Assembly: GCA_041664585.1 (NCBI GenBank)
Contig: JBAYKL010000001.1
Coordinates: forward strand, 4,592-68,591
Direction of reading: 5' to 3'
DNA: 64,000 nt
From: Minisyncoccota bacterium
GTDB lineage: Bacteria > Patescibacteriota > Minisyncoccia > Phycocordibacterales > GWA1-40-21
Shown: positions 1 to 64,000 of the stretch, in pieces
How the letters are laid out: each line of letters opens with the position of its first letter
Numbering within the stretch: the first letter of the stretch is position 1
Program-made: the position numbers and the translations under genes
Notes under the pieces: generated by a model
What the model was told of the DNA's origin: nothing
Databases searched by the model: none
What the model saw: the letters and a program-made list of their open reading frames with translations, nothing else

Positions 1-510
1 GAGGGTTTGTTAAAACACGAATCGCCAAAAGGAAGAATGAGAATAATTAAAGGAATTAAAGATACTACAGTAATAGATGACACATACAATTCTTCTCCTG
101 TGGCTTTGGAAGCGGCATTGGGTATATTAAAGGATATTGAAACTAAAGGTAGAAAAATTGCTGTCCTTGGGGATATGATGGAGCTTGGTAAACATTCTGT
201 AGAAGAACATTATGAAGCTGGTAAGAAAGCTGCTGAATCTTGTGATATTTTAATAACAGTAGGTATTAGATCTAGAAAAATGGTAGAAGGTGCTTTGGAT
301 TCAAAGATGAGTGAATTAAACATTTTCCAATTTGAAAATTCTTTAGAGGCGGGAAAGGCTTTACAAGATATTTTAAAGAAAGGAGATATTATTCTCATAA
401 AAGGTTCACAGTCTACTCGTATGGAACGTGCTGTGGAGGAAGTGATGGCAGAGCCAGAAAAGGCGAGTGAAATTTTGGTGAGGCAAGAAGAGGAGTGGAA
501 GAAGAGGTAA
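1..510 (+). CDS. murF: UDP-N-acetylmuramoyl-tripeptide--D-alanyl-D-alanine ligase, C-terminal part (5' end outside window)
   Basis: The open frame runs from window position 1. The translation matches the Mur ligase C-terminal domain (DDTYNSSP, ILIKGS-type motifs), and an intrinsic terminator follows. Confidence 0.7.
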   Translation, partial: EGLLKHESPKGRMRIIKGIKDTTVIDDTYNSSPVALEAALGILKDIETKGRKIAVLGDMMELGKHSVEEHYEAGKKAAESCDILITVGIRSRKMVEGALDSKMSELNIFQFENSLEAGKALQDILKKGDIILIKGSQSTRMERAVEEVMAEPEKASEILVRQEEEWKKR

Positions 511-512
511 AG

Positions 513-542
513 AAAAACCCGGTGTGATGCCGGGTTTTTTTG
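513..542. terminator. bidirectional rho-independent terminator
   Basis: GC hairpin cccggtgtgatgccggg with an A-run upstream and a T-run downstream. It sits between the convergent murF and the 549..965 gene. Confidence 0.8.
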
Positions 543-548
543 AGCGTG

Positions 549-965
549 TTATTTGTGAAGTATCTCCCCACGAAAAATCAATGCTCCGGTTTGTATTTTT
601 GATAGCTTGCCTCTTCCCGGAACCATTTCGGGCCATGATTTGTCGGCCCGGAACGTTCCACCAACAAGAACGTCCCAAACGAAGAGTGTTTTTTGGACTC
701 TTATTTTTAGGATGGTCAGGTTATTGGATGTTGAGATATTTTTCATTTCCAATCCTTCCATAAAACCTGATTCTTCCAGGGTTAAGTTTTGGAAACCACC
801 TGTGATGGAAACAGGGAAATGGAATCTTGCTTTTTTGATTACCGGGTTAGCGTGATTTCTGAGATACAGATCAAGTTCCGCTTGCGTCATGTGTTTCCAC
901 ACGTTGGTCACATTTTCAACCTTGTATTTTCTCATCAACCAGGAAATAAAATCTAGACTATTCAT
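549..965 (-). CDS. hypothetical protein (GC-rich, possibly foreign)
   Basis: ORF with an ATG at 965 preceded by a GAAAGG SD-like motif. The ORF track extends it to a TTG at 992. GC content is visibly higher than in neighbouring genes. No recognisable domain. Confidence 0.45.
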   Translation of the reverse strand: MNSLDFISWLMRKYKVENVTNVWKHMTQAELDLYLRNHANPVIKKARFHFPVSITGGFQNLTLEESGFMEGLEMKNISTSNNLTILKIRVQKTLFVWDVLVGGTFRADKSWPEMVPGRGKLSKIQTGALIFRGEILHK

Positions 966-987
966 TTTGGTAAACCTTTCAATTTTT

Positions 988-1008
988 CCCAAAGCATCAT
1001 GCTTTGGG
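988..1008. repeat. perfect 9-bp inverted repeat cccaaagca-tca-tgctttggg in a divergent intergenic region
   Basis: Read directly from the sequence. It lies between the divergent starts of the 549..965 gene and the aminotransferase. Confidence 0.6.
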
Positions 1009-1077
1009 TATTACAATTCCGTTATGACATTAACACGATATAATATGGATTGTCAATTATTTTAAATATAAATATTA

Positions 1078-2418
1078 ATGCAAAAAGATATTATTGATGA
1101 TAAAGTATATAATCATATGAGAAATGATATTGTATATGAAGGTGCTGATCAACTTACTTATGAAATAAGAGAGATAGTAAACGTTGCACAGAAAATTGAA
1201 AAAACCGGCATTAATATTTCTTGGGAAAATATTGGTGATCCTGTTGCTAAGGGAGAAAAGATTCCGCAATGGATTAAGGATATTGTCGCGGAAACTATCA
1301 AGGATGACGCTAGTTTTGCCTATTCTCCGACAAGGGGTTTATTGTCTACACGTGAATATATCGCCAAGGAAAGAAACCTTGAAGGCGGAATACAGATAAC
1401 TGCAGATAATATTTTATTTTTTAATGGTCTTGGTGATGCTATTTCAAAGGTTTACACATACCTTAATTCTAAGGCTAGAGTTATAGGTCCTAACCCAGCT
1501 TATTCTACTCATTCTTCTGCTGAAGCTGGTCATGCTGATTCTCCTCATATTACATATAAACTAGATCCAAATAACCACTGGTATCCAGATTTAAAAGATT
1601 TGAGAGAAAAGATTGAGACTAGCAAAGATATTAGTGGAATCTTAATAATAAATCCAGATAATCCAACAGGTATGGTTTATCCGGAAGAGGTTCTTAAGCA
1701 GATAATTGAGATAGCTCGTGAATTTAAATTGTTTATTATTTCTGACGAAATATATTCCAACCTTTGCTATGGTGGGATTCAACATAAAAAACTAGCTTCT
1801 GTAATAGGTGATGTACCTGGACTTGCAATGCGTGGAATATCAAAGGAATTCCCTTGGCCTGGTTCTAGGTGCGGTTGGGTAGAATTTTATAATTGCGATA
1901 AAGATGAAAGTTTTGCTCAATACGCGAAGACTCTTTTAGATGCAAAGATGTTAGAGGTTTGTTCTACAACTTTACCCCAAAAAGTTTTACCAAAAGTTAT
2001 GGGTGACCCAAGATATTATCCATATCTTATGGAACGTAATTCTGTATATCAAAAAAGATCTGAAGTTGCTTATAATATATTTTCAAAAATCCCAGAATTA
2101 ATTGTTCATAAACCAAATGGAGCTTTCTACATGACTGTTGTTTTTAAGGACGGTGTCTTGAATTCAGAACAAAAATTAGAACCGGCGAATACAGAAGCAG
2201 GAAGGATTGTAGAAGAGATATCTAAAACAGGTAAATTAGACAAAAGATTCGTATACCAGCTTTTGGCTTCTCGAGGTATCTGCGTTGTACCCCTTTCTTC
2301 TGGTTTTAATTCCAATCTTTACGGTTTTCGTATAACTTTGCTTGAACCAGATGAGAATACTTTTATTAAGATTATCGAAACCATTTCTGAGGCGGTAATC
2401 GAATATGTTTCTAGATAA
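1078..2418 (+). CDS. PLP-dependent aminotransferase class I/II (alanine/aromatic aminotransferase-like)
   Basis: 446 aa with the NPTG motif, the SKEF/SKGY-type PLP lysine region, and overall similarity to alanine aminotransferases. Confidence 0.75.
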   Translation: MQKDIIDDKVYNHMRNDIVYEGADQLTYEIREIVNVAQKIEKTGINISWENIGDPVAKGEKIPQWIKDIVAETIKDDASFAYSPTRGLLSTREYIAKERNLEGGIQITADNILFFNGLGDAISKVYTYLNSKARVIGPNPAYSTHSSAEAGHADSPHITYKLDPNNHWYPDLKDLREKIETSKDISGILIINPDNPTGMVYPEEVLKQIIEIAREFKLFIISDEIYSNLCYGGIQHKKLASVIGDVPGLAMRGISKEFPWPGSRCGWVEFYNCDKDESFAQYAKTLLDAKMLEVCSTTLPQKVLPKVMGDPRYYPYLMERNSVYQKRSEVAYNIFSKIPELIVHKPNGAFYMTVVFKDGVLNSEQKLEPANTEAGRIVEEISKTGKLDKRFVYQLLASRGICVVPLSSGFNSNLYGFRITLLEPDENTFIKIIETISEAVIEYVSR

Positions 2419-3620
2419 TGAAAATACAAAAGGAAAAATTAATCATAATACTTACGGTTTTAATAGATGTTCTTGGCATGGGGATTGTTATTCCTGTTAT
2501 GCCTTTTTATTTACAAAGCTTTGGTGCGTCACCTCTTACTATTACAATGCTTTTTTCTGTTTTTTCTTTATGTGCATTTTTAAGTTCGCCCATGCTTGGG
2601 GCTTTGTCTGACAAAGTAGGGAGAAGACCAGTTTTGCTAATAAGTATACTAAGTACAGCCATTGGTTGGTTTGTTTTTGCTTCCACAAATGTTTTGTGGA
2701 TTTTGTTTTTAGGAAGAATTATTGATGGGCTTGCTGCCGGTAATATTCCAACCGCTCAAAGTTATTTGTCTGACTTGTCTAAGACAGACAAAGAAAGATC
2801 AGCAAATCTTGGTATGATTGGTGCAATATTTGGTATTGGATTTATTGTTGGCCCAGCCATAGGAGCCGTTCTTGCTACTATTTCCACAGCTTTTCCTTTT
2901 TGGTTTGTTGGCGTGCTCGCGACAATCAATGTAATAGCCGCATATTTCTTTTTACCCGAGAGTCATCATAATAGGAATCATGATTTAAAAATTAGCTTAA
3001 ATCCAGTTCTCCCAATAGCCAGAGCCTTTAAGGACGAAAAACTTAACTCAAGATATTTAGCATGGTTTCTATATGGTATGGGGCTAGCTGCTCAACAAGC
3101 CATCTTTGCTTTATATCTAAATTATCGTTTTGGTTTTACAGCTGCTATTACTGGATATATTATGACAGCCATGGGTGTGGCTTTAGTTGTAAATCAAGGA
3201 TTTTTATTAAAAAACTTTTGGTTGAAGAAATTTAAAGAATCAACAATTGAAGTCTGGTTTTTCCTAGTAGCTGCTATTTCTTTTTTGATTTTGACTGTAC
3301 CAAGTTTTGTAATTTTTTCTATAGGTTTGATTATTATGATTACGACTCAGTCTGTTATTCGTGTAGTTATGTCTAGCAGAGCTGCTGGTATTGCCGGGCA
3401 TCAAAGAAGGGGAGAAGTAATGGGTATAATGTCGTCTGTACTTTCTGCCTCGATGGTTATTGGACCGCTTGTTGCAGGATTACTTTTTCAGACACATAAA
3501 TTGATGCCATTTATTTTTGCAGCGTTTTCTATTTTCTTAGCTTTTGTTGTTATGAAAAGAAGTCATAAAGAACCGGAGGATAAATATGAAGAATTGCCAT
3601 CTGTGCCTGAGGCGTTGTAA
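2418..3620 (+). CDS. MFS transporter
   Basis: 400 aa with about 12 predicted TM segments and the MFS signature G-x-L-S-D-K-V-G-R-R-P-V-L after TM2. It overlaps the upstream stop. Confidence 0.75.
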   Translation: MKIQKEKLIIILTVLIDVLGMGIVIPVMPFYLQSFGASPLTITMLFSVFSLCAFLSSPMLGALSDKVGRRPVLLISILSTAIGWFVFASTNVLWILFLGRIIDGLAAGNIPTAQSYLSDLSKTDKERSANLGMIGAIFGIGFIVGPAIGAVLATISTAFPFWFVGVLATINVIAAYFFLPESHHNRNHDLKISLNPVLPIARAFKDEKLNSRYLAWFLYGMGLAAQQAIFALYLNYRFGFTAAITGYIMTAMGVALVVNQGFLLKNFWLKKFKESTIEVWFFLVAAISFLILTVPSFVIFSIGLIIMITTQSVIRVVMSSRAAGIAGHQRRGEVMGIMSSVLSASMVIGPLVAGLLFQTHKLMPFIFAAFSIFLAFVVMKRSHKEPEDKYEELPSVPEAL

Positions 3621-3628
3621 ATAAAAAA

Positions 3629-3647
3629 CCAGCGAATTACTCGCTGG
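3629..3647. terminator. bidirectional terminator (strongest on minus strand for ndk)
   Basis: Hairpin ccagcgaattactcgctgg. The minus strand reads hairpin plus TTTTTTAT. Confidence 0.7.
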
Positions 3648-3665
3648 CTTTGGTGATCCTTAATC

Positions 3666-4070
3666 TTAGAAAAAGATCGATATTTCTCTCTTAGAAGATT
3701 TTTCGTCAAAAGAAGCGTGGACAGCATTTTCTCTGTTGTTTGTCCCGAACCTCTTTCGTATAGTACCCTCTTCGGCTTGAGCAGGGTTGGTGTTGCCATT
3801 AATTTTTCTTACAACTTGTATGGCATCTTCACCTTCAAGAATGAAAGCTAATGTCATACCTTTTGTCATGAAATTAATTAATGGTTCATAGAAATATTGA
3901 CCCTTATGCTCTTCATACAACTTCTCTGCTTGTTGCAAAGTCATCGGATGAAGTATTTTTCTTTTTACCATTTTTAAGCCGAGACTTTCATATATTTTGA
4001 TGATACGTATCCACGTATTATCATCTCTCCTCATCACGTCGTCTTTAATAAGAACTAAAGTTTGTTGCAC
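3666..4070 (-). CDS. ndk: nucleoside diphosphate kinase
   Basis: 134 aa. The LIKPD-like N-terminus, the NTNPAQAEEGTIR motif and the active-site His region are typical of NDK. Confidence 0.85.
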   Translation of the reverse strand: MQQTLVLIKDDVMRRDDNTWIRIIKIYESLGLKMVKRKILHPMTLQQAEKLYEEHKGQYFYEPLINFMTKGMTLAFILEGEDAIQVVRKINGNTNPAQAEEGTIRKRFGTNNRENAVHASFDEKSSKREISIFF

Positions 4071-4134
4071 TTTGCACCTCCATTTCTGTGAGGGATATTA
4101 CTATTTTTAAATAGAAATGTAAATGTTTTATGCC

Positions 4135-4163
4135 TTGCAAGCTTGCATTATATGATTTATAAT
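4135..4163 (+). promoter_or_regulatory. sigma-70-type promoter (TTGCAA-N17-TATAAT) overlapped by the 12-bp palindrome tgcaagcttgca
   Basis: The -35 box is at 4135-4140 and the -10 box at 4158-4163. The perfect palindrome at 4136-4147 covers the -35 box and the spacer. Confidence 0.55.
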
Positions 4164-4169
4164 CAGTAT

Positions 4170-4229
4170 ATGTTAATGAAAGTTAATTATATTAACAAGA
4201 TTTGGTGGACAGCTCACATAAGTGGGTAG
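4170..4229 (+). CDS. trpL: trp leader peptide (MLMKVNYINKIWWTAHISG) with tandem Trp codons
   Basis: 19-codon ORF starting 7 nt after the -10 box. The tandem TGG TGG codons are at 4203-4208. The stop codon overlaps the GTGGGT antiterminator element. Confidence 0.55.
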   Translation: MLMKVNYINKIWWTAHISG

Positions 4230-4294
4230 TCTTTTGTTGTATTAATTATCTCTAAAATAATAACAAATTATACCCACGAACAGTGGGTTTTTGT
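4222..4294 (+). promoter_or_regulatory. transcription attenuator with alternative antiterminator and terminator hairpins
   Basis: Three elements are present. GTGGGT at 4222-4227 and at 4284-4289, and ACCCAC at 4272-4277. The hairpin acccac-gaaca-gtgggt is followed by TTTTTGTATTTT. The upstream GTGGGT can pair with ACCCAC instead. Confidence 0.5.
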
Positions 4295-4406
4295 ATTTTA
4301 TAAAGTTAATCATGGAAAAGTTTATTTTTAAAAGTCATTGTAATGAGTTTTGGCGACAAAATATTTTTGTCGGTTTTTAGATTATTACTTATTAAATATA
4401 AATTAT

Positions 4407-5609
4407 ATGAAAACAAAAACATTAAAAAATTTACCAAATGAGAATGGATATTATGGAAAATTCGGAGGAAGCTTTATACCTCCACAATTAGTAGAACCGT
4501 TAAAAGAAATAGAGACGGAGTATTTGAGAGCAAAACACGATCCTGTTTTCCAGAGAGAGTATTTAGATTTACTGAAAAATTATGTTGGTAGGCCATCTCC
4601 ATTGTATTTTGCGAAAAATTTAACAGAAAAGTTGGGTGGAGCAAAAATATATCTTAAGCGCGAAGATTTGAATCATACTGGTGCTCATAAAATTAATCAT
4701 TGTATTGGAGAAGTTTTACTTGCAAAAAGAATGGGTAAGAAAAAAGTCCTTGCAGAAACAGGGGCTGGGCAACATGGTGTTGCATTAGCAACGGCCGCTG
4801 CTTTATTGGGGCTTGAGTGCGAAATACACATGGGTTCAATCGATATAAAAAAGGAACACCCTAATGTTATTCGTATGAAATTATTGGGGGCTAAGGTGGT
4901 TGAGGTTAGTACTGGTGGCAGATGTCTTAAGGACGCGGTTGATAGTGCCTTTGCTACGTTTATGAAAGAATACGAAACTACGTTCTTTGCTATCGGGTCT
5001 GTGGTTGGGCCTCATCCATATCCTATGATAGTTAGGGACTTTCAGTCTATTGTTGGTAGGGAAGCTAAGGAACAGATTTTGCTACAAGAAAAAAGATTAC
5101 CAGATTATATAATAGGTTGTGTCGGCGGCGGTTCTAATTCAATAGGACTATTTCATGAATTTCTAGATGATGATGTTAATCTTATCGGTGTAGAACCAGC
5201 TGGAAGAGGATCTGGTATTGGAGAACATGCAGCAACTATTACTTTTGGTACCGAAGGTGTGATTCATGGAATGAAAACAATTGTCTTGCAAAATAAAGAT
5301 GGTGAGCCAGATCCAGTCCACTCTATTGCTTCTGGATTAGATTATCCTGGAGTTGGACCCATTCATGCATATCTAAAGAGTATTGGAAGAGTTGAATACA
5401 CTTCTGCTTCAGATGACGAAACAATCAAAGCCTTCCTGGATTTATCAAAAATCGAAGGAATTATTCCGGCCCTTGAAAGTGCTCATGCAGTAGCATATGC
5501 AATTAAATTAGCCCCGACATTGAGTAAGGATAAAATAATAGTGGTTAATCTTTCTGGTAGAGGGGATAAGGATATCGATTATGTTGCTAAGTTATTAAAA
5601 ATAGAATAA
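4407..5609 (+). CDS. trpB: tryptophan synthase beta chain (TrpB1-type), orphan with no adjacent trpA
   Basis: The HTGAHKINH (PLP lysine) and GAGQHGVA motifs are present, with high similarity to E. coli TrpB. ATG at 4407 is the likely start. The ORF track's 4350 start is a TTG inside a hairpin. Confidence 0.85.
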
Positions 5610-5642
5610 GACTATTATTTAGTAATAAAAATATTATACAAA

Positions 5643-5666
5643 AACAGCCTATTGTGGCTGTTTTTG
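5643..5666 (+). terminator. rho-independent terminator after trpB
   Basis: Hairpin acagcctattgtggctgt followed by TTTTTG. Confidence 0.75.
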
Positions 5667-5776
5667 TATGTTGTAAAATGGTGATGTTACGGGGAATCTA
5701 ACTATATATTCTCAAAGCATTCCTTTTTTAAAATGGTATTTTTTACAGATATAGTGTATAATGGTACATATATATT

Positions 5777-6436
5777 ATGGAAAGCAAGAAAAACCTAAAA
5801 TCAGAACATTTGAAGTTTGCGGTGCTCGCGGTGGATGCCGTTTGTTTTAGAGTGAAAGAAGGCGTTTTAGAACTTCTTTTGGGAAAAATTGGTTCGGACA
5901 ATAATATCTATAAGGGCCAGTGGGCACATATTGGCGGTCTGATATATTCAGAAGAGACGGCAGATCAGTCTGTGGATAGGCTTTTGGGAGACAAGGGGGG
6001 AATAAAAAATATTCACCGGGAGCAACTATATACATTTAGCGATATTGACCGTGATCCGCGCGGGCGCGTGGTCTCTGTGGCTTATATTGCACTTACAAAC
6101 AATGATGATATTCAAAATAAAAATGACGCAGAGTTGGAAACAAAATGGTGTCCGCTGAGTAATTTACCCAAGCTAGCTTATGATCATAATGAGATCACTA
6201 AAGTGGCTGTGGAGAGATTAAGATCAAAAATCATTTATACAGATATAGCCAAATATTTTATGCCAACAGAATTCACATTGTCCGAATTGCAAAAAGTGTA
6301 TGAGGCTGTGCTGGGGGAGGGGATGGACAAGAGAAATTTTCGAAAAAGAATTATTTCCTTAAATTTACTTAAGAATACAAAAAAGACTGTGAAGAAAGGT
6401 GTGATGCGTCCTGCCACTCTGTATACTTTTAAATAA
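5777..6436 (+). CDS. nrtR: NrtR-family transcriptional regulator (degenerate Nudix domain plus C-terminal winged HTH)
   Basis: The N-terminal Nudix fold has a degenerate box (GGLIYSEETADQSVDRLLGDKGG). The C-terminus (FTLSELQKVYEAVLGEGMDKRNFRKRI) matches the NrtR DNA-binding domain. It sits directly upstream of the NAD salvage genes. Confidence 0.75.
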   Translation: MESKKNLKSEHLKFAVLAVDAVCFRVKEGVLELLLGKIGSDNNIYKGQWAHIGGLIYSEETADQSVDRLLGDKGGIKNIHREQLYTFSDIDRDPRGRVVSVAYIALTNNDDIQNKNDAELETKWCPLSNLPKLAYDHNEITKVAVERLRSKIIYTDIAKYFMPTEFTLSELQKVYEAVLGEGMDKRNFRKRIISLNLLKNTKKTVKKGVMRPATLYTFK

Positions 6437-6484
6437 TTTTATATTTCATAGGGTCATTCATTAGCTCTTAATAAGGGGTATATT

Positions 6485-6503
6485 TAGTGTATATTTGACA
6501 CTA
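6485..6503. promoter_or_regulatory. candidate NrtR operator 1 (TAGTGT-N7-ACACTA) overlapping a TTGACA -35 box
   Basis: Perfect half-site palindrome. TTGACA at 6495-6500 lies inside it, and a candidate -10 box TATATA sits about 18 bp downstream. Confidence 0.55.
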
Positions 6504-6526
6504 GTTATAAAAGTGTGGTCTATATA

Positions 6527-6545
6527 TAGTGTAGCATTGACACTA
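6527..6545. promoter_or_regulatory. candidate NrtR operator 2 (TAGTGT-N7-ACACTA) overlapping a second TTGACA -35 box
   Basis: Second perfect copy 42 bp after the first. TTGACA at 6537-6542 lies inside it. Confidence 0.55.
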
Positions 6546-6616
6546 GGTATCGTGTGGGTATATAGTGTATCTAGAACAATATCTAGTTCTTTAACAATAA
6601 AACACGAGGGGGAAAT

Positions 6617-7531
6617 ATGAAAAAGAAAATCGGGATCGTTGTTGGAAGGTTTCAGACGCCGTATCTCCACGAGGGGCACATACACCTTTTGGACACTGCA
6701 CAAACCTTGAGTGAGAGGACTCTAGTAGTCCTCGGAGTAAGTAGTGGGTCGCCGAGTATAAGCAACCCGATGGATTTTGAAACACGGGCAGCGATGCTCA
6801 AGTTTCAGTATCCTGACGTAATGGTTGTTCCTTTGAGGGACATATTCAGTGACAAGGTCTGGTCCGAGCGGCTGGACGCGCTGATTGAGGAGTATAGCGA
6901 TGGTGGCGAGATCACTTTGTTTGGTTCGCGGGATAGCTTCAAAAGTTTCTACAGCGGAAAGTACCCGTTTCAAGAAATCAAAGAGAAGGTTGTCTGTAAT
7001 GCAACCGAAATACGCCGGCAGGAAGCGGATGGTATTCGCAACTCACCAGACTTCAGACGCGGTGTCATGTACGCCGTTACAAAACAAGTGTATCCGATCT
7101 CATATCAAACGGTTGATGTGGTGATCAGACACACTCTGGAGAACAAGGTGATCGTCGGTCGGAAGCTGGGCGAAAGCGCTTGGCGATTTCCGGGAGGGTT
7201 TGTAGATCCGAAGGATCAAAGCCTAGAACTTGCGGCCAAACGAGAGGTGGGGGAAGAAGTCGGCGATGTTGAGATAGACGATGTGAAATACATAGGCTCA
7301 ATACGGGTTGATGATTATCGCTATCGTAAATCGCAACACAAGATTATGACCGCGCTTTTCACGGCTGCATATGTTTGCGGTTCGTTGGAAGCAGGAGATG
7401 ATCTTGAGGAGGTTCGCTGGCAGGACGTTGATGGGCTCATGAGTTGCCTCGTTGAGGTGCATAAACCTCTGGGCGAGGCGTATCTAAAACATATCGGAAA
7501 GTATGAAATAAACAACAGAAAGGAAAGCTAA
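6617..7531 (+). CDS. nadM: bifunctional NMN adenylyltransferase / ADP-ribose pyrophosphatase (NadM-Nudix)
   Basis: N-terminal cytidylyltransferase fold with GRFQTPYLHEGH (HxGH motif). C-terminal Nudix domain (WRFPGGFVDP...KREVGEEVG). SD AGGGGG lies 7 nt upstream. GC-rich. Confidence 0.8.
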   Translation: MKKKIGIVVGRFQTPYLHEGHIHLLDTAQTLSERTLVVLGVSSGSPSISNPMDFETRAAMLKFQYPDVMVVPLRDIFSDKVWSERLDALIEEYSDGGEITLFGSRDSFKSFYSGKYPFQEIKEKVVCNATEIRRQEADGIRNSPDFRRGVMYAVTKQVYPISYQTVDVVIRHTLENKVIVGRKLGESAWRFPGGFVDPKDQSLELAAKREVGEEVGDVEIDDVKYIGSIRVDDYRYRKSQHKIMTALFTAAYVCGSLEAGDDLEEVRWQDVDGLMSCLVEVHKPLGEAYLKHIGKYEINNRKES

Positions 7532-7533
7532 AC

Positions 7534-8919
7534 ATGAACATTCAGTCAAATATTCTTCTAATGACGGACAGCTACAAGGTAAGTCACTACAAGCAGTATC
7601 CAGCCAAGACAAATCGGGTTCTCTCGTTCTTTGAGAGCCGCGGCGGCAGATACGGTGGGGTTCTCTTCTTCGGTCTGCAGTATCTGATCAAGAAGTACCT
7701 CGAGGGCCAGGTGGTTACCGAGGAAAAGATTCAAGAAGCTAAGGAAGTCTTTCAGGCTCACTTTGGCAACCAGAGTCTTTTCAACGAAGCAGGCTGGCGC
7801 CATATTCTTCAAGAGCATGGTGGAAGACTGCCGATCGAGATCAAGGCGGTGCCTGAAGGAACACTGGTTCCGGTGTCGAACGTGCTGGTTACAGTTGTTA
7901 ATACTGATCCAGCAGTGCCGTGGCTTACGAATTACGTGGAGACTTTGCTGGTCCAGTTGTGGTATCCCACGACAGTGGCCACACAGAGCTACTTCATGCG
8001 ACAGACCATTCTGCAATACCTGGAAGAAACGGGAACGCCTGGAGATATAGACTTCAAGCTTCACGATTTCGGGTATCGCGGCAGCACGACGGTGGAGTCT
8101 GCTGGAATTGGTGGGGTGGCTCACCTGGTCAACTTCAAGGGCACAGACACGATTGAGTCACTCGTGGTCGCTAAGCGCTATTATGGCGAGGCGATGGCGG
8201 GTTTCTCGATTCCGGCGGCAGAGCACAGCACGATTACTTCTTGGGGTCGAAACCGCGAGGTAGACGCTTACGAGAATATGCTGACTCAGTATCCGGACGG
8301 GCCGGTGGCGGTGGTGAGCGACAGCTTTAACATCTTCGAGGCATGCGAAAAGCTTTGGGGTGGAAAGCTTCGGCAAAAGGTATTAGCGCGCAACGGCGTG
8401 CTAGTCATCCGGCCAGACAGCGGAGATCCACTTCAGGTTTTGCCCAAGGTGCTTGGCATCCTGGGTGAAAAATTTGGATACACCGTGAACCTGAAAGGGT
8501 ACAAGGTGCTAAGTCCGAAGGTTCGCTTGATTCAGGGTGATGGAATCAATTATGAGAGCGTTGGGGAGATCCTCGAAGCTCTCAAGCAGGCCGGATGGTC
8601 CGCTGATAACATCGCCTTTGGTTCGGGTGGCGGCCTGTTGCAGATGCTCAATCGCGATACGCAGAAGTTTGCTTTCAAGTGCTGCGCTATCGAGATCGAT
8701 GGTGTCTGGTCTGATGTCATGAAAGATCCGGTCACGGATAGTGGTAAACGCTCGAAGGCTGGTCGGCTTGCACTGGTCCTGGACGGCAAAACGTATCAAA
8801 CAGTGAAGGAGGATGAAATAGGAGTGAGAGCTGATCTTCTTATTCCGGTCTTTCGGAACGGGAAGCTCCTCGTGGATCAGAAGTTTGCGGATATCCGCAA
8901 ACGGGCTCTCGTCGGTTAG
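7534..8919 (+). CDS. nadV: nicotinamide phosphoribosyltransferase (NAMPT/NadV)
   Basis: 461 aa. The N-terminus NILLMTDSYKVSHYKQYP and overall length are typical of NAMPT. Strongly GC-rich relative to the window. Confidence 0.85.
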   Translation: MNIQSNILLMTDSYKVSHYKQYPAKTNRVLSFFESRGGRYGGVLFFGLQYLIKKYLEGQVVTEEKIQEAKEVFQAHFGNQSLFNEAGWRHILQEHGGRLPIEIKAVPEGTLVPVSNVLVTVVNTDPAVPWLTNYVETLLVQLWYPTTVATQSYFMRQTILQYLEETGTPGDIDFKLHDFGYRGSTTVESAGIGGVAHLVNFKGTDTIESLVVAKRYYGEAMAGFSIPAAEHSTITSWGRNREVDAYENMLTQYPDGPVAVVSDSFNIFEACEKLWGGKLRQKVLARNGVLVIRPDSGDPLQVLPKVLGILGEKFGYTVNLKGYKVLSPKVRLIQGDGINYESVGEILEALKQAGWSADNIAFGSGGGLLQMLNRDTQKFAFKCCAIEIDGVWSDVMKDPVTDSGKRSKAGRLALVLDGKTYQTVKEDEIGVRADLLIPVFRNGKLLVDQKFADIRKRALVG

Positions 8920-8939
8920 ATGGATGATGAGGGTAGCAA

Positions 8940-8975
8940 CAGGTGTCACGCAAGTGGCACCTGTTTTTTATTTTT
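8940..8975 (+). terminator. rho-independent terminator after nadV
   Basis: 10-bp stem caggtgtcac/gtggcacctg with loop gcaa, followed by TTTTTTATTTTTT. Confidence 0.85.
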
Positions 8976-9077
8976 TAATATTATTTATTAATTTCATAAA
9001 TGGTTAAATATATAAAAGAGTTAAGAACTGCTTATATTTTGTAAAATACAATAATAATGTTATATTAATTTCGCATT

Positions 9078-9149
9078 GGCCCCATCGTCTAACGGTTAGG
9101 ACGAAGCCTTCTCAAGGCTTAAATCGGAGTTCGATTCTCCGTGGGGTCA
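9078..9149 (+). tRNA. tRNA-Glu (anticodon CTC)
   Basis: A manual cloverleaf gives a 7-bp acceptor stem with one G-U pair, a D-arm gtct/ggac, an anticodon stem aagcc/ggctt with loop ttCTCaa, and a T-arm cggag-ttcgatt-ctccg. CCA is not encoded. Confidence 0.8.
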
Positions 9150-9160
9150 CCCGATAAAAA

Positions 9161-9188
9161 TACCAGAGTAATTCCCTGGTATTTTTTT
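9161..9188 (+). terminator. terminator after tRNA-Glu
   Basis: Hairpin taccagagtaattccctggta followed by TTTTTTT. Confidence 0.75.
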
Positions 9189-9242
9189 GTTGTGGGGGCT
9201 ACGGAGAATCGAATTTTACTCCTTGCTAGTATAAATAAAAAA

Positions 9243-9262
9243 GGTTGAGCCGGAGCTCAACC
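9243..9262 (-). terminator. terminator for the minus-strand small gene (overlaps its stop codon)
   Basis: Hairpin ggttgagccggagctcaacc. The minus strand then reads TTTTTT. Confidence 0.65.
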
Positions 9263-9442
9263 CTTAAGGCTTTCCATGAGTTTACGTTCGTTGTTTCTTT
9301 CTTCCTCTATTGCGGTTTCTATGTCTGATACAGTTACTCCGCAGGCGATTGCTGCCTCTGCCTTTGCTTTTTCTAAAGGTAGGCCATTGTCGCGACGAAG
9401 GTGTTTTACTTTCTGAAGTGCATTACAGAGCTTAGTATTCAC
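9257..9442 (-). CDS. small hypothetical protein (61 aa, possible HTH)
   Basis: ORF with an AAAGGA SD. A helical LEKAKAEAAIACGVTVSDIETAI segment resembles an HTH. No family assigned. Confidence 0.4.
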   Translation of the reverse strand: MNTKLCNALQKVKHLRRDNGLPLEKAKAEAAIACGVTVSDIETAIEEERNNERKLMESLKG

Positions 9443-9513
9443 TGTCTAATCCTTTACTGATAAAGTGTGCGAACCTTTTTAGAGATTAATTCAAAGGCTA
9501 TTTTTTGTCAATT

Positions 9514-9538
9514 AAAAAGCCGGACGGGTGTCCGGCTT
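9514..9538 (-). terminator. terminator for the 9537..9920 gene
   Basis: Hairpin aagccggacgggtgtccggctt. The minus strand is followed by a T-run. Confidence 0.7.
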
Positions 9539-9920
9539 AACGTGGTCTGCGGTGTCTTGGACAACCTCCGCCACCAAGTTGACATTGAGCACAGTTTTCT
9601 CTTTCTTCGTCGAGCCTTTTTTCTTCAGGCGTTCTAGTGTCAGAGTAAACTGGACTTTCTTCTGTTTGCGTTTGATTTTTATGACAGGAGAGTTTTATTT
9701 CTTCTTCAGTACCAATCCCTTTTTCGATAAGGGTTTGAATAATGAAGTCCACATTAACTTCTTCGTTCGGGAAGTTTTTTTCTAGGGGTAAAATATTATG
9801 AACTACAATGTGCCAAGCTCTCTGGCTTGCCATCTTCCTTTTTTCTTTACCCTCTATTTTTAAACTCTGAACAAATTTTTCTGTGAGGTCTAAAACTTCT
9901 TGTTTTGTAAGGTTTTCCAT
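9537..9920 (-). CDS. hypothetical protein with Cys-rich C-terminus
   Basis: The start is chosen at MENLT (GGAAAGGA SD). The C-terminus is CAQCQLGGGGCP. No family recognised. Confidence 0.45.
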   Translation of the reverse strand: MENLTKQEVLDLTEKFVQSLKIEGKEKRKMASQRAWHIVVHNILPLEKNFPNEEVNVDFIIQTLIEKGIGTEEEIKLSCHKNQTQTEESPVYSDTRTPEEKRLDEERENCAQCQLGGGGCPRHRRPR

Positions 9921-10005
9921 TACAGACTTCCTTTCCATGGGTTTGAAAGACCAACTAAATTCGAATACAATTATACCCCCATATATTAATTGTGTCAAGT
10001 AATTA

Positions 10006-10044
10006 AAACAGGTCGATTTTATTTAGTAAAATCGACCTGTTTTG
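10006..10044. terminator. bidirectional terminator (long perfect palindrome)
   Basis: aaaacaggtcgatttta...taaaatcgacctgtttt. Confidence 0.75.
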
Positions 10045-10057
10045 TATTGTATATTTT

Positions 10058-10507
10058 CTATTTAAACATCTCTTCCACAGCTTCCTTTACAAGTGCACCG
10101 TCAGCTTTCCCTTTAAGTTCTTTCATTACCATACCGATGAATTGCCCAAGCTTAGATTTATCTATTTCGCCTGCGTTAGCTTTTTTTTCTTCAACTACTT
10201 TCATAACTTCTTCTTTGCTCATCATTTGTGGTAAATATGTTTCGAGAACTCTTAGTTCTTTTTCTTCATCTTCTGCAAGTTCTGGTCTTCCTCCTTTCGT
10301 GAACTGTTCAATGGAATCTTTTCTTTGTTTTACAAGTCTGCGAATTATAGCTAAGGCTTCTTCATCACCAAGAAATTCGTCATTAGTTTTCTTTGCAACG
10401 ATTTCGTTCATAAAGGCTGCCAGTACTCCTCTAAGTACAGTGAGTTTAAAAGCATCTTTGCTAATCATTGCCTGTTTAATTTGTTCCTTTATTGTTGTGT
10501 GTATCAT
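10058..10507 (-). CDS. GatB/YqeY domain protein
   Basis: 149 aa with similarity to the YqeY family (helical, KEL-rich, GatB C-terminal-like). Confidence 0.7.
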   Translation of the reverse strand: MIHTTIKEQIKQAMISKDAFKLTVLRGVLAAFMNEIVAKKTNDEFLGDEEALAIIRRLVKQRKDSIEQFTKGGRPELAEDEEKELRVLETYLPQMMSKEEVMKVVEEKKANAGEIDKSKLGQFIGMVMKELKGKADGALVKEAVEEMFK

Positions 10508-10554
10508 AATGTATAAATATTATCATATTTTTAGAAACTTGGTATAATATTCAT

Positions 10555-11613
10555 ATGTCATCAACAATTATCTTAGGTATTTTGTTAGTAATAGTAACCT
10601 CATTACTTTTGTGGCTTGCTTTGTTCAAAAAGGCAGGAGAAGGTAAAAGAGGAGATGATATTGGTCTAAAGCTTATCCTCGAACAAATAAACGAGCTCAA
10701 TAGAACGGTAGATACTAAAATAGGGGAATCTTCTAAACAAATGCACGAATCTCTTAAACATCAGTCTAGTGAATCTTTTAATATTATTCGTGATATTACA
10801 GAAAAGCTTACAAGACTTGATGAGACAAATAAACAAGTTGTTTCTTTTGCAGATCAGCTTCAATCACTTCAGGATATTTTGAAAAATCCTAAACAAAGAG
10901 GAATTCTTGGAGAATATTATCTTGAAACTCTACTTAAAAATGTTTTACCTACAGGAAGTTATCAAATGCAATTTCCGTTTGCAGACGGCACAATTGTAGA
11001 CGCTGTTGTGTTTGTGAAAGATAAAATTATTCCTATAGACTCAAAATTTTCTCTCGAAAATTATAATCGTTTAGTAGAAGAAAAGAATCCAGCTGAGAAA
11101 GAGAGATTAGAGAAATTATTCAGAGATGATCTTAAAAAGAGAATTGATGAGACCTCAAAATATGTAAAGCCAGGTGAGGGGACTATGGACTTTGCTTTTA
11201 TGTTCATTCCCCACGAAGCAATATATTATGATCTTTTAGTTTCTCAAGTTGGAGCAGTAAAAGTAAATACTAGGGATTTAGTAGAGTATGCATTTAAAGA
11301 AAAGCATGTAATTATTGTCTCCCCAACTTCTTTTTTGGCATATCTACAAACCGTTCTTCAGGGGCTTAAGGCTATGCAAATAGAAGAATCAGCCAAGGAT
11401 ATTAAAAAGAATGTTGAGAATCTACAAAAACATCTGAGAAGCTATCAGGAATATCAAGAGAAGCTTGGTAATGCCCTCTCTACTACAGTAAGCCATTTTA
11501 ATAATTCAAATAAAGAATTTAAGAAGATAGATAAGGACGTGGTGAAGATTACGGGGATAGAGTCTGAGCTTGAAGTGCTAGAAATCGCAAAGCCAGAGAG
11601 GGAAGATGAGTAG
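10555..11613 (+). CDS. rmuC: DNA recombination protein RmuC
   Basis: N-terminal TM segment, a long coiled coil, and a C-terminal RmuC nuclease-like region. Confidence 0.7.
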   Translation: MSSTIILGILLVIVTSLLLWLALFKKAGEGKRGDDIGLKLILEQINELNRTVDTKIGESSKQMHESLKHQSSESFNIIRDITEKLTRLDETNKQVVSFADQLQSLQDILKNPKQRGILGEYYLETLLKNVLPTGSYQMQFPFADGTIVDAVVFVKDKIIPIDSKFSLENYNRLVEEKNPAEKERLEKLFRDDLKKRIDETSKYVKPGEGTMDFAFMFIPHEAIYYDLLVSQVGAVKVNTRDLVEYAFKEKHVIIVSPTSFLAYLQTVLQGLKAMQIEESAKDIKKNVENLQKHLRSYQEYQEKLGNALSTTVSHFNNSNKEFKKIDKDVVKITGIESELEVLEIAKPEREDE

Positions 11614-11647
11614 AAAGTAAATAATATTTAGTATATAGTATAAAAAT

Positions 11648-14600
11648 ATGAAAAATCAAAAACAATCCCAATATGACCACACAAAAATAGAAAAAAAGTG
11701 GCAAAAATATTGGACAGCAAAGAAAATTTACAAAACAACTGAAGATACTAAAAAAGAGAAACTATATGTTCTTGATATGTTTCCATATCCATCTGGTGTG
11801 GGTCTTCATGTGGGTCATCCTAGGGGCTATGTAGCTTCTGACGTTTACGCCCGTTTCAAAAGAATGAATGGCTTTAATGTACTTCACCCTATGGGTTACG
11901 ACGCTTTTGGTCTTCCTGCCGAACAATATGCTATTCAAAATAAAATACATCCTAAAAAAGCAGTTGAAGAAAATATTGAAACATTTAGAAAACAATTAGA
12001 TTTAATTGGTTTATCTTATGATTGGTCTCGTGTAGTAAACACAACTGATCCAAAATATTATAAATGGACACAGTGGATTTTTCTTAAGCTCTATGAATCT
12101 TGGTATAACAAAATAAGTAATAAAGCTGAACCCATTGAAAATCTTACAAAGTTTTTTGAGAAAGAAGGTAATCAAAATATTGATGCGGTTTGCGATTCTG
12201 ATATAAAAATATTTTCAGCTACAGAATGGAAATCTTTCAGTGATTTAGAAAAGCATAATATTTTAATGAAATATCGTTTAGCTTTCGAAGGTTTTTCAGA
12301 AGTTAATTGGTGTCCGGAAATGGGAACTGTTCTTGCGAATGATGAAATAATAGATGGACCAGATGGTAAACCAGTATCTGAAAGAGGCGGTTATCCCGTA
12401 GAGAAAAAAACATTGAGACAGTGGTTTTTGAGAATTACAGCCTATGCGGATAGACTTATAGAAGGATTAGATAGAGTAGATTGGTCTCAACACATAAAGG
12501 AAATACAAAAAAATTGGGTTGGAAAATCCATTGGTTCTGAAATAACTTTTGCTATAAAAGGTATGGAAGAAAAAATAAACGTGTTTACAACCAGAGCTGA
12601 TACTTTGTTTGGTGTTACTTACGTTGTTCTTGCTCCAGAGACTGATTTGGTAAAAAAGCTTTTATCAAAAATTTTAAATAGAAAAGAAGTAGAAAAATAT
12701 ATTGCGGACGTAAAACTTAAAACAGATGAGGATCGTATGAGTACTGTTAAAGAAAAAACGGGTGTGATACTCGAAGGTGTAAAAGCTATTAATCCTGCAA
12801 ATCAAGAAGAAGTACCAGTGTTCGTCGCGGATTACGTTCTAGCTACCTATGGTACGGGTATGGTAATGGCCGTACCTGCACATGATGACAGGGATTTTGC
12901 TTTTGCAAAGAAATATAATTTACCTATAAGAGAGGCTATCGTTCCAGAAAGAATAGACAAAAGAAACCCACCTGTTCCTGGTAAGAAAATTGTAGAAAGA
13001 AAAAATGTGCATGTGGTAGTTAAAAATCCAAAAACAGGAATGTATGTTGGTTTAAAATACAGAAAACACGATTGGACCACTTTCCCGATGGGTGGAATTG
13101 AAGAGGGAGAAAGTTTGATTGATTCTGCCAAGAGAGAATTACTTGAAGAGACTGGTTACAAAAATGTCACTGAGGGTGTTATTTTAGGTGGACAAGTTCG
13201 TGCGGAATATTTTGCTGCTCATAAGGATCAAAACAGAGTCTCTTATACAAATTTAGTGTATTTTGAGCTACTAGATGAAGAGAAAGAAAAAATTAGTGAT
13301 GAGGAAAATGAAGAACACGAAGTAATATGGCTTAGTGAAAAAGATATAAATTCAAGTTTGATGACTCACGCTGAAATGGATATTTGGCTTGATAGATTAA
13401 GCAAGGGGGATATTGCTTATACAGATAACGGTATTATGGTAAATTCCGGAGAATTTAACGGTTTAAATAATCTAGATGCAATAAAAAAGATTACAGATTT
13501 CGTTGGTGGAAAAATTGTTACTAAATACAAAATGCGTGATGCCGTATTTGCTCGTCAGAGATATTGGGGAGAACCCATTCCGTTAATACATAAAAAAGAT
13601 GGGACGATTTCTACTGTAAACGAAAACAAATTACCACTAGAGTTACCAAACGTTATCTCGTATGAACCTATTGGGAATGGTGAATCACCGCTTGCTGGTG
13701 TAAAAGATTGGGTAGAAAAAGGTTACGAAACAAATACAATGCCTGGTTGGGCAGGATCTTCCTGGTACTTCTTACGTTATATGGATCCACAGAATAAAAA
13801 AGGCTTTGTTGGAGAGAAAGCTTTAAAATATTGGAAACAGGTAGATATGTATGTAGGTGGTGCTGAGCATGCTACTGGGCATTTATTGTATTCAAGATTC
13901 TGGAATAAGTTTTTATTTGACTACGGGCTTGTTATTGAGGATGAACCATTCAAAGCTCTTAGGAATCAAGGAATGATACAAGGTTCTGATGGAAGAAGAA
14001 TGAGTAAGAGATGGGGGAACGTTGTAAACCCAGATGAGGTTGTAAAAAATGTCGGCGCAGATACTTTGAGAGTTTACGAATCATTTATGGGGCCTTTTGA
14101 GCAAGAAATTTCTTGGAGTACAGATAGTATGGTTGGATCAAGAAGATTCTTGGAAAGAGTATGGAAGCTTCAAGAAAAAGTAGTTGCAAATTTTGCAGAT
14201 TCAAGCGAAACAGAAGCACTTTTACACAAAACAATTAAAAAAGTTGGAGAAGATATAGATTCATTTAATGCAAACACAGCTATTTCTTCTATGATGATTT
14301 TGTTAAATCATTTAGATGGAATAGAGAGTATTAGCGAAGACTTATATTTGAATTACATAAAAATCCTTTCACCTTTTGCGCCACATATGTGTGAAGAAAT
14401 TTGGGCAAATTTGGAACAGAAGAAATCTATAGTATTAGCAGATTGGCCTAAGTATGATGAATCAAAAATAAAGTCTGCGAAGGTAAATATACCTGTGCAG
14501 ATAAACGGTAGAGTAAGAGCATCGCTTATTGTTGACACTGATCTTGACCAAACATTAGTAGAGAAGCTTGCTTTGGAAAATCCTGATGTTAAAAAATGGC

Positions 14601-14665
14601 TTGAAGGTAAAGAAATAAAGAAGAAAATATTTGTTAAAAACAAAATTTTGAACTTAGTAATTTAA
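11648..14665 (+). CDS. leuS: leucyl-tRNA synthetase with an inserted Nudix hydrolase domain
   Basis: HVGHPRGY (HIGH motif), the CP1 editing domain and KMSKRWGN (KMSKS motif) are all present. At 1005 aa it is about 150-200 aa longer than typical bacterial LeuRS. The insert at roughly nt 12945-13430 contains a perfect Nudix box GGIEEGESLIDSAKRELLEETGY. Confidence 0.9.
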   Translation: MKNQKQSQYDHTKIEKKWQKYWTAKKIYKTTEDTKKEKLYVLDMFPYPSGVGLHVGHPRGYVASDVYARFKRMNGFNVLHPMGYDAFGLPAEQYAIQNKIHPKKAVEENIETFRKQLDLIGLSYDWSRVVNTTDPKYYKWTQWIFLKLYESWYNKISNKAEPIENLTKFFEKEGNQNIDAVCDSDIKIFSATEWKSFSDLEKHNILMKYRLAFEGFSEVNWCPEMGTVLANDEIIDGPDGKPVSERGGYPVEKKTLRQWFLRITAYADRLIEGLDRVDWSQHIKEIQKNWVGKSIGSEITFAIKGMEEKINVFTTRADTLFGVTYVVLAPETDLVKKLLSKILNRKEVEKYIADVKLKTDEDRMSTVKEKTGVILEGVKAINPANQEEVPVFVADYVLATYGTGMVMAVPAHDDRDFAFAKKYNLPIREAIVPERIDKRNPPVPGKKIVERKNVHVVVKNPKTGMYVGLKYRKHDWTTFPMGGIEEGESLIDSAKRELLEETGYKNVTEGVILGGQVRAEYFAAHKDQNRVSYTNLVYFELLDEEKEKISDEENEEHEVIWLSEKDINSSLMTHAEMDIWLDRLSKGDIAYTDNGIMVNSGEFNGLNNLDAIKKITDFVGGKIVTKYKMRDAVFARQRYWGEPIPLIHKKDGTISTVNENKLPLELPNVISYEPIGNGESPLAGVKDWVEKGYETNTMPGWAGSSWYFLRYMDPQNKKGFVGEKALKYWKQVDMYVGGAEHATGHLLYSRFWNKFLFDYGLVIEDEPFKALRNQGMIQGSDGRRMSKRWGNVVNPDEVVKNVGADTLRVYESFMGPFEQEISWSTDSMVGSRRFLERVWKLQEKVVANFADSSETEALLHKTIKKVGEDIDSFNANTAISSMMILLNHLDGIESISEDLYLNYIKILSPFAPHMCEEIWANLEQKKSIVLADWPKYDESKIKSAKVNIPVQINGRVRASLIVDTDLDQTLVEKLALENPDVKKWLEGKEIKKKIFVKNKILNLVI

Positions 14666-14666
14666 T

Positions 14667-14704
14667 ACAACACGGCCGAGAGTTTAAACTCTCGGCCGTG
14701 TTGT
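14667..14704 (+). terminator. rho-independent terminator after leuS
   Basis: Perfect long palindrome acaacacggccgagagttt/aaactctcggccgtgttgt. Confidence 0.85.
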
Positions 14705-14814
14705 ATAATTATATATTATACAACAACACATTTGACTTTATTTCTAATGGGTGCTAATATCATTTCCATAAAGATATATCGTCAATATCAAGTTTTATTA
14801 ATAATTTTATTTGT

Positions 14815-15846
14815 ATGTCAACAACAAGTTTCAAACCAAAGCAGGTTTCTAAGAAATTACTCGGTGCGCTTCAAGAGAGATCAAAAGATGTCATTATAAG
14901 AAGATATGGTCTTGGAAAAGATCCTGAATTAATGACTCTCGATGCTATTGGTAAGATTTATGGTATTACAAGAGAAAGAGTAAGACAGATAGAAAATCAC
15001 GCTCTTAATGCAATTAGAAAATCTAAGAATTACACAGAAGAGAAAGCTGTTTTTGACGAAATAGAAAAGCTCATCCACAAACTTGGTGGAATAATTGTAG
15101 AACAAGATCTCCTAGATTTCGTATCAAAGGATGCGAATACACAAAGCCACATGAACTTTCTTCTTGTCGTTGGGCATCCATTCAAGAAAGTAAAAGAAGA
15201 TGAAGACTTTAAACACAGATGGCTTATAGACGAAACTCTTGCAGATAAAATCCACAATTCATTAAAGAAACTTTATGAATCTTTGAAAGACAATGAACTT
15301 GTTTCTGAACCAGAAATAATAAAAGCTTTCTTGGGTTATATCGAAGACGTTGCTGAACAATATAAAACAGAAGAAATCGCAAAGAGATGGCTCGGACTTT
15401 CTAAGAAGATAGGAAAGAATCCACTTGGTGAATGGGGTAAATCAGAATCTTCAAACATTAGCACAAAGGGTATGAGAGACTATGCGTATCTTGTTATAAG
15501 GAAACATGGTTCACCTATACACTTCAGAGAAGTTGCAAAAGCTATTACTACTGTATTTAACAAAAAAGCTCATGTTGCGACAACTCACAATGAACTTATA
15601 AAAGACCCAAGATTTGTACTTGTCGGAAGAGGCCTATATGCTCTTACAGAATGGGGTTATATGAATGGTGTTGTAAAAGATGTCATAAAGAAACTCATTG
15701 AAAAGAATGGTGCAATGACAAAAGCAGATGTTGTAGAAAAAGTGATGAAAGAAAGATATGTAAAAGAAAATACTATCATCATAAATCTTCAGAATAAGAA
15801 ATACTTTAAGAAAAACAAAGACGGAAAATACGAAATAGTGAAATAA
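14815..15846 (+). CDS. sigma-70 region-4 domain protein with C-terminal HARE-HTH (RNAP delta-subunit-like) domain
   Basis: Residues 20-70 (GLGKDPELMTLDAIGKIYGITRERVRQIENHALNAIRK) align with region 4.2 of the rpoD in this window. The C-terminus (GSPIHFREVAKAI...RFVLVGRGLYALTEWGY) fits the HARE-HTH pattern. Confidence 0.6.
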   Translation: MSTTSFKPKQVSKKLLGALQERSKDVIIRRYGLGKDPELMTLDAIGKIYGITRERVRQIENHALNAIRKSKNYTEEKAVFDEIEKLIHKLGGIIVEQDLLDFVSKDANTQSHMNFLLVVGHPFKKVKEDEDFKHRWLIDETLADKIHNSLKKLYESLKDNELVSEPEIIKAFLGYIEDVAEQYKTEEIAKRWLGLSKKIGKNPLGEWGKSESSNISTKGMRDYAYLVIRKHGSPIHFREVAKAITTVFNKKAHVATTHNELIKDPRFVLVGRGLYALTEWGYMNGVVKDVIKKLIEKNGAMTKADVVEKVMKERYVKENTIIINLQNKKYFKKNKDGKYEIVK

Positions 15847-15850
15847 CTTA

Positions 15851-15876
15851 AAAACCACCCAAATGGGTGGTTTTTA
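15851..15876 (+). terminator. rho-independent terminator
   Basis: Hairpin ccacccaaatgggtgg with a flanking A-run and T-run. Confidence 0.8.
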
Positions 15877-16664
15877 AGTTTATTTTAATAGTGTATAATT
15901 ATAGGGTGAAAGAATTTTTTAAGAAAAAATATACGAGTGTTGCTATAATACTTTTTGTTGTTTTTTTAATTTCAGGAATGTTTTTTTCTCCTACATATAA
16001 AAAAGTATTTCAAGCTGTTTATTCGAAGATTTCTCAATTTGCTACAGTGCTTTCCTCTACACTTGTGTTGCAAACAAATAATTTTAGAGCAACAAACAAT
16101 GAAAACGGTTTAGTTGTAAGTGATTTACTTACCAAAGCAGCTCAAATGAAAGCAGACGACATGGCTTTGAAAGAATACTTCTCTCATACTGGTCCACAAG
16201 GCGAAGAGCCTTGGCTCTGGTTTGATAAAGTAGGATATAAATATAATTATGCTGGAGAAAATCTTGCAGTGGACTACACAGAATCTTCTGATGTTACAGA
16301 AGGTTGGATCAATTCTGCAAAACACAAAGCAAATCTATTAAACAAAAATTTTACTGAAATAGGTATCGGTGTGGCAGACGGAATATTTGAAGGACACAAA
16401 ACAACTTTCGTTGTTCAGTTCTTTGCCAAACCACTTGCAGCTAATGAAGTCGTTCAGAAACAAGAAACATCTACTGTTACTAAGCTTTTATCATTAATAA
16501 AAGCTGAGACTCCAGTAAGCACAAGATCTGGACTATCTAAAGGAGAGGTTCTTGGTGTTGAGTCAGTAAATGTAAAATGGAATGATCAGAAAACGCTTAC
16601 TGTAATCGGAGTTATTACTCTAGTCATTTTGATTATATTTATATTTAGAAAAAAACATGAATAA
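15867..16664 (+). CDS. membrane-anchored CAP/SCP (PR-1-like) domain protein
   Basis: CAP domain motifs are present (HTGPQGE...AGENLA...GWINSAKH...EIGIGVA). There is an N-terminal TM segment and a C-terminal TM segment with a basic tail. The true start is probably downstream, near 15905, because the ORF-track start lies inside the terminator. Confidence 0.6.
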   Translation: MVFKFILIVYNYRVKEFFKKKYTSVAIILFVVFLISGMFFSPTYKKVFQAVYSKISQFATVLSSTLVLQTNNFRATNNENGLVVSDLLTKAAQMKADDMALKEYFSHTGPQGEEPWLWFDKVGYKYNYAGENLAVDYTESSDVTEGWINSAKHKANLLNKNFTEIGIGVADGIFEGHKTTFVVQFFAKPLAANEVVQKQETSTVTKLLSLIKAETPVSTRSGLSKGEVLGVESVNVKWNDQKTLTVIGVITLVILIIFIFRKKHE

Positions 16665-17424
16665 AAAGTCATCATTTTTTATTATAGCTCTATGTATTTC
16701 TTTTTTTCCATTTAATTCTTTTGCTCAAACAGCTTCCTCTACACCTGTAAAAATAAATGCGAGAATATTACCAACAATTTGGTACTCAACACTTTCTGTA
16801 AATGATGGAGATAGTATAAGGATCTACGCTGGTATACAAAATAACTCAGGAATTGATTTCTCTGGTACTGCAGTTTTTTATGTAGATAATGAAGAGATAT
16901 CAAAGAAGACTTTTGCTTCGAAAAAAGATAGTTTAAAAGATATTGATGTGAATTGGGTTGCAAATCCAGGTACACACAGTGTACAGGTAAAAGTTTCAAC
17001 CGATCTCTCTTCAAGCAAAGAACTGGTGTCTTATGAGAGTGATAAATCACGTATTAGTATTACACGTAAGGTTACCTTAGAAGAAGTAAAAGAAACCGCC
17101 TTAAATACTGCTTCTAATATAATAGACAAAGCAGATGAGCTAGCTTCTAGTTTAGCCCAAAAGATTGAGAGCTATAAGCAACCTATAGAATCTATTGGTA
17201 ATAATGTTAAGAGTACCGAATCTACATCAACGGCAAACAAGGGTCGTGTTTTGGGTGTTTCTACGAGCTCAATATCAGATTATAAAAGTTCCAGTACAAC
17301 AAAATCTATTTTAAATATGTTTTTAGACTTTTTAGCTTTTTTTGTTAGAAATTGGAAATGGACCATTCTTGGGATAGTAATTTTAATTGTTGTAATTAAA
17401 ATTAAGAAAAGTAGAGAAGAATAA
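16657..17424 (+). CDS. secreted protein with signal peptide and C-terminal TM anchor
   Basis: Signal peptide MNKKSSFFIIALCISFFPFNSFAQ. The C-terminus has TM segment ILGIVILIVVI followed by KIKKSREE. Confidence 0.55.
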   Translation: MNKKSSFFIIALCISFFPFNSFAQTASSTPVKINARILPTIWYSTLSVNDGDSIRIYAGIQNNSGIDFSGTAVFYVDNEEISKKTFASKKDSLKDIDVNWVANPGTHSVQVKVSTDLSSSKELVSYESDKSRISITRKVTLEEVKETALNTASNIIDKADELASSLAQKIESYKQPIESIGNNVKSTESTSTANKGRVLGVSTSSISDYKSSSTTKSILNMFLDFLAFFVRNWKWTILGIVILIVVIKIKKSREE

Positions 17425-17425
17425 T

Positions 17426-18520
17426 ATGCTCTCAAAATTATTTAAAATAATAAAAAAATACGAAAGAATTTGTTCTGCACTAGGCCTTGTCTCTGGTATT
17501 GTTCTTACCCCACTCGCTCTTACTCGTGTAGACCAACCAATTGAAAATGTTTGGATAGTAGCACACTTACTCATAGCTATTTTTGGTATTATGGTTTTAA
17601 ATTATCATGATAATAGAGTTGCAAAAGGTAGGTCTGCAGAAAAACATAATGAGATAATACATTTTTGGTTTTCTATACTTATACAATTTGCTTATGGTAA
17701 CCTTTTTACTACTTATATAGTGTTTTATTTTAGAAGCGCTGTTCTTTCTTTTGCTTGGCCATTTTTACTTTTGATTTTTACTTTACTTATTGGTAACGAA
17801 ATTTGGAAAAAACATTATCACATTCTTACGCTGCAACTAGCAACTCTTTTTCTTGCAGTATACATGTTTGTGATTTTTGGTTTACCAGTTCTTTTAAAAC
17901 GCATTGGAGATGACGTATTTCTTTGGTCTGGTGTTTACAGTTTACTTTTTATATTTATCTTCGCTTTAGTACTCTGGAGTTTTACAAAAGAAAAATTCAA
18001 AAAAAGTAAAAAGGGGTTAATTTTTAGTATTTTAGGTACATATCTCATAATGAATGGGATGTATTTTTTGAATATTATTCCCCCAATTCCTTTATCTTTG
18101 AAAACCGCTGGGGTATATCACGATCTTTCCAAGAATTCAGATGGTGATTATGTCGGGCACGAAGAAAACTATGATTGGAAGAAATATTTTGTGAAGTATC
18201 CCATTTTCCACAGAGTAGATGGTGAACCTGTTTATGTATTCGGAGCAGTTTTTTCTCCAGCAAAATTAAATACAAAGATATACCATAAATGGCAGTATTT
18301 TGATGAAGGTGAAAAGAAGTGGGAAGATTCAATGTTATTAGAAATATCAATTGTTGGTGGTAGGGAAGGCGGATACAGAATTTATTCTTCCAAAGAAGCT
18401 GTGTTTCCTGGGCTTTGGAGGGTTGATGTTCTTAATGTAAATAAACAAATTATAGGTAGGTTGAAATTCAAGATAGAGAATAGCGAATTAAAACAGAAAA
18501 TGGTTGAGGTTAAACTTTAG
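17426..18520 (+). CDS. integral membrane protein with C-terminal soluble domain
   Basis: About 6 TM segments followed by a roughly 130-aa hydrophilic domain. Confidence 0.5.
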   Translation: MLSKLFKIIKKYERICSALGLVSGIVLTPLALTRVDQPIENVWIVAHLLIAIFGIMVLNYHDNRVAKGRSAEKHNEIIHFWFSILIQFAYGNLFTTYIVFYFRSAVLSFAWPFLLLIFTLLIGNEIWKKHYHILTLQLATLFLAVYMFVIFGLPVLLKRIGDDVFLWSGVYSLLFIFIFALVLWSFTKEKFKKSKKGLIFSILGTYLIMNGMYFLNIIPPIPLSLKTAGVYHDLSKNSDGDYVGHEENYDWKKYFVKYPIFHRVDGEPVYVFGAVFSPAKLNTKIYHKWQYFDEGEKKWEDSMLLEISIVGGREGGYRIYSSKEAVFPGLWRVDVLNVNKQIIGRLKFKIENSELKQKMVEVKL

Positions 18521-18535
18521 TGGTATAATTTATTT

Positions 18536-19123
18536 ATGAAAACCAAAATCGTTATAACAGCAGTCATAATTATTTTCGCTTTAGTTGGTTTAAGTATTTC
18601 TTCTGTAATTAATTCTCCTCAAAACATAATCGCCTGTACTCAAGAGGCAAAAATCTGCCCAGATGGTAGCTCCGTTGGTAGGATTGGTCCAAGGTGTGAG
18701 TTTACTGAATGCCCAAAGACTGTAACACAAACGAATGTAATTAGTACTACTACTCAAAATACAAACGTCGTAATTCCTAATGTTTCTAAAAATACGAAGC
18801 TAAATAAAAAGGTAATAATCAGTGGTATTTCTATTACCCCAATTGAATTAATTTCTGATAGTAGATGCCCCGTTGACGTACAATGTGTTTGGGCCGGTAC
18901 GGTAGATATAAAGGTAAAAATAGAATTTGGAACAAGCGTTCAGGAATCCGTAATCAGTTTAGGAAATTCGGTTAAATTTTTAAATGTCGGTGTAGAATTA
19001 AAAAATGTTTTGCCACAACCATATGCTAGGGTCTCAATTAAACCAGAAAATTATTATTTTGAATTTAACGTCGTACCAGCAGAAGCTATAAAGAACAATA
19101 ATACAGAAAAACCAATTTTCTAA
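18536..19123 (+). CDS. secreted/anchored hypothetical protein
   Basis: N-terminal signal anchor and cysteine pairs (CTQEAKICPDG, CEFTECP). Confidence 0.5.
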   Translation: MKTKIVITAVIIIFALVGLSISSVINSPQNIIACTQEAKICPDGSSVGRIGPRCEFTECPKTVTQTNVISTTTQNTNVVIPNVSKNTKLNKKVIISGISITPIELISDSRCPVDVQCVWAGTVDIKVKIEFGTSVQESVISLGNSVKFLNVGVELKNVLPQPYARVSIKPENYYFEFNVVPAEAIKNNNTEKPIF

Positions 19124-19125
19124 AT

Positions 19126-19632
19126 ATGAAAAAGATTGTTGTTAATGATTTAATGCAGAAGAATTATGAGTATGAGCTCACTGCACCTCTCAGTAAGGAT
19201 TTTGATAAAGATTTTAAACCAGAACTATCACCTAAAGAAATGTTGGAGCTTGGTTGTTTCGGTGGAAAATACATGACTGATTGCAAAAAGGAATTTCCAA
19301 AAGATTGGTTTGCTAAAGCAAAGCTTTGTCATGAAAAACATGATGCGAAGTTAAATTATTTTGGAGTAAACGCTAGTCAACCACTTTCTGTTTGGAGGGA
19401 AAAGGGGTGGATAAATGAAGAATGTGATCCAAGAGGCTGGTTTCAGTGGTATTGCAGATATTATATGGGCAGAAGGTTACCAGAAGAAGACCACAAGCAA
19501 ATTATGAGGTGGAGAAATATCCGTCGCCACGCAGCTCAAATTCGTAAGAATTGTAGGGCGGGTGATATATATTGTAGGCCTAAACAAAGGCAATCTCTAC
19601 TGCACTGGGCATATGATAGTAGAAAAATGTGA
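19126..19632 (+). CDS. hypothetical cytoplasmic protein (Trp/Cys-rich conserved core)
   Basis: 168 aa with no signal peptide. The core is GWFQWYCRYYMGRR...RWRN. No family assigned. Confidence 0.45.
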   Translation: MKKIVVNDLMQKNYEYELTAPLSKDFDKDFKPELSPKEMLELGCFGGKYMTDCKKEFPKDWFAKAKLCHEKHDAKLNYFGVNASQPLSVWREKGWINEECDPRGWFQWYCRYYMGRRLPEEDHKQIMRWRNIRRHAAQIRKNCRAGDIYCRPKQRQSLLHWAYDSRKM

Positions 19633-19645
19633 TATAATTAACTAT

Positions 19646-20413
19646 ATGAAAAAGAAATTAATTATCGTACTTATATCTTTAATAATTATTTTGGTAATTG
19701 CTTTTGTTGTATACAAAGAAAAAACTGGAGATGCAACAATGAAGATATATTATGGTGATCCATTAAGCGCAACTTATACTATTGATGATGCAGAATATCT
19801 TTTGAGGGATGGTAAGTCAGAAATGGAAGCAGCACCTGGTTCCGCAGAAAAAATTACTACTGAAATTTTTGGTGAACCAGTTTCTGGAGATTTAAATGGA
19901 GATGGTATAGGGGACTACGCGATGTTCCTTGTTCAAAGAACTGGTGGCACAGGATCTTTTTACTTTGTAGTTTCTGCAATATCTAGAAAAGATGGAAAAG
20001 TAGCTGGTACTAATGCAGTATACCTAGGTGACAGAATTGCACCACAAAATATTCAAGTAAAGGACGGAGAAATAATTGCTAATTATGCTGACAGAAATGA
20101 AGGTGAGAGAATGAATGTTAAACCATCTCTTGGTGTATCAAAATACATAAAATTAGTAGATGGTGTTCTTAAAGACGTAAATGAAAAGGTGGAAGACGGT
20201 TTGGGTGATACAAGCGATAATCCAATGGTAAATTGTGACAGAATGAGCGGCATTTGGTATGGAGAAGAGGGAATTTGCGAGGCAAATCAGCTTTCATATG
20301 AAGAATGTATTGCTCAAGGTGGTCAATTCGACGGATGTGCTTCTGCCTGTAGACATAATCCAAAGGCTGAGGTTTGTATTATGGTGTGTGTTCAGACCTG
20401 TACTTTTAGATAG
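19646..20413 (+). CDS. membrane-anchored protein with Cys-rich C-terminal domain
   Basis: ATG at 19646 (MKKKLIIVLISL...) gives an N-terminal TM segment. The C-terminus carries about 10 Cys residues. Confidence 0.5.
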   Translation: MKKKLIIVLISLIIILVIAFVVYKEKTGDATMKIYYGDPLSATYTIDDAEYLLRDGKSEMEAAPGSAEKITTEIFGEPVSGDLNGDGIGDYAMFLVQRTGGTGSFYFVVSAISRKDGKVAGTNAVYLGDRIAPQNIQVKDGEIIANYADRNEGERMNVKPSLGVSKYIKLVDGVLKDVNEKVEDGLGDTSDNPMVNCDRMSGIWYGEEGICEANQLSYEECIAQGGQFDGCASACRHNPKAEVCIMVCVQTCTFR

Positions 20414-20432
20414 ATTTTAATATAATATTTCT

Positions 20433-20768
20433 ATGTCCGTAGAATTTGATCAAGAAAATAGTTTTGATAAAAAGTTTGAGAGAACTATTGCAAAGAAGAA
20501 GGGTTCCAAGATGAACGCCTTTTTAATCAAACATTATTTTGCTAAAAACGAAAAACAAGCGAATATGATTTTGCTTGGTGTTTCTTTGGTATCTCTTCTC
20601 CTCACTGCCGTTATCCTAAACGTCTCTGTGTTCGGAGGAAGCTTCTTTAACAAAAAGACGCTTAGCCCAAATGCTAAGATAATGCAAGAATACAAAGATC
20701 AGGGACTGTCCGGTAAAGCTCTGATGGATAAAATAAGAGAAGATAAAAAGACTGGTATATCAAAATAA
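20433..20768 (+). CDS. small membrane protein
   Basis: 111 aa with one TM segment. Confidence 0.4.
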   Translation: MSVEFDQENSFDKKFERTIAKKKGSKMNAFLIKHYFAKNEKQANMILLGVSLVSLLLTAVILNVSVFGGSFFNKKTLSPNAKIMQEYKDQGLSGKALMDKIREDKKTGISK

Positions 20769-20769
20769 T

Positions 20770-21318
20770 ATGAAAAATACAAAATACAAGAAAGGTTTTA
20801 CTCTTATTGAGCTTCTCGTTGTTATTTCTATCATCGGATTGCTTTCGAGTGTGGTTATGGCTGGGCTTGTGAGCGCCAGACAAAAAGCCAATGCTACAAA
20901 AATAGTTGCAGAAATGAATCAATTAAAGACTGCTTTTGAGCTATATAGGAATGATAAGGGAAAGTATCCAAATGAGGGTAACGGAGACTGCAAAAATTTA
21001 GCTGGTAATGGTAGTTGCTCTGGTAAAATTATTGATTATTTAAGATCTGAACTGGTTTCTGGCAGTTATATACCAGCGATACCTGGCATGTCAATTTATA
21101 GTGAATATTACTATTTAACTGGTTATTACGTATATGAACCCCTAGTTGATGAAGACGGTGTTGTTTTTGATACAAATTATTATTCATGTGGAGGAAAAAT
21201 GTTAAAATCTTACGCCATTTATTTTCAATATAATGAGATGACTTTGTCTTTCCCTAAGCTTAGTGCATGTAATGATTCGGGATGTCTTGATACAAATTAC
21301 TATTGTATAGGTCAGTAG
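20770..21318 (+). CDS. type IV pilin / pseudopilin (N-terminal methylation motif)
   Basis: KGFTLIELLVVISIIGLL is a class III signal peptide. C-terminal Cys pairs are present. Confidence 0.75.
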   Translation: MKNTKYKKGFTLIELLVVISIIGLLSSVVMAGLVSARQKANATKIVAEMNQLKTAFELYRNDKGKYPNEGNGDCKNLAGNGSCSGKIIDYLRSELVSGSYIPAIPGMSIYSEYYYLTGYYVYEPLVDEDGVVFDTNYYSCGGKMLKSYAIYFQYNEMTLSFPKLSACNDSGCLDTNYYCIGQ

Positions 21319-21342
21319 TTTAGGACTTAGGAGTAATTAGAT

Positions 21343-21371
21343 TTGACATTTATTATCTAATAGATTAGTAT
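21343..21371 (+). promoter_or_regulatory. candidate sigma-70 promoter TTGACA-N17-TAGTAT upstream of rpoB
   Basis: Sequence match only. It lies about 220 bp upstream of the rpoB ATG. Confidence 0.3.
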
Positions 21372-21592
21372 ATACAAAGCTTTTTATCGAATGAGTTGCG
21401 ACTGGGAAAGCACCAGTGTAAGTAAGAAAAAAATATCTTGCTTAAAAAAATAAGATAAACAAAATACAAAATATAAAAAACCTTAAGAGAAAGGGTCTTT
21501 TTGTTTTGTATATTTAAAATTGTCTTCTTTTTCTAAGTAAGTTGTTTAGTTAATTATTAGCTTTATTAGTTTATTTTTTAATAACAACAAAA

Positions 21593-24500
21593 ATGAAAAA
21601 AGCCGCAAACATTTTGATAGACGGAGTTACAGGGGGAAAGCTTGAAAAGAAATATTTCAGCAAGTTCAAAGAACCTCTAATAAAGACTCCAAACCTTGTC
21701 TGCCACCAAATGAAATCATACGAATGGTTTCTTAAAGATGGTCTCGCAGAAGTCTTCAAGGAGTTTTCTCCTATAAAAGACTATGCTGATAAGAAATTCG
21801 AATTGTCTTTCACTGACTTCGAAGTCTTGGCTCCTAAGAATGATGAAAATAGTGCAAAGGAGAAAAAGATTTCTTATGATGCTCAGCTTAAAGCAAAAGT
21901 TAAACTAAAGAACAAAACTCTTGGAACTGTAAAAGAACAGGAAGTATTCCTTTCTGATTTACCTTTGATGACAGATCACGGTACTTTTATTATAAACGGT
22001 ATTGAAAGAGTCATCGTTCCTCAGCTTGCTCGTTCATATGGTGTATTCTTTACTCTTAATGATGCAAAAGGTAAAAACTTCTTTGGTGCAAAGATTATTC
22101 CAGCAAGGGGTGCTTGGATAGAAGTAGAATCAGAATCTGACGGTGCTATATATGTCAAAATCGACAAGAAAAGAAAATTTGCGGTTTCTTCTCTTTTAAG
22201 AGTTTTGGATATAAAGACAGATAAAGACATTTTAGATCTATTTAAGAGTGATGAAGTTACTACAAAAGTAATGGAACTTACTCTTGCGAAAGACCATGCA
22301 AAAACTCAAGATGATTCTTTCCTAGAAATCTACAAGAAACTTAGAGATGGAGATTTGGCTTCTATAGAAAATGCCAAAGAATTTATAAAATCTATTTTCT
22401 CAAAAGAAAGATACGATATTTCAGGAGTTGGAAGATTTAAATTCAACAAGAGATTTAACTTATCAATGGATGAAAAGGTTTTAGAAAACAAAACTATTAC
22501 AGCAGAAGATGTTGTTTGTATAATCAAAAACATTGTTGCATTAAACAATGATCCAGAAGCTGTAGAAGATGATATCGATCACTTGGGCTCAAGAAGAGTT
22601 CGTTTCGTTGGTGAACTTATACAAGCTAAGGTAAGAGTTGGTATGGCTCAAATGAAGAGAAACGTTCAAGACAGAATGTCTACAATAGATCCAGATATTA
22701 CAACTCCAGTACAATTCATTTCTGCAAGACCGCTACAAGCTAGAATAAAAGAATTTTTCACAACCAACCAGTTGTCTCAGTTTATGCAACAGACAAACAT
22801 TCTTGAAGAAATTGAACACTTGAGAACTTTGTCAGCTCTCGGACCTGGAGGTCTTACAAGAGAAAGAGCTGGATTTGAAGTTAGAGACGTTCACCCTTCT
22901 CACTATGGAAGAGTTTGTCCTATTCACACACCAGAAGGTCAAAACATCGGTCTTATCTTAAGACTTTCAAACTACGCTAGGGTAAATGAATTTGGAATGA
23001 TCGAAACTCCTTATGCAAAAGTTGTAAAAGGTGTTGTTACAGCTGAAGTAAAATATTTCAATGCTTTAGAAGAAGAAGGTTTTAAGGTTGCTCACGGTGC
23101 TACTCACTATGATGAAAGCGGAAAGATTACTGATAAAGAAGTTGAGGTCCGTGTAAACGGTGTACCAACTCTTGTAAAAAGAGAAGACGTAGATCTTATA
23201 GACGTATCTGCAAACCAAGCTTTCTCTATAGCTCCATCTATGATTCCTTTCTTAAATCACGACGATGCAAACAGAGCTTTGATGGGATCAAACATGCAAA
23301 AGCAGGCTGTGCCTTGTATTATTCCAGAAGCTCCACTTGTTGCTACTGGTATTGAAGGAGAAGCTGCAAGATATACAGGAAGAGTTATATTTGCTGAAGA
23401 AGAGGGTATTGTTTCAAAAGTAGATTCATCAAAAATTGTTATTAAAGGTGCAAAGACTGGTAAAGATAAAGAATATAAACTTGTTGCATATTCAAGAACA
23501 AACGGTTTTACTCCTTTCCACCAGAGACCATCTGTAAATCTAGGACAGAAAGTTAAGAAGGGTGATTTACTTGCCGATACATCCTCATCTGTAAATGGTG
23601 AAATGGCTATTGGTCAAAACGCTCTTGTTGCTTTCATGACTTGGAGCGGTGCAAACTATGAAGACGCTATTGTCCTTTCAGAAAGACTCGTAAAAAATAG
23701 CAAATTCTCATCAATTCACATCGAAGAATTTATCGTAAACGTTCGTGATACAAAACTTGGACCAGAGGTTACAACACATGATATTCCAAACGTCGGTGAA
23801 GCTAAATTAAAGAACTTAGACGAAGACGGTATTGTAAGAGTTGGAGCGGAAGTTATGACAGGAGATATTCTTGTTGGTAAAATTACTCCAAAAGGTGAGA
23901 CTCAACTTACACCAGAAGAAAGACTTCTTAGATCTATTTTCGGTGAAAAGGCTCGTGATGTAAAAGATACTTCAAAGAGACTTGAAAGTGGAAAGAGAGG
24001 AAGAATTATTTCTGTAAAGGTTTTCTCAAGAGAAAATGGAGACAAGCTCGAATCAGGAATTATAAAGAGAATTCACATTGAAATTGCCCAACTTAGAAAC
24101 GTATCTGTTGGAGACAAACTTGCTGGAAGACACGGAAACAAAGGTGTTATTTCAAGAATATTACCAGTAGAAGATATGCCTTATATGGAAGATGGTACAC
24201 CGGTAGATATTATTCTTACACCACTTGGTGTTCCTTCACGTATGAACCTTGGACAGATTCTTGAGGTCCACTTGGGTATGGCTGCAAATACTTTGAACTA
24301 TCAGGCTGTTGTTCCACCATTTATGGGTGCTACAGACAAAGAGATAAAAGAAGAGCTCGTAAAAGCCGGATTCAATTCAGACGGTAAGATGAAATTGTTT
24401 GATGGAAGAAACGGACAAGCTTTTGAACAAAATATTTCTGTGGGTTATATGTATATCTTGAAGCTGCACCATGAAGTTGAAGACAAGATACACATGAGAT

Positions 24501-24814
24501 CTATCGGTCCTTACTCAATGATTACTCAACAGCCTTTGGGAGGTAGAGCACAAGGAGGAGGTCAGAGATTCGGAGAGATGGAGGTGTGGGCACTTCTTGG
24601 ATATGGAGCAGCTTATACACTAAGAGAAATGCTTACAATTAAATCAGACGATATAGTAGGTAGATCAGCAGCATTTGACTCTATAGTTAAAGGAGAAAGA
24701 ATCAAAGAGCCAAACTTGCCTGCATCATTCAATGTGTTACTAAATAGCTTGAGAGGTCTTGGACTTGATGTCGAACTCAAGAAAGAAAAGATAGAAGATG
24801 ATATAAAAGAATAA
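21593..24814 (+). CDS. rpoB: DNA-directed RNA polymerase subunit beta
   Basis: 1073 aa with conserved RpoB blocks (GEMEVWAL, the rifampicin region, NMQRQAVP). Confidence 0.95.
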   Translation: MKKAANILIDGVTGGKLEKKYFSKFKEPLIKTPNLVCHQMKSYEWFLKDGLAEVFKEFSPIKDYADKKFELSFTDFEVLAPKNDENSAKEKKISYDAQLKAKVKLKNKTLGTVKEQEVFLSDLPLMTDHGTFIINGIERVIVPQLARSYGVFFTLNDAKGKNFFGAKIIPARGAWIEVESESDGAIYVKIDKKRKFAVSSLLRVLDIKTDKDILDLFKSDEVTTKVMELTLAKDHAKTQDDSFLEIYKKLRDGDLASIENAKEFIKSIFSKERYDISGVGRFKFNKRFNLSMDEKVLENKTITAEDVVCIIKNIVALNNDPEAVEDDIDHLGSRRVRFVGELIQAKVRVGMAQMKRNVQDRMSTIDPDITTPVQFISARPLQARIKEFFTTNQLSQFMQQTNILEEIEHLRTLSALGPGGLTRERAGFEVRDVHPSHYGRVCPIHTPEGQNIGLILRLSNYARVNEFGMIETPYAKVVKGVVTAEVKYFNALEEEGFKVAHGATHYDESGKITDKEVEVRVNGVPTLVKREDVDLIDVSANQAFSIAPSMIPFLNHDDANRALMGSNMQKQAVPCIIPEAPLVATGIEGEAARYTGRVIFAEEEGIVSKVDSSKIVIKGAKTGKDKEYKLVAYSRTNGFTPFHQRPSVNLGQKVKKGDLLADTSSSVNGEMAIGQNALVAFMTWSGANYEDAIVLSERLVKNSKFSSIHIEEFIVNVRDTKLGPEVTTHDIPNVGEAKLKNLDEDGIVRVGAEVMTGDILVGKITPKGETQLTPEERLLRSIFGEKARDVKDTSKRLESGKRGRIISVKVFSRENGDKLESGIIKRIHIEIAQLRNVSVGDKLAGRHGNKGVISRILPVEDMPYMEDGTPVDIILTPLGVPSRMNLGQILEVHLGMAANTLNYQAVVPPFMGATDKEIKEELVKAGFNSDGKMKLFDGRNGQAFEQNISVGYMYILKLHHEVEDKIHMRSIGPYSMITQQPLGGRAQGGGQRFGEMEVWALLGYGAAYTLREMLTIKSDDIVGRSAAFDSIVKGERIKEPNLPASFNVLLNSLRGLGLDVELKKEKIEDDIKE

Positions 24815-24842
24815 TTTTTTCAAAATAATAAAACAAAAATAT

Positions 24843-27800
24843 ATGAAAAATACAAAATCATCACCATCAAAAGACCAAGATTTTAATTTAGTCTCAATAA
24901 AGATCGCTTCACCAGAAAGAATAGCTGAATGGTCAAGCGGAGAAGTTACAAAACCAGAAACAATAAACTACAGAACTCAGAGATCTGAGAGAGGTGGTTT
25001 ATTTGATGAAAAAATCTTTGGACCTGATAAAGATTATGAATGTTATTGTGGAAAATACAGAGGTATAAGATATAAAGGAATTGTTTGTGAAAAATGTGGA
25101 GTTGAAATTACAAGATCTATTGTAAGAAGAGAAAGAATGGGACACATAGAACTCTCTACACCAGTTTCTCACATCTGGTTCCTTAGAGGCACACCTTCAA
25201 GACTAGGTCTTGTACTTGGAATGACAGTTTCAGACCTTGAAAAGGTTATCTATTTCGCTGGATACATTGTTACAAAAACAATTGAATCAGAAAGAGAAAG
25301 AATTCTAAGAGAAATTGATCAAGAATTTAAGAATAAAGTAAAAACTGTTGCTGACGAAAAAACAAAAGAAGCTCTCAAAGAGCTTGCAACAAATGCAAAG
25401 AAAGAAGTTGAAAGTATCCAAGAAGGAAAAGTTTTGGATGAGGTATTGTTCCATAAATTCTCTATTAAATACGGAGCTATGTTTGAAGCTGGTATCGGTG
25501 GAGATGTGATCTATGAGATATTAAAGAAAGTTGATTTAGTAGAATTAGCAAAGAAACTTGATGCAAATCTCGAGAAGGCTAATTCAATGGATACTGATAA
25601 GATAAACAAGAGACTTAGCTTCATAAGAAGCATGATTGCTTCAAAAGTTCGCCCAGAATGGATGTTCCTTACAAGAATCCCTGTTATACCACCAGCACTT
25701 AGACCGATGGTTCCACTTGATGGAGGCAGATTTGCTACATCAGATGTAAATGATCTTTACAGAAGAGTAATCAACAGAAATAACAGACTTGTAAAGTTGA
25801 AAGAAATTTCTGCTCCAGATGTTATTCTTAGAAACGAAAAAAGAATTTTACAAGAAGCTATTGACGCTTTGATAGACAACTCTATCAGACATGGTAATTC
25901 TTTATTCTCAGCTCTTGGAAGTGCATCACAAAAGAGACCACTTAAATCTTTGGCTGATAATCTAAAAGGTAAAAGAGGTTTGTTTAGATCAAACCTTCTT
26001 GGTAAACGTGTAGACTATTCTGGTAGATCAGTTATCGTTGTTGGTCCAGATTTACACTTGGATCAGTGTGGATTACCAAAGCATATGGCACTAGAATTGT
26101 TCAGACCATTTGTTATTTCACAACTTCTTTCAAAAGAATTGGCATTTAACATAAGAGGTGCAGGTAAACTCATAGATGAAGGAGTCCCAGAAGTTTGGGC
26201 TATTCTTGAAAACGTTATCAAAGGAAAATATGTTCTTCTAAACAGAGCTCCTACTCTACACAGACTTGGTATTCAAGCTTTCCAACCTATCCTTATAGAA
26301 GGAAATGCTATTCAGGTTCACCCACTTGTTTGTACAGCTTTCAACGCTGACTTTGACGGAGACCAGATGGCTGTTCACGTGCCGCTTGGTGAAGAAGCAC
26401 AAGCAGAGGCTAGAGAAATAATGGCAGCTGACAAAAACATTCTTAAACCAGGAAATGGTGATCCAACAATTTCTGCAAAACTTTTGGACATTGTCCTAGG
26501 TTGTTACTGGATGACAAAAATAATTCCAGGCGAAAAAGGTGAAGGAAAATATTTCCAATCAACAAACGCGGCTATCATGGCTTATGATTTAGGGGTGATT
26601 AGTTTGAGAGCAAAGATTCATATTCTTCCATCAGAAAAAGAAAAGTATGCACAATTTGATATGAAGCTTTTTGAATCATCAGTCGGTAGATTGTTGTTAA
26701 ATACTGTTTTGCCAGCGTCATACCCATATGTAAATAAAGAAATTGATAAGAAAGCGATGTCAAAGATTATTGATGATCTTATTATCAAAAATGGTCCAGA
26801 AAAGGTTGCTCCTATATTAGACAAGATTAAAAACTTTGGATTCAAATATGCTACTTATTCAGGTGTTACTTGGGGTATAGATGATATTCAAATTCCAAAA
26901 GAAAAAGGCGCTATCGTTTCTGTTGCGAAAGGAAAATCTTTGGAAGTTATGGATCAATTCAACGAAGGTTTACTTACCGATGAAGAAAGAGTAAGAAAGA
27001 ATGTTGAAATATGGCAAGGTGCTAAAAGTGAATTAGAAAAACTTATTCCAGATACTTTAGATCACAACGGTTCTGTATACGATATGTGGAAGTCTGGCGC
27101 TAGAGGATCTCTAGGATCACTTACTCAAATGGTTGGTATGAAAGGTTTGATTCAGAATACAATGGGTGAAACTATTGAGTTCCCAGTAATTTCTTCTTCA
27201 AAGGAAGGTCTTACACCGATCGAATACTTCATTACAACTCACGGTTCAAGAAAAGGTCTTACTGATACTGCTTTGAACACTGCAAAAGCCGGATATCTTA
27301 CAAGAAGACTATTCGATGTTGCACAAGATATTATAATTACGGAAGTTGATTGTGGAACAAAAGATAAGATTGCAATCAATAAATTAAGTGGTGTTGAATC
27401 AGGTGCTTCAATTGCTAAAAATATTAGAGGTAGAGTTCTTGCAGAAGATGCTGTTATGAAAGATGGAACTGTATTGTTCAAAAAAGGTTCTCTTCTTACA
27501 AAAGACGATGCTCAGAAGATAGAACAATCTGATGTAGAAAATGTATTTGTTAGATCACCACTTACTTGTAAAACATTACACGGAATCTGTGCTCATTGTT
27601 ACGGTATGGATCTTGGTAAGAGTGTCATGGTAGATGTGGGTGAAGCTGTAGGTACTGTGGCTGCTCAAGCTATCGGTGAACCTGGTACACAGCTTACTAT
27701 GAGAACTTTCCACGCTGGAGGTACTGCTTCTGTTGGTGGAGATATCACACAAGGTTTGCCTAGAGTTGAAGAAATCTTTGAAAAGAGAAAGCCAAAGAAT

Positions 27801-28526
27801 CCTGCTGTCGTAGCTACTGTTTCTGGTCACGTTACATCTGTAAAAGATTTTGGAAAGGAAAAAATAATTACTGTTATTGCTGACATAGAAGACAAAGGTA
27901 AGGTAAAGAAAACTGGTGAAGTTGAATACGTATTTAATCCAAAGAGAATGGCTTTGGTAAGAGCCGGAGACAATATCAAGAAAGGTCAGTTACTTACAGA
28001 CGGTTCTGCAGATATCGATGAAATATTCGAATACGCTGGAAGAGAAAGAGCTATGGATTACATTATTACTGAGGTAAGCAAACCCTATGAACTTCAGGGA
28101 GAAGCTGTTGCTAGAAAACACATTGAGATTATTGTTAAACAAATGTTCTCAAAGAAAGTTATTACAGACAGAGCCGATTCAGATTATTGTGTCGGTGATA
28201 TTATTGATGAATTAGACTTAGTGATGGAAAATAAACTTGCTAAAGAAGCAGACAAGAGAGAAATCGAAGCTGAATCTCAGGTTATGGGTATTACAGAATC
28301 TTCACTTTCTAGAAGAAGCTTCCTTTCAGCTGCATCATTCCAACACACGGTAAGAATTCTTATAAACGCCTCTGTTAAAGGAAACAAAGATGATCTAAGA
28401 GGTCTAAAAGAAAATGTTATCATTGGTAGAATCATCCCTGCAGGTACAGGATTCGCAGGTAGCAAGAAACATAAAATGATTTCTGATGTTAAGGCTCAGT
28501 TTGAAGACGAAGATTACGGTTACTAA
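24843..28526 (+). CDS. rpoC: DNA-directed RNA polymerase subunit beta prime
   Basis: 1227 aa with an N-terminal zinc finger, the catalytic NADFDGD motif and the trigger loop. Confidence 0.95.
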   Translation: MKNTKSSPSKDQDFNLVSIKIASPERIAEWSSGEVTKPETINYRTQRSERGGLFDEKIFGPDKDYECYCGKYRGIRYKGIVCEKCGVEITRSIVRRERMGHIELSTPVSHIWFLRGTPSRLGLVLGMTVSDLEKVIYFAGYIVTKTIESERERILREIDQEFKNKVKTVADEKTKEALKELATNAKKEVESIQEGKVLDEVLFHKFSIKYGAMFEAGIGGDVIYEILKKVDLVELAKKLDANLEKANSMDTDKINKRLSFIRSMIASKVRPEWMFLTRIPVIPPALRPMVPLDGGRFATSDVNDLYRRVINRNNRLVKLKEISAPDVILRNEKRILQEAIDALIDNSIRHGNSLFSALGSASQKRPLKSLADNLKGKRGLFRSNLLGKRVDYSGRSVIVVGPDLHLDQCGLPKHMALELFRPFVISQLLSKELAFNIRGAGKLIDEGVPEVWAILENVIKGKYVLLNRAPTLHRLGIQAFQPILIEGNAIQVHPLVCTAFNADFDGDQMAVHVPLGEEAQAEAREIMAADKNILKPGNGDPTISAKLLDIVLGCYWMTKIIPGEKGEGKYFQSTNAAIMAYDLGVISLRAKIHILPSEKEKYAQFDMKLFESSVGRLLLNTVLPASYPYVNKEIDKKAMSKIIDDLIIKNGPEKVAPILDKIKNFGFKYATYSGVTWGIDDIQIPKEKGAIVSVAKGKSLEVMDQFNEGLLTDEERVRKNVEIWQGAKSELEKLIPDTLDHNGSVYDMWKSGARGSLGSLTQMVGMKGLIQNTMGETIEFPVISSSKEGLTPIEYFITTHGSRKGLTDTALNTAKAGYLTRRLFDVAQDIIITEVDCGTKDKIAINKLSGVESGASIAKNIRGRVLAEDAVMKDGTVLFKKGSLLTKDDAQKIEQSDVENVFVRSPLTCKTLHGICAHCYGMDLGKSVMVDVGEAVGTVAAQAIGEPGTQLTMRTFHAGGTASVGGDITQGLPRVEEIFEKRKPKNPAVVATVSGHVTSVKDFGKEKIITVIADIEDKGKVKKTGEVEYVFNPKRMALVRAGDNIKKGQLLTDGSADIDEIFEYAGRERAMDYIITEVSKPYELQGEAVARKHIEIIVKQMFSKKVITDRADSDYCVGDIIDELDLVMENKLAKEADKREIEAESQVMGITESSLSRRSFLSAASFQHTVRILINASVKGNKDDLRGLKENVIIGRIIPAGTGFAGSKKHKMISDVKAQFEDEDYGY

Positions 28527-28558
28527 GTAATGTTGGTAGGTGAACAAAAACAAAAAAT

Positions 28559-30295
28559 ATGTCATCTTCCGTAGATAAAATAAAAGAAAGATTAAGCATA
28601 GAAGAGGTTGTCGGCTCATATCTCAAACTCGAGAAAGCCGGCAACAATTTCAAAGCAAGGTGTCCTTTTCATAATGAAAAAACGCCGTCTTTCTTTGTGT
28701 CTCCGGACAGAGGTTCATACTATTGTTTTGGTTGTGGAAACAAAGGAGATATTTTTTCATTCGTTCAAGAATTTGAAGGAATCGATTTTGTAGGTTCTTT
28801 AAAAATTCTTGCTGAAAGAGCGGGGGTAGAATTAGAAAAGAATCCAGCTAAAATCACAGATAAAAAGGAAAGATTGTATATGTTGCTTGATGCGACCACG
28901 ACTTTTCTTCAAAAGAATCTTCTTGCAGAAGATATTCCGCTTGAATATTTAAAGAATAGGGGACTCACAGAAAAAACAATTAAGGATTGGCGTATTGGAT
29001 ATGTTCGTGATGAATGGAGATCTATATATGAGCATCTTAAATCAAAAGGTTTTACAGATGATGAAATGCAAAGGGCTGGAGTCATAAAGACAGAAGGTCA
29101 AAATACATATGATAGATTTCGTGGAAGGATAATGTTTCCAATATTTGATAGTGCTGGTAGGGCGATAGCATTTTCTGGAAGAATACTTCATGATGATGGT
29201 AAATCTGCTAAATACTTGAATAGTCCACAGACAGAAGTATTTGATAAGTCAAAAACTTTGTATGGATACAACTATGCAAAACAAGCTATAAGAAAATTTG
29301 ATTTCTCAATCTTAGTTGAAGGTCAAATGGATCTCCTTATGTGTCACCAAAGTGGTTTTTCAAACGCCGTAGCTTCTTCTGGTACAGCTCTTACCTCACA
29401 ACACCTCTCTCTTCTTAAGAGAATTTCAAATAGAATAATAATGTCTTTTGATTCTGATAATGCTGGAGCAAAGGCTGCAGAAAGAGGTTGGATGTTAGGA
29501 CTTGCTTCTGGTATGGAAGTGAAAGTTGCAGCTATACCAAAAGGATATGATCCAGCTGACCTTATCTTGAAAGATAAAGAAGAATTCAAAAAGGTCCTAA
29601 AAGATGCAGTTCATATTATTGAATTTTTGTTAGATAGAGTGATTTTAGAAAATACAGATGAAAGAAAAATCGGTCTGGCAGTAAAAAATAAAGTCCTACC
29701 ATTTCTTTCTTTGTTAGATAGCAGTATGGAAAAATCACACTATGTGACAAAAATAAGTAATAAGACTGGTATAAAAGAAGACGCAATTTGGGAAGACTTA
29801 AAGAAAGTAAAGATAGATGATGACTATGTGGTTAAGGAAGAAGTTCACGAAGAGAAAGAAGAAATAAAGACTGGAATGCTAAGAAGCGGATCAGTAGAAA
29901 GAAGCTTGGCATCGATAATAGCCCTCATTGAATCTTCAAAAGACCAGATAACAAACCCAGAAGAATTGAGACAAAAAGTTAAGGACTCCGTTGGAGAAGA
30001 AAAGTATAGAGAATTTAGTGAAGAGTTGGAAAGTTTGAAAGGAGAACTTTCATTCGAAGCTGAAAGTTATTACGGAGGGTTAGAAAAAGAAAAATTTAAT
30101 AAAGAAGTTGAATATATCTTGCTAAATCTGCAAGAAGAAATATTAAAAAAGGAATTATCATCACATATGGTTGAGTTGAAGAAGGCAGAAGCACAGAAAG
30201 ATACGGAAAAGGCCACTTCAATACTCAAAAGATGTAATGATATAACAAAACTTTTAAACAATATAAAAAACGAAAAGAATAAAAAAATCAAATAA
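28559..30295 (+). CDS. dnaG: DNA primase
   Basis: Zinc-binding CPFHNEKTPSF...CFGCG motif and a TOPRIM domain (EGQMD, DSDNAG). Confidence 0.9.
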   Translation: MSSSVDKIKERLSIEEVVGSYLKLEKAGNNFKARCPFHNEKTPSFFVSPDRGSYYCFGCGNKGDIFSFVQEFEGIDFVGSLKILAERAGVELEKNPAKITDKKERLYMLLDATTTFLQKNLLAEDIPLEYLKNRGLTEKTIKDWRIGYVRDEWRSIYEHLKSKGFTDDEMQRAGVIKTEGQNTYDRFRGRIMFPIFDSAGRAIAFSGRILHDDGKSAKYLNSPQTEVFDKSKTLYGYNYAKQAIRKFDFSILVEGQMDLLMCHQSGFSNAVASSGTALTSQHLSLLKRISNRIIMSFDSDNAGAKAAERGWMLGLASGMEVKVAAIPKGYDPADLILKDKEEFKKVLKDAVHIIEFLLDRVILENTDERKIGLAVKNKVLPFLSLLDSSMEKSHYVTKISNKTGIKEDAIWEDLKKVKIDDDYVVKEEVHEEKEEIKTGMLRSGSVERSLASIIALIESSKDQITNPEELRQKVKDSVGEEKYREFSEELESLKGELSFEAESYYGGLEKEKFNKEVEYILLNLQEEILKKELSSHMVELKKAEAQKDTEKATSILKRCNDITKLLNNIKNEKNKKIK

Positions 30296-30322
30296 TTTAT
30301 TAAACTAATCTTTTATAAAAAA

Positions 30323-31534
30323 ATGGCGAAAAAAATAACAAAAAAAACAAAAATAAAAAAGGTTGTGAAATCTAAACCTATCAAAAAGCCTGTAAAAAAG
30401 GTGGTTGCTAAACCTGTGAAGAAATCTGCCACAGTAAAGGTTCCAAGAATTTCTGCAAAATCAAAGGAATTTGATATTAAGGCAGAAAGACTTCTCGTCA
30501 AAGGTAGAGAAAGAGGTTTCGTTACTTATGACGAGATTTTGAAGGAATTTCCAAAGATTGAAGAAGATATTGTTTTCTTGGACGATCTTTATTCTAAGTT
30601 TGCTACTGGAGGTATAGATATTCTTGAAGTCGGAGGCATTCTTGGTTTTGATGAAGAACAGGTTAAGAAATATACATATTCTGGTAAGTCTGCAGATGCA
30701 AATTACGACTCCATACAGATATATTTGAAAGAAATTGGTCAGTATCCTCTTATTACTGCAACTATGGAAAAAGATCTAGCTAGAAAGATATTGGCTGGAG
30801 ATGTAGAAGCTAAAAATCTTTTGGCAAAAGCAAACCTAAGACTTGTTGTCTCTATCGCAAAGAAATATGTTGGAAGAAGTGCAGACCTTACTCTCTTAGA
30901 CTTAATTCAAGAAGGAAACCTCGGTTTATTTAAGGCTGTAGATAAATTTGATTGGACAAAAGGTTTTAAGTTCTCAACATATGCTACTTGGTGGATTAGA
31001 CAAGCTATCACCAGAGCCCTTGCTGATCAATCTAGAACAATTCGTGTCCCAGTACACATGGTTGAAACTATCGCTAAGTATAAACAAGTTTACAGAAGAC
31101 TCTCACAAGACCTAGGTAGAGAACCTTTGCCAGATGAGATTGCTATTGAAATGGATATCGAAGTTGAAAAGGTTTACATGATTGAAAAGATTGATCAAGA
31201 TACTGTTTCTCTTGAAGCCCCTGTTGGAGATGACGGTGATGACGGTAAATCTACTTTGGGAGATTTCGTAGCAGACGACAAAATACTTTCTCCTGCAGAT
31301 GAATCATCAAGAAGAATCCTTTCAGATCAAGTAAAAGAAATTCTTGCAGACCTTTCTCTAAAGGAAAGAAAAATTCTTGAAATGAGACATGGGCTTGTAG
31401 ATGGTATCACTCACACTCTTGAAGAAGTTGGAAAAGAATTCGGTGTTACAAGAGAGAGAATAAGACAAATTGAAGCTAAGGCTCATGAGAAGATAAGACA
31501 GCATGAGAAGATAAGTAAGCTTCAGAGTTATTAA
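30323..31534 (+). CDS. rpoD: RNA polymerase sigma factor RpoD (sigma-70) with Lys-rich N-terminal tail
   Basis: Regions 1.2 to 4.2 are present ([29 protein letters not shown]). Confidence 0.9.
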
Positions 31535-31543
31535 AAAAATAAA

Positions 31544-31592
31544 AGACCAGAGGTCAAGATGTAGAAATCTTTTCCTGCTGGTCTTTTTGGTT
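31544..31592. terminator. terminator between convergent rpoD and pilin
   Basis: Long imperfect hairpin gaccag...ctggtc followed by TTTTTGG. Confidence 0.65.
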
Positions 31593-31600
31593 TGTGGTCG

Positions 31601-32053
31601 TTACTGGATAACACTCGAGCGTCTCTCGACCGTATTTTCATCAACGGTTTCTGTGTACCCACCCCCGTCAATATCTTTTGATGTACGCAGATGTATGGTT
31701 GCTGTAACCAAGCCGTTTTTGGTACTAAAGCTTAGAGACATGCCACCGTCGCCAGCATCCGTAATTATTTCAAACTTTGAATAAACAACCCGCGCATCAT
31801 TTGAGGGTATACATACCCAAGATGGTGTAATCTCGTATGGGCTTAGGCTGTTTCCATTTTTTACCCAGTACCTGTAACAGTTCGGCGCCGTGGACATAAA
31901 ACGGACTATATTGCCGATACTTTCTTTAGGCGGTTTTGATTGAGCTTTATTATAGGCATCGAGTATTGCCGGTATCCCGATGGCTGCAAGAAGCCCAATA
32001 ATTGCCACGACAATCATTACTTCAACTAATGTGAATCCACTTTTTTTGCTCAT
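31601..32053 (-). CDS. type IV pilin-like protein
   Basis: ATG at 32053 is preceded by an AAGGAGAGG SD. The N-terminus MSKKSGFTLVEVMIVVAIIGLLAAI is a prepilin signal. The gene body is GC-rich. Confidence 0.75.
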   Translation of the reverse strand: MSKKSGFTLVEVMIVVAIIGLLAAIGIPAILDAYNKAQSKPPKESIGNIVRFMSTAPNCYRYWVKNGNSLSPYEITPSWVCIPSNDARVVYSKFEIITDAGDGGMSLSFSTKNGLVTATIHLRTSKDIDGGGYTETVDENTVERRSSVIQ

Positions 32054-32220
32054 TTCTTTCCTCTCCTTTTCAAGGTTACTTTCTTGTTTGTTGTTCGATT
32101 TGTACAACCTACAAAATTCTATCTAATATACTAAAACATAATAAAACAAAAGTCAATTGGGCTCAGATTTAGTTTAAATTTAATATTTGTTAAAAAAATG
32201 TCTATGCTATAATTAACCAC

Positions 32221-32937
32221 ATGAATTTAAAACAACTTATTTTTTTAGACACAGAAACCACAGGAAATGACATAACAAAAGATAGATTGTCTCAGGTTTG
32301 TTATAGATTTGATGGCGTTGTTTGTAATGAATATTTCAAGCCACCAGTACCCATGTCTGTAAAAGCTATGAGTATTACTCATATAACAAATAAGATGTTG
32401 GTTGATAAGCCAGCTTTTATTGGTAGTTTGATGCACAATTCCTTAGAAGAACTACTTAAGGATAATATTCTCGTAGCTCACAATGCGAAATTTGATATTG
32501 GCATGTTAGAAAATGAAGGTCTATCTATACCAAAATTCATTTGTACTCTTCGTGTGGCTAGATATTTAGATAATAGTAATTTAATTCCAGAATATGGGCT
32601 GCAATTTTTAAGATATTTTCTTGATTTAGATGTTGAAGGTTCTGCTCACGATGCAGAGGGAGATGTAAATGTTCTCTGTGCTGTATTTGATAGATTATTT
32701 CAAAAAATAAAAGAGCTTGAAGGAAGTGAAGAAAAAGCTATTGAGAAGATGATTGATATTTCTAAGACTCCAACCATTTTCAATAAATTTAATTTTGGAA
32801 AGCACAAAGACAAAACAGTAGAAGAAGTTTTAAAAAATGACAGAAGATATCTTGAATGGCTTCTAAATACAAAGTTAGAAAACGAACAGAACGACGAAGA
32901 TTGGGTATATACTTTGAAGTATTATTTGAGCAAATAG
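32221..32937 (+). CDS. DnaQ-family 3'-5' exonuclease with C-terminal DUF3820-like domain
   Basis: Exo I (LDTETTG), Exo II (VAHNAKFD) and Exo III (HDAEGD) motifs are present. The C-terminal FGKHKDKTVEEV...YLEWLL segment is DUF3820-like. Confidence 0.75.
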   Translation: MNLKQLIFLDTETTGNDITKDRLSQVCYRFDGVVCNEYFKPPVPMSVKAMSITHITNKMLVDKPAFIGSLMHNSLEELLKDNILVAHNAKFDIGMLENEGLSIPKFICTLRVARYLDNSNLIPEYGLQFLRYFLDLDVEGSAHDAEGDVNVLCAVFDRLFQKIKELEGSEEKAIEKMIDISKTPTIFNKFNFGKHKDKTVEEVLKNDRRYLEWLLNTKLENEQNDEDWVYTLKYYLSK

Positions 32938-32944
32938 AATTAAT

Positions 32945-33217
32945 ATGGATTTGAGCGAATTAAGAAATGAAATAGATCAAATAGATAGGGAATTTTTGAG
33001 TATTTTATCAAAAAGAATGAAGTTGATACCGAAGGTTGCTGAATACAAGAAAAAGAATAGTATTAAAAGATATCAACCTGAACGTGAGAAAGAGGTGATT
33101 AAATTAAGAAGAGAGTTGGCAAAAGAACTGAATATTAGCTCGGATCTTGTGGAATCTATTTTTAAGGAAATTATAAAAGATGCTCATAAGATAGAGGAGC
33201 AAATAATGGGAGAATAA
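32945..33217 (+). CDS. chorismate mutase (AroQ class, stand-alone)
   Basis: 90 aa with the LRNEIDQIDREFLSILSKRM N-terminus typical of AroQ. Confidence 0.75.
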   Translation: MDLSELRNEIDQIDREFLSILSKRMKLIPKVAEYKKKNSIKRYQPEREKEVIKLRRELAKELNISSDLVESIFKEIIKDAHKIEEQIMGE

Positions 33218-33219
33218 AC

Positions 33220-34872
33220 ATGAAAATATGCATTATTGGCGGTAGCGGAAATTTCGGGCAATTTTTTACAAAAATATTTAGTGATAACAAACACGAAGTA
33301 TTTTCTATAGGAAGGGCAAATATTAAAAAAATAAAAAACTACGTAGAACAAAGCGATGTAGTAGTTATTTCTGTACCAAATGAAGCAATTAAAACTTACA
33401 CAGATATATTAGGTAAGATTGTTAATCAAAAACAACTTGTCATAGATATTTCATCTGTTATGAGTAGTAACTTAACTGCTATAAAGAAACTCAAGTGCCA
33501 GTCTGTTTTTTTGCATCCTCTTTTTGCTCCAAATATTAAAAAAGGAAAAGCTTTTAAATATGTCTTAGCACCAGTAAATTTAAAGAATAGAAAATTGCTT
33601 AAGGAATTTCTAAACATTTTGGAAAATAACGGATCCGTAATAAAAGAGACCTCTGTCGAAAATCATGAAAAAATGATGGCCTATGTTCAAGCATTATCAC
33701 ATTTTAACAGTATTCTATTAACTAAAGTTTTGGCTAATTCTGATTTAGACGCTAAAGAAATCGAGGAATTTTCTACAACCTTCTTTCGTTTAAGTTTCGA
33801 TGCATCCTCTAGGATTTTTGCACAGAAATCTGAAATTTATGCAGATATACAATTTAATAATAGTTATTTTTTAGATGTCATTGAAGATTATGAAGAAAAT
33901 CTTAGAGAAATTAAGAAAATCATAATTGATAAAGATTATTTAGAATATCAAAAAGTATTTGATAAAATAATAAAAAAACTTTCACCGTTACTAAAAGAAT
34001 CATTTGACGAGAGTCAGTCTTTAATTAAAAATCTTTCGGATAATTTTAAAAGGGTTGGTTACCTTGGACCAGAAGGCAGTTATTCTGAAATGGCCGCTGA
34101 ATTTTTAATGTCATACGAAAAACTTGTACCATCAGAGACAATCGCAGACATAATAAGTAAGGTAAACAATGGCGAATTGGATTTTGGTGTCCTACCAATA
34201 GAGAATTCAATACAAGGAAGTATTATAGAAACAGTTGATGGATTATATAAAAATAAATTATTTATCCAACAAGAATTAGTCGTACCAATTAAACATTGCG
34301 TGGCTGGTTTAGTGTCTAAAATAGTTCCTGAAAAAATTGAAATTGTGATGTCACATCCTCAAGCCTTGGGACAATGTTCAGAGTATATAAATAAACATTT
34401 TCCTAATGCTAAAAGAATGATTATAAATAGTACTGCACAAGCTTTTAAAAAGATTATAGATGAAAGTCTATCTAACGCCGTAGCTATTGGTAATAAAACT
34501 GCCGCTCTTAAATATAATTTAAAGATATTTGATGAAGATATCCAGGATGTAGAAAATAATGAAACCAAATTCGTATTAGTTAAAAAAACCTTTAATATAA
34601 ATTCAAAAGGCCAAGTGTCTAGTTTTGTCATTGTTCCTAAGAAGGACAGATCCGGTCTTCTTTTTGATATTCTGGGATATTTTAAAGAAAATAATATTAA
34701 TTTAAACAAAATCGAATCAAGACCGCTAAAGTCTGGCCTCGGTAAATATATATTTCATATTGATATACAGGGTAATTTTAAAGATAAAAATGTAGAGCGA
34801 GCTATTAGCGGAATTAAAAAGGAAAGCGAGGTAATATTTTTAGGTAGCTATAATCAAGAGAGATATAAGTAA
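33220..34872 (+). CDS. fused prephenate dehydrogenase (TyrA) / prephenate dehydratase (PheA) with ACT domain
   Basis: The N-terminus has a Rossmann motif IIGGSGNFG and a TyrA-like domain. The middle has the PDT start LGPEGSYSE. The C-terminal ACT domain carries the ESRP motif. Confidence 0.7.
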   Translation: MKICIIGGSGNFGQFFTKIFSDNKHEVFSIGRANIKKIKNYVEQSDVVVISVPNEAIKTYTDILGKIVNQKQLVIDISSVMSSNLTAIKKLKCQSVFLHPLFAPNIKKGKAFKYVLAPVNLKNRKLLKEFLNILENNGSVIKETSVENHEKMMAYVQALSHFNSILLTKVLANSDLDAKEIEEFSTTFFRLSFDASSRIFAQKSEIYADIQFNNSYFLDVIEDYEENLREIKKIIIDKDYLEYQKVFDKIIKKLSPLLKESFDESQSLIKNLSDNFKRVGYLGPEGSYSEMAAEFLMSYEKLVPSETIADIISKVNNGELDFGVLPIENSIQGSIIETVDGLYKNKLFIQQELVVPIKHCVAGLVSKIVPEKIEIVMSHPQALGQCSEYINKHFPNAKRMIINSTAQAFKKIIDESLSNAVAIGNKTAALKYNLKIFDEDIQDVENNETKFVLVKKTFNINSKGQVSSFVIVPKKDRSGLLFDILGYFKENNINLNKIESRPLKSGLGKYIFHIDIQGNFKDKNVERAISGIKKESEVIFLGSYNQERYK

Positions 34873-34898
34873 GAATTTACTTATGTTATAATTTATCT

Positions 34899-37800
34899 GT
34901 GAATTTCGAACAGAGATATAAAGAGCTTAACAAACAACAAAAACAAGCTGTCGATACTATCGATGGTCCACTTCTTGTTGTTGCTGGTCCTGGTTCTGGC
35001 AAAACAGAAATCTTGAGCTTAAGAGTCGGTAAAATCTTACAAGAATCACAGATTTTGGCTTCTAATATTCTTTGCCTTACCTTTACCGAAGCTGCATCTC
35101 TCAACATGAGAAATCGTTTAGCTAAACTCATTGGCCAAGAAGGATATCGTGTAGCCATCCACACCTTTCATAATTTTTGTGTAGAAATAATACAAAAATA
35201 TCCAGAGTATTTTTATAGCGGAGCATATTTTTCTCCAGCAAATGAACTTACCCAAATTCAGATATTACAAGAAATCTTTGAAAAGCTTCCACACAAAAAT
35301 CCACTTAGCTCTGTTCATCCAGAACAGGGTTTTGTATATCTGAAAGATTCTTTATATTTAATAGGCAACTTGAAAAAAGCTGGTATTGAGCCAGATGAAT
35401 TTAAGAAGATATTAAATCATAATAAAAAGCTCATAACAGAAATAAATGAGATTATTCAGAATATTTTTACAGATAAAATATCAAAAGAAACAATAACAAA
35501 GGCTTTCACAGGATTAGAGAAACTAAAAAAGCTTTCAGATAAATCTATAAAAGATTTCCCTAAGATGTTATTTAAAAATCTTGCTGAGTCTACATACGAA
35601 TCCTTAAAAAAAGCTACAGAAGAAGCAGATGAGCTTAGCAAGACAAATTCACTTACTGCATGGAAAGGAGACTTTCTTAAAAAAGATGACGAAAATAATA
35701 ACATTCTAAAAGATACTGTTTATACAGAAAAGCTTTTGGCTTTTGCTGAAATTTACGAAAATCATAGAAAGTCCATGCTTGAAAAAGGATACTATGATTT
35801 TGATGATATGATTCTCGATTGTAAAACTGCTTTACAACAAAATCCTGCACTCAGGTATGAGATCCAAGAACAATATCAATATATTCTTGTAGATGAATTT
35901 CAGGATACAAACGGGGCTCAAATGGAACTACTTCAGCTTATTACCGATGCACCAGTAAATGAAGGTAAGCCAAATATAATGGCTGTAGGAGATGATGATC
36001 AGGCTGTATATAAATTCCAAGGAGCAGAACTTTCTAATATTCTTAATTTCCAAAAGATTTTTAAAGATGTAAAAGTTGTGACGATGACCCAGAATTATCG
36101 TTCCACTCAAGACATTCTTGATATAGCAAGAGAAATGATTATAAAAGGTGAAGAAAGATTAGAAAATCTTTTCCCGGAAATTGAAAAGAATCTTGTTGCT
36201 TCAAATCCAAATATTAAGAAAGGGGATATTAAACATAAAGAATTTGCGACTAATGCTTACGAATATCATTTCATTGCAAAGGAAATAAGGAAAAGAATTG
36301 ATAACGGAGAAAATCCAGAAGAGATTGCTGTTATAGCAAGAAAGCATTTTCAACTTGAAGAAATTGTTGCGTATTTGAAAGGTGAAAAAATAGATGTTAG
36401 GTACGAAAGAGAACAAAATGTTTTTAAGGAGCCTCATATAGCCCAGATAATTACGATATCTAAGTTCCTTACCTCTCTTACAAATAAACATAAAGATGAA
36501 GCAGATGAATATTTGCCAGAAATACTTAGTTTTCCATTCTGGAATCTTAAGAGGGAAGATGTATGGAAGATTTCTCTATCTGCAAGAAGAGGAGAAAATG
36601 AAAAGAATTGGATTGAAGTAATGCTTGAATCAGAAAATCATAAAATAAAAGACGTTGCTAATTTCTTGATAGAGCTAGGTGTAAGATCCGAGAATGAACC
36701 ATTAGAAAAGATACTGGATTCAATCGTTGGTTCTCACATTTCTCTCTCGGAAGAAAGCGAAGATGCTGATCTAGAAAATCTACCACAAATAGATGGAAAT
36801 TTTATAAGCCCTTTCAAAGGTTTCTATTTCAGTAAAGAAAAATTCGAACATTCAAAAGCAGAATATCTATCTTTCCTTTCATCACTTAGAGTTTTTGTGA
36901 ATGCGCTTAGAGAATATAAAAGTGGAGAAGTTCTTTCTATAAAAGATCTTGTGGAGTTTGTAGAATTACATGAAAAAAATGAAATCCCATTAAATGATCA
37001 AAGCCCATTTTCAAGATTAAAAGGTGCTGTAAATTTGATGACAGCACATGGAGCAAAGGGTTTAGAATTTGAGACCGTATTTGTACTTTCTTGTCAGGAT
37101 GATATTTGGGCTGGTAGAGGTAATAGTTCAAAACTAGTATCTCCCTCGAACCTACCAATAGGGCCTTCTGGAGACACTGAAGATGACAAACTAAGGCTGT
37201 TTTACGTGGCTATAACGCGCGCCAAGAGGCATTTATACCTCACTTCGTATCAAACCAAAGAAAATGGAAAAGAGGCCAAAAAATTGCGTTTTCTTGTGTC
37301 TGAGAAGGACGCAGAAAGCCATGAAAAACAGGCCCTAAAAACCCTATATATTCCGGAACAAGCAAGTAAAGATGAAGATGCTCCGGAGCCGCATGAAGTA
37401 CTCACGGCTTCTTGGCTCGACTACAGGACCACACCTTTCATAGGTACAGAAAAGAAAATTTTAGAAACTTTGGTAGAGGAATATAAAATGCCGGTTACTC
37501 ATTTAAATAACTTTTTGAATATAGAAAAAGGGGGACCACAGTATTTCTTAGAACAAAACTTGCTTAGATTTCCTCAGTCAAAAACTGCTTCTGGATCATA
37601 TGGTACAGCAATACACAGAACATTAGAAAAATTTATTTTATCTTTCAAAAAAGAAGGTAAACTTTCTCCAAAAAAAGAAGTCCTTGAGTGGTTTATCATC
37701 TTCCTAAAAAAAGAAAGACTTGCTCCAGAAGATTTTAAACAATATTCAGAAAGAGGACTTGAAGCTCTTGAAGCTTTCTTGGATAAGAAACAAGAAACTT

Positions 37801-38291
37801 TCAATCAAAAAGATATCGTTGAGTTTAATTTTAGAGATCAGGGAGTTGTGGTAGATGGTGCGGAATTAAATGGAAAGATAGATAGGATTGTGATATTGGA
37901 GGACGGAGAGCTTGAGGTTCATGATTATAAGACCGGTAAGCCTTTAGAAGATTGGGAAGATAATACTGATTCGTACAAAAAGACAAAATCATATGAATAC
38001 GAAAGACAACTTACTTTCTATAAATTACTTGTAGAAAATTCCAGGGAATTTGGTGGAAAGAAAAAAGTAACAAAAGGGGTTTTAGATTTTGTTGAACCAA
38101 AAAGAGAGAGTGGTCAGATAATCACACTTGATATGATTATTACAGAAGAAAAAACAGAGAGGCTTAGAAATCTGGTAAGAGTAGTATATAAGAAGATTAA
38201 AGATTTAGATTTCCCAGATATTAGTAAATATTCTAAAGATTTAAATGGTATAAAAGATTTTGAGGAAGATTTGTTGGCTGGGAAGATATAA
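34899..38291 (+). CDS. UvrD/PcrA-family helicase fused to a C-terminal RecB-like PD-(D/E)xK nuclease domain (AddA-like)
   Basis: Walker A motif AGPGSGKTE and UvrD helicase motifs. The C-terminus has GKIDRIVILEDGELEVHDYKTGK, which matches nuclease motif III. Confidence 0.8.
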   Translation: MNFEQRYKELNKQQKQAVDTIDGPLLVVAGPGSGKTEILSLRVGKILQESQILASNILCLTFTEAASLNMRNRLAKLIGQEGYRVAIHTFHNFCVEIIQKYPEYFYSGAYFSPANELTQIQILQEIFEKLPHKNPLSSVHPEQGFVYLKDSLYLIGNLKKAGIEPDEFKKILNHNKKLITEINEIIQNIFTDKISKETITKAFTGLEKLKKLSDKSIKDFPKMLFKNLAESTYESLKKATEEADELSKTNSLTAWKGDFLKKDDENNNILKDTVYTEKLLAFAEIYENHRKSMLEKGYYDFDDMILDCKTALQQNPALRYEIQEQYQYILVDEFQDTNGAQMELLQLITDAPVNEGKPNIMAVGDDDQAVYKFQGAELSNILNFQKIFKDVKVVTMTQNYRSTQDILDIAREMIIKGEERLENLFPEIEKNLVASNPNIKKGDIKHKEFATNAYEYHFIAKEIRKRIDNGENPEEIAVIARKHFQLEEIVAYLKGEKIDVRYEREQNVFKEPHIAQIITISKFLTSLTNKHKDEADEYLPEILSFPFWNLKREDVWKISLSARRGENEKNWIEVMLESENHKIKDVANFLIELGVRSENEPLEKILDSIVGSHISLSEESEDADLENLPQIDGNFISPFKGFYFSKEKFEHSKAEYLSFLSSLRVFVNALREYKSGEVLSIKDLVEFVELHEKNEIPLNDQSPFSRLKGAVNLMTAHGAKGLEFETVFVLSCQDDIWAGRGNSSKLVSPSNLPIGPSGDTEDDKLRLFYVAITRAKRHLYLTSYQTKENGKEAKKLRFLVSEKDAESHEKQALKTLYIPEQASKDEDAPEPHEVLTASWLDYRTTPFIGTEKKILETLVEEYKMPVTHLNNFLNIEKGGPQYFLEQNLLRFPQSKTASGSYGTAIHRTLEKFILSFKKEGKLSPKKEVLEWFIIFLKKERLAPEDFKQYSERGLEALEAFLDKKQETFNQKDIVEFNFRDQGVVVDGAELNGKIDRIVILEDGELEVHDYKTGKPLEDWEDNTDSYKKTKSYEYERQLTFYKLLVENSREFGGKKKVTKGVLDFVEPKRESGQIITLDMIITEEKTERLRNLVRVVYKKIKDLDFPDISKYSKDLNGIKDFEEDLLAGKI

Positions 38292-38292
38292 T

Positions 38293-38327
38293 AAAAAAAC
38301 CACTCACATAATTTGAGTGGTTTTTTT
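38293..38327. terminator. bidirectional terminator
   Basis: Hairpin ccactcacataatttgagtgg with a flanking A-run and T-run. Confidence 0.85.
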
Positions 38328-38334
38328 ATATTGA

Positions 38335-39153
38335 TTACTTTTTCAACAATATATCTATAACTGTTTTCATTGCCTCTACTGGTAACGCACCATTTGTTGT
38401 AACTCTTTTTTTATCACTACTTACATTTATAAGTGGTTTACCATCTCTATCAACAATATTATTACTTATAACGAAATCATTTATTTCTTTTACTGTATTG
38501 TCTTTGATAGCTGAGGTTAAAATCATTACAGTATATGGAGTTCCATTTACACCTATTCTTAGACCATCTTTTTGTTGGTCAGTAACAATGGAAGTCATTT
38601 TGCCACTAGAAAGACAGGTATTAAATTTCGTAACATCAAGACCTACATTTTTTGCAAATACTGGGAGTTTAGTAGCATCAAGAGAATCATTTCCTTCTGT
38701 CTCTGAATATATCATATCTAACATTGCCCAAAAAGATTTATTTCCACCAATTTCAGCCGCACATTCTGTCGCTTCGGCTTCTTTTATTGCTTTTTTATGA
38801 AAAGTTAGTGGAAAATGTCTGTATACCCAAGCTACTTTACCATCTTTACCATATGTATCTATCAAGCTATGCATAGTTACATGGAATCTCTTACAGAAGG
38901 GACATTCAGTATCTGAATATTCAACAATCTTTATTTCTGCATTTGGATTACCAAGAATGTGTTCGTCTGCACTTATTGCTTTTGGTGCAGCACCTGTAGC
39001 AGGAGCTGTTTTTGCTGGAGTGTTTGCTTTGTTGTTCGCAACTGCGCCGCCATTATCTTTGTTGGTAAAATAAATTGCTCCCGCAATTACGAAACCAGCC
39101 AATAGGATGGCTCCGGGGACATAGTATACACTTTGTTCTTGTTTATTAGACAT
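38335..39153 (-). CDS. DsbA-like thiol:disulfide oxidoreductase, membrane anchored
   Basis: N-terminal TM segment and a thioredoxin fold with a CPFC active site. Confidence 0.75.
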   Translation of the reverse strand: MSNKQEQSVYYVPGAILLAGFVIAGAIYFTNKDNGGAVANNKANTPAKTAPATGAAPKAISADEHILGNPNAEIKIVEYSDTECPFCKRFHVTMHSLIDTYGKDGKVAWVYRHFPLTFHKKAIKEAEATECAAEIGGNKSFWAMLDMIYSETEGNDSLDATKLPVFAKNVGLDVTKFNTCLSSGKMTSIVTDQQKDGLRIGVNGTPYTVMILTSAIKDNTVKEINDFVISNNIVDRDGKPLINVSSDKKRVTTNGALPVEAMKTVIDILLKK

Positions 39154-39215
39154 TTGTTATTTTAATTAAACTATTAATGTGGGATAATTATATCATAATA
39201 ATTTAAAACACAAGT

Positions 39216-40019
39216 ATGCATATTTTTGATTCAATCATTTTAGGAATAGTCCAAGGTCTAACAGAATTTTTACCAATATCTTCTTCTGGACATTTGATAA
39301 TTGCTAGAGATATTTTAGGTTGGAATAGTTCAAATAGTCTCTCTTTTGATGCCGTACTTCAATTGGCTACAGCTCTAGCTTTAGTTGTTTATTTCTGGAA
39401 AGATATACTTAGACTTATAAAAACATTCTTTGCTTTAGTTTTCAGAAAGACAGTAGAACACAAAGATACAGTTTTAATTTTTGCAATTATTATCGGTACT
39501 ATCCCAGCACTTATACTAGGATTACTCTTAGAAAAATACATGGAAACTATTTTCCGAAGTGCAGGGCTTGTTGCTTTGATTTTGATTATCGGAAGTATTG
39601 TAATGTATTTTGCAGAAAAACTAGCGAAACAAAATAATAATTTAAATATTAAAAAAGGATTTTGGATTGGGTGTTTCCAGTGTCTTGCACTGGTCCCTGG
39701 TTTTTCTCGTTCTGGTGCAACTATTTCTGGAGGATTATTTTTAGGATTAAATAGAGAAGATGCTGCTAGATTCAGCTTCTTACTCTCAATACCTATAATA
39801 TTAGGATCAGGACTAAAGAAATTATTGGATTTGTTCCAATCTGGCTTTGTTTTGGATTCTGGTATAAGTTTACTGGTTGCTTCCGTCACGGCTTTTGTAG
39901 TCGGTATTTTGGCTATAGGCTTTTTGATGAAATATCTAAAAAAACATTCTCTCAATATATTCATCTGGTATAGGGTTATACTGGCCATCTTTGTTTTAGC
40001 CTTTATATACTTAGTCTAA
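39216..40019 (+). CDS. uppP: undecaprenyl-diphosphatase
   Basis: GLTEFLPISSSGHL motif and 8 TM segments. Confidence 0.85.
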   Translation: MHIFDSIILGIVQGLTEFLPISSSGHLIIARDILGWNSSNSLSFDAVLQLATALALVVYFWKDILRLIKTFFALVFRKTVEHKDTVLIFAIIIGTIPALILGLLLEKYMETIFRSAGLVALILIIGSIVMYFAEKLAKQNNNLNIKKGFWIGCFQCLALVPGFSRSGATISGGLFLGLNREDAARFSFLLSIPIILGSGLKKLLDLFQSGFVLDSGISLLVASVTAFVVGILAIGFLMKYLKKHSLNIFIWYRVILAIFVLAFIYLV

Positions 40020-40063
40020 AAAAGACTTGCGAAAAATCTTGTTTTCGTGTAATATATTGGCTT

Positions 40064-40381
40064 ATGGAATTCGCAGTAATAAAAACAGGAGGAAAACAAT
40101 ACAAAGTTTCAAAAGGTGACACCCTAAAGGTGGAAAAGCTTATTGGAACATATAAGGAAGGCGATAAAATCGTTTTTGATAAAGTATTACTTGTCGACAA
40201 CGGCAAAGATACAACTATCGGAATGCCTTTCATAGATGGTGCCTCAGTTGAAGCTACTCTAGTAAAATCAGCTAAAAGACCTACAGTTACAGTCATCCAC
40301 TACAAACAAAAGAGCAGATACTTCAAGAAAAATGGTCACAGACAGCCTTACTTCGAAGTCAAAATAGATTCAATTAAATAA
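40064..40381 (+). CDS. rplU: 50S ribosomal protein L21
   Basis: The FAVIKTGGKQYKV motif is typical of L21. Confidence 0.85.
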   Translation: MEFAVIKTGGKQYKVSKGDTLKVEKLIGTYKEGDKIVFDKVLLVDNGKDTTIGMPFIDGASVEATLVKSAKRPTVTVIHYKQKSRYFKKNGHRQPYFEVKIDSIK

Positions 40382-40387
40382 TTTTAA

Positions 40388-40425
40388 AGTCCCCGAGAAT
40401 AAACATCTCGGGGACTTTTCTTTTA
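40388..40425 (+). terminator. rho-independent terminator after rplU
   Basis: Hairpin agtccccgagaataaacatctcggggact followed by a T-run. Confidence 0.85.
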
Positions 40426-40469
40426 TGTGATATGATTAGTTTAATTATTAAAATTAATAGAAAAAACAA

Positions 40470-42131
40470 ATGAAGAAAAGAGCCCATAAGTATATCTTTG
40501 TAATCGGAGGTGTTATGTCAGGAGTCGGTAAAGGTATCACTACTTCGTCTATTGGGGCCCTTCTTCAAGCAAAAGGTTTTGGTGTAAATCTATTAAAAGT
40601 TGATCCATATTTAAATGTAGACGCGGGAACAATGAATCCTACTGAACACGGAGAAGTTTTTGTATTAAATTCTGGACTTGAGACAGATCAAGATATGGGA
40701 AATTATGAAAGATTTTTAAATCGCGATCTTACAGGAGACGACTATATTACTTCTGGTATGGTTTACAAACATGTTATAGAAGCAGAAAGAGCCCTTAAGT
40801 ACGGTGGTCATTGTGTTGAAGCTATTCCACATATAAGAGATGAAATAATTCATAGATTTGAAAAGTCAGCGAAAGTAAATAAATCAGATATTACGGTTGT
40901 AGAAATCGGTGGAACAATTGGCGACTATCAAAACATTATGTTTATAGAAGCTGCTCGTGTAATGAAGGTAAGGTATCCAAATGATGTTGCTTTTGTGATG
41001 GTCAGCTTTATGCCTATACCTCATACTCTTGGTGAGATGAAATCCAAGCCAACTCAAAATGCTTTGAGACAACTTAATTCATACGGAGTAAATGCAGATA
41101 TTATCATCGCAAGAAGCGAAACTCCTATGGATCACAAGAGAAAAGAAAAGATTGCTGTATCTTGTAGTTTACCAGTAGAAAATATTATATCTGCACCGGA
41201 CATAGAAAGTGTTTTTGACGTTCCAATAAATTTTGAGAAGGATAATATAAGCAAAATACTTTTGAAGCTTCTACACTTGAGAGAAAAGAAAAATACACCA
41301 GGTATAGGAGAATGGATTAAGTTTGCTAATAGTGTAAAGAATACAAAAGATACAGTAGACATAGCCATTGTCGGAAAGTATTTCAATACCGGAGACTTTG
41401 TTCTTACAGATGCATATGTTTCTGTGCTTGAAGCTATAAAATACTCTGCATATAAGCTAGGTAGAAAAGCAAAAATACATACTGTAAATTCTAGAGACTT
41501 TGAGAAGGCTGATTTGAAGGCTTCTGATTTTAAAACATTAGACAAATATGATGGAATCATTGTCCCTGGAGGTTTTGGAGAATCTGGGATAGAAGGGAAG
41601 CTTGCTGTTATAAAATATGCTAGAGAAAAAAAGATTCCTTATTTTGGACTTTGTTATGGTATGCAACTTATGGTCATAGAATATGCAAGAAATGTTCTTG
41701 GACTTAAAGATGCAAACACCGCTGAAATAAATATAAATTCAAATTCTCTTGTTATAGACATAATGCCTGATCAAAAGAAAAAGCTTGAAGAATTAAATTA
41801 TGGTGGAAGTATGAGGCTCGGTTCATATAACGCGCATATTGAAAAAGGTACAGTAGCTTATGAAGCTTACAAACAAGAAATAGTTCAAGAAAGACATAGA
41901 CATAGATATGAAGTAAATCCTGAATTTATAAAAAAGATTACAGATGCGGGACTAGTATTTTCTGGTAAATCTCCAAATGGTGTTCTTATGGAAATAGCAG
42001 AATTACCTAAAAAGGTTCACCCGTTTTTCTTGGGTACACAATTCCATCCAGAATTTTTGGCTAGACCACTTGCTCCACATCCACTTTTTACGGAGTTTAT
42101 AAGGGAGGCGATAAAGAGAAGGAATAAATAG
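40470..42131 (+). CDS. pyrG: CTP synthase
   Basis: 553 aa with an N-terminal synthetase domain and a GATase domain containing GLCYGMQ. Confidence 0.95.
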   Translation: MKKRAHKYIFVIGGVMSGVGKGITTSSIGALLQAKGFGVNLLKVDPYLNVDAGTMNPTEHGEVFVLNSGLETDQDMGNYERFLNRDLTGDDYITSGMVYKHVIEAERALKYGGHCVEAIPHIRDEIIHRFEKSAKVNKSDITVVEIGGTIGDYQNIMFIEAARVMKVRYPNDVAFVMVSFMPIPHTLGEMKSKPTQNALRQLNSYGVNADIIIARSETPMDHKRKEKIAVSCSLPVENIISAPDIESVFDVPINFEKDNISKILLKLLHLREKKNTPGIGEWIKFANSVKNTKDTVDIAIVGKYFNTGDFVLTDAYVSVLEAIKYSAYKLGRKAKIHTVNSRDFEKADLKASDFKTLDKYDGIIVPGGFGESGIEGKLAVIKYAREKKIPYFGLCYGMQLMVIEYARNVLGLKDANTAEININSNSLVIDIMPDQKKKLEELNYGGSMRLGSYNAHIEKGTVAYEAYKQEIVQERHRHRYEVNPEFIKKITDAGLVFSGKSPNGVLMEIAELPKKVHPFFLGTQFHPEFLARPLAPHPLFTEFIREAIKRRNK

Positions 42132-42136
42132 AAAAT

Positions 42137-42748
42137 ATGATTTTAGATTATATAGATAATATTATTATAGATGTTAAATCACCCCCTGTAGATAACTTAC
42201 ATGCAATAAAATATTTACAGGATGGAATAATTTTTTTAGCAAATTATACTAAGCAATTAGAAGATTCTGTTATGGCTAAAAAACTAAATCCGGAATTTTA
42301 CAAAGATTTTTCTGGTGCAGAAAGTAATTTATTAGCTAACATATATAACTGGTTCGCTGTTTCAATAATTAGTTATTTACGTTCAATTGCGACTCTAGAT
42401 TACATGGGTAAAAATAATGTTAGCATAAATAATCTAAGTAATTTTAAAGGGGAATTAAAAGAATATACTTGTGAATATATTAAAAAAGTTGTACCAGAAA
42501 TATATGAATGGAGAAATAAAGTCGGTGGACATTTTGCTATAACAGATCCTAAAGACGACAGCCCTTCAACCTTAGAAGCTAGTTTTTTTAATAATATCTC
42601 TTTTGAAAAAGGGCGTTCTTATGCCGGGTCATTAAAATGGGGAGAATCTAAATTACCGAAGTGGTCTCTTGTTAAAGAGTTTGAAGAAAAACTAGTCCCA
42701 AGATATTGGCCAAACATTACTTGTGGTGACGATGGTGACAAAAAATAA
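42137..42748 (+). CDS. hypothetical protein with a possible HEPN-like Rx4-6H motif
   Basis: 203 aa with an RNKVGGH motif. No signal peptide. Tightly linked downstream of pyrG. Confidence 0.4.
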   Translation: MILDYIDNIIIDVKSPPVDNLHAIKYLQDGIIFLANYTKQLEDSVMAKKLNPEFYKDFSGAESNLLANIYNWFAVSIISYLRSIATLDYMGKNNVSINNLSNFKGELKEYTCEYIKKVVPEIYEWRNKVGGHFAITDPKDDSPSTLEASFFNNISFEKGRSYAGSLKWGESKLPKWSLVKEFEEKLVPRYWPNITCGDDGDKK

Positions 42749-42749
42749 T

Positions 42750-43370
42750 TTATCTCCTATTCCTCAACGCATTTTTAATAGTCTCTGGATCAGAATATTC
42801 CAATTCTGCACCAGTAGAAAGTCCGCGTCCTAGCTCATCTACTTTAATATTATATTTTTCTGTAAGAGGGGAAAGAGCTTTTTTCAAATATTCTGCTGTA
42901 TATTCTCCTTCTGAATTAGCATCAAGGCCAAGTATTATTTCCTTAAGACCTTTCTCTGCGTTTCTACTTACAAAAGAGATTAATTCTTTAAGCCTAATTT
43001 TCGTCTCTGGGCTTTTGTCTAATATTGGTATTAAGCCGCCCAAAACAAAATATCTACCATCAAATGAATGGCTTTTTTCTATATTTTCCAAATCAACATC
43101 TTGGCCGACGATCATAAGCTGAGATATATCTCTATGAGAATCAGAGCAAATATTACAAATATTATTTGTACCGTTTTCGTGTTTAGCGAAATATCTTTTA
43201 CACTCCTGACACATTTCTATTTCACTTCTTAATTCAGAAATTTCTTTTTTAAATTCTTCTATATATCCAGAATGTCTGGTAATGAGAAAATATACAAACC
43301 TTCTGGCTTGTTTGGGACCAATACCAGGGAAGTCTGAAAATATTTTTATTAATCTATCAATTGAGTTCAT
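42750..43370 (-). CDS. recR: recombination protein RecR
   Basis: C4 zinc finger (CQECKRYF...CNICSD) and a Toprim domain. Confidence 0.85.
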   Translation of the reverse strand: MNSIDRLIKIFSDFPGIGPKQARRFVYFLITRHSGYIEEFKKEISELRSEIEMCQECKRYFAKHENGTNNICNICSDSHRDISQLMIVGQDVDLENIEKSHSFDGRYFVLGGLIPILDKSPETKIRLKELISFVSRNAEKGLKEIILGLDANSEGEYTAEYLKKALSPLTEKYNIKVDELGRGLSTGAELEYSDPETIKNALRNRR

Positions 43371-43375
43371 AAATT

Positions 43376-44752
43376 TTAGAATCCTCCATCTCCATTAAAT
43401 TCCCCAAAATCATTTTTGTCCATAGAAAGGAAAGAAGATTTGTCTGCGTCGAAGTATAGTTCTACTTTACCAGTAGGTCCGTTTCTGTGCTTTTCAATCA
43501 TTATTTCAGTGATTTGTTTCTTACCTGCGCCATCGTCATTTTGTTCTCTGTGGATGAACATAACAACATCGGCATCCTGCTCAATAGAACCAGAATCTCT
43601 AAGGTCAGAAAGTCTTGGTTTACCTCCTCTTTGTTCCACCGCACGAGAAAGCTGTGAAAGAGCAATGACAGGAATATCAAATTCTTTTGCTAATTGTTTG
43701 AGAGATCTGGAAATTTCAGTGATTTGTTGCACTATGTTGTCATTATTCTTGCTTTGTACTGGAGTCATAAGCTGTAAGTAGTCGATGACAACAAGTCCAA
43801 GCTTCTTTTCATGTTTTAATCTTCTTACAACAGAACGAATCTTAAGAATATTATTTGCTGCTTGATCATCTATGAAAATTGGAGCTTTTGAAAGTGGCTC
43901 AAGACAAGAGCGAATTTTTTCAAATTCTGTATCAAGAGTAAGCTTACCCGTCCTTAATTTCCATGCATCAACTTTTGATTCAGCAGAGAGCATTCTGTCT
44001 ACGAGTTGTTGGGTGCTCATTTCAAGAGAGAAGATAGCTGTAGGAATATTGTGTCTTATGGCAGCGTTTCTTACAAAGTCTAATGCAAGGGAAGTCTTAC
44101 CAACAGATGGTCTAGCTGCGAGAATAATAAGGTCTGAGTTTTGAAAACCAGAAAGTTTATTATCAAGATCTTTGAAACCAGAAGGTACCCCACGAATTTC
44201 TCCTTGAGTTTTGTGTAGTCTATCAAGTCTATCCATTGCTTCTCCAAGAACATCTTTCATCTCTACAAATTTTCCTGAAAGATTTGTACTTGTGACCTCG
44301 TACATCTTCTTCTCTGCTTTGTCTAGAAGTTCTGGAAGTTCATGGGTCTCATCATATCCGAGACCAGCGATATGCTCAGCCGCCTCTATCAAGCGTCTCA
44401 TCGTATGCTTTTTGTTTACTATATCTCCATAGTGTTCAGCGTTTGAAGAAGAAGGTACAGAATTTGCAAGTTCTGTAAGATATGACATTCCACCAATTCT
44501 ATCTAGTTCATTTCTTTCTTTTAGGAAAGAGGAAATTGTAAGTAAATCAATCGGCTCTCTACGGTTATAAAGTTCTGCCATCGCAGAAAAAATAGTTTTG
44601 TGCTTTTCTACATAGAAAGCTTCCTGACGAATCATATCCATTATTTCAGGAAGTGCTTCAGGACGAAGCATAATAGAACCGATAAGGGCTCTTTCAGAAT
44701 CAATATTCTGAGGTGGGATTCTTATATTCATCTTTTTATAATCTCCGGACAT
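43376..44752 (-). CDS. dnaB: replicative DNA helicase
   Basis: N-terminal DnaB domain, Walker A motif ARPSVGKTS and RecA-like motifs. No intein. Confidence 0.9.
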   Translation of the reverse strand: MSGDYKKMNIRIPPQNIDSERALIGSIMLRPEALPEIMDMIRQEAFYVEKHKTIFSAMAELYNRREPIDLLTISSFLKERNELDRIGGMSYLTELANSVPSSSNAEHYGDIVNKKHTMRRLIEAAEHIAGLGYDETHELPELLDKAEKKMYEVTSTNLSGKFVEMKDVLGEAMDRLDRLHKTQGEIRGVPSGFKDLDNKLSGFQNSDLIILAARPSVGKTSLALDFVRNAAIRHNIPTAIFSLEMSTQQLVDRMLSAESKVDAWKLRTGKLTLDTEFEKIRSCLEPLSKAPIFIDDQAANNILKIRSVVRRLKHEKKLGLVVIDYLQLMTPVQSKNNDNIVQQITEISRSLKQLAKEFDIPVIALSQLSRAVEQRGGKPRLSDLRDSGSIEQDADVVMFIHREQNDDGAGKKQITEIMIEKHRNGPTGKVELYFDADKSSFLSMDKNDFGEFNGDGGF

Positions 44753-44835
44753 AAAGGCATTTTATCATTAAAATTTATAAAGCCGCAATAGATAAAAAGC
44801 GTATAAAATGTGAGTAATTTGTGGAGAAGTGAAAA

Positions 44836-44858
44836 GGGCGTTCGCAAAGCGAACGCCC
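44836..44858 (-). terminator. terminator downstream of cysS
   Basis: Hairpin gggcgttcgcaaagcgaacgccc. The minus strand then reads TTTTC. Confidence 0.75.
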
Positions 44859-44864
44859 CCATTC

Positions 44865-46301
44865 TTATATTTTCTTAATTTCTATCCCTTCCGCCGTATC
44901 CTTTACTTCATATCCCAATTCCTTTATTTTATCTCTCAATTCATCAGATTTTGCCCAGTCTTTGCCTTTTCTAGCTTGAGTTCTCTCGTCTACGAGTCTC
45001 TGTACTTCATCTGGTATTTTATCTGCTTTTGTTTCTTTTGTATTATTTTTAAACTCCAGACCTAACACCTCATCAAAATCATACACAGTAGCCAATTTAT
45101 CTTCTTTAGAAATTTCAGACTTCAACATTTCATTTAATACAGCAAGAGCTTGAGACATATTGAGATCGTCATTTATTGCTAACATAAATCTATCTCTCCA
45201 TTCTGTATTTACCTTACCAACTTTAGTTCCAAGATTTGAAATTTTTGAATATAAATTATCTAAGCCTTGTTTGGCAGAGGCGATATTTTCACCCCATTCC
45301 ATTGGCTTTCTGTAATGTGTAGAGAAGGTTGCAAAACGATATACGAGTGGGGAAGAGCCTTTTTCTATAAAGGTATTATTTAGAGTAATTTTGTCACCAG
45401 AACTCTTTGCCATCTTTTTACCATCGCTCATATTAAGAAAGCCTCCGTGAATCCAGAAATTAACCCATGGTTTTTTATCTGTCGCAGCTTCAGTTTGTGC
45501 TATTTCATTTGTATGATGAAGACTTATAGCGTCAGTAGCTCCACAATGTATATCAAATTGTTCACCCAAGTATTTCACACTCATAGCAGAACATTCTATG
45601 TGCCAACCAGGGAAGCCAACACCCCAAGGGCTTTGCCATTCCATTTGTCTTTTTTCTTCTGGTTTTGAGAATTTCCAAAGCGCGAAATCAGTAGGATTTC
45701 TTTTCTCATCATTTATTTCTACACGAGCACCTTCTCTAAGAGCTTCAAGATTTTGACCAGAGAGTTTTGTGTAGTCAGATACTTTTGATGTATCGAAATA
45801 TATTCCGTCTGTTGTTTTGTAGGTAAAACCTTTTTTTTCTAAGGTTTGTATCATTTCGATCTGCTCTTTTATGTTGTCAGTTGCCTTACAAAAAGTATTT
45901 GGGAAAATAATATTAAGATTTTTGATATCTTCCTTAAAGATTTTTGTGTAGAAATCAGCAATTTCCCAAGCGGTTTTACCTGTTTTTTGTGCCTCTCTTT
46001 CTACCTTATCCTCACCCATATCTCTATCATTTGTAAGGTGTCCGACATCAGTAATATTCATTATATGATTTACTTTGTATCCGTTTTTCTGTAATACACG
46101 CTTAAGAACATCTTCAAAAACATATGTTCGAAGATTGCCTAAGTGTGGATACCCGTATACAGTAGGTCCACAAGTGTACATTCCTACATAACCTTTTTTA
46201 ATACTTCTAAATTCTTCTTTTGTTCTTGAGAGGGTGTTGTAGAGAAATATTGTTTTGTTTTCTGTTTTTTTAAAAAGTTTTGAGAACATATTTATAGCCA
46301 T
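44865..46301 (-). CDS. cysS: cysteinyl-tRNA synthetase
   Basis: HLGN (HIGH-class) motif, Zn-binding Cys residues, and KMAKSSGD (KMSKS motif). Confidence 0.9.
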   Translation of the reverse strand: MAINMFSKLFKKTENKTIFLYNTLSRTKEEFRSIKKGYVGMYTCGPTVYGYPHLGNLRTYVFEDVLKRVLQKNGYKVNHIMNITDVGHLTNDRDMGEDKVEREAQKTGKTAWEIADFYTKIFKEDIKNLNIIFPNTFCKATDNIKEQIEMIQTLEKKGFTYKTTDGIYFDTSKVSDYTKLSGQNLEALREGARVEINDEKRNPTDFALWKFSKPEEKRQMEWQSPWGVGFPGWHIECSAMSVKYLGEQFDIHCGATDAISLHHTNEIAQTEAATDKKPWVNFWIHGGFLNMSDGKKMAKSSGDKITLNNTFIEKGSSPLVYRFATFSTHYRKPMEWGENIASAKQGLDNLYSKISNLGTKVGKVNTEWRDRFMLAINDDLNMSQALAVLNEMLKSEISKEDKLATVYDFDEVLGLEFKNNTKETKADKIPDEVQRLVDERTQARKGKDWAKSDELRDKIKELGYEVKDTAEGIEIKKI

Positions 46302-47209
46302 TTTTTAATCTTTGCAAAAATAAATAACGCGATCATCGCACACAATTCAACGGAAACAATTATGCCCCAGTCATTATTTGAACCAATAAGCGGTGTACCA
46401 GATGTATTCATTTGGAATAGACCCGTGATGATAGTAAAAGGAAGAGCAAGAAAAGCGATGATAGTAAGAGTCTTCATGATCTCGTTCTGTTTAGTGTTTA
46501 ATAGGGAGTCGTTTGTGCCACGAATTTCTTTCAAGAATTCCGTGCTTTGTGTTAGAAGATCTTGAATTCTATAATATTCGTTTAAAATTTTATCGCAATT
46601 TTCTTTGAAATTAGCATCGAATATCTTTTCTCCAGCTTCTGCTAGGCTTTCTAAGATTTGTTGATGAGTTTTTGTTGTGTGATTCAAGTGTAAAAGATCT
46701 TTGTTTATTTTTGAAATAGAAAAGACCATTTCTTTTTCTTTTCCTTCAAAAACCTTTCCTTTGATATCTTTAATAGCATCATTAATTGCATCCACTTCGT
46801 CACCGATGTTTTTATATAATTCTTTTATTATGTAATACAAAACATATCCAGCATGGTCTTCCATCAAATGCTTATCCAAAATAGTGTTAACCTCAAAGAG
46901 TTTTTCAAATCTTTCTAATGCATCAATATTTTCATATCTTGTAGTGATTATAAATTCTTTCCCTACAACAAAATCTATTTCCTGATCAATATCATCCTTG
47001 GCACTTGAATGATTTAAGGCAGGGAAGTGCATTACTAAGTATAGATAATTTGGTTGTGCAACGATCTTTTCTTTATATGTAGGTAGGTGTAAATCTCTTA
47101 CAACAGATGGATCTAAAGAATATTCTTGCATCAAACCCTGTAGCTCTTCTCTCTGTGGGGTTTCTGCATCTATCCAAGTAATTGTTTTGTTTGTGTATCT
47201 TTTAATCAT
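46292..47209 (-). CDS. corA: CorA-family divalent cation transporter
   Basis: Cytoplasmic N-terminal domain, two C-terminal TM segments and a GMN-like FQMN motif. It overlaps the cysS start by 10 nt. Confidence 0.7.
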   Translation of the reverse strand: MIKRYTNKTITWIDAETPQREELQGLMQEYSLDPSVVRDLHLPTYKEKIVAQPNYLYLVMHFPALNHSSAKDDIDQEIDFVVGKEFIITTRYENIDALERFEKLFEVNTILDKHLMEDHAGYVLYYIIKELYKNIGDEVDAINDAIKDIKGKVFEGKEKEMVFSISKINKDLLHLNHTTKTHQQILESLAEAGEKIFDANFKENCDKILNEYYRIQDLLTQSTEFLKEIRGTNDSLLNTKQNEIMKTLTIIAFLALPFTIITGLFQMNTSGTPLIGSNNDWGIIVSVELCAMIALFIFAKIKKWL

Positions 47210-47296
47210 TTTAAAGACGTATTAATTTAATATTACTAAAATTATACCTTTTTAGTGAGATGATAACAAGGAATACTTCTACCCTAGTAAAATAGT

Positions 47297-47326
47297 TTGA
47301 CAATAAATATTGCACTGTGTTATAAT
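47297..47326 (+). promoter_or_regulatory. near-consensus sigma-70 promoter TTGACA-N18-TGnTATAAT
   Basis: The -35 box TTGACA is at 47297-47302 and an extended -10 box TGTTATAAT at 47318-47326. An AAGGAGGTG SD follows. Confidence 0.65.
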
Positions 47327-47342
47327 ATAAAAGGAGGTGGAA

Positions 47343-47633
47343 ATGATTAAAATCAATAATTCAAATGGAGAATCAATTACAGTAGAAACTGAAAAGATTC
47401 TCAGATTTATTAGGGATGATAAAAACAGTGATTTTTTTGTAGATAACGCCTTGTTAAACTATTCTTTTAGCGAGGTTGGTTTATTGACAACAGAAATCAC
47501 TACAAGCGAAAATACTATAATTTTAAATCACGGACTTGGAGTACAGATTTCCTGTTTTGGTCCGGAGTATGAAATTTTTAGGTTAGTTTTCGCTATCTTG
47601 ATAATAAGAGAAAAAAACTTAAGCTTAATATAG
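47343..47633 (+). CDS. small hypothetical protein (96 aa) under a strong promoter and SD
   Basis: ATG at 47343 lies 4 nt after AAGGAGGTGG. No family recognised. Confidence 0.55.
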   Translation: MIKINNSNGESITVETEKILRFIRDDKNSDFFVDNALLNYSFSEVGLLTTEITTSENTIILNHGLGVQISCFGPEYEIFRLVFAILIIREKNLSLI

Positions 47634-47645
47634 GATCTCGGTAAC

Positions 47646-47674
47646 TGCCAACACTTAATGTGTTGGCTTTTTTA
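47646..47674 (+). terminator. rho-independent terminator
   Basis: Hairpin gccaacacttaatgtgttggc followed by TTTTTT. Confidence 0.85.
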
Positions 47675-47704
47675 AATTGACCTTATATCCAATCTTTGAG
47701 ATAA

Positions 47705-48952
47705 TTGTCTGTAATGAATAAAAATAAATTAATATTCGGCAAGTTTTTAGTAATTTTCTCCGTAATTATATTGATATCTTTTGGTGTTGGAGTATATTTC
47801 GGTAGTTCCTTTATTTCAAAAACTAATGAAAAAATTGTTTTTGTAAGTAACTCAACAAATTCAGATACATCTACAAGTTCTGTAAATCTCAAACCTTTCT
47901 GGGATGCTTGGAAAATTCTAGATAACAAATTTGTACCTACGGTAAAAGCTTCTAAGGTTATAGATAACCAAGAGAAAGTTTGGGGTGCTATAAAAGGTTT
48001 AGCCTCACAATACGGCGATCCATACACAGTATTTATGCCACCAGAAGATAGCAAAATGTTTGAGAGTGACATAAGCGGAAATTTTGAAGGTGTTGGTATG
48101 GAAATTGGTATGAAGGATAACCAAATGGTTGTTGTTTCTCCTCTAAAGGGTACACCGGCATACAATGCTGGAGTAAAAGCAGGTGATTTTATTCTTTCAA
48201 TCGATGATGTAAAGACAGATAGTATGGCTGTAGATAATGCAGTAAAACTTATACGTGGTAAAGCTAACACTCAAGTAAGTATTAAATTTGCTAGAGAAGG
48301 AAAGACGGAACCTTTTGTTATAAAAATCACAAGAGGAATAATAAATGTACCAACACTTGAAACAGAAAAGAAAGGAGATATTTTTGTAATAAAACTTTAT
48401 AACTTCTATGCTCCAGCTTCAAACGCCTTCAGAGGTGCACTTAGAGAATTTATAGAATCAGGAACACATAAACTTATATTAGATTTACGTGGTAACCCAG
48501 GAGGATATCTTGAATCGGCTGTGGATATGTCCAGTTTCTTTTTGCCAGTAGGTAAAGTTGTTGTAAGTGAATCATTTGGAGGTAAACAAAATGATGTGAT
48601 TTATAGAAGTAAGGGCTATGATATTTTCAACGATACACTTAGGATGGTAATTCTTGTAGATGGAGGTTCGGCTTCAGCTTCAGAAATTCTTGCTGGTGCA
48701 TTAAAAGAACAAGGTGTTGCAAAACTTGTGGGAACAAAAACTTTTGGTAAAGGTTCAGTACAAGAGCTTATCAAACTCACACCAGACACTTCACTTAAGG
48801 TAACAATAGCAAAGTGGCTTACACCGAAAGGTAATTCTATTTCAGAAGGAGGTCTTACTCCAGATTATGAAGTAAAATTTACAGCTAAGGATCTAACAGA
48901 CAAAAAAGATTCACAAATGGAGAAGGCTGTAGAAGTGGTTAATGGTTTGTAA
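47705..48952 (+). CDS. ctpA: carboxyl-terminal processing protease (S41, PDZ domain)
   Basis: N-terminal TM segment, a PDZ domain (GVGMEIG...GVKAGD) and the S41 catalytic motifs LRGNPGG and KTFGKGSVQ. Confidence 0.85.
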   Translation: MSVMNKNKLIFGKFLVIFSVIILISFGVGVYFGSSFISKTNEKIVFVSNSTNSDTSTSSVNLKPFWDAWKILDNKFVPTVKASKVIDNQEKVWGAIKGLASQYGDPYTVFMPPEDSKMFESDISGNFEGVGMEIGMKDNQMVVVSPLKGTPAYNAGVKAGDFILSIDDVKTDSMAVDNAVKLIRGKANTQVSIKFAREGKTEPFVIKITRGIINVPTLETEKKGDIFVIKLYNFYAPASNAFRGALREFIESGTHKLILDLRGNPGGYLESAVDMSSFFLPVGKVVVSESFGGKQNDVIYRSKGYDIFNDTLRMVILVDGGSASASEILAGALKEQGVAKLVGTKTFGKGSVQELIKLTPDTSLKVTIAKWLTPKGNSISEGGLTPDYEVKFTAKDLTDKKDSQMEKAVEVVNGL

Positions 48953-48960
48953 ATAAAAAA

Positions 48961-48981
48961 CCGCACCTTTATGGGGTGCGG
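48961..48981. terminator. bidirectional terminator overlapping the stop codon of the minus-strand gene
   Basis: Hairpin ccgcacctttatggggtgcgg. The minus strand then reads TTTTTTTATTT. Confidence 0.75.
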
Positions 48982-49316
48982 TTTGTCCATACTTTTTTGT
49001 ACGGATCAATTCCTTGTGCTTCGGAACGACCGTCACAATCAGGGCAAATATTGTTCACGAGATGTCTTAATTGCGTCACCGCCATACACATTTTACAACG
49101 TTTAGCGTGATCGTTTTGAAGCATACAGTCGTCATCACAATAGGCATTTCCGCCCCAACGAGATTCAATATGAGCTTCGATTGGTCTATAAGGAAATATA
49201 GAACGTGCCTCGAGCTTATTTCTCATCTGTCGGACAAGAACTTTGATCTTTTTGCCATCATTATCAATCTGTTCCTCAAACAAAGGAGAAACAGTAGCTT
49301 CTACTTGAGTGGTCAT
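48969..49316 (-). CDS. Cys-rich putative zinc-ribbon protein
   Basis: 115 aa with clustered Cys (CDDDC...CKMC...CPDCDG). Confidence 0.45.
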   Translation of the reverse strand: MTTQVEATVSPLFEEQIDNDGKKIKVLVRQMRNKLEARSIFPYRPIEAHIESRWGGNAYCDDDCMLQNDHAKRCKMCMAVTQLRHLVNNICPDCDGRSEAQGIDPYKKVWTNRTP

Positions 49317-49437
49317 TTTGTTATCTCCTTTCTTGGTTTTTAGTTAACATCAATGAACTATTGTATATAAAGAATATCTACCTTTTATTAAGCTGTCAAG
49401 CCTATCATAAATTCACGACTTATATTATGATTAATTT

Positions 49438-49884
49438 ATGAAAATAATACTTTTAAAGGATGTAAAGAAAGTTGGAAGAAAATTTGAAGTCAAAAATGTA
49501 GCTGACGGTCTTGCTATAAATAAACTTATTCCTATGGGAATGGCTATTCAGGCTACAGAAGGGAATATAAAAGGTTTACAAGAAAAGATTAAGATAGGAG
49601 AAAACAATTCTGCTCAAATAGAGGACTCCATAAAAAAAGCTATCGCTTCGCTTAAGGATGGTAAAGTTGTAATCACAGGGAAGACAAATGACAAAGGACA
49701 TCTATTTGCTGGAGTTCATAAAGCTCAAATTATTGAAGAATTCAAAAAAGTAACAGGTGTAGAAATTTCTGAAGATTCTATCAAACTAGAAAAACCTCTT
49801 AAGGAAGTTGGGGAACATAAAATAAAAATCACTCTCGGTGACAAAGTTTTTGAGTTTGTGGTGGAAATAAAAGGAACCAAATAA
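49438..49884 (+). CDS. rplI: 50S ribosomal protein L9
   Basis: The MKIILLKDVKKVG N-terminus is typical of L9. Confidence 0.85.
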   Translation: MKIILLKDVKKVGRKFEVKNVADGLAINKLIPMGMAIQATEGNIKGLQEKIKIGENNSAQIEDSIKKAIASLKDGKVVITGKTNDKGHLFAGVHKAQIIEEFKKVTGVEISEDSIKLEKPLKEVGEHKIKITLGDKVFEFVVEIKGTK

Positions 49885-49895
49885 CATATATAATT

Positions 49896-49927
49896 AAAAA
49901 CAACGGACTTTCGCCCGTTGTTTTTTA
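49896..49927. terminator. bidirectional terminator between rplI and rpmA
   Basis: Hairpin caacggactttcgcccgttg with an A-run and T-run. Confidence 0.85.
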
Positions 49928-49935
49928 TTATATCC

Positions 49936-50208
49936 TTATATTACGTTTACAAGATTTCTTCTAGAAGTTCTTGAGTCAAAGTTTGTCTTTCTCTTTGTTG
50001 TAAATTCTACTTTACCATCAGTAAGAGCAAAAAGAGTATGGTCTTTACCCACACCAACATTCTTACCAGCAATAGTGGTTCTGCCTTTTTGTCTCAATAT
50101 TACATTTCCTGTTTTTACAGATTCGTTGTGGTTTACTTTCACACCAAGGTATCTTGGATTGGAATCTCTACCGTTTTTCGATGAACCTGCTGCTTTTTTA
50201 TGTGCCAT
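49936..50208 (-). CDS. rpmA: 50S ribosomal protein L27
   Basis: The [25 protein letters not shown]-terminus is typical of L27. Confidence 0.9.
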
Positions 50209-50269
50209 ATTATTTTTTTAAAATTTAATATCCCTTTTTACGGGGATTCTGATACAATTACACTTACAA

Positions 50270-50746
50270 ATGAGTATAAATGATTTATCAGGAAAAATCA
50301 AGTCCTTTTACCTTAAAAGAAAGGACTATTTTTATAGCCAGGAAAAAGGCTTCAAAATCAGTACCGACCTGTTTATCGTCATCTTGGTCTGCCTAGTAGC
50401 CACGGCATCCTTTGGTTTAGGTAAACTTTCTGCCTTAGAAAAGAAGAAGACCCCGATCCAGGTACTTAAGGTCCAAGATGAATTATTGGCTGGGGTAGTA
50501 GGGAAGACAGAGCCTTCTTTTAAAGCCGAAAACAGCCCAACAGTAAATAATAATCTTGCTACAGCTTTAGACTCACAAACAAGCAAAGGACTTGTCCTAG
50601 CCTCAAAATCAGGCAAAAAATACTACTTTCCGTGGTGTTCTGGAGTAGACAGAATCAAAGAAGAAAACAAAGTTTGGTTCTCTTCTGTTGAAGACGCTAA
50701 GAAAGCTGGTTTAACCCCAGCTTCTGGTTGCACTGGTTTAAAATAG
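50270..50746 (+). CDS. membrane-anchored hypothetical protein
   Basis: One TM segment and a C-terminal YYFPWCSG...SGCTG Cys motif. Confidence 0.45.
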   Translation: MSINDLSGKIKSFYLKRKDYFYSQEKGFKISTDLFIVILVCLVATASFGLGKLSALEKKKTPIQVLKVQDELLAGVVGKTEPSFKAENSPTVNNNLATALDSQTSKGLVLASKSGKKYYFPWCSGVDRIKEENKVWFSSVEDAKKAGLTPASGCTGLK

Positions 50747-50974
50747 ATGGTATTGTCTAAAATAGAATTTGTCAAAAGAAAGGACTTTGAAGTGGCTAAA
50801 TTAAAATGTATCGGAGTTGGAACTTCTATAATTGTGGCGTCTATTGTTTCTGGTCCAAAACCAGCTGCTATAAAAAGTGCTGACGATCTATTAAAGGACG
50901 TCATGCGAAATTTTAAGAGTAAGTGTTTTTTAAAAGCTACGAGATCCAAAAAGTTTAACCCAGGATGGAGATAA
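50747..50974 (+). CDS. small hypothetical protein (75 aa)
   Basis: Start overlaps the upstream stop (TAGATG). A competing antisense ORF exists. Confidence 0.3.
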   Translation: MVLSKIEFVKRKDFEVAKLKCIGVGTSIIVASIVSGPKPAAIKSADDLLKDVMRNFKSKCFLKATRSKKFNPGWR

Positions 50975-50975
50975 G

Positions 50976-51200
50976 ATGAGTAAATTATCAAGGGCAGAAG
51001 AAGATGGAATAGCTTTAGCGGATGTTGTTATGAGGTTTGCTCATAGAACATACAATGCTCCTAGGGGTAGAAAAATTGTTCAAACCTGCATTAGCAGACT
51101 TACGGGTAGAATTGATGAAATTCAACCTAAAAAAGCAACTCCGGCTTACAAAAAAGCCAGGTATAGAAAGAAAAAGAAGAAAAAAACGTTAAAGAGATGA
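50976..51200 (+). CDS. small basic hypothetical protein (74 aa, poly-Lys tail)
   Basis: ORF followed 15 nt later by a strong terminator. Confidence 0.35.
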   Translation: MSKLSRAEEDGIALADVVMRFAHRTYNAPRGRKIVQTCISRLTGRIDEIQPKKATPAYKKARYRKKKKKKTLKR

Positions 51201-51215
51201 AGAACGTGTGATTTT

Positions 51216-51246
51216 GGGCGCAACTTAGTTGCGCCCTTTCTTTTTG
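51216..51246 (+). terminator. rho-independent terminator
   Basis: Hairpin gggcgcaacttagttgcgccc followed by TTTCTTTTT. Confidence 0.8.
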
Positions 51247-51421
51247 CCAGAAAACCTCTGAAAATTTACACCACAAAATAGGGGATTAAGCAAGGTAAAA
51301 GTGGCTCAACCAAGCCGTATTAAAGAGTTTGACTATTGACGAAACGTGTTGTAAAAGCTTGACTTTATAAAACAGGTATGATAGTATATATAGGAAATCA
51401 GAGGCAACTCTGATTTTAATT

Positions 51422-51910
51422 ATGATAGAAATATTAACGACGTCTTTCTTCATCTTTTCTTCAATATACGGAGGCCCGGTTAATACTAGCGACGTAAAAG
51501 TTTCTAGCAACGTACCGCAGATAAAAGCCCCAGTAGTTGAGAAAACAGAAACCGAAGTTCCAAATAACATTGGTTTAGAGAAGAAGGTCAGAGAATTTTT
51601 CAAGAACGATCCTTTGCTTGTAGATATTTCAAGATGTGAATCTCACTTCAGACAATATGATACAGATGGAGAATCGCTCAGAGGTAAGGTAAATAGTTCA
51701 GATATAGGCTTGATGCAGATAAATGAATATTATCATGCAGACACAGCAAAAAAACTTGGTATGGACATTCACACTGTAGAAGGAAACCTAGCTTATGCTA
51801 AGTATCTCTACAACAAGGAAGGTGCACAACCATGGAAATCTTCTTCAAAGTGTTGGGCTACAAATGTAGCAAGTACACCTAGAACAGGAGAATTGGCAGT
51901 TAACATCTAA
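51422..51910 (+). CDS. lytic transglycosylase-like (SLT/lysozyme-like domain) protein
   Basis: Hydrophobic N-terminus. Catalytic-type CESHF glutamate context, SSDIGLMQIN, and an AYAKYLY motif. Confidence 0.5.
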   Translation: MIEILTTSFFIFSSIYGGPVNTSDVKVSSNVPQIKAPVVEKTETEVPNNIGLEKKVREFFKNDPLLVDISRCESHFRQYDTDGESLRGKVNSSDIGLMQINEYYHADTAKKLGMDIHTVEGNLAYAKYLYNKEGAQPWKSSSKCWATNVASTPRTGELAVNI

Positions 51911-51936
51911 CAGCCAAAACAAATTATAAATAAATA

Positions 51937-52028
51937 CAAAAGGCGGGTTTGCGAAAGCGAGCTCGCCTTTTGTATTTATAAGATATAAAAAAGCCCAAGC
52001 CGCAGGTGTACAGACCTGGGGCTTGGGC
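51937..52028. terminator. two consecutive hairpin terminators (convergent transcription units)
   Basis: Hairpin 1 at 51937-51974 (aaaaggcg...cgcctttt followed by TTTTG) serves the plus-strand gene. Hairpin 2 at 51993-52028 (gcccaagc...gcttgggc) has a T-run on the minus strand. Confidence 0.7.
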
Positions 52029-52077
52029 TGAAGGTTTTGATTCATTGGCGATTCCTACAAACGCCGCGCGGCCTTAT

Positions 52078-52122
52078 TCATTTCTTTGCCGTAAGACGAC
52101 GAATTTTTCGTTTATACGCCAT
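52078..52122 (-). CDS. 14-codon micro-ORF MAYKRKIRRLTAKK with consensus SD
   Basis: An AAAGGAGG SD lies 6 nt before the ATG at 52122. It is followed on the minus strand by hairpin 2 plus a T-run. Confidence 0.4.
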   Translation of the reverse strand: MAYKRKIRRLTAKK

Positions 52123-52149
52123 TTTTACCTCCTTTCATCTAAAAAAGAA

Positions 52150-52446
52150 TTATAATTCACCGTCTGGTTTGCCTCGATCATCAATACAATCCAGACATTT
52201 TAATATCTTTTTGTCCCGCCTACTGTTAGATATTAGGATAATGATAACAACAAGAGCCACAGCAACAACGACTAGGGGAATTAATGTTACAGCTGCATTA
52301 ACATCTTCGTGGTTAAGCTCTTTGTTTTTCATTCTTGCGGTGATGAACGACTGAGCCAGACTTAAGGAAAACAATACTGCAAGTGATGCAAAAATTAACC
52401 ATCTCAGAAATATTCTTACCCTCGTAACTACATCCAGTGTTTTCAT
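52150..52446 (-). CDS. small two-TM membrane protein
   Basis: 98 aa with two hydrophobic helices and a C-terminal CLDCIDD motif. Confidence 0.45.
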   Translation of the reverse strand: MKTLDVVTRVRIFLRWLIFASLAVLFSLSLAQSFITARMKNKELNHEDVNAAVTLIPLVVVAVALVVIIILISNSRRDKKILKCLDCIDDRGKPDGEL

Positions 52447-52536
52447 TATTTTAACCCTTTCTTTTATAACTTAAAGAACAACCTGTATTAGAGGATATTA
52501 AACCATAATTGATTACTTAATACAATATCTAATAAA

Positions 52537-52570
52537 AAACCCCACCAAGCCGAAACTTAGGTGAGGGTTT
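52537..52570 (-). terminator. terminator after the 52590..52790 gene
   Basis: Hairpin aaaccccacc...ggtgagggttt. The minus strand then reads TTTTTATT. Confidence 0.65.
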
Positions 52571-52589
52571 AGTTGATCGGTGGCCGAAT

Positions 52590-52790
52590 TTACCTCCTTA
52601 CAACCTTGAATTTGAAATCTGTATCAAGAAAGATTCCATTAATCTTGTCAGCAATTTGACTTGGTGTCATATTCCTAAACAAGAGATGCCAAGCTTTATG
52701 CTGTCTTTCTTCAATAATGGATATATTGAATGATTCCTCAGAGCCTCCACGCGAACGCGGTTTCCTATGATGGCGGTTTTTAAATTTCAT
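52590..52790 (-). CDS. small basic hypothetical protein (66 aa)
   Basis: GGAGG SD and a terminator downstream. The N-terminus KNRHHRKPRSRGG is highly basic. Confidence 0.5.
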   Translation of the reverse strand: MKFKNRHHRKPRSRGGSEESFNISIIEERQHKAWHLLFRNMTPSQIADKINGIFLDTDFKFKVVRR

Positions 52791-52977
52791 CTAATACCTC
52801 CATCGCATCTTTTTTTGCTTCCATAGGCAGAACCTTTCGATTAATTTATTAGCCAGAAAGAACTATACTAATATTAAATCATGACCGGTTATTTAATACA
52901 AGATGCAGGGAAGTATGAATAGTTTTGATTGACAAAGACCCTTTTTGTACTAATCTTATATCAGATAAGGAGAAACT

Positions 52978-53469
52978 ATGACTAATGCAGTGCTAGTTTT
53001 ATATACGAGACTCAACCCTATAAATAGGCAACTCGAAGTGCTCTTTGCAAAAAAACACGCTGAAGCGAAAGTTGGTGCTGGTAAACTCAATGGCTACGGT
53101 GGTTGTATTGATCCAGGGGAAACTCCAGCTCAAGCAGCTATAAGAGAAACCAGTGAAGAAGCTGGTGAAAATTTCTTGGTACTTGAAAAAGATCTCAAAG
53201 CTAGAGGTATAATAACTTTCTATGATCATGAGATAAGACCAAAATGGAAAGTGTATATCTTTGTCTGCGACAGGTTCAGTGGCGAACCGAAGGAGTCCAA
53301 AGAGATGCTTGATCCCAAGTGGTTTGATGCAGATCAAATTCCTAAGCTCGATATACTACCAGCAGACAAACTATTCATGCCAAAGATTCTATCTGGCAAA
53401 ACCGTTCATAACGGATGGGTTATCTTCAAAAGGAACTTCAGCGGTGTTAGGGGATATGGTGGTTTTTAA
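52978..53469 (+). CDS. Nudix hydrolase (MutT-like)
   Basis: Perfect Nudix box GGCIDPGETPAQAAIRETSEEAG. AAGGAG SD. Confidence 0.8.
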   Translation: MTNAVLVLYTRLNPINRQLEVLFAKKHAEAKVGAGKLNGYGGCIDPGETPAQAAIRETSEEAGENFLVLEKDLKARGIITFYDHEIRPKWKVYIFVCDRFSGEPKESKEMLDPKWFDADQIPKLDILPADKLFMPKILSGKTVHNGWVIFKRNFSGVRGYGGF

Positions 53470-53487
53470 TAAAACCACGTCACCAAG

Positions 53488-53519
53488 TCGGTCTTATTTA
53501 AAAGTAAGACCGATTTTTT
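53488..53519 (+). terminator. rho-independent terminator
   Basis: Hairpin tcggtctta-tttaaaag-taagaccga followed by TTTTTT. Confidence 0.8.
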
Positions 53520-53834
53520 ATTACATAAAGAAAAATACGCGATTCTGTTTTAGCCAAAACTGGCAGAGAGAATGTGAGGGGAATTAAGGCTTTGTTATTA
53601 TATATGTGTCGCACAATATATCTTTTGCCTGATATATATCTCAAATATGGCTTAAATAACAACAAAGGCACTTCCCCGGGTATTTTTAGAAAATTCTTAG
53701 TATTACTATAAAAATGTAGAAATATTTATTTATATAATAATTTATCTCAAAAAATATTTCTGAAAAGTTTTCTCTCCCCTCTAGACTAGATCAGTGTCAT
53801 AAATTTTTAAATTAGTCATTTTTCACTTTTTAGC

Positions 53835-53859
53835 AAAAAAGGCCTTTTCGGCCTTTTTT
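53835..53859. terminator. bidirectional terminator
   Basis: aaaaggcc-ttttc-ggcctttt. Confidence 0.7.
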
Positions 53860-53884
53860 GTGTTTTTAACGATCTCTATAAATA

Positions 53885-54145
53885 TTATCCCAAATTCATA
53901 GCAGCCAAACCTTCTTGTATAAGCCTCCAAAGGACTCCGACAACAAACTTGTCCCATACAAAGATCACAGGAGCAGCCAAGTAATTGTTCCAGAAGGTTT
54001 TTATAAAACCCCAAACATACTGTAAATTAGTTTGAACACTGTCTGACTCAATTATATCTTTTATATTAAAACCAAAATATCCTAGAACGATAAGAGCAAT
54101 TACTACTACAACCACCATCTTTATTAAACCTTTATTTTTTTGCAT
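53885..54145 (-). CDS. small membrane protein
   Basis: 86 aa with two TM helices. Confidence 0.45.
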   Translation of the reverse strand: MQKNKGLIKMVVVVVIALIVLGYFGFNIKDIIESDSVQTNLQYVWGFIKTFWNNYLAAPVIFVWDKFVVGVLWRLIQEGLAAMNLG

Positions 54146-54213
54146 AAATTTTATTAAAATAAATTAATCTAAAAGCTTTAATAATTATACCACAAAAAAT
54201 ACTCTGCAAATGT

Positions 54214-55485
54214 TTACAAGTATGTCATTGGGTCCAAATATCCTTTAGGATCTGCTATAGGCATTGTGTACGTTCCTTTGCATACCTTACTCTTCATACT
54301 ACTGATCTTTACACCCTGAGTAGCATAGAGGCTCAAATGTAAGTGTGGACCAGTACTATATCCGGTATTTCCAGAGTATGCGATGGTGTCTCCAGTATAT
54401 ACTCTATCTCCTGCCTTAACTTTTATTAAAGAAAGGTGCCCATATAAAGTAGAAAGACCATTATCGTGTTTTATGAGAATCCATTTACCATACGATGCAG
54501 CAGAACAAACCGTATCTGTGTCTCCAGTGCCTTCAATAGTTCCAGAAAGTGCGGCCTTTACTTTTGTACCGACAGAAGCTCTAAAGTCCACGCCGTTGTG
54601 ACTTCCAGATGTATAAAGTCTTCCAGAGTCAGATGTGACTCCAAACTTTTGAGTTATATAAACATTGTCTAGTGGATATGCAAGTATACCTTTTCCTGCT
54701 TTTGGAATACTCTTGGGATCAATAGCGAGTCTTAGATCAGATTCAAATTGAGTAAGTTCTTTATTAAAAGCATCGGCTAAAGCCTGCTTTGAGGCAAGAA
54801 GTTTTTTGTAGTCGGACTCTTTATTCTTAGTTTGGGCTAAAAGCTGGGTTTTTGATTTTTTATTTATCTCTAATATAGCTTTCTGATCTTCTAGGTCAGA
54901 TTTTAATGCGACTAACTTTTTTCTTTTACTTTCTGCATCACCCTTATCTACCTCAAGACCTGTCTTTATAATCTTAGTCTCTGATACCTTTTGTCTTATG
55001 CTATTTTGAATTCTAAGTAAACTTTCTGTACTCATCCAAAACTGAGAAAGATTACTACTAGATATTAAATTTTCTATAATAGATGTTTGATCTATTTCAT
55101 TTATCTCTCTTATGGTTTGTCCTATGACTTTACTATTAAGATTAATATCCTTTTCTTTACCAACTATCTCAAATCCGAGTCTTTGTATTTCAAGTTCTGT
55201 TGTCTTGATATTATTCTCAGTAAGCTTAATATCTAAAAGATTTTTTTTCTCTGTAGCTTCTATGGTTTTAAGCGCCTTTGAAAGTGAATCGACTTCCCCA
55301 CCAATAGTTTTTAATTGAGCTTGATATTCAGCTATTTCTTTCTCAAGCTGAAGTTTACTCTTAGTTGTACTGTCTATTTTTGCTTTTATCTCGTCTATTG
55401 ACTGTCCTAAAGATACGTTTCCTAATAACATAAAAGTAATGAATACAAAAAGAGATATTCTTACTGTTTTGTTATATATACTCAT
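54214..55485 (-). CDS. M23 family metallopeptidase with N-terminal coiled coil (EnvC/LytM-like)
   Basis: Signal peptide, a long coiled coil, and a C-terminal HNGVDF...HLHLSLY M23 motif. Confidence 0.85.
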   Translation of the reverse strand: MSIYNKTVRISLFVFITFMLLGNVSLGQSIDEIKAKIDSTTKSKLQLEKEIAEYQAQLKTIGGEVDSLSKALKTIEATEKKNLLDIKLTENNIKTTELEIQRLGFEIVGKEKDINLNSKVIGQTIREINEIDQTSIIENLISSSNLSQFWMSTESLLRIQNSIRQKVSETKIIKTGLEVDKGDAESKRKKLVALKSDLEDQKAILEINKKSKTQLLAQTKNKESDYKKLLASKQALADAFNKELTQFESDLRLAIDPKSIPKAGKGILAYPLDNVYITQKFGVTSDSGRLYTSGSHNGVDFRASVGTKVKAALSGTIEGTGDTDTVCSAASYGKWILIKHDNGLSTLYGHLSLIKVKAGDRVYTGDTIAYSGNTGYSTGPHLHLSLYATQGVKISSMKSKVCKGTYTMPIADPKGYLDPMTYL

Positions 55486-55486
55486 C

Positions 55487-56839
55487 TTATTTTAATAACA
55501 ATTCTATAGCTATACTTATTCTTGAGAGGGTTTCTGCTTTACCTAATGTACCACAGAGAGTAAACGGATCTGGAGATTTTTCTTTACCAGAGAGGGAAAC
55601 ACGGAGTGGCCAAAGCACGTTCCCCTTCCCTTTCTCTTCAGCAATTTTCCAGATAGCTTCTTTTGTACTTTCTGAAGAAAAATTACTTTCGTCCATTTTT
55701 TCAAATATTTCTGATACAAGTTTAAGGTTTTCTGCAGCTTCCTGTGTTGTGCCACCCTTTTTCCAAACTATCATCTCTTTATCCAAAATCGGTTTCTCAA
55801 AGAAATATTGAATATCGCCATCCTTAAGCATTTGGTCTACATCAGACCAAACATTAATTCTTTCTAAAATGATTGGGGTTATTTTTTTAATAATTTCATC
55901 ATTTTGATATCCAGAATTTTTGATTAGTCTATTTGTAATTTCTTCTTGGACTTTTTCTATTGGAAGTTTCTTAAGATATTCTTTGTTATACCAGAGTAAT
56001 TTTTGTGGATTAAATATAGCCCCGGCCTTTTGGACCTTAGATATATCAAATTTTTCAATTAATTCATCGAGTGAAAAAACTTCTTCTTCTGTTCCAGGAT
56101 TCCAACCCAAAAAAGCAATGAAGTTTAACATAGCCTCTGGTAGATATCCCATTTTTTCATAATATTCTACAGATACCATTTCACCATGTTTTCTTTTTGA
56201 AAGTTTTTCTCTCGTCTCAGATAGAATAAGGGGCATGTGCCCGTAAACTGGTCTTGGTTTTTCTCCTATAGCCTCCCATATTAAAATCTGCCTAGGAGTA
56301 TTTGAAAGGTGCTCTTCTGCACGAATAACATGTGTGATCCCCATGGTAATATCGTCAACAACATTTGAAAGGTGGAAGATTGGTTCATCTAAGCTTTTGG
56401 CGATAATGAAATCTCCAAGATCTGTTGTATCAAAAACAACATCTCCTTTTATTAAGTCGTTGAAAGCAATTTTTTTATTTGGATTTTTGAATCTAATAAC
56501 TTCTGCTCTTTGTCCTTCTTCTTTTACCTCCTCCTTTGAAACATAGGCATGCCCATTTTCTATGAGCTTCTCTATATACTTTCTGTGTACAGAAAAATAA
56601 TCTGACTGTAGTAATGTGTCATCAAATTTTAAACCAAGCCATTCGAAGGCTTTGACTATACCTTCGGTATATTCCTTTTTTGATCTTTCTAAATCAGTAT
56701 CTTCAATTCTTAAAATTATTTTACCTTTATTTTGCCTTGCGTATAAATAATTAAAAAGAGCAGTCCTAGCTCCACCAATGTGAAGGAAGCCGGTAGGGCT
56801 CGGTGCGAATCTTAAAACCATTTGTTCATTATTCTTCAT
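55487..56839 (-). CDS. gltX: glutamyl-tRNA synthetase
   Basis: PSPTGFLHIGGART (HIGH motif) and KLSKR (KMSKS motif). Confidence 0.9.
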   Translation of the reverse strand: MKNNEQMVLRFAPSPTGFLHIGGARTALFNYLYARQNKGKIILRIEDTDLERSKKEYTEGIVKAFEWLGLKFDDTLLQSDYFSVHRKYIEKLIENGHAYVSKEEVKEEGQRAEVIRFKNPNKKIAFNDLIKGDVVFDTTDLGDFIIAKSLDEPIFHLSNVVDDITMGITHVIRAEEHLSNTPRQILIWEAIGEKPRPVYGHMPLILSETREKLSKRKHGEMVSVEYYEKMGYLPEAMLNFIAFLGWNPGTEEEVFSLDELIEKFDISKVQKAGAIFNPQKLLWYNKEYLKKLPIEKVQEEITNRLIKNSGYQNDEIIKKITPIILERINVWSDVDQMLKDGDIQYFFEKPILDKEMIVWKKGGTTQEAAENLKLVSEIFEKMDESNFSSESTKEAIWKIAEEKGKGNVLWPLRVSLSGKEKSPDPFTLCGTLGKAETLSRISIAIELLLK

Positions 56840-57956
56840 GTTGTATTCCTATTTTAATTATTTCTTCTGCAATTATTTTTGCTGAATCGGCCTTAACAAA
56901 CTCTTTTGCTCCCAATGACATTTTTTCTGCGATCTTTGGATTTGTCATTATTCTTTCAACTTCTGACAAAAGAATGTTTGCTGATAGATTTGCTTCCTCT
57001 ATAACTGTACAAGCTCCTGATCTCGCATAATTATATGCATTTTCTCTTTGGTGGTCACCGTTTGAATCTGTGATTGGAATAATGATGCTTGGTATACCCC
57101 AGTTTGCTATTTCAAATATAGTTGAACCCGCTCTCGATACTACAAGGCTCGCAGCACCAGCGGCCATACTCATATTTAGATTATCCATATAATCATATGG
57201 TCTATATCTAGTCTTATAATGGCTATCTGCAAGAACCACACTGGCCGTTCTTGAAATTTCCTCAATGTTTAATTTCCCAGTCTGATGCACGACATAATAT
57301 TTCTCTACGAGCTGAGGAAGAATATTCAATATTTGTTCATTTATAAGCCTTGAACCAAGAGAGCCACCAAGTATAAAAACGACAGGAAGATCTTCAGCCA
57401 TATTAAGAAACTCTTTTGAGGCAGATTTTGTTGGTTGAAGAATTGCCTTTCTTACTGGATTTCCAGTATAAGCAACCTTCTTAGAATTAAAATATTTAAC
57501 TGTCTCAGGATATGACACGGCTATTCTTTGAGCAAATTTGGCTGACCAAGTGTTTGTTCTACCAGGCACACTATCAGACTCATGTATCATCACAGGAATT
57601 TTTAATAACCTTGCAGCAACTAATATTGGGAAACTTGTGTAAGCTCCTTTACTGAAAATTACATCTGGATATAAACTAAAGAGTTTCTTAGTTGCAGAAA
57701 TTATTCCAAAGAAGGTTCTAAATAAATCTGGAATATTCTTAAGAGAAAAATATCTTCTTACTTTTCCTGCGGAGATTTTTATAAAAGTAATATTGTTTTC
57801 TAAAAGTGCTTCTGCATCGTATGGAGAATCAGACATAAAGAAAAGCTCTACGGGCAAAAGCTTTTCTTCTCTTACTTGTCTATTTATTTCTTCTGCAATT
57901 GCTATAAGCGGATAAAAATGTCCACCAGATCCTCCTCCTGTTAATAATATTTTCAT
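56829..57956 (-). CDS. murG: undecaprenyldiphospho-muramoylpentapeptide beta-N-acetylglucosaminyltransferase
   Basis: GGGSGGHFYP N-terminal motif and GT28 fold. Confidence 0.85.
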   Translation of the reverse strand: MKILLTGGGSGGHFYPLIAIAEEINRQVREEKLLPVELFFMSDSPYDAEALLENNITFIKISAGKVRRYFSLKNIPDLFRTFFGIISATKKLFSLYPDVIFSKGAYTSFPILVAARLLKIPVMIHESDSVPGRTNTWSAKFAQRIAVSYPETVKYFNSKKVAYTGNPVRKAILQPTKSASKEFLNMAEDLPVVFILGGSLGSRLINEQILNILPQLVEKYYVVHQTGKLNIEEISRTASVVLADSHYKTRYRPYDYMDNLNMSMAAGAASLVVSRAGSTIFEIANWGIPSIIIPITDSNGDHQRENAYNYARSGACTVIEEANLSANILLSEVERIMTNPKIAEKMSLGAKEFVKADSAKIIAEEIIKIGIQHEE

Positions 57957-59066
57957 TTATTTTTTATTTTTATTAAATTTTGATACATTCAGAATAATAC
58001 CAATTTCTGAAAGTGTAATAAGCATTGCTGTACCTCCCTGACTAAAAAAAGCAAGCGGAACCCCAGAAATCGGTACAATACTAAGCATCGAGCCAATATT
58101 CATAAAAGACCTCGATATTATAAGTATAACAATTCCAACCACTAAAAGTCCACCAAAATTATCTGGTGATCGTATAGCTATTCTAAAAGCCCTGAATACC
58201 AGGAACAGGAAGAATAATATAACAAAAACACACCCAATAAATCCCATCTCTTCTCCCAAAACAGCAAAAATAGAATCGCTGATAGACTCTGGTAAAAATT
58301 TAAATTTTTGTATCCCCTGTCCAAGTCCCCTACCGAATATTTGTCCAGACCCAACAGCAATTAAAGATTGTTGTATTTGATATCCAGAAGTTAAAGAATT
58401 TGCCTCTGGGTTTAAAAAAGAAAGTATTCTATCCTTTACATAAGGTTTAGCAAAAGCGATTATCGCAATAAAAGCAATTCCTGCAGCAATAAGTAAAAGT
58501 GTATGTCTGATCTTTCCCCCAGCAGAAATAAACATTATTACCCCAATTAAACCCAAGAAAAATAAAGAATCTATGTCTGGCTGCAATATTATAGGGATAC
58601 TACAAATACTTAGTAAAATAACTAGTGGTAAAAGACCGTATCTAAATTGTTTAATTCTATCCTTATAAAGCGCTAGCCATGCCCCCCAATAAATAATAAA
58701 ACCAATATTTAATATTTCTATAGGCTGAAATGTTGTAAGTCCAAACAAATTAATCCACCTTGTAGAACCATTCAAAGTCATCCCAACACCTGGAATAAAA
58801 ACAAAACACATTATAGCTACTGATCCTAAGAATATACCAAGAGAGAATTTTTTAAATAGTTTGTAATTTATATGGGAAAATATAAAACAAGAAATTAAAC
58901 CCAAAAGCAATCCAAAAAAAGCTTGCTTAAAAGTTACAACAGTAAACTGTGCAGCATTTTTTGCAAGAATACCCATTGATGCAGAAATAAAAACAGTAAA
59001 ACCAAAAAATAATAAGAACAATACAGTTATTAAAAAAGTTCTATCTACTTTAAGTGTCTTAGACAT
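57957..59066 (-). CDS. ftsW: SEDS-family peptidoglycan glycosyltransferase (FtsW/RodA)
   Basis: 10 TM segments. Sits between mraY and murG. Confidence 0.8.
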   Translation of the reverse strand: MSKTLKVDRTFLITVLFLLFFGFTVFISASMGILAKNAAQFTVVTFKQAFFGLLLGLISCFIFSHINYKLFKKFSLGIFLGSVAIMCFVFIPGVGMTLNGSTRWINLFGLTTFQPIEILNIGFIIYWGAWLALYKDRIKQFRYGLLPLVILLSICSIPIILQPDIDSLFFLGLIGVIMFISAGGKIRHTLLLIAAGIAFIAIIAFAKPYVKDRILSFLNPEANSLTSGYQIQQSLIAVGSGQIFGRGLGQGIQKFKFLPESISDSIFAVLGEEMGFIGCVFVILFFLFLVFRAFRIAIRSPDNFGGLLVVGIVILIISRSFMNIGSMLSIVPISGVPLAFFSQGGTAMLITLSEIGIILNVSKFNKNKK

Positions 59067-60140
59067 TTATATTATCGCCAATATTAAACCGAAAATAGCA
59101 CAAACAATACTTACAACCCAATATCTCATCGAAACCTTATAAGCCGGCCAACCAATTGCCTCAAAATGATGATGCACTGGAGCAACAAGAAAAAGTTTCT
59201 TTTTCCTAAGCTTCTTTGAAAGCATTTGAAATATCACCGAAAAAGTTGTAATCACAAGTGGCAATGCAATTATAGGAAGAACAGCTACACCACGACCACC
59301 AACCATTGAATCTGTCATAAAAGCAACAATAGCTAAAGTAATAGTAAGAGCCATACTTCCTGTCTCGGACATATAAAATCTTGCTGGAGGAATATTAAAC
59401 CAAAGGAAAGCAAGAATTGCTCCAACGATAACAACACAGAAGGCTGCAAGGTCTATTTGATTTTGGAAGAAAGCGATACCTGCATAAGCAGTAAAAGCAG
59501 AAGCGAAAACTCCTCCGGCAAGCCCATCTATACCATCTATAACACCACCGGAATAAATAAATAAAATTACACCAACAAAAATTGGAATAAAAAATAATCC
59601 AAGATTTAAGTTTAAAATAAAAGGAAAATTAATAGTATTTACTTCAAGTTTAAAATAAAACCAAAGAGAAATTAGGAAAGAAATAATCCCAACTAAAATT
59701 AATCTCTTGCTTAATGAAAGCCCACCAGCATGTTTAGTATTTTCGCTTCCACGTATTTCCAAAAGATCATCTACTAATCCAACAATAGCTCCGAATATTA
59801 ATGTGAAAAAAGGAATCCAAGTTTGATTTCTGCTTAAATAATCAAACTTATCCATCACGCTTGTATTAAATATTTCTCCAAAAATCCAAAAACCCAGCGT
59901 AGTAATAATTACTGATGACCAAATTATTATTCCACCCATTCTTGGTGTACCAATTTCTTTACCTTGATGTAAACTATTAAAAATAGGTGTTCCACCACCA
60001 TCTACAGAAGAAACCGTCTTGGCCTTCTTCTTCCACATTTTATGTTTATACAAAAAATTTGTAAGAATAGGTGTTGTTAAAATACCAATCACGAAAGAAA
60101 CAACCGCAGGAAGTATTACTTTTATTATATTTATAGCCAT
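59067..60140 (-). CDS. mraY: phospho-N-acetylmuramoyl-pentapeptide-transferase
   Basis: MraY motifs (DDxxD, VGLVDD). Confidence 0.85.
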   Translation of the reverse strand: MAINIIKVILPAVVSFVIGILTTPILTNFLYKHKMWKKKAKTVSSVDGGGTPIFNSLHQGKEIGTPRMGGIIIWSSVIITTLGFWIFGEIFNTSVMDKFDYLSRNQTWIPFFTLIFGAIVGLVDDLLEIRGSENTKHAGGLSLSKRLILVGIISFLISLWFYFKLEVNTINFPFILNLNLGLFFIPIFVGVILFIYSGGVIDGIDGLAGGVFASAFTAYAGIAFFQNQIDLAAFCVVIVGAILAFLWFNIPPARFYMSETGSMALTITLAIVAFMTDSMVGGRGVAVLPIIALPLVITTFSVIFQMLSKKLRKKKLFLVAPVHHHFEAIGWPAYKVSMRYWVVSIVCAIFGLILAII

Positions 60141-60187
60141 ATTGATATGTATTATATAACTTCTAATAAACGAAAGAAAGCCTAAAT

Positions 60188-61150
60188 TTATTCTGATAGC
60201 TTTTGCAAAGTTAACTTTGCAAGACTTTCAACATCTTCAAATCTACCTTCTTGAGTAGAACCTAGCACAACAATAGCTATCGGATGTGATATTCCAGCGT
60301 CTGTGATTATCGCTAAATTACCGCCGGCTAAATCAGTAAAACCTGTTTTTGAGCCTATTAACGTAGGTATTTCATTTAGTGATATATTTGTATTTTTTGC
60401 TGGATGTCTAATATTACTTTCAGAGATAAAGACGGAGTTTTCTTTGGCGGTAGCATAGATCATTTCTGGATCATTTAATATAATATATGAGAGCAGTTTA
60501 CCCATATCATATGCTGAGCTATATGCTCCAGAAATAGCTGGGTTTATATCAAGTCCGGTTTCATTTAAAAACATTGTATCTTTTAAACCAATCTCTTTCG
60601 TTTTTTCATTCATTAAAGAAATAGTATTTTTACCATCAATTTCTTTATATCTATCCAAAGCTTTAGCTAAAGCGTGCATACCATCATTTGAAGAAGTAAC
60701 TAGCGTAAAATCAAGAAGATCTTTCAGCTTCCATTTTTCTCCTACAAGTAATCCACTGTCCCCTTCTTGTCTGATAGACTCCTCATCAATATCTATTATT
60801 GTAGTTGCTAGCATATTACTTTTGATGACAAGCCCGGCCATTATCTTTGTAACAGAAGCTAAAGGAAGTTTCTCTCTTTCGTTTTTTGAGAAAATAACTT
60901 TATTTTCTTTTACATCATATACGTAATATGATTTTGCAATTATTTCTGACAAAACTAACTCATAATTAAATGGTTGTTTTTTTGTATCAATATTTACACC
61001 TTTTACTACTTCTGGAATAGAAGAGTGATTTAGAGAAATTATAAAAATAAAAAATAAAACAACCGCTATTAAAATAGTGGAGTTTATTCTCTTGTTTTTT
61101 CTAAGTAAACTATAGAGCTTCGCTGTTTTTATTTTCTTCAATTTCTTCAT
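60188..61150 (-). CDS. D-alanyl-D-alanine carboxypeptidase (S11, PBP5-like)
   Basis: SxxK (ASVTK), SxN (SSND) and KTG (SKTGFT) motifs. Confidence 0.75.
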   Translation of the reverse strand: MKKLKKIKTAKLYSLLRKNKRINSTILIAVVLFFIFIISLNHSSIPEVVKGVNIDTKKQPFNYELVLSEIIAKSYYVYDVKENKVIFSKNEREKLPLASVTKIMAGLVIKSNMLATTIIDIDEESIRQEGDSGLLVGEKWKLKDLLDFTLVTSSNDGMHALAKALDRYKEIDGKNTISLMNEKTKEIGLKDTMFLNETGLDINPAISGAYSSAYDMGKLLSYIILNDPEMIYATAKENSVFISESNIRHPAKNTNISLNEIPTLIGSKTGFTDLAGGNLAIITDAGISHPIAIVVLGSTQEGRFEDVESLAKLTLQKLSE

Positions 61151-61742
61151 TTTGATTTTCTGTTTTTACTTCATCTGCTTCCTTTGGTAGTTCAGCATTT
61201 TTAAAGTCTTCAATGGCTTTCTTGGCCTCAGCAAATTCTGGCATATCTTCTATTTTTGAAATACCCATATATGAAAGAAGCTCAAAACTTGGTTTGTATA
61301 AGAAGCTTCTCTGATCCTTAGGATTTGTTACTTTTTCTATAAGTCCACGAATCATCAAATTTCTTAATATGAAAGTAGATTGAACTCCGCGAATATAATC
61401 CACTTCCGCACGAGATATTGGTCCCTGGTAAATAATAATAGAAAGTGTTTCGAGCCCTGCCTTACCAAGATCTTTTACAAGCTCTTCTTTTGTAAGTCTT
61501 TCTATTATTTCTGAAGCATCTTTACTTGTCCCAAGAGTTACTTCGTCTTCCTTTCTTACGATTATTATTCCCCTATCGGAAATTTTTGTTTCCAAACTAT
61601 TTAGTGCGACAGAGATTTCCTCTTCAGTTTTACTAAAAATCTGAGTTAACTTTTTTATTGTTACCGGTTCACCCTTCCAAAAAAGTACCGCTTCTATTTG
61701 TTTTTCTAAATTATTTGTTTCCATTGTTTTTATATTATCCAT
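61110..61742 (-). CDS. scpB: segregation and condensation protein B
   Basis: ScpB wHTH repeats (EAVLFWKGEPVTIKKL). Confidence 0.75.
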   Translation of the reverse strand: MDNIKTMETNNLEKQIEAVLFWKGEPVTIKKLTQIFSKTEEEISVALNSLETKISDRGIIIVRKEDEVTLGTSKDASEIIERLTKEELVKDLGKAGLETLSIIIYQGPISRAEVDYIRGVQSTFILRNLMIRGLIEKVTNPKDQRSFLYKPSFELLSYMGISKIEDMPEFAEAKKAIEDFKNAELPKEADEVKTENQNEEIEENKNSEAL

Positions 61743-62466
61743 ATATCGGTGTACCTACTTGTTTGCTTTCCATCCTTATATCATCAAACTTATTTTCTTG
61801 TGACACCTCTATTATACCTTGTTTTACGAGCTCTAGCATAGCCAGAAAGCTCACTATTACATTTACTTTCTCTACCCTACCCATACCAGAAAATTCTTTG
61901 AAACTCATCTTTAGATGATTTTTAACCCTTTCCGTAAGAGAATTTATTGTTTCTTCTAAACTTATCACTTTTATAATCTTCACTTGTGGTTTCTTTTCAA
62001 ACTTTGGAAGATTTTTGATTACATCAAAAATAGATTTAGCAAAATTCTCTTTATTCATATCGTCACTAGGAGAAAATACTGGTTCAAATTTTCTGGTATT
62101 GGGATAGAAAATCATTTCTTTTCCAAAACCATTCTTCACATGTAAGCTAAGTTCTTTTATTTTTTTGTAAATCTTAAGCTTAAGTTCTAAATCTTTCATG
62201 TCTGTTTTTTCTTCTTCGGTAAGATTTAATGTAGGTAAAAGAGACTTAGATTTAATTAAAAGAAGCGTTGAAGCAATGACAATAAAGTCAGAAGCATCCT
62301 TAATTGGAAAAGTTTCTCTGTTTTGTAAGTGAGATATGAAATCATCTGCTACTTTTGCAAGTGAAATATCATTTACAAGAAGTTTCCTTTTTTCGATAAG
62401 AGAAAGGAGTAAGTCCAATGGACCCTCAAATACTTCGGTTTTGATTTTAAAATTATCTTCAGGCAT
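61735..62466 (-). CDS. scpA: segregation and condensation protein A
   Basis: FEGPLDLLLSLIEKRKL N-terminal motif. Confidence 0.8.
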   Translation of the reverse strand: MPEDNFKIKTEVFEGPLDLLLSLIEKRKLLVNDISLAKVADDFISHLQNRETFPIKDASDFIVIASTLLLIKSKSLLPTLNLTEEEKTDMKDLELKLKIYKKIKELSLHVKNGFGKEMIFYPNTRKFEPVFSPSDDMNKENFAKSIFDVIKNLPKFEKKPQVKIIKVISLEETINSLTERVKNHLKMSFKEFSGMGRVEKVNVIVSFLAMLELVKQGIIEVSQENKFDDIRMESKQVGTPIYG

Positions 62467-62919
62467 TTACTGATTTTTTAATATTTTATCCACAATCTTT
62501 TGTCTATCTTCAACAGAAAGTTCTGGACCCAATTGAGTAGAAATATATCCGACATATTTATCGAAATATATTTTGTCATTTGCCCACATTTCAACAAATT
62601 TTTCATCAAGACCGTGTATCGGATATAATTTTATATGAACATGGTTTACCCCTAGACCCTCCATAACAATAGCGACTCTTCTTACGTTCAATCCTTTCTC
62701 AAGTATTTTTACAACTTTCTTTGTAGCGAGCATAAGATCAGTGTATGCTATATCTGGCATATCTGTAGCATCACTATCAAAATGGTCTTTTGTAATTACT
62801 AAAGTTACACCCTCAGTATTAGGATTTAAGTCCATAATTGCTAGATGTTTATCATCTTCCCAAATTTTTACACTTGGTATTTTCCCTTTTACAATTTTAC
62901 AAAAAATACAGTCTTCCAT
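62467..62919 (-). CDS. HIT-family (histidine triad-like) nucleotide hydrolase/transferase
   Basis: N-terminal CIFCKI segment and a histidine-triad-like NHVHIKLYP segment. Confidence 0.6.
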   Translation of the reverse strand: MEDCIFCKIVKGKIPSVKIWEDDKHLAIMDLNPNTEGVTLVITKDHFDSDATDMPDIAYTDLMLATKKVVKILEKGLNVRRVAIVMEGLGVNHVHIKLYPIHGLDEKFVEMWANDKIYFDKYVGYISTQLGPELSVEDRQKIVDKILKNQ

Positions 62920-62967
62920 AATGTTTTAAGATGTTTTTATTATATCACTTAATTATTATAATGAAGT

Positions 62968-64000
62968 TTAATAACTACCCTCCACATCCTCTAATCTCTC
63001 ATCGATTCTATTCATATCTCTTGGGAACATTGTAGCCTGACGAATGTTTGGTAAGTTTAGGAATTGCATTGTGATTCTTTCTGCTCCAAAAGCGAAACCT
63101 CCTTCTGGTGGAACTCCGTATTTGAAAGCTTGTAAGAACATGGAAATATTTTTTGGATCAAGTCCCCAGATTTTAACATGTTCCTCAAGTTGTTTAAAAT
63201 CATTTATACGTCTTCCACCACTCAAAAGCTCACGTCCTCTACAAATCAAGTCTACACCTTCATTGAATTCTGGATCCTTTGCATCAGGATATACATAAAA
63301 TGGCTTTTTTCTAGTTGGGAAACCATAAACAAACACGAAATCTGATCCTGTTTCTTTTTTAAATATTTCACATATTTCAACTTCGTCTTGTGAAGAAAGA
63401 TCTTTGTCTCCTCTGTTGTCTCTACCGTAAACCTCGAATATTTTTTGTTGTGATTCTCTCAAAGAAATAACTGGGGTCTTTTCAATCATCTTTGGAAGTT
63501 CAACTCCTAGTAATTTTAATTGCTCCGCATTTCTTTTTTGTATTTGTTCCAAAATATATCTGATAGTCTTTTCTGCCATATCTTTTACATCAGTCCAAGA
63601 ATCAATAAAAGCCATCTCAGCATCAAGAGACACTATTTCCGTAATGTGTCTTGTGGTTACGCTTGGTTCAGCACGAAAGATTTTGTTCACAGAGAAGCAT
63701 CTTTCAAATGCGCTCATGACGATCTGCTTATATAACTGAGGAGATTGTGTTAGATATGCTGACTTGTCAAAATAAGCTATCTTAAAGACTTCCGCGCCAC
63801 CCTCAGCTGTTGCAGGAACAATACATGGTGCTTGGAATTCGAAAAAGTTTTCACTTTTCATTACTTCTCTGAAACTATCAATTACTGTTTCCTCAATTTT
63901 GAATACTGCCTGAATTTTAGGATGCCTAAAAGTCAAAGCTCTATTATCTAGCTCAGTGGTAAGATCAAGATTGAATCCATCAACAGACATATCAAAAGGT
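62968..64000 (-). CDS. aspS: class IIb aspartyl/asparaginyl-tRNA synthetase, C-terminal catalytic domain (N-terminus outside window)
   Basis: Motif 2 and motif 3 (FGAERITMQFLNLPNIRQATMFPRD). The ORF is open to the window end. Confidence 0.8.
   Translation of the reverse strand, partial: PFDMSVDGFNLDLTTELDNRALTFRHPKIQAVFKIEETVIDSFREVMKSENFFEFQAPCIVPATAEGGAEVFKIAYFDKSAYLTQSPQLYKQIVMSAFERCFSVNKIFRAEPSVTTRHITEIVSLDAEMAFIDSWTDVKDMAEKTIRYILEQIQKRNAEQLKLLGVELPKMIEKTPVISLRESQQKIFEVYGRDNRGDKDLSSQDEVEICEIFKKETGSDFVFVYGFPTRKKPFYVYPDAKDPEFNEGVDLICRGRELLSGGRRINDFKQLEEHVKIWGLDPKNISMFLQAFKYGVPPEGGFAFGAERITMQFLNLPNIRQATMFPRDMNRIDERLEDVEGSY

What the first reader, a model, noticed from the sequence alone, without database searches (positions are those of the whole stretch)
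12945..13430. Intact Nudix hydrolase domain inserted into leucyl-tRNA synthetase
Canonical LeuRS goes almost directly from the post-editing-domain motif (KKYNLPI) to the conserved NSGEFNGL segment. Here about 160 aa are inserted between them. The insertion has Nudix-fold length and a letter-perfect Nudix box, GGIEEGESLIDSAKRELLEETGY (G-x5-E-x7-REUxEE-xGU), so it is probably catalytically competent.

I do not recognise this architecture. aaRS enzymes generate aminoacyl-adenylates and Ap4A, and Nudix enzymes hydrolyse exactly such nucleoside-diphosphate-X compounds. A built-in hydrolase could clear leucyl-AMP or Ap4A, or act on the tRNA 3' end, or give proofreading-like activity.

It is also one of four Nudix domains in this 64-kb window.
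Basis: partly seen in the sequence, partly recalled or inferred. Interest (0 to 1): 0.85.

Follow-up and report, generated by a model that had tools for sequence, protein, structure and literature searches.

The report
Nudix hydrolase nested inside leucyl-tRNA synthetase
A complete Nudix hydrolase domain with all its catalytic residues sits in a surface loop of the proofreading domain of an otherwise normal leucyl-tRNA synthetase; it is real, under selection and common in ultra-small (CPR) bacteria, it has moved between synthetase genes as a cassette, and its substrate is unknown.

Summary

It is not a chimera. At least 80 species-representative genomes of Patescibacteria carry the module in LeuRS-sized ORFs. 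The catalytic residues are almost invariant across 181 copies, and dN/dS is 0.04.

- A syntenic relative whose LeuRS body is 91% identical lacks the module.
- Body and insert trees disagree (96/100 against 100/100 bootstraps), so the module has moved between LeuRS genes.
- Some LeuRS carry 2-3 Nudix domains. Others carry a Ham1, ASCH or alpha/beta-hydrolase domain next to CP1.
- The same Nudix subfamily is nested in an archaeal-type ProRS whose named relatives are DPANN archaea, and lies as a separate gene beside LeuRS, ArgRS/IleRS and MetRS genes.

Most likely it is an active pyrophosphohydrolase coupled to synthetase chemistry, with Ap4A-type by-products as the leading candidate substrate. 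None of this has been tested biochemically. I found no paper describing the architecture.

The parts
11648..14665 (+). Complete leucyl-tRNA synthetase gene (1005 aa plus stop)
   Evidence: ORF list. NCBIfam TIGR00396 leuS_bact scores 914.9 bits against a cut-off of 548.4. The AF2 model has pLDDT 89.9, and its best Foldseek match is E. coli LeuRS 5on2_A with TMt 0.82. It is 100% identical to the public protein P0154.
11807..11818 (+). HIGH motif (HVGH, aa 54-57) of the synthetic site
   Evidence: H54, V55, G56 and H57 are invariant in the 117-sequence alignment.
12509..12940 (+). N-terminal three quarters of the CP1 editing domain, up to the insertion point. Includes the Thr-rich motif TTRADT (12587-12604) and HDDRD (12881-12895).
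   Evidence: Pfam PF13603 matches aa 288-437, profile positions 1-146 of 185. T314, T315, R316, D318, T319, H412, D413, R415 and D416 are invariant.
12941..13414 (+). Inserted Nudix module (aa 432-589). It replaces the loop SGGNISEK of the closest insert-less relative.
12998..13369 (+). Pfam NUDIX domain match (aa 451-574)
   Evidence: PF00293, E 5e-14, 52.9 bits, gathering score 21.1.
13091..13159 (+). Nudix box GGIEEGESLIDSAKRELLEETGY (aa 482-504), which carries the metal-binding and catalytic Glu residues
   Evidence: Counts out of 181 nested copies: E497 181, E501 181, E500 178, R496 179, E488 179, G503 181.
13208..13237 (+). Subfamily-specific motif YFAAHKDQNR (aa 521-530), 17-26 residues after the box. 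Probably binds substrate (inference).
   Evidence: Y/F521 in 178 of 181 and K526 in 180 of 181. K99 and N102 (insert numbering) are invariant and R103 is conserved in at least 90% in alignment A3.
13415..13519 (+). Editing domain resumes (AYTDNGIMVNSGEFNGL...)
   Evidence: Aligns to T. thermophilus LeuRS residues 375-438 and to P0155 directly after its short loop.
13997..14011 (+). KMSKS-type loop (RMSKR, aa 784-788)
   Evidence: M785, K787 and R788 are invariant.
14665..14706 (+). Terminator-like hairpin with a 19-bp stem, directly after the stop codon

Best explanation
The window encodes a fully equipped bacterial LeuRS from a Paceibacterota (CPR) bacterium. A surface loop of its CP1 editing domain has been replaced by a whole 158-aa Nudix protein. 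Shown: the anatomy, and that the Nudix domain keeps every catalytic residue and is under strong purifying selection.

Inferred: the enzyme carries a third active site, a Mg-dependent pyrophosphohydrolase, beside the synthetic and editing sites. The module belongs to a Nudix subfamily that is specifically tied to aminoacyl-tRNA synthetases. It occurs nested in LeuRS (1-3 copies) and in an archaeal-type ProRS, and as a separate gene directly beside LeuRS, ArgRS/IleRS and MetRS genes. It has been exchanged between LeuRS genes as a domain-sized cassette, probably by recombination in the conserved flanks.

The module is not needed for leucylation itself, because close relatives lack it. The most likely job is to hydrolyse, on the spot, a nucleotide-pyrophosphate compound that arises from adenylate chemistry. 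Dinucleoside polyphosphates (Ap4A, Ap3A, Np4N, formed when aa-AMP reacts with ATP or an NTP) are the leading candidate, and cleavage would return usable nucleotides.

My estimates for each layer:
- nested architecture real: about 0.97
- catalytically active: about 0.8
- functionally coupled to synthetases: about 0.65
- ApnA as the substrate: about 0.3
For: Anatomy.

Real and widespread:
- Independent fragments share the same junctions.
- 198 relatives were found in species-representative genomes. The best 80 all lie in LeuRS-sized ORFs.
- 103 of the 120 best LeuRS homologues carry PF00293.

Selection:
- Box residues are invariant or nearly so in 181 copies.
- dN/dS is 0.039 for the insert and 0.083 for the body, window against L001.

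Host enzyme intact: HIGH, KMSKS, the Thr-rich motif and the HDxRD motif are invariant in 117 sequences with and without the insert.

Dispensable and mobile:
- P0155/L081 is syntenic, 91% identical in protein over the LeuRS body and about 87% in DNA, and has only a short loop at the site.
- The body tree puts the window with P0156-like LeuRS in 96 of 100 bootstraps. The insert tree puts it with P0180-like LeuRS in 100 of 100.
- The similarity switch coincides with the insert's borders.

Link to synthetases:
- 110 of the 153 best cluster representatives of this Nudix subfamily are LeuRS-linked.
- 5 of 8 stand-alone relatives checked lie beside aaRS genes. P0022 and P0076 lie 2 nt upstream of LeuRS, and the LeuRS next to P0076 has no insert. 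P0272 lies 12 nt after ArgRS and near an IleRS. P0039 lies near a ProRS that has the same Nudix nested in it (164.9 bits against the LeuRS-insert HMM). P0107 lies before a MetRS fragment.

Substrate lead:
- The weak best matches are to the RppH and ApnA-hydrolase branch.
- There is a conserved aromatic residue at +17 and a Lys at +22 after the box. Ap4A hydrolases use a loop-5 Tyr and a Lys to hold adenine and the P1 phosphate (PMC4734340, read).
- The same paper states that aaRS are the main source of ApnA.
Against: - No substrate was or could be tested.
- Similarity to ApnA hydrolases and RppH is weak and confined mostly to the box. All NCBIfam equivalog cut-offs are missed by a wide margin.
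- The best structural neighbour, 2azw_A, has no known function.
- The C-terminal half of the domain matches nothing in the PDB by sequence, so equating Y521 and K526 with the Ap4A-hydrolase residues is not established.
- One stand-alone relative lies next to Fpg, a MutT-like context.
- Ham1, a nucleotide-pool sanitiser, is nested beside CP1 in other LeuRS. This also fits a plain house-cleaning passenger.
- I could not obtain model coordinates, so the position of the Nudix active site relative to the synthetic site, the editing site and the tRNA is unknown.
- LeuRS is not recalled as a strong Ap4A producer (my own knowledge, not checked).
Confidence: 0.5

Rival explanations
1. House-cleaning passenger. 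The Nudix domain is an ordinary nucleotide-pool sanitiser (MutT-like or a general NTP/NDP-X pyrophosphatase). It has been lodged in a permissive loop of an essential, constitutively expressed gene in a very small genome, and has no mechanistic link to leucylation.
For: The module is present or absent among LeuRS about 91% identical in the body. The stand-alone relative P0050 lies 4 nt after Fpg. Ham1, which removes ITP/XTP, is nested beside CP1 in other LeuRS. JGI labels the stand-alone relatives 'MutT'. The window holds four Nudix domains, so Nudix enzymes are plentiful in this genome.
Against: The subfamily is overwhelmingly tied to synthetases: 110 of 153 representatives, and 5 of 8 stand-alone contexts. 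It recurs in an unrelated class II synthetase (ProRS). Up to three copies occur in one LeuRS. MutT-family models score far below their cut-offs.
Confidence: 0.25
2. RNA-end enzyme. The module works like RppH or NudC on the 5' end of tRNA-Leu or another RNA held by the synthetase. It would remove pyrophosphate or a nucleotide cap such as NAD or Np4A. LeuRS would serve as the RNA-binding platform, and the 5' end of the acceptor stem lies next to the 3' end that visits CP1.
Against: The RppH matches are far below the equivalog cut-offs (34-40 bits against 116-259). Mature tRNA normally carries a 5' monophosphate. No test of RNA binding was possible. The domain is just as similar to many small-molecule Nudix enzymes.
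Confidence: 0.15
3. Self-protection. The module destroys a nucleotide-type inhibitor of the synthetase, such as an aminoacyl-adenylate mimic delivered by competitors. In that reading it would be analogous to the GNAT-carrying IleRS type that NCBI distinguishes, whose role I infer by analogy only.
For: Patchy presence or absence, lateral exchange, variable copy number and mixing with other hydrolase domains resemble conflict-driven evolution. NCBIfam NF040702 'ileS_w_GNAT' shows that a class I synthetase with an extra enzyme domain exists.
Against: This is pure analogy. No inhibitor is known. dN/dS is very low rather than diversifying.
Confidence: 0.05
4. Non-catalytic module. The Nudix fold serves only as a ligand sensor or structural spacer, as in NrtR-type regulators.
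For: Non-catalytic Nudix domains exist. One NrtR-like protein lies in this window at 5762-6433.
Against: All catalytic Glu and Arg residues of the box are kept in 178-181 of 181 copies.
Confidence: 0.04
5. Assembly chimera, intein or transposon-borne insertion.
For: None found.
Against: The same in-frame junctions occur in many independent assemblies from ENA, JGI, NCBI and Logan. GC is 0.354 in the insert against 0.341 in the body. There are no intein junction residues and no Hint domain. There are no flanking direct or inverted repeats.
Confidence: 0.01

Closest known systems
Bacterial leucyl-tRNA synthetase (E. coli 4AQ7/5ON2, T. thermophilus 1H3N/2BYT)
   Same: Same family and fold (TIGR00396 915 bits; Foldseek TMt 0.82). 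HIGH, KMSKS, the CP1 Thr-rich motif and the HDxRD editing motif are all present.
   Different: A 158-aa Nudix domain replaces the 8-12-residue loop between T. thermophilus residues 362 and 375 of the editing domain. None of the 50 best-matching PDB chains, all LeuRS, is long enough to hold such an insert.
Stand-alone Nudix protein 2AZW (Enterococcus faecalis 'MutT/nudix family protein', function unknown)
   Different: Only 16% identity. It is free-standing and uncharacterised, so it says nothing about substrate.
RppH/NudH and Nudix Ap4A/ApnA hydrolases (E. coli RppH 4S2Y, lupin 1F3Y, P. falciparum 5CFI)
   Different: Scores are far below the family cut-offs. Similarity is mostly limited to the first strand and the box. 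The YFAxHKxxNR motif is specific to this subfamily.
NadM-Nudix type bifunctional enzymes (an example lies in this window, 6587-7528)
   Same: A Nudix hydrolase is joined in one polypeptide to an enzyme that works through an adenylyl transfer.
   Different: That is an end-to-end fusion. Here the Nudix is nested inside another domain of the host, and the host is a tRNA synthetase.
Class I synthetases with extra enzyme domains (NCBIfam NF040702, IleRS with a GNAT domain)
   Same: A precedent that a bacterial class Ia synthetase can carry an additional catalytic domain (listed).
   Different: Different domain type. I did not examine its position or function.

Membership tests
Nudix hydrolase superfamily (Pfam PF00293) | Profile score at or above the gathering threshold | tested here: met
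   52.9 bits against 21.1, E 5e-14, aa 451-574.
Nudix hydrolase superfamily (Pfam PF00293) | Nudix box G-x5-E-x7-R-E-U-x-E-E-x-G-U | tested here: met
   GGIEEGESLIDSAKRELLEETGY, aa 482-504. The final U is Tyr or Phe. Key residues are kept in 178-181 of 181 nested copies.
Nudix hydrolase superfamily (Pfam PF00293) | Alpha/beta/alpha sandwich Nudix fold | tested here: met
Nudix hydrolase superfamily (Pfam PF00293) | Divalent-cation-dependent hydrolysis of a nucleoside diphosphate linked to X | not testable with these tools
   Needs an enzyme assay.
Bacterial leucyl-tRNA synthetase (NCBIfam TIGR00396) | Equivalog score at or above the cut-off | tested here: met
   914.9 bits against 548.4.
Bacterial leucyl-tRNA synthetase (NCBIfam TIGR00396) | HIGH and KMSKS class I signature motifs | tested here: met
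   HVGH aa 54-57 and RMSKR aa 784-788. Both are invariant in homologues.
Bacterial leucyl-tRNA synthetase (NCBIfam TIGR00396) | CP1 editing domain with the Thr-rich motif and the conserved Asp | tested here: met
   PF13603 at 207.7 bits. TTRADT aa 314-319 and HDDRD aa 412-416.
Bacterial leucyl-tRNA synthetase (NCBIfam TIGR00396) | Leucylation of tRNA-Leu and hydrolytic editing | not testable with these tools
   Inferred from intact motifs. No other LeuRS paralogue lies in the 64-kb window, but the rest of the genome was not seen.
RNA pyrophosphohydrolase RppH (NCBIfam NF001934-NF001938) | Equivalog score at or above the cut-off | tested here: not met
   Best is 34.3 bits against a cut-off of 259, and 31.9 against 116. 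The match covers only the first strand and the box.
Asymmetric Ap4A/ApnA hydrolases (Nudix type) | Loop-5 Tyr that stacks adenine and contacts the P1 phosphate, plus a Lys a few residues on (PMC4734340) | tested here: inconclusive
   Y/F521 (+17 from the box) and K526 (+22) are conserved in 178 and 180 of 181 copies. No reliable alignment of this region to a solved Ap4A hydrolase was obtained.
MutT-type 8-oxo-(d)GTPases | Score at or above the family cut-off | tested here: not met
   NF052459 MutT1 scores 17.1 bits against a cut-off of 475. The JGI 'MutT' labels on relatives are generic.
Inteins | Cys/Ser at the N-junction, His-Asn plus Cys/Ser/Thr at the C-junction, and a Hint domain | tested here: not met
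   The junctions read REAI|VPER and GDI|AYTD. No Hint or intein Pfam hit.

The most novel reading that the evidence does not exclude
An aaRS-associated Nudix cassette family gives LeuRS of CPR bacteria, and an archaeal-type ProRS whose named relatives are DPANN archaea, an extra catalytic site. That site acts in cis on a product of the synthetase reaction (Ap4A/Np4N) or on the bound tRNA's 5' end. This would be a new kind of built-in by-product clearance or RNA-end processing in translation enzymes. The cassette would spread by domain-precise recombination between synthetase genes of episymbiotic microbes with reduced genomes.
Probability: 0.3. Interest if true: 0.85.

Novelty: new variant of a known kind. 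Interest (0 to 1): 0.68.

Why it matters
Bacterial aminoacyl-tRNA synthetases are usually regarded as architecturally conservative, and added catalytic domains are rare. Here a third, apparently active enzyme is nested in the editing domain of an essential synthetase in many lineages of the least-understood bacteria. It occurs in variable copy number, has sister insertions of Ham1, ASCH, alpha/beta hydrolase and histidine phosphatase domains, and has a counterpart in an archaeal-type ProRS.

If the module acts on Ap4A-type alarmones or on RNA ends, it would link tRNA charging physically to nucleotide signalling or salvage in organisms that cannot make their own nucleotides. The natural pair of LeuRS about 91% identical in the body, one with and one without the insert, makes this directly testable. 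The domain-precise lateral exchange is also a clean natural example of how nested multidomain proteins can evolve.

Tried and rejected
- Chimera or artefact: rejected, because of many independent assemblies, matching composition and purifying selection.
- Intein: rejected, because there are no junction residues and no Hint domain.
- Transposon-like insertion: no direct or inverted repeats at 12941/13414.
- RNA gene or antisense feature in the region: Rfam finds only tRNA-Glu at 9078-9149. I treat the antisense ORF 12847-13131 as a by-product of the coding frame; this was not tested.
- Assigning a Nudix subfamily by sequence: a single-sequence search and a profile search of the PDB, and NCBIfam, gave only weak, box-centred hits. 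The post-box half alone found nothing.
- The search for related loci with the fragment alignment A1 failed because no stretch was conserved enough. The single protein worked.
- Fold search against afdb50 was not available.
- I could not get model coordinates or PAE, so the docking of the Nudix domain on LeuRS and its distances to the active sites could not be measured.
- Six literature searches found no description of a Nudix domain in LeuRS or in any other synthetase. Absence from the held library does not prove the architecture is unpublished.
- Leucyl-AMP and the aminoacyl-tRNA 3' end were considered as substrates and judged unlikely, because neither has a pyrophosphate bond (established Nudix chemistry, not tested here).
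Full report
**1. What is in the sequence**

ORF 11648-14665 on the + strand encodes a 1005-aa protein. NCBIfam scores it as bacterial leucine-tRNA ligase, with TIGR00396 at 914.9 bits against a cut-off of 548.4. Pfam finds the class I catalytic domain, the LeuRS editing domain, the anticodon-binding domain and one NUDIX domain. The NUDIX match covers aa 451-574 with E 5e-14 and 52.9 bits against a gathering score of 21.1.

- KKYNLPI: aa 421-427
- Nudix box GGIEEGESLIDSAKRELLEETGY: aa 482-504
- NSGEFNGL: aa 599-606

The Pfam editing-domain model is interrupted at about position 146 of 185. The flanks align to T. thermophilus LeuRS residues up to 362 and from 375 onwards. So the extra segment lies inside the CP1 editing domain, 15 residues after the conserved HDxRD motif, not after the domain.

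The host enzyme looks complete. HVGH, RMSKR, the Thr-rich TTRADT motif and the HDDRD motif are all present, and they are invariant in 117 homologues.

The region holds no RNA family. The junctions have no repeats. Base composition does not differ from the rest of the gene. A 19-bp hairpin follows the stop codon.

**2. Is it real**

Yes.
- The window's protein is 100% identical to a public record, P0154, which NCBI names 'class I tRNA ligase family protein [Candidatus Paceibacterota bacterium]'.
- Independent fragments from ENA, JGI and Logan show the same two junctions.
- A scan of one genome per species found 198 relatives of the insert. The best 80 all lie in long ORFs that align with LeuRS along their length.
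- The named genomes are Patescibacteria/CPR lineages: Yonath-, Kaiser-, Taylor-, Yanofsky-, Wildermuth- and Moranbacteria. NCBI now calls the phylum Minisyncoccota.
- 103 of the 120 best LeuRS homologues carry PF00293.

Conservation across 181 nested copies, as counts out of 181:

| Residue | Copies that keep it |
|---|---|
| E497 | 181 |
| E501 | 181 |
| G503 | 181 |
| G482, G483 | 180 each |
| K526 (subfamily-specific) | 180 |
| R496 | 179 |
| E488 | 179 |
| R451 (subfamily-specific) | 179 |
| E500 | 178 |
| Y/F521 (subfamily-specific) | 178 |
| W561 (subfamily-specific) | 178 |
| E553 (subfamily-specific) | 171 |

Between the window and its sister L001, dN/dS is 0.039 in the insert and 0.083 in the body, at dS of about 0.7-1.0. 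This is a maintained and very probably active enzyme domain.

**3. What the comparison adds**

(a) *Presence or absence among near relatives.* P0155 (locus L081) is syntenic with the window: LeuRS is followed by the same Sigma70_r4 and CAP-domain genes. It is 91% identical in protein over the LeuRS body and about 87% identical in DNA. It is 855 aa long, and where the window has aa 432-589 it has only the loop SGGNISEK. More distant insert-less LeuRS (P0172, P0199) share the same kind of short loop. The short loop is therefore an inherited state, not a fresh deletion scar.

(b) *Different histories for insert and body.* The window's insert is 80-84% identical to the inserts of P0180-like LeuRS, whose bodies are only 64-69% identical to the window's. 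P0156-like LeuRS have closer bodies (75-77%) but more distant inserts (57-62%). Neighbour-joining bootstraps place (window, L001) with the P0156 group for the body in 96 of 100 replicates. For the insert they place it inside the P0180 group in 100 of 100. Similarity to P0180 falls from 0.76-0.93 inside the insert to 0.47 in the next 30 residues, so the mosaic borders coincide with the domain borders. There are no transposon-like repeats. The flanks (AVPAHDxRDxAFAKKYNLPI and AY..G..VNS) are strongly conserved. Recombination between LeuRS alleles is therefore the simplest mechanism, though this is inference.

(c) *Variable copy number and neighbouring insertions.* An exhaustive search with the insert found 476 cluster representatives at E up to 1e-3. 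Of the 153 proteins in hand, the best 150 of that search plus three fragments, 110 are LeuRS-linked. Some LeuRS carry two or three Nudix domains on either side of the CP1 core. At the N-side site, other LeuRS carry a Ham1, ASCH or alpha/beta-hydrolase domain while keeping the Nudix at the window's site.

(d) *A wider link to synthetases.* Eight stand-alone relatives were checked for gene context:

| Stand-alone relative | Context |
|---|---|
| P0022 | 2 nt upstream of a LeuRS gene that itself has a nested Nudix |
| P0076 | 2 nt upstream of a LeuRS gene with no insert |
| P0272 | 12 nt after ArgRS, and near an IleRS that has a nested histidine-phosphatase domain and is followed by another Nudix gene |
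| P0039 | 0.7 kb upstream of a ProRS with the same Nudix subfamily nested between the anticodon-binding and C-terminal domains (164.9 bits against the LeuRS-insert HMM) |
| P0107 | Directly before a MetRS C-terminal fragment |
| P0050 | 4 nt after Fpg |
| P0038 | Next to another Nudix gene, no synthetase nearby |
| P0087 | No synthetase nearby |

So five of eight lie beside synthetase genes. Only five proteins (P0297-P0301) show the ProRS-Nudix form. Their insert-less relatives are named Nanoarchaeota or Woesearchaeota, so this form appears to belong to DPANN archaea.

**4. How it most likely works**

*Shown.* The protein is a LeuRS with intact synthetic and editing sites, plus a nested, conserved Nudix domain. 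The domain is dispensable for LeuRS as such. Its subfamily is tied to synthetase genes.

*Inferred.* The domain is a Mg-dependent pyrophosphohydrolase acting on something the synthetase makes or holds. What LeuRS, ProRS, IleRS and MetRS share is adenylate chemistry and tRNA. Synthetases are the main cellular source of Ap3A and Ap4A, and Nudix enzymes are the usual hydrolases for them (PMC4734340). The insert's only named sequence relatives are RppH and ApnA hydrolases, although the matches are weak and fall below every family cut-off. It also has a conserved aromatic residue and a Lys after the box, where Ap4A hydrolases place the residues that bind adenine and the P1 phosphate. I therefore rank local removal of dinucleoside polyphosphates first, at about 0.3 for that substrate and about 0.5 for the broader claim of an active hydrolase coupled to synthetase chemistry.

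*Rivals.*
- A house-cleaning passenger. The Fpg context, the Ham1 co-insertions and the easy gain and loss favour it. About 0.25.
- An RppH-like activity on the tRNA 5' end. About 0.15.
- Detoxification of adenylate-mimic inhibitors. About 0.05.
- A non-catalytic module. About 0.04.

Leucyl-AMP itself is an unlikely substrate because it has no pyrophosphate bond. I could not read coordinates from the models, so the key structural question, where the Nudix site points, remains open.

**5. Comparison with what is known, and novelty**

By every feature I could test, the protein is a member of both bacterial LeuRS and the Nudix superfamily. It is not a member of the RppH or MutT equivalogs. The closest solved fold, 2AZW, has no known function.

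Fusions of Nudix to adenylyl-transferring enzymes are known; a NadM-Nudix type gene lies in this window. NCBI also distinguishes an IleRS with a GNAT domain. Six full-text searches found no description of a Nudix domain in LeuRS or any other synthetase.

The sequences themselves are public and automatically annotated, so this is not a new sequence family. I rate it a new variant of a known kind: a nested, mobile synthetase-Nudix architecture whose function is unexplored.

**6. Verdict**

The domain and its likely competence stand. The uniqueness claim does not, and the proposed substrates are untested.
- Interest is 0.68. A synthetase specialist would be surprised by a third catalytic domain nested in CP1 in so many lineages, by its cassette-like exchange, and by the parallel in an archaeal-type ProRS. 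The natural with/without pair makes the question directly testable.

Noticed in passing
window 5762-6433 and 6587-7528 (+): Adjacent genes for an NrtR-like regulator (Nudix plus NrtR winged-helix domain) and a cytidylyltransferase-like plus Nudix protein (NadM-Nudix type). This looks like an NAD-salvage module.
   Followed up: partly
window 52969-53466 (+): Stand-alone 166-aa Nudix protein (PF00293, E 1.7e-13). It is only distantly related to the LeuRS insert: E 2e-5 against the insert HMM, matching the box region only.
   Followed up: partly
L084/L085/L086, 3279-10316: A run of ArgRS, a Nudix gene, a small ORF, an IleRS of 1167 aa (TIGR00392, 868 bits) with a nested histidine-phosphatase (PGM/ribazole-phosphatase-like) domain at about aa 504-670, and another Nudix gene 2 nt after it.
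   Followed up: partly
L090 2762-4693 (P0297) and P0298-P0301: Archaeal-type ProRS (TIGR00408, 600 bits) with the same Nudix subfamily nested at aa 395-530. Its 480-aa relatives without the insert are named Nanoarchaeota or Woesearchaeota.
   Followed up: partly
P0240, P0269, P0224, P0013, P0212 (LeuRS homologues): A second insertion site on the N-side of the CP1 core carries Ham1 (P0240 aa 307-459), ASCH (P0269 aa 313-417), an alpha/beta hydrolase (P0224 aa 302-451; also P0013) or another Nudix (P0212). P0007, P0010 and P0035 have three Nudix stretches each.
   Followed up: partly
P0182 (977 aa LeuRS homologue): At the window's insertion site it carries a segment of about 120 aa that is not Nudix and has no Pfam match.
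   Followed up: no
L095 40-1218: A 170-aa Nudix ORF is followed after 40 nt by a 208-aa ORF that is only the C-terminal part of MetRS (metG profile positions 303-506). This could be a split or frameshifted MetRS with a Nudix, but the contig starts just before the Nudix ORF.
   Followed up: no
L010, L021, L048, L069; P0247: Contigs carrying CPR-type LeuRS-Nudix are filed under Thermodesulfobacteriota, Gammaproteobacteria, Fimivivens or Nitrospira. These are probably binning or labelling errors.
   Followed up: no
window 11648-14665: NCBI names this protein 'class I tRNA ligase family protein' rather than leucine-tRNA ligase, although it passes the leuS_bact equivalog cut-off. The insert may be confusing the naming rules.
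   Followed up: no
window 14665-14706 and 9077-9152: A 19-bp-stem terminator-like hairpin lies directly after the LeuRS stop codon. tRNA-Glu(CTC) lies about 2.5 kb upstream of the LeuRS gene.
   Followed up: no

Follow-up and report, generated by a model that had tools for sequence, protein, structure and literature searches.

The open reading frame studied here encodes a protein that is best described as a new architecture assembled from known modules, which is present in the sequence databases and in one Tn-seq table and, as far as our literature searches show, has never been analysed. We refer to it as sigma4-wH (sigma-domain-4 winged-helix protein), considering that a sigma domain 4 at its N-terminus is followed by four winged-helix modules, wH1 to wH4. 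With a little less than even confidence, and on sequence grounds, we propose that it acts as an autonomous reader of -35-type hexamers, i.e. as an essential, lineage-specific promoter-binding transcription factor. The window, by which we mean the whole 64,000-nucleotide stretch of Minisyncoccota DNA that was analysed, contains the 343-codon frame as the original prediction described it, and the gene appears to be monocistronic here, as had been claimed, with a promoter-like site of its own and the predicted terminator-like hairpins on either side (Table 1). A reverse-complement TTGACA at 14816-14821 overlaps its start codon.

Table 1. Features of the sigma4-wH gene, its product and related signals; positions are those of the window, except for the coupling protein examples, which are given as locus and position.
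Feature	Position	Strand	Basis
Coding sequence of sigma4-wH, sigma domain 4 then four winged-helix modules; 343 aa, 39.5 kDa, pI 9.5	14815..15846	+	
Intrinsic-terminator-like hairpin closing upstream leuS; 19-bp stem, 10 GC pairs, then T-rich tail	14665..14706	+	
Promoter-like TTGACT-17 nt-TAATAT with TG extension, ~55 nt before the sigma4-wH start codon	14732..14760	+	Consensus match alone
Intrinsic-terminator-like hairpin directly 3' of the sigma4-wH stop codon	15845..15880	+	
Sigma-70 domain 4 (regions 4.1 and 4.2), aa 8-72, pI 10.4	14836..15030	+	Pfam, PDB profile, Foldseek
Recognition helix TRERVRQIE within sigma-70 domain 4, aa 52-60			
wH1, winged-helix-like, aa 73-139, acidic (pI 5.2)	15031..15231	+	Model, conservation
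wH2, aa 140-214, acidic (pI 5.4)	15232..15456	+	Model, hhalign
wH3 = HARE-HTH, aa 215-285, basic (pI 10.0)	15457..15669	+	Pfam, NCBIfam, model
wH4, aa 286-343, basic (pI 9.8)	15670..15843	+	Model, hhalign
Example TTGACA copies	6495, 6537, 21343, 47297, 52929	+	
Example TTGACA copies	1051, 49394	-	
Coupling protein genes directly downstream of a sigma4-wH match, examples	L051:1560-4307; L041:6027-8138		

The identity of the N-terminal module is supported by several comparisons. Pfam assigned Sigma70_r4 (PF04545) to residues 15-69 (E 3e-13, 49.5 bits against a gathering score of 24.1), BLASTP aligned residues 13-69 with residues 338-393 of the RpoD encoded in the same window (40% identity, E 4e-8), and a sigma4-wH profile matched sigma region 4 chains in the PDB with E values down to 2e-19. 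The alignment with this RpoD had been predicted, albeit to region 4.2 alone; it spans both regions 4.1 and 4.2. In NCBIfam, the N-terminus matches just the extreme C-terminal part of the RpoD, RpoS and SigA models. All sigma-model matches are confined to residues 6-85, and neither Pfam nor NCBIfam detected a sigma region 2 or 3 in the protein, ruling out a conventional sigma factor, as the original prediction had concluded.

The second recognizable module is HARE-HTH (PF05066), matched at residues 221-280 with E 9e-5 and 23.3 bits, slightly below the gathering score of 25.9. Residues 219-290 matched the NCBIfam model RNAP_delt_lowGC (TIGR04567; E 2e-6) with 27.7 bits, below the equivalog cut-off of 42, and the alignment of the sigma4-wH profile with the S. 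aureus delta NTD in the PDB covers the whole NTD and is not significant (E 0.11). Among 74 diverse family members, Sigma70_r4 was found in all 74 and HARE-HTH in 72 (E<=1e-3, best 4e-16). The profile searches that had been proposed as a check thus support both domains, with HARE-HTH marginally sub-threshold in the window protein itself. The predicted position of HARE-HTH at the C-terminal end has to be revised, as the module is followed by wH4, which gave a weak match to the Penicillinase_R winged helix, and is preceded by residues 73-214, which form two winged-helix-like modules in the AlphaFold model.

This model, computed with AlphaFold2 from an alignment of 74 family sequences, has a mean pLDDT of 97.0 and a pTM of 0.88, indicating that the protein is predicted to form one confident rigid body. 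The helices of region 4 (residues 8-68) are followed by four winged-helix units, of which the third is HARE-HTH, with an alpha-alpha-alpha-beta-beta topology at residues 220-277; structure prediction, the other check proposed, therefore returned both the sigma domain 4 and the HARE-HTH winged helix. wH1 is predicted to pack against region 4, and wH4 is folded (pLDDT above 90), containing 16 K+R versus 8 D+E. Comparison of the modules with one another by hhalign gave probabilities of 89.5% for wH2-wH4, 84.6% for wH3-wH4, 61% for wH1-wH2 and 59% for wH2-wH3, which would fit an ancient internal repetition of HARE-like winged helices; from these alignments, wH4 appears to be distantly related to the HARE-HTH module. 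The helix that follows region 4 was considered as a possible mimic of the beta flap-tip helix and rejected on sequence grounds, as the similarity score of 18 does not exceed the shuffle mean of 19.8 +/- 3.9.

In Foldseek searches, the region 4 module superimposed on PDB structures of sigma region 4 with an rmsd of 1-2 A and TM values to the target of up to 0.93. Whole-chain matches to the PDB were weak and comprised tandem winged-helix proteins, with an RpoE model at rank 36. The top full-length matches, UFL1/DDRGK1, Dcc1, the SelB C-terminus and AlkX/YcaQ, share with sigma4-wH the arrangement of consecutive winged helices in one body, but with TM values of ~0.2, E values of 3e-4 to 6e-2, no sequence relationship and unrelated functions. 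No viral protein in BFVD shares the architecture, the matches there being to sigma region 4 only.

The original prediction regarded the protein as a chimera. The searches replace this local fusion with an ancient single-architecture family found across CPR/Patescibacteria. HMMER over 1.84 billion cluster representatives yielded 581 clusters (50% identity) at E<=1e-30, and the best 150 of these are mostly near-full-length matches of 330-390 aa with 35-58% identity. The best 120 database relatives have lengths of 332-346 aa (341-346 in almost every case) and identities of 75-100%, and the Pfam pair is present in nearly all of them; close homologues of 341-346 aa number in the thousands, and a protein identical to that of the window has been recorded by NCBI, JGI and ENA on 2 contigs. 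The relatives are named 'sigma factor-like helix-turn-helix DNA-binding protein [Candidatus Paceibacterota]' or 'RNA polymerase delta subunit'. In a genomic search set of one genome per GTDB species, all full-length matches (L001-L066) came from CPR/Patescibacteria, including Paceibacteria groups, Saccharibacteria, Gracilibacteria, Peribacteria, Doudna-, Uhr- and Moranbacteria, and non-CPR genomes matched only with the region 4 segment, in ordinary sigma factors. A 62%-identical copy on contig JBBDIN010000155.1 (L010) is labelled Thermodesulfobacteriota and lies in an order that is typical of Paceibacteria, DUF5671, leuS, sigma4-wH, type IV coupling protein, mltG; the contig is probably a mis-binned CPR contig. 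Two fused forms were also found, one joining SecF to sigma4-wH (P0144), most likely a read-through of adjacent genes, and one joining AAA_14 to the C-terminal half of sigma4-wH (P0124); both are uninformative about function.

The family evolves slowly. Relatives share on average 59% identity with the window protein for sigma4-wH versus 48% for the neighbouring LeuRS, sigma4-wH having the higher value in 20 of 21 genomes, so that sigma4-wH appears the more strongly constrained and slower-evolving of the two. Positions are given here in E. coli sigma-70 numbering, which we mapped ourselves from the RFG and TRERIRQIE motifs. All 74 members keep the equivalents of the base contacts R584, E585, R586, R588 and Q589 unchanged, together with those of the backbone contacts R562, T572 and L573 and of G577; the R554 equivalent is R or K in all 74, and the T583 equivalent is T in 71. 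The positions at which activators contact sigma-70, R596, K597 and R599, are free to vary. Such a pattern would be expected if selection acted on the face of region 4 that reads DNA, and not only on a protein-docking face, although the invariance of the region 4.2 helix could partly reflect fold constraints. In HARE-HTH, residues H236, F237, H258, N259, L261, L269, G271, R272, G273, Y275, L277 and G285 are invariant, and wH1 is poorly conserved except for G91 and W136.

A likely counterpart of sigma4-wH has already passed through a genetic screen. SEML1_0294 of Southlakia epibionticum, which we equate with the family on the basis of architecture, length and synteny, is listed in Tables S1 and S2 of Wang et al. 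2023 (Cell; PMC10633639) under the PROKKA name 'RpoS', with a length of 1050 bp, PF04545 at residues 27-72, PF05066 at residues 225-283 and 'HTH HARE-type domain-containing proteins' as best structural matches; it is flagged there as core and as Patescibacteria-enriched (families of Meheust et al.). The published ECOD parse into one tri-helical (sigma-4-like) and three winged domains (PMC10633639) has nearly the same boundaries as our model, with wH1 joined to region 4 as one domain. Starting from a Saccharibacteria member, a search retrieved many members of 349 aa, none of which carries the Southlakia name. In the Tn-seq experiment the gene scored as essential (ES) at each of the three passages: the input DNA contained 24 insertions, and 1, 1 and 2 were left after selection (PMC10633639). 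Its essentiality argues against a dispensable regulator. Southlakia has two sigma-annotated genes, SEML1_0294 and rpoD, the latter essential as well, and the name 'RpoS' is a mis-naming. SEML1_0294 is absent from the main text of that study (PMC10633639), a 2024 perspective on unexplored Patescibacteria biology mentions neither sigma nor transcription factors, and our literature searches found no paper tying HARE-HTH, sigma region 4 or delta to CPR.

The signal that such a protein would read can be followed in the window itself. TTGACA is 2.6-fold depleted, with 18 copies observed versus 46.6 +/- 7.05 expected, and 10 of the 18 lie in non-coding DNA, which makes up 10.3% of the window (binomial p 2.7e-6). 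A TAnnnT hexamer occurs 16-18 nt downstream of 8 of the 10 non-coding copies versus 1 of the 8 coding ones. Judged by these counts, TTGACA works as a true -35 signal here and, because the surviving copies are mainly non-coding and mostly have a -10 partner, its depletion indicates the purging of spurious -35 elements from genes. The RpoD of the window (30323..31534) is complete, with regions 1.1, 1.2, 2, 3 and 4, and its recognition helix is the same as that of sigma4-wH, so both proteins should read the same hexamer. The genes rpoB, rpoC, dnaG and rpoD are contiguous and co-directional at 21593-31534 (+).

Taken with the conservation pattern, these observations frame the role that we propose. 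The N-terminal module appears to reproduce in full the domain 4 of a primary (group 1) sigma factor, with its -35 reading surface intact; since this whole surface is retained, sigma4-wH most likely binds TTGACA-type hexamers, and it would do so alone, outside the holoenzyme and without a sigma region 2. Compared with domain 4 of RpoD/SigA, the module has the same fold, the motif T-R-E-R-[VI]-R-Q-I-E and all -35 base-contact residues, but it stands alone at an N-terminus, lacks the C-terminal activator-contact residues as conserved positions, and is accompanied by none of regions 1.1, 1.2, 2 and 3, implying that sigma4-wH is unable to engage the beta' clamp helices or to melt the -10 element. 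The basic pair wH3 and wH4 would probably contact flanking DNA, and the acidic pair wH1 and wH2 would probably provide a protein-contact surface, plausibly for RNA polymerase (RNAP). As a result, the -35 regions of promoters would be occupied or marked, in competition with the sigma-A holoenzyme or handing over to it, a role that would be of a housekeeping kind in organisms with almost no other transcription factors. WhiA, a widely conserved bacterial DNA-binding protein that carries a sigma-region-4-like HTH on a degenerate LAGLIDADG scaffold, may serve, by analogy, as a precedent for the use of such an HTH outside a sigma factor; the two proteins have no homology beyond the HTH, and that of WhiA is more diverged from sigma region 4.

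An alternative that we consider unlikely is that sigma4-wH is an RNAP-bound accessory subunit, with HARE-HTH on the beta' shelf/jaw in the manner of the delta NTD, or with sigma domain 4 on the beta flap-tip in the absence of sigma-A, or both, acting in recycling, in sigma exchange or as an anti-sigma-like factor. Delta is the closest NCBIfam family to the HARE-HTH module, Foldseek lists an RpoE model, the profile alignment covers the whole S. aureus delta NTD, and JGI calls many members 'RNAP delta subunit'. The flap-tip helix of the window RpoB, TPEERLLRSIFGEKA, is canonical and nearly identical to that of E. coli, which means that the docking site for sigma domain 4 exists. Slow evolution and a rigid multi-domain body would also suit a part of a large machine. 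The HARE-HTH helix-3 surface of sigma4-wH (HNELIKD) includes acidic side chains, and the partner bound by this fold in delta is the beta' subunit and not DNA (PMC7749165), which together would allow for a primarily RNAP-bound role.

Against an accessory subunit of this kind stands first of all the comparison with delta. The delta-like character claimed in the original prediction holds at the level of the HARE-HTH fold, which module 3 appears to share with the NTD of Firmicutes delta (RpoE), and goes no further. B. subtilis delta ends in a polyanionic disordered C-terminal region, residues 91-173, with a net charge of -47 (PMC7749165); this effector region is missing from sigma4-wH, where its place is taken by a folded, basic winged helix, and the HARE-HTH module is embedded in a four-module array. 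The acidic tail is lacking, the equivalog cut-off is not reached (27.7 versus 42, with the PDB delta match at E 0.11) and the family occurs in CPR and not in Firmicutes; sigma4-wH is therefore not a delta subunit. A compact 39-kDa body would also be unlikely to use both canonical docking sites at once, as the flap tip is on the opposite side of RNAP from the beta' jaw. A purely protein-docking role would leave the invariant DNA-contact residues unexplained, and these residues favour the reading of -35-type DNA over a role as a protein-protein 'flap competitor'. Each of the roles put forward in the original prediction, namely competition with sigma at the beta flap or at -35 elements, an anti-sigma or appropriator function and the tethering of RNAP to DNA, may nevertheless apply.

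The neighbourhood of the gene hints at another possible partner. In CPR genomes, the typical order is leuS or secD-secF, then sigma4-wH, a family that we labelled F1, mltG and mnmA, and the families recurring around sigma4-wH at 66 CPR loci are leuS, secDF, a VirD4-like type IV coupling protein (T4CP), mltG, mnmA, an ATP-cone/Mrr protein and DUF5671. F1 was identified as this VirD4/TraD-like T4CP through its fused Saccharibacteria forms, of ~900 aa with Walker motifs, and through the Southlakia annotation; elsewhere it is split into a membrane and an ATPase gene, and the membrane half gave no match in Pfam, NCBIfam or a PDB sequence search. A T4CP gene adjoins sigma4-wH downstream and co-directionally in 54 of 67 CPR loci; the two genes are separated by a median of 79 bp and overlap in some cases. 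This conserved adjacency hints that the protein may have a different, DNA-transfer-related role, e.g. as a DNA-binding accessory of the VirD4-like coupling ATPase in DNA uptake or transfer, like relaxosome or T4CP accessory proteins, a possibility we regard as very unlikely. The order is alike in Southlakia, where SEML1_0294 is followed by SEML1_0293, and CPR T4CP genes lie mostly at a distance from virB4 (preprint 10.1101/2025.01.22.634366), which is in line with a partner of this kind. In contrast, the Southlakia T4CP gene directly downstream, SEML1_0293, is non-essential (PMC10633639), as opposed to the essential sigma domain 4 protein. In the window, the gene has terminator-like hairpins on either side and, although the linkage to leuS is retained, no F1/T4CP, mltG or mnmA gene is present anywhere in the 64 kb. 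The other neighbours, leuS, secDF, mltG and mnmA, are housekeeping genes, implying that the T4CP linkage may simply be conserved gene order.

The place of the T4CP-mltG-mnmA genes of the relatives is occupied in the window by an apparent envelope cluster at 15867-18520 (+), encoding a CAP/SCP-domain protein, a Pfam-less protein with an apparent signal peptide and a DUF2914 protein that seems to be embedded in the membrane. Upstream, the 1005-aa LeuRS (11648-14665, +) contains a NUDIX hydrolase domain (PF00293, E 5e-14) at residues 451-574, inserted directly after the editing domain, and the LeuRS proteins of L001, L010, L021 and L022 are similarly long. Membership of the MZA anti-phage system was considered and rejected: an MzaA model in NCBIfam matched region 4 alone, aligning residues 11-72 with positions 646-706 of 726 at a score of 58 versus a cut-off of 800, the PADLOC match (E 5e-8) is likewise confined to region 4, the system requires a ~700-aa MzaA within an mza gene cluster, and the context of sigma4-wH is one of housekeeping genes.

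We consider it highly doubtful that sigma4-wH is a non-canonical initiation factor, be it the region-4 half of a split sigma of the SigO-RsoA type or a sigma-like protein with winged helices in place of regions 2 and 3. The sigma domain 4 is complete and, by its sequence, -35-competent, and Southlakia has only one true sigma factor. Tandem winged helices of archaeal and eukaryotic initiation factors bind the clamp, which offers a possible analogy for the second variant. On the other hand, sigma4-wH contains no region-2-like segment, the window RpoD is complete from region 1.1 to region 4, and RpoD is essential in Southlakia; among the recurring neighbour families identified at the 66 CPR loci there is no sigma-like family, and the split sigma was rejected as no region-2 partner is found among them. 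An artefact, in which an assembly or gene-calling error would have joined a piece of a sigma gene to an unrelated one, has nothing but the unusual domain pair in its favour and is already refuted by the identical records from NCBI, JGI and ENA on 2 contigs, the thousands of close homologues, the ~581 clusters at E<=1e-30 and the single-chain model with a pLDDT of 97.

The autonomous reading of -35-type hexamers by an essential, lineage-specific transcription factor is thus the role that we prefer, and a more far-reaching form of it can be envisaged. In that form, which we consider distinctly unlikely at present, sigma4-wH would act as an additional general factor, essential and specific to the lineage, in which a free-standing 'second sigma domain 4' carried by winged helices reads the -35 element independently of sigma-A and bridges to RNAP through HARE-HTH or the acidic winged helices. 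If true, promoter recognition in Patescibacteria would be mechanistically unlike the textbook sigma-holoenzyme model. The automatic names given to the family, 'RpoS', 'RNAP delta subunit' and 'sigma factor-like HTH protein', are misleading. Saccharibacteria are now transformable, with Southlakia as the only genetically tractable species, so that the hypothesis is directly testable. CPR/Patescibacteria account for a large share of bacterial diversity and have tiny genomes with very few recognizable transcription regulators; as it is restricted to CPR, more tightly conserved than LeuRS, represented by an essential counterpart and built from a housekeeping -35 head, sigma4-wH is a prime candidate for a lineage-defining component of their transcription machinery.
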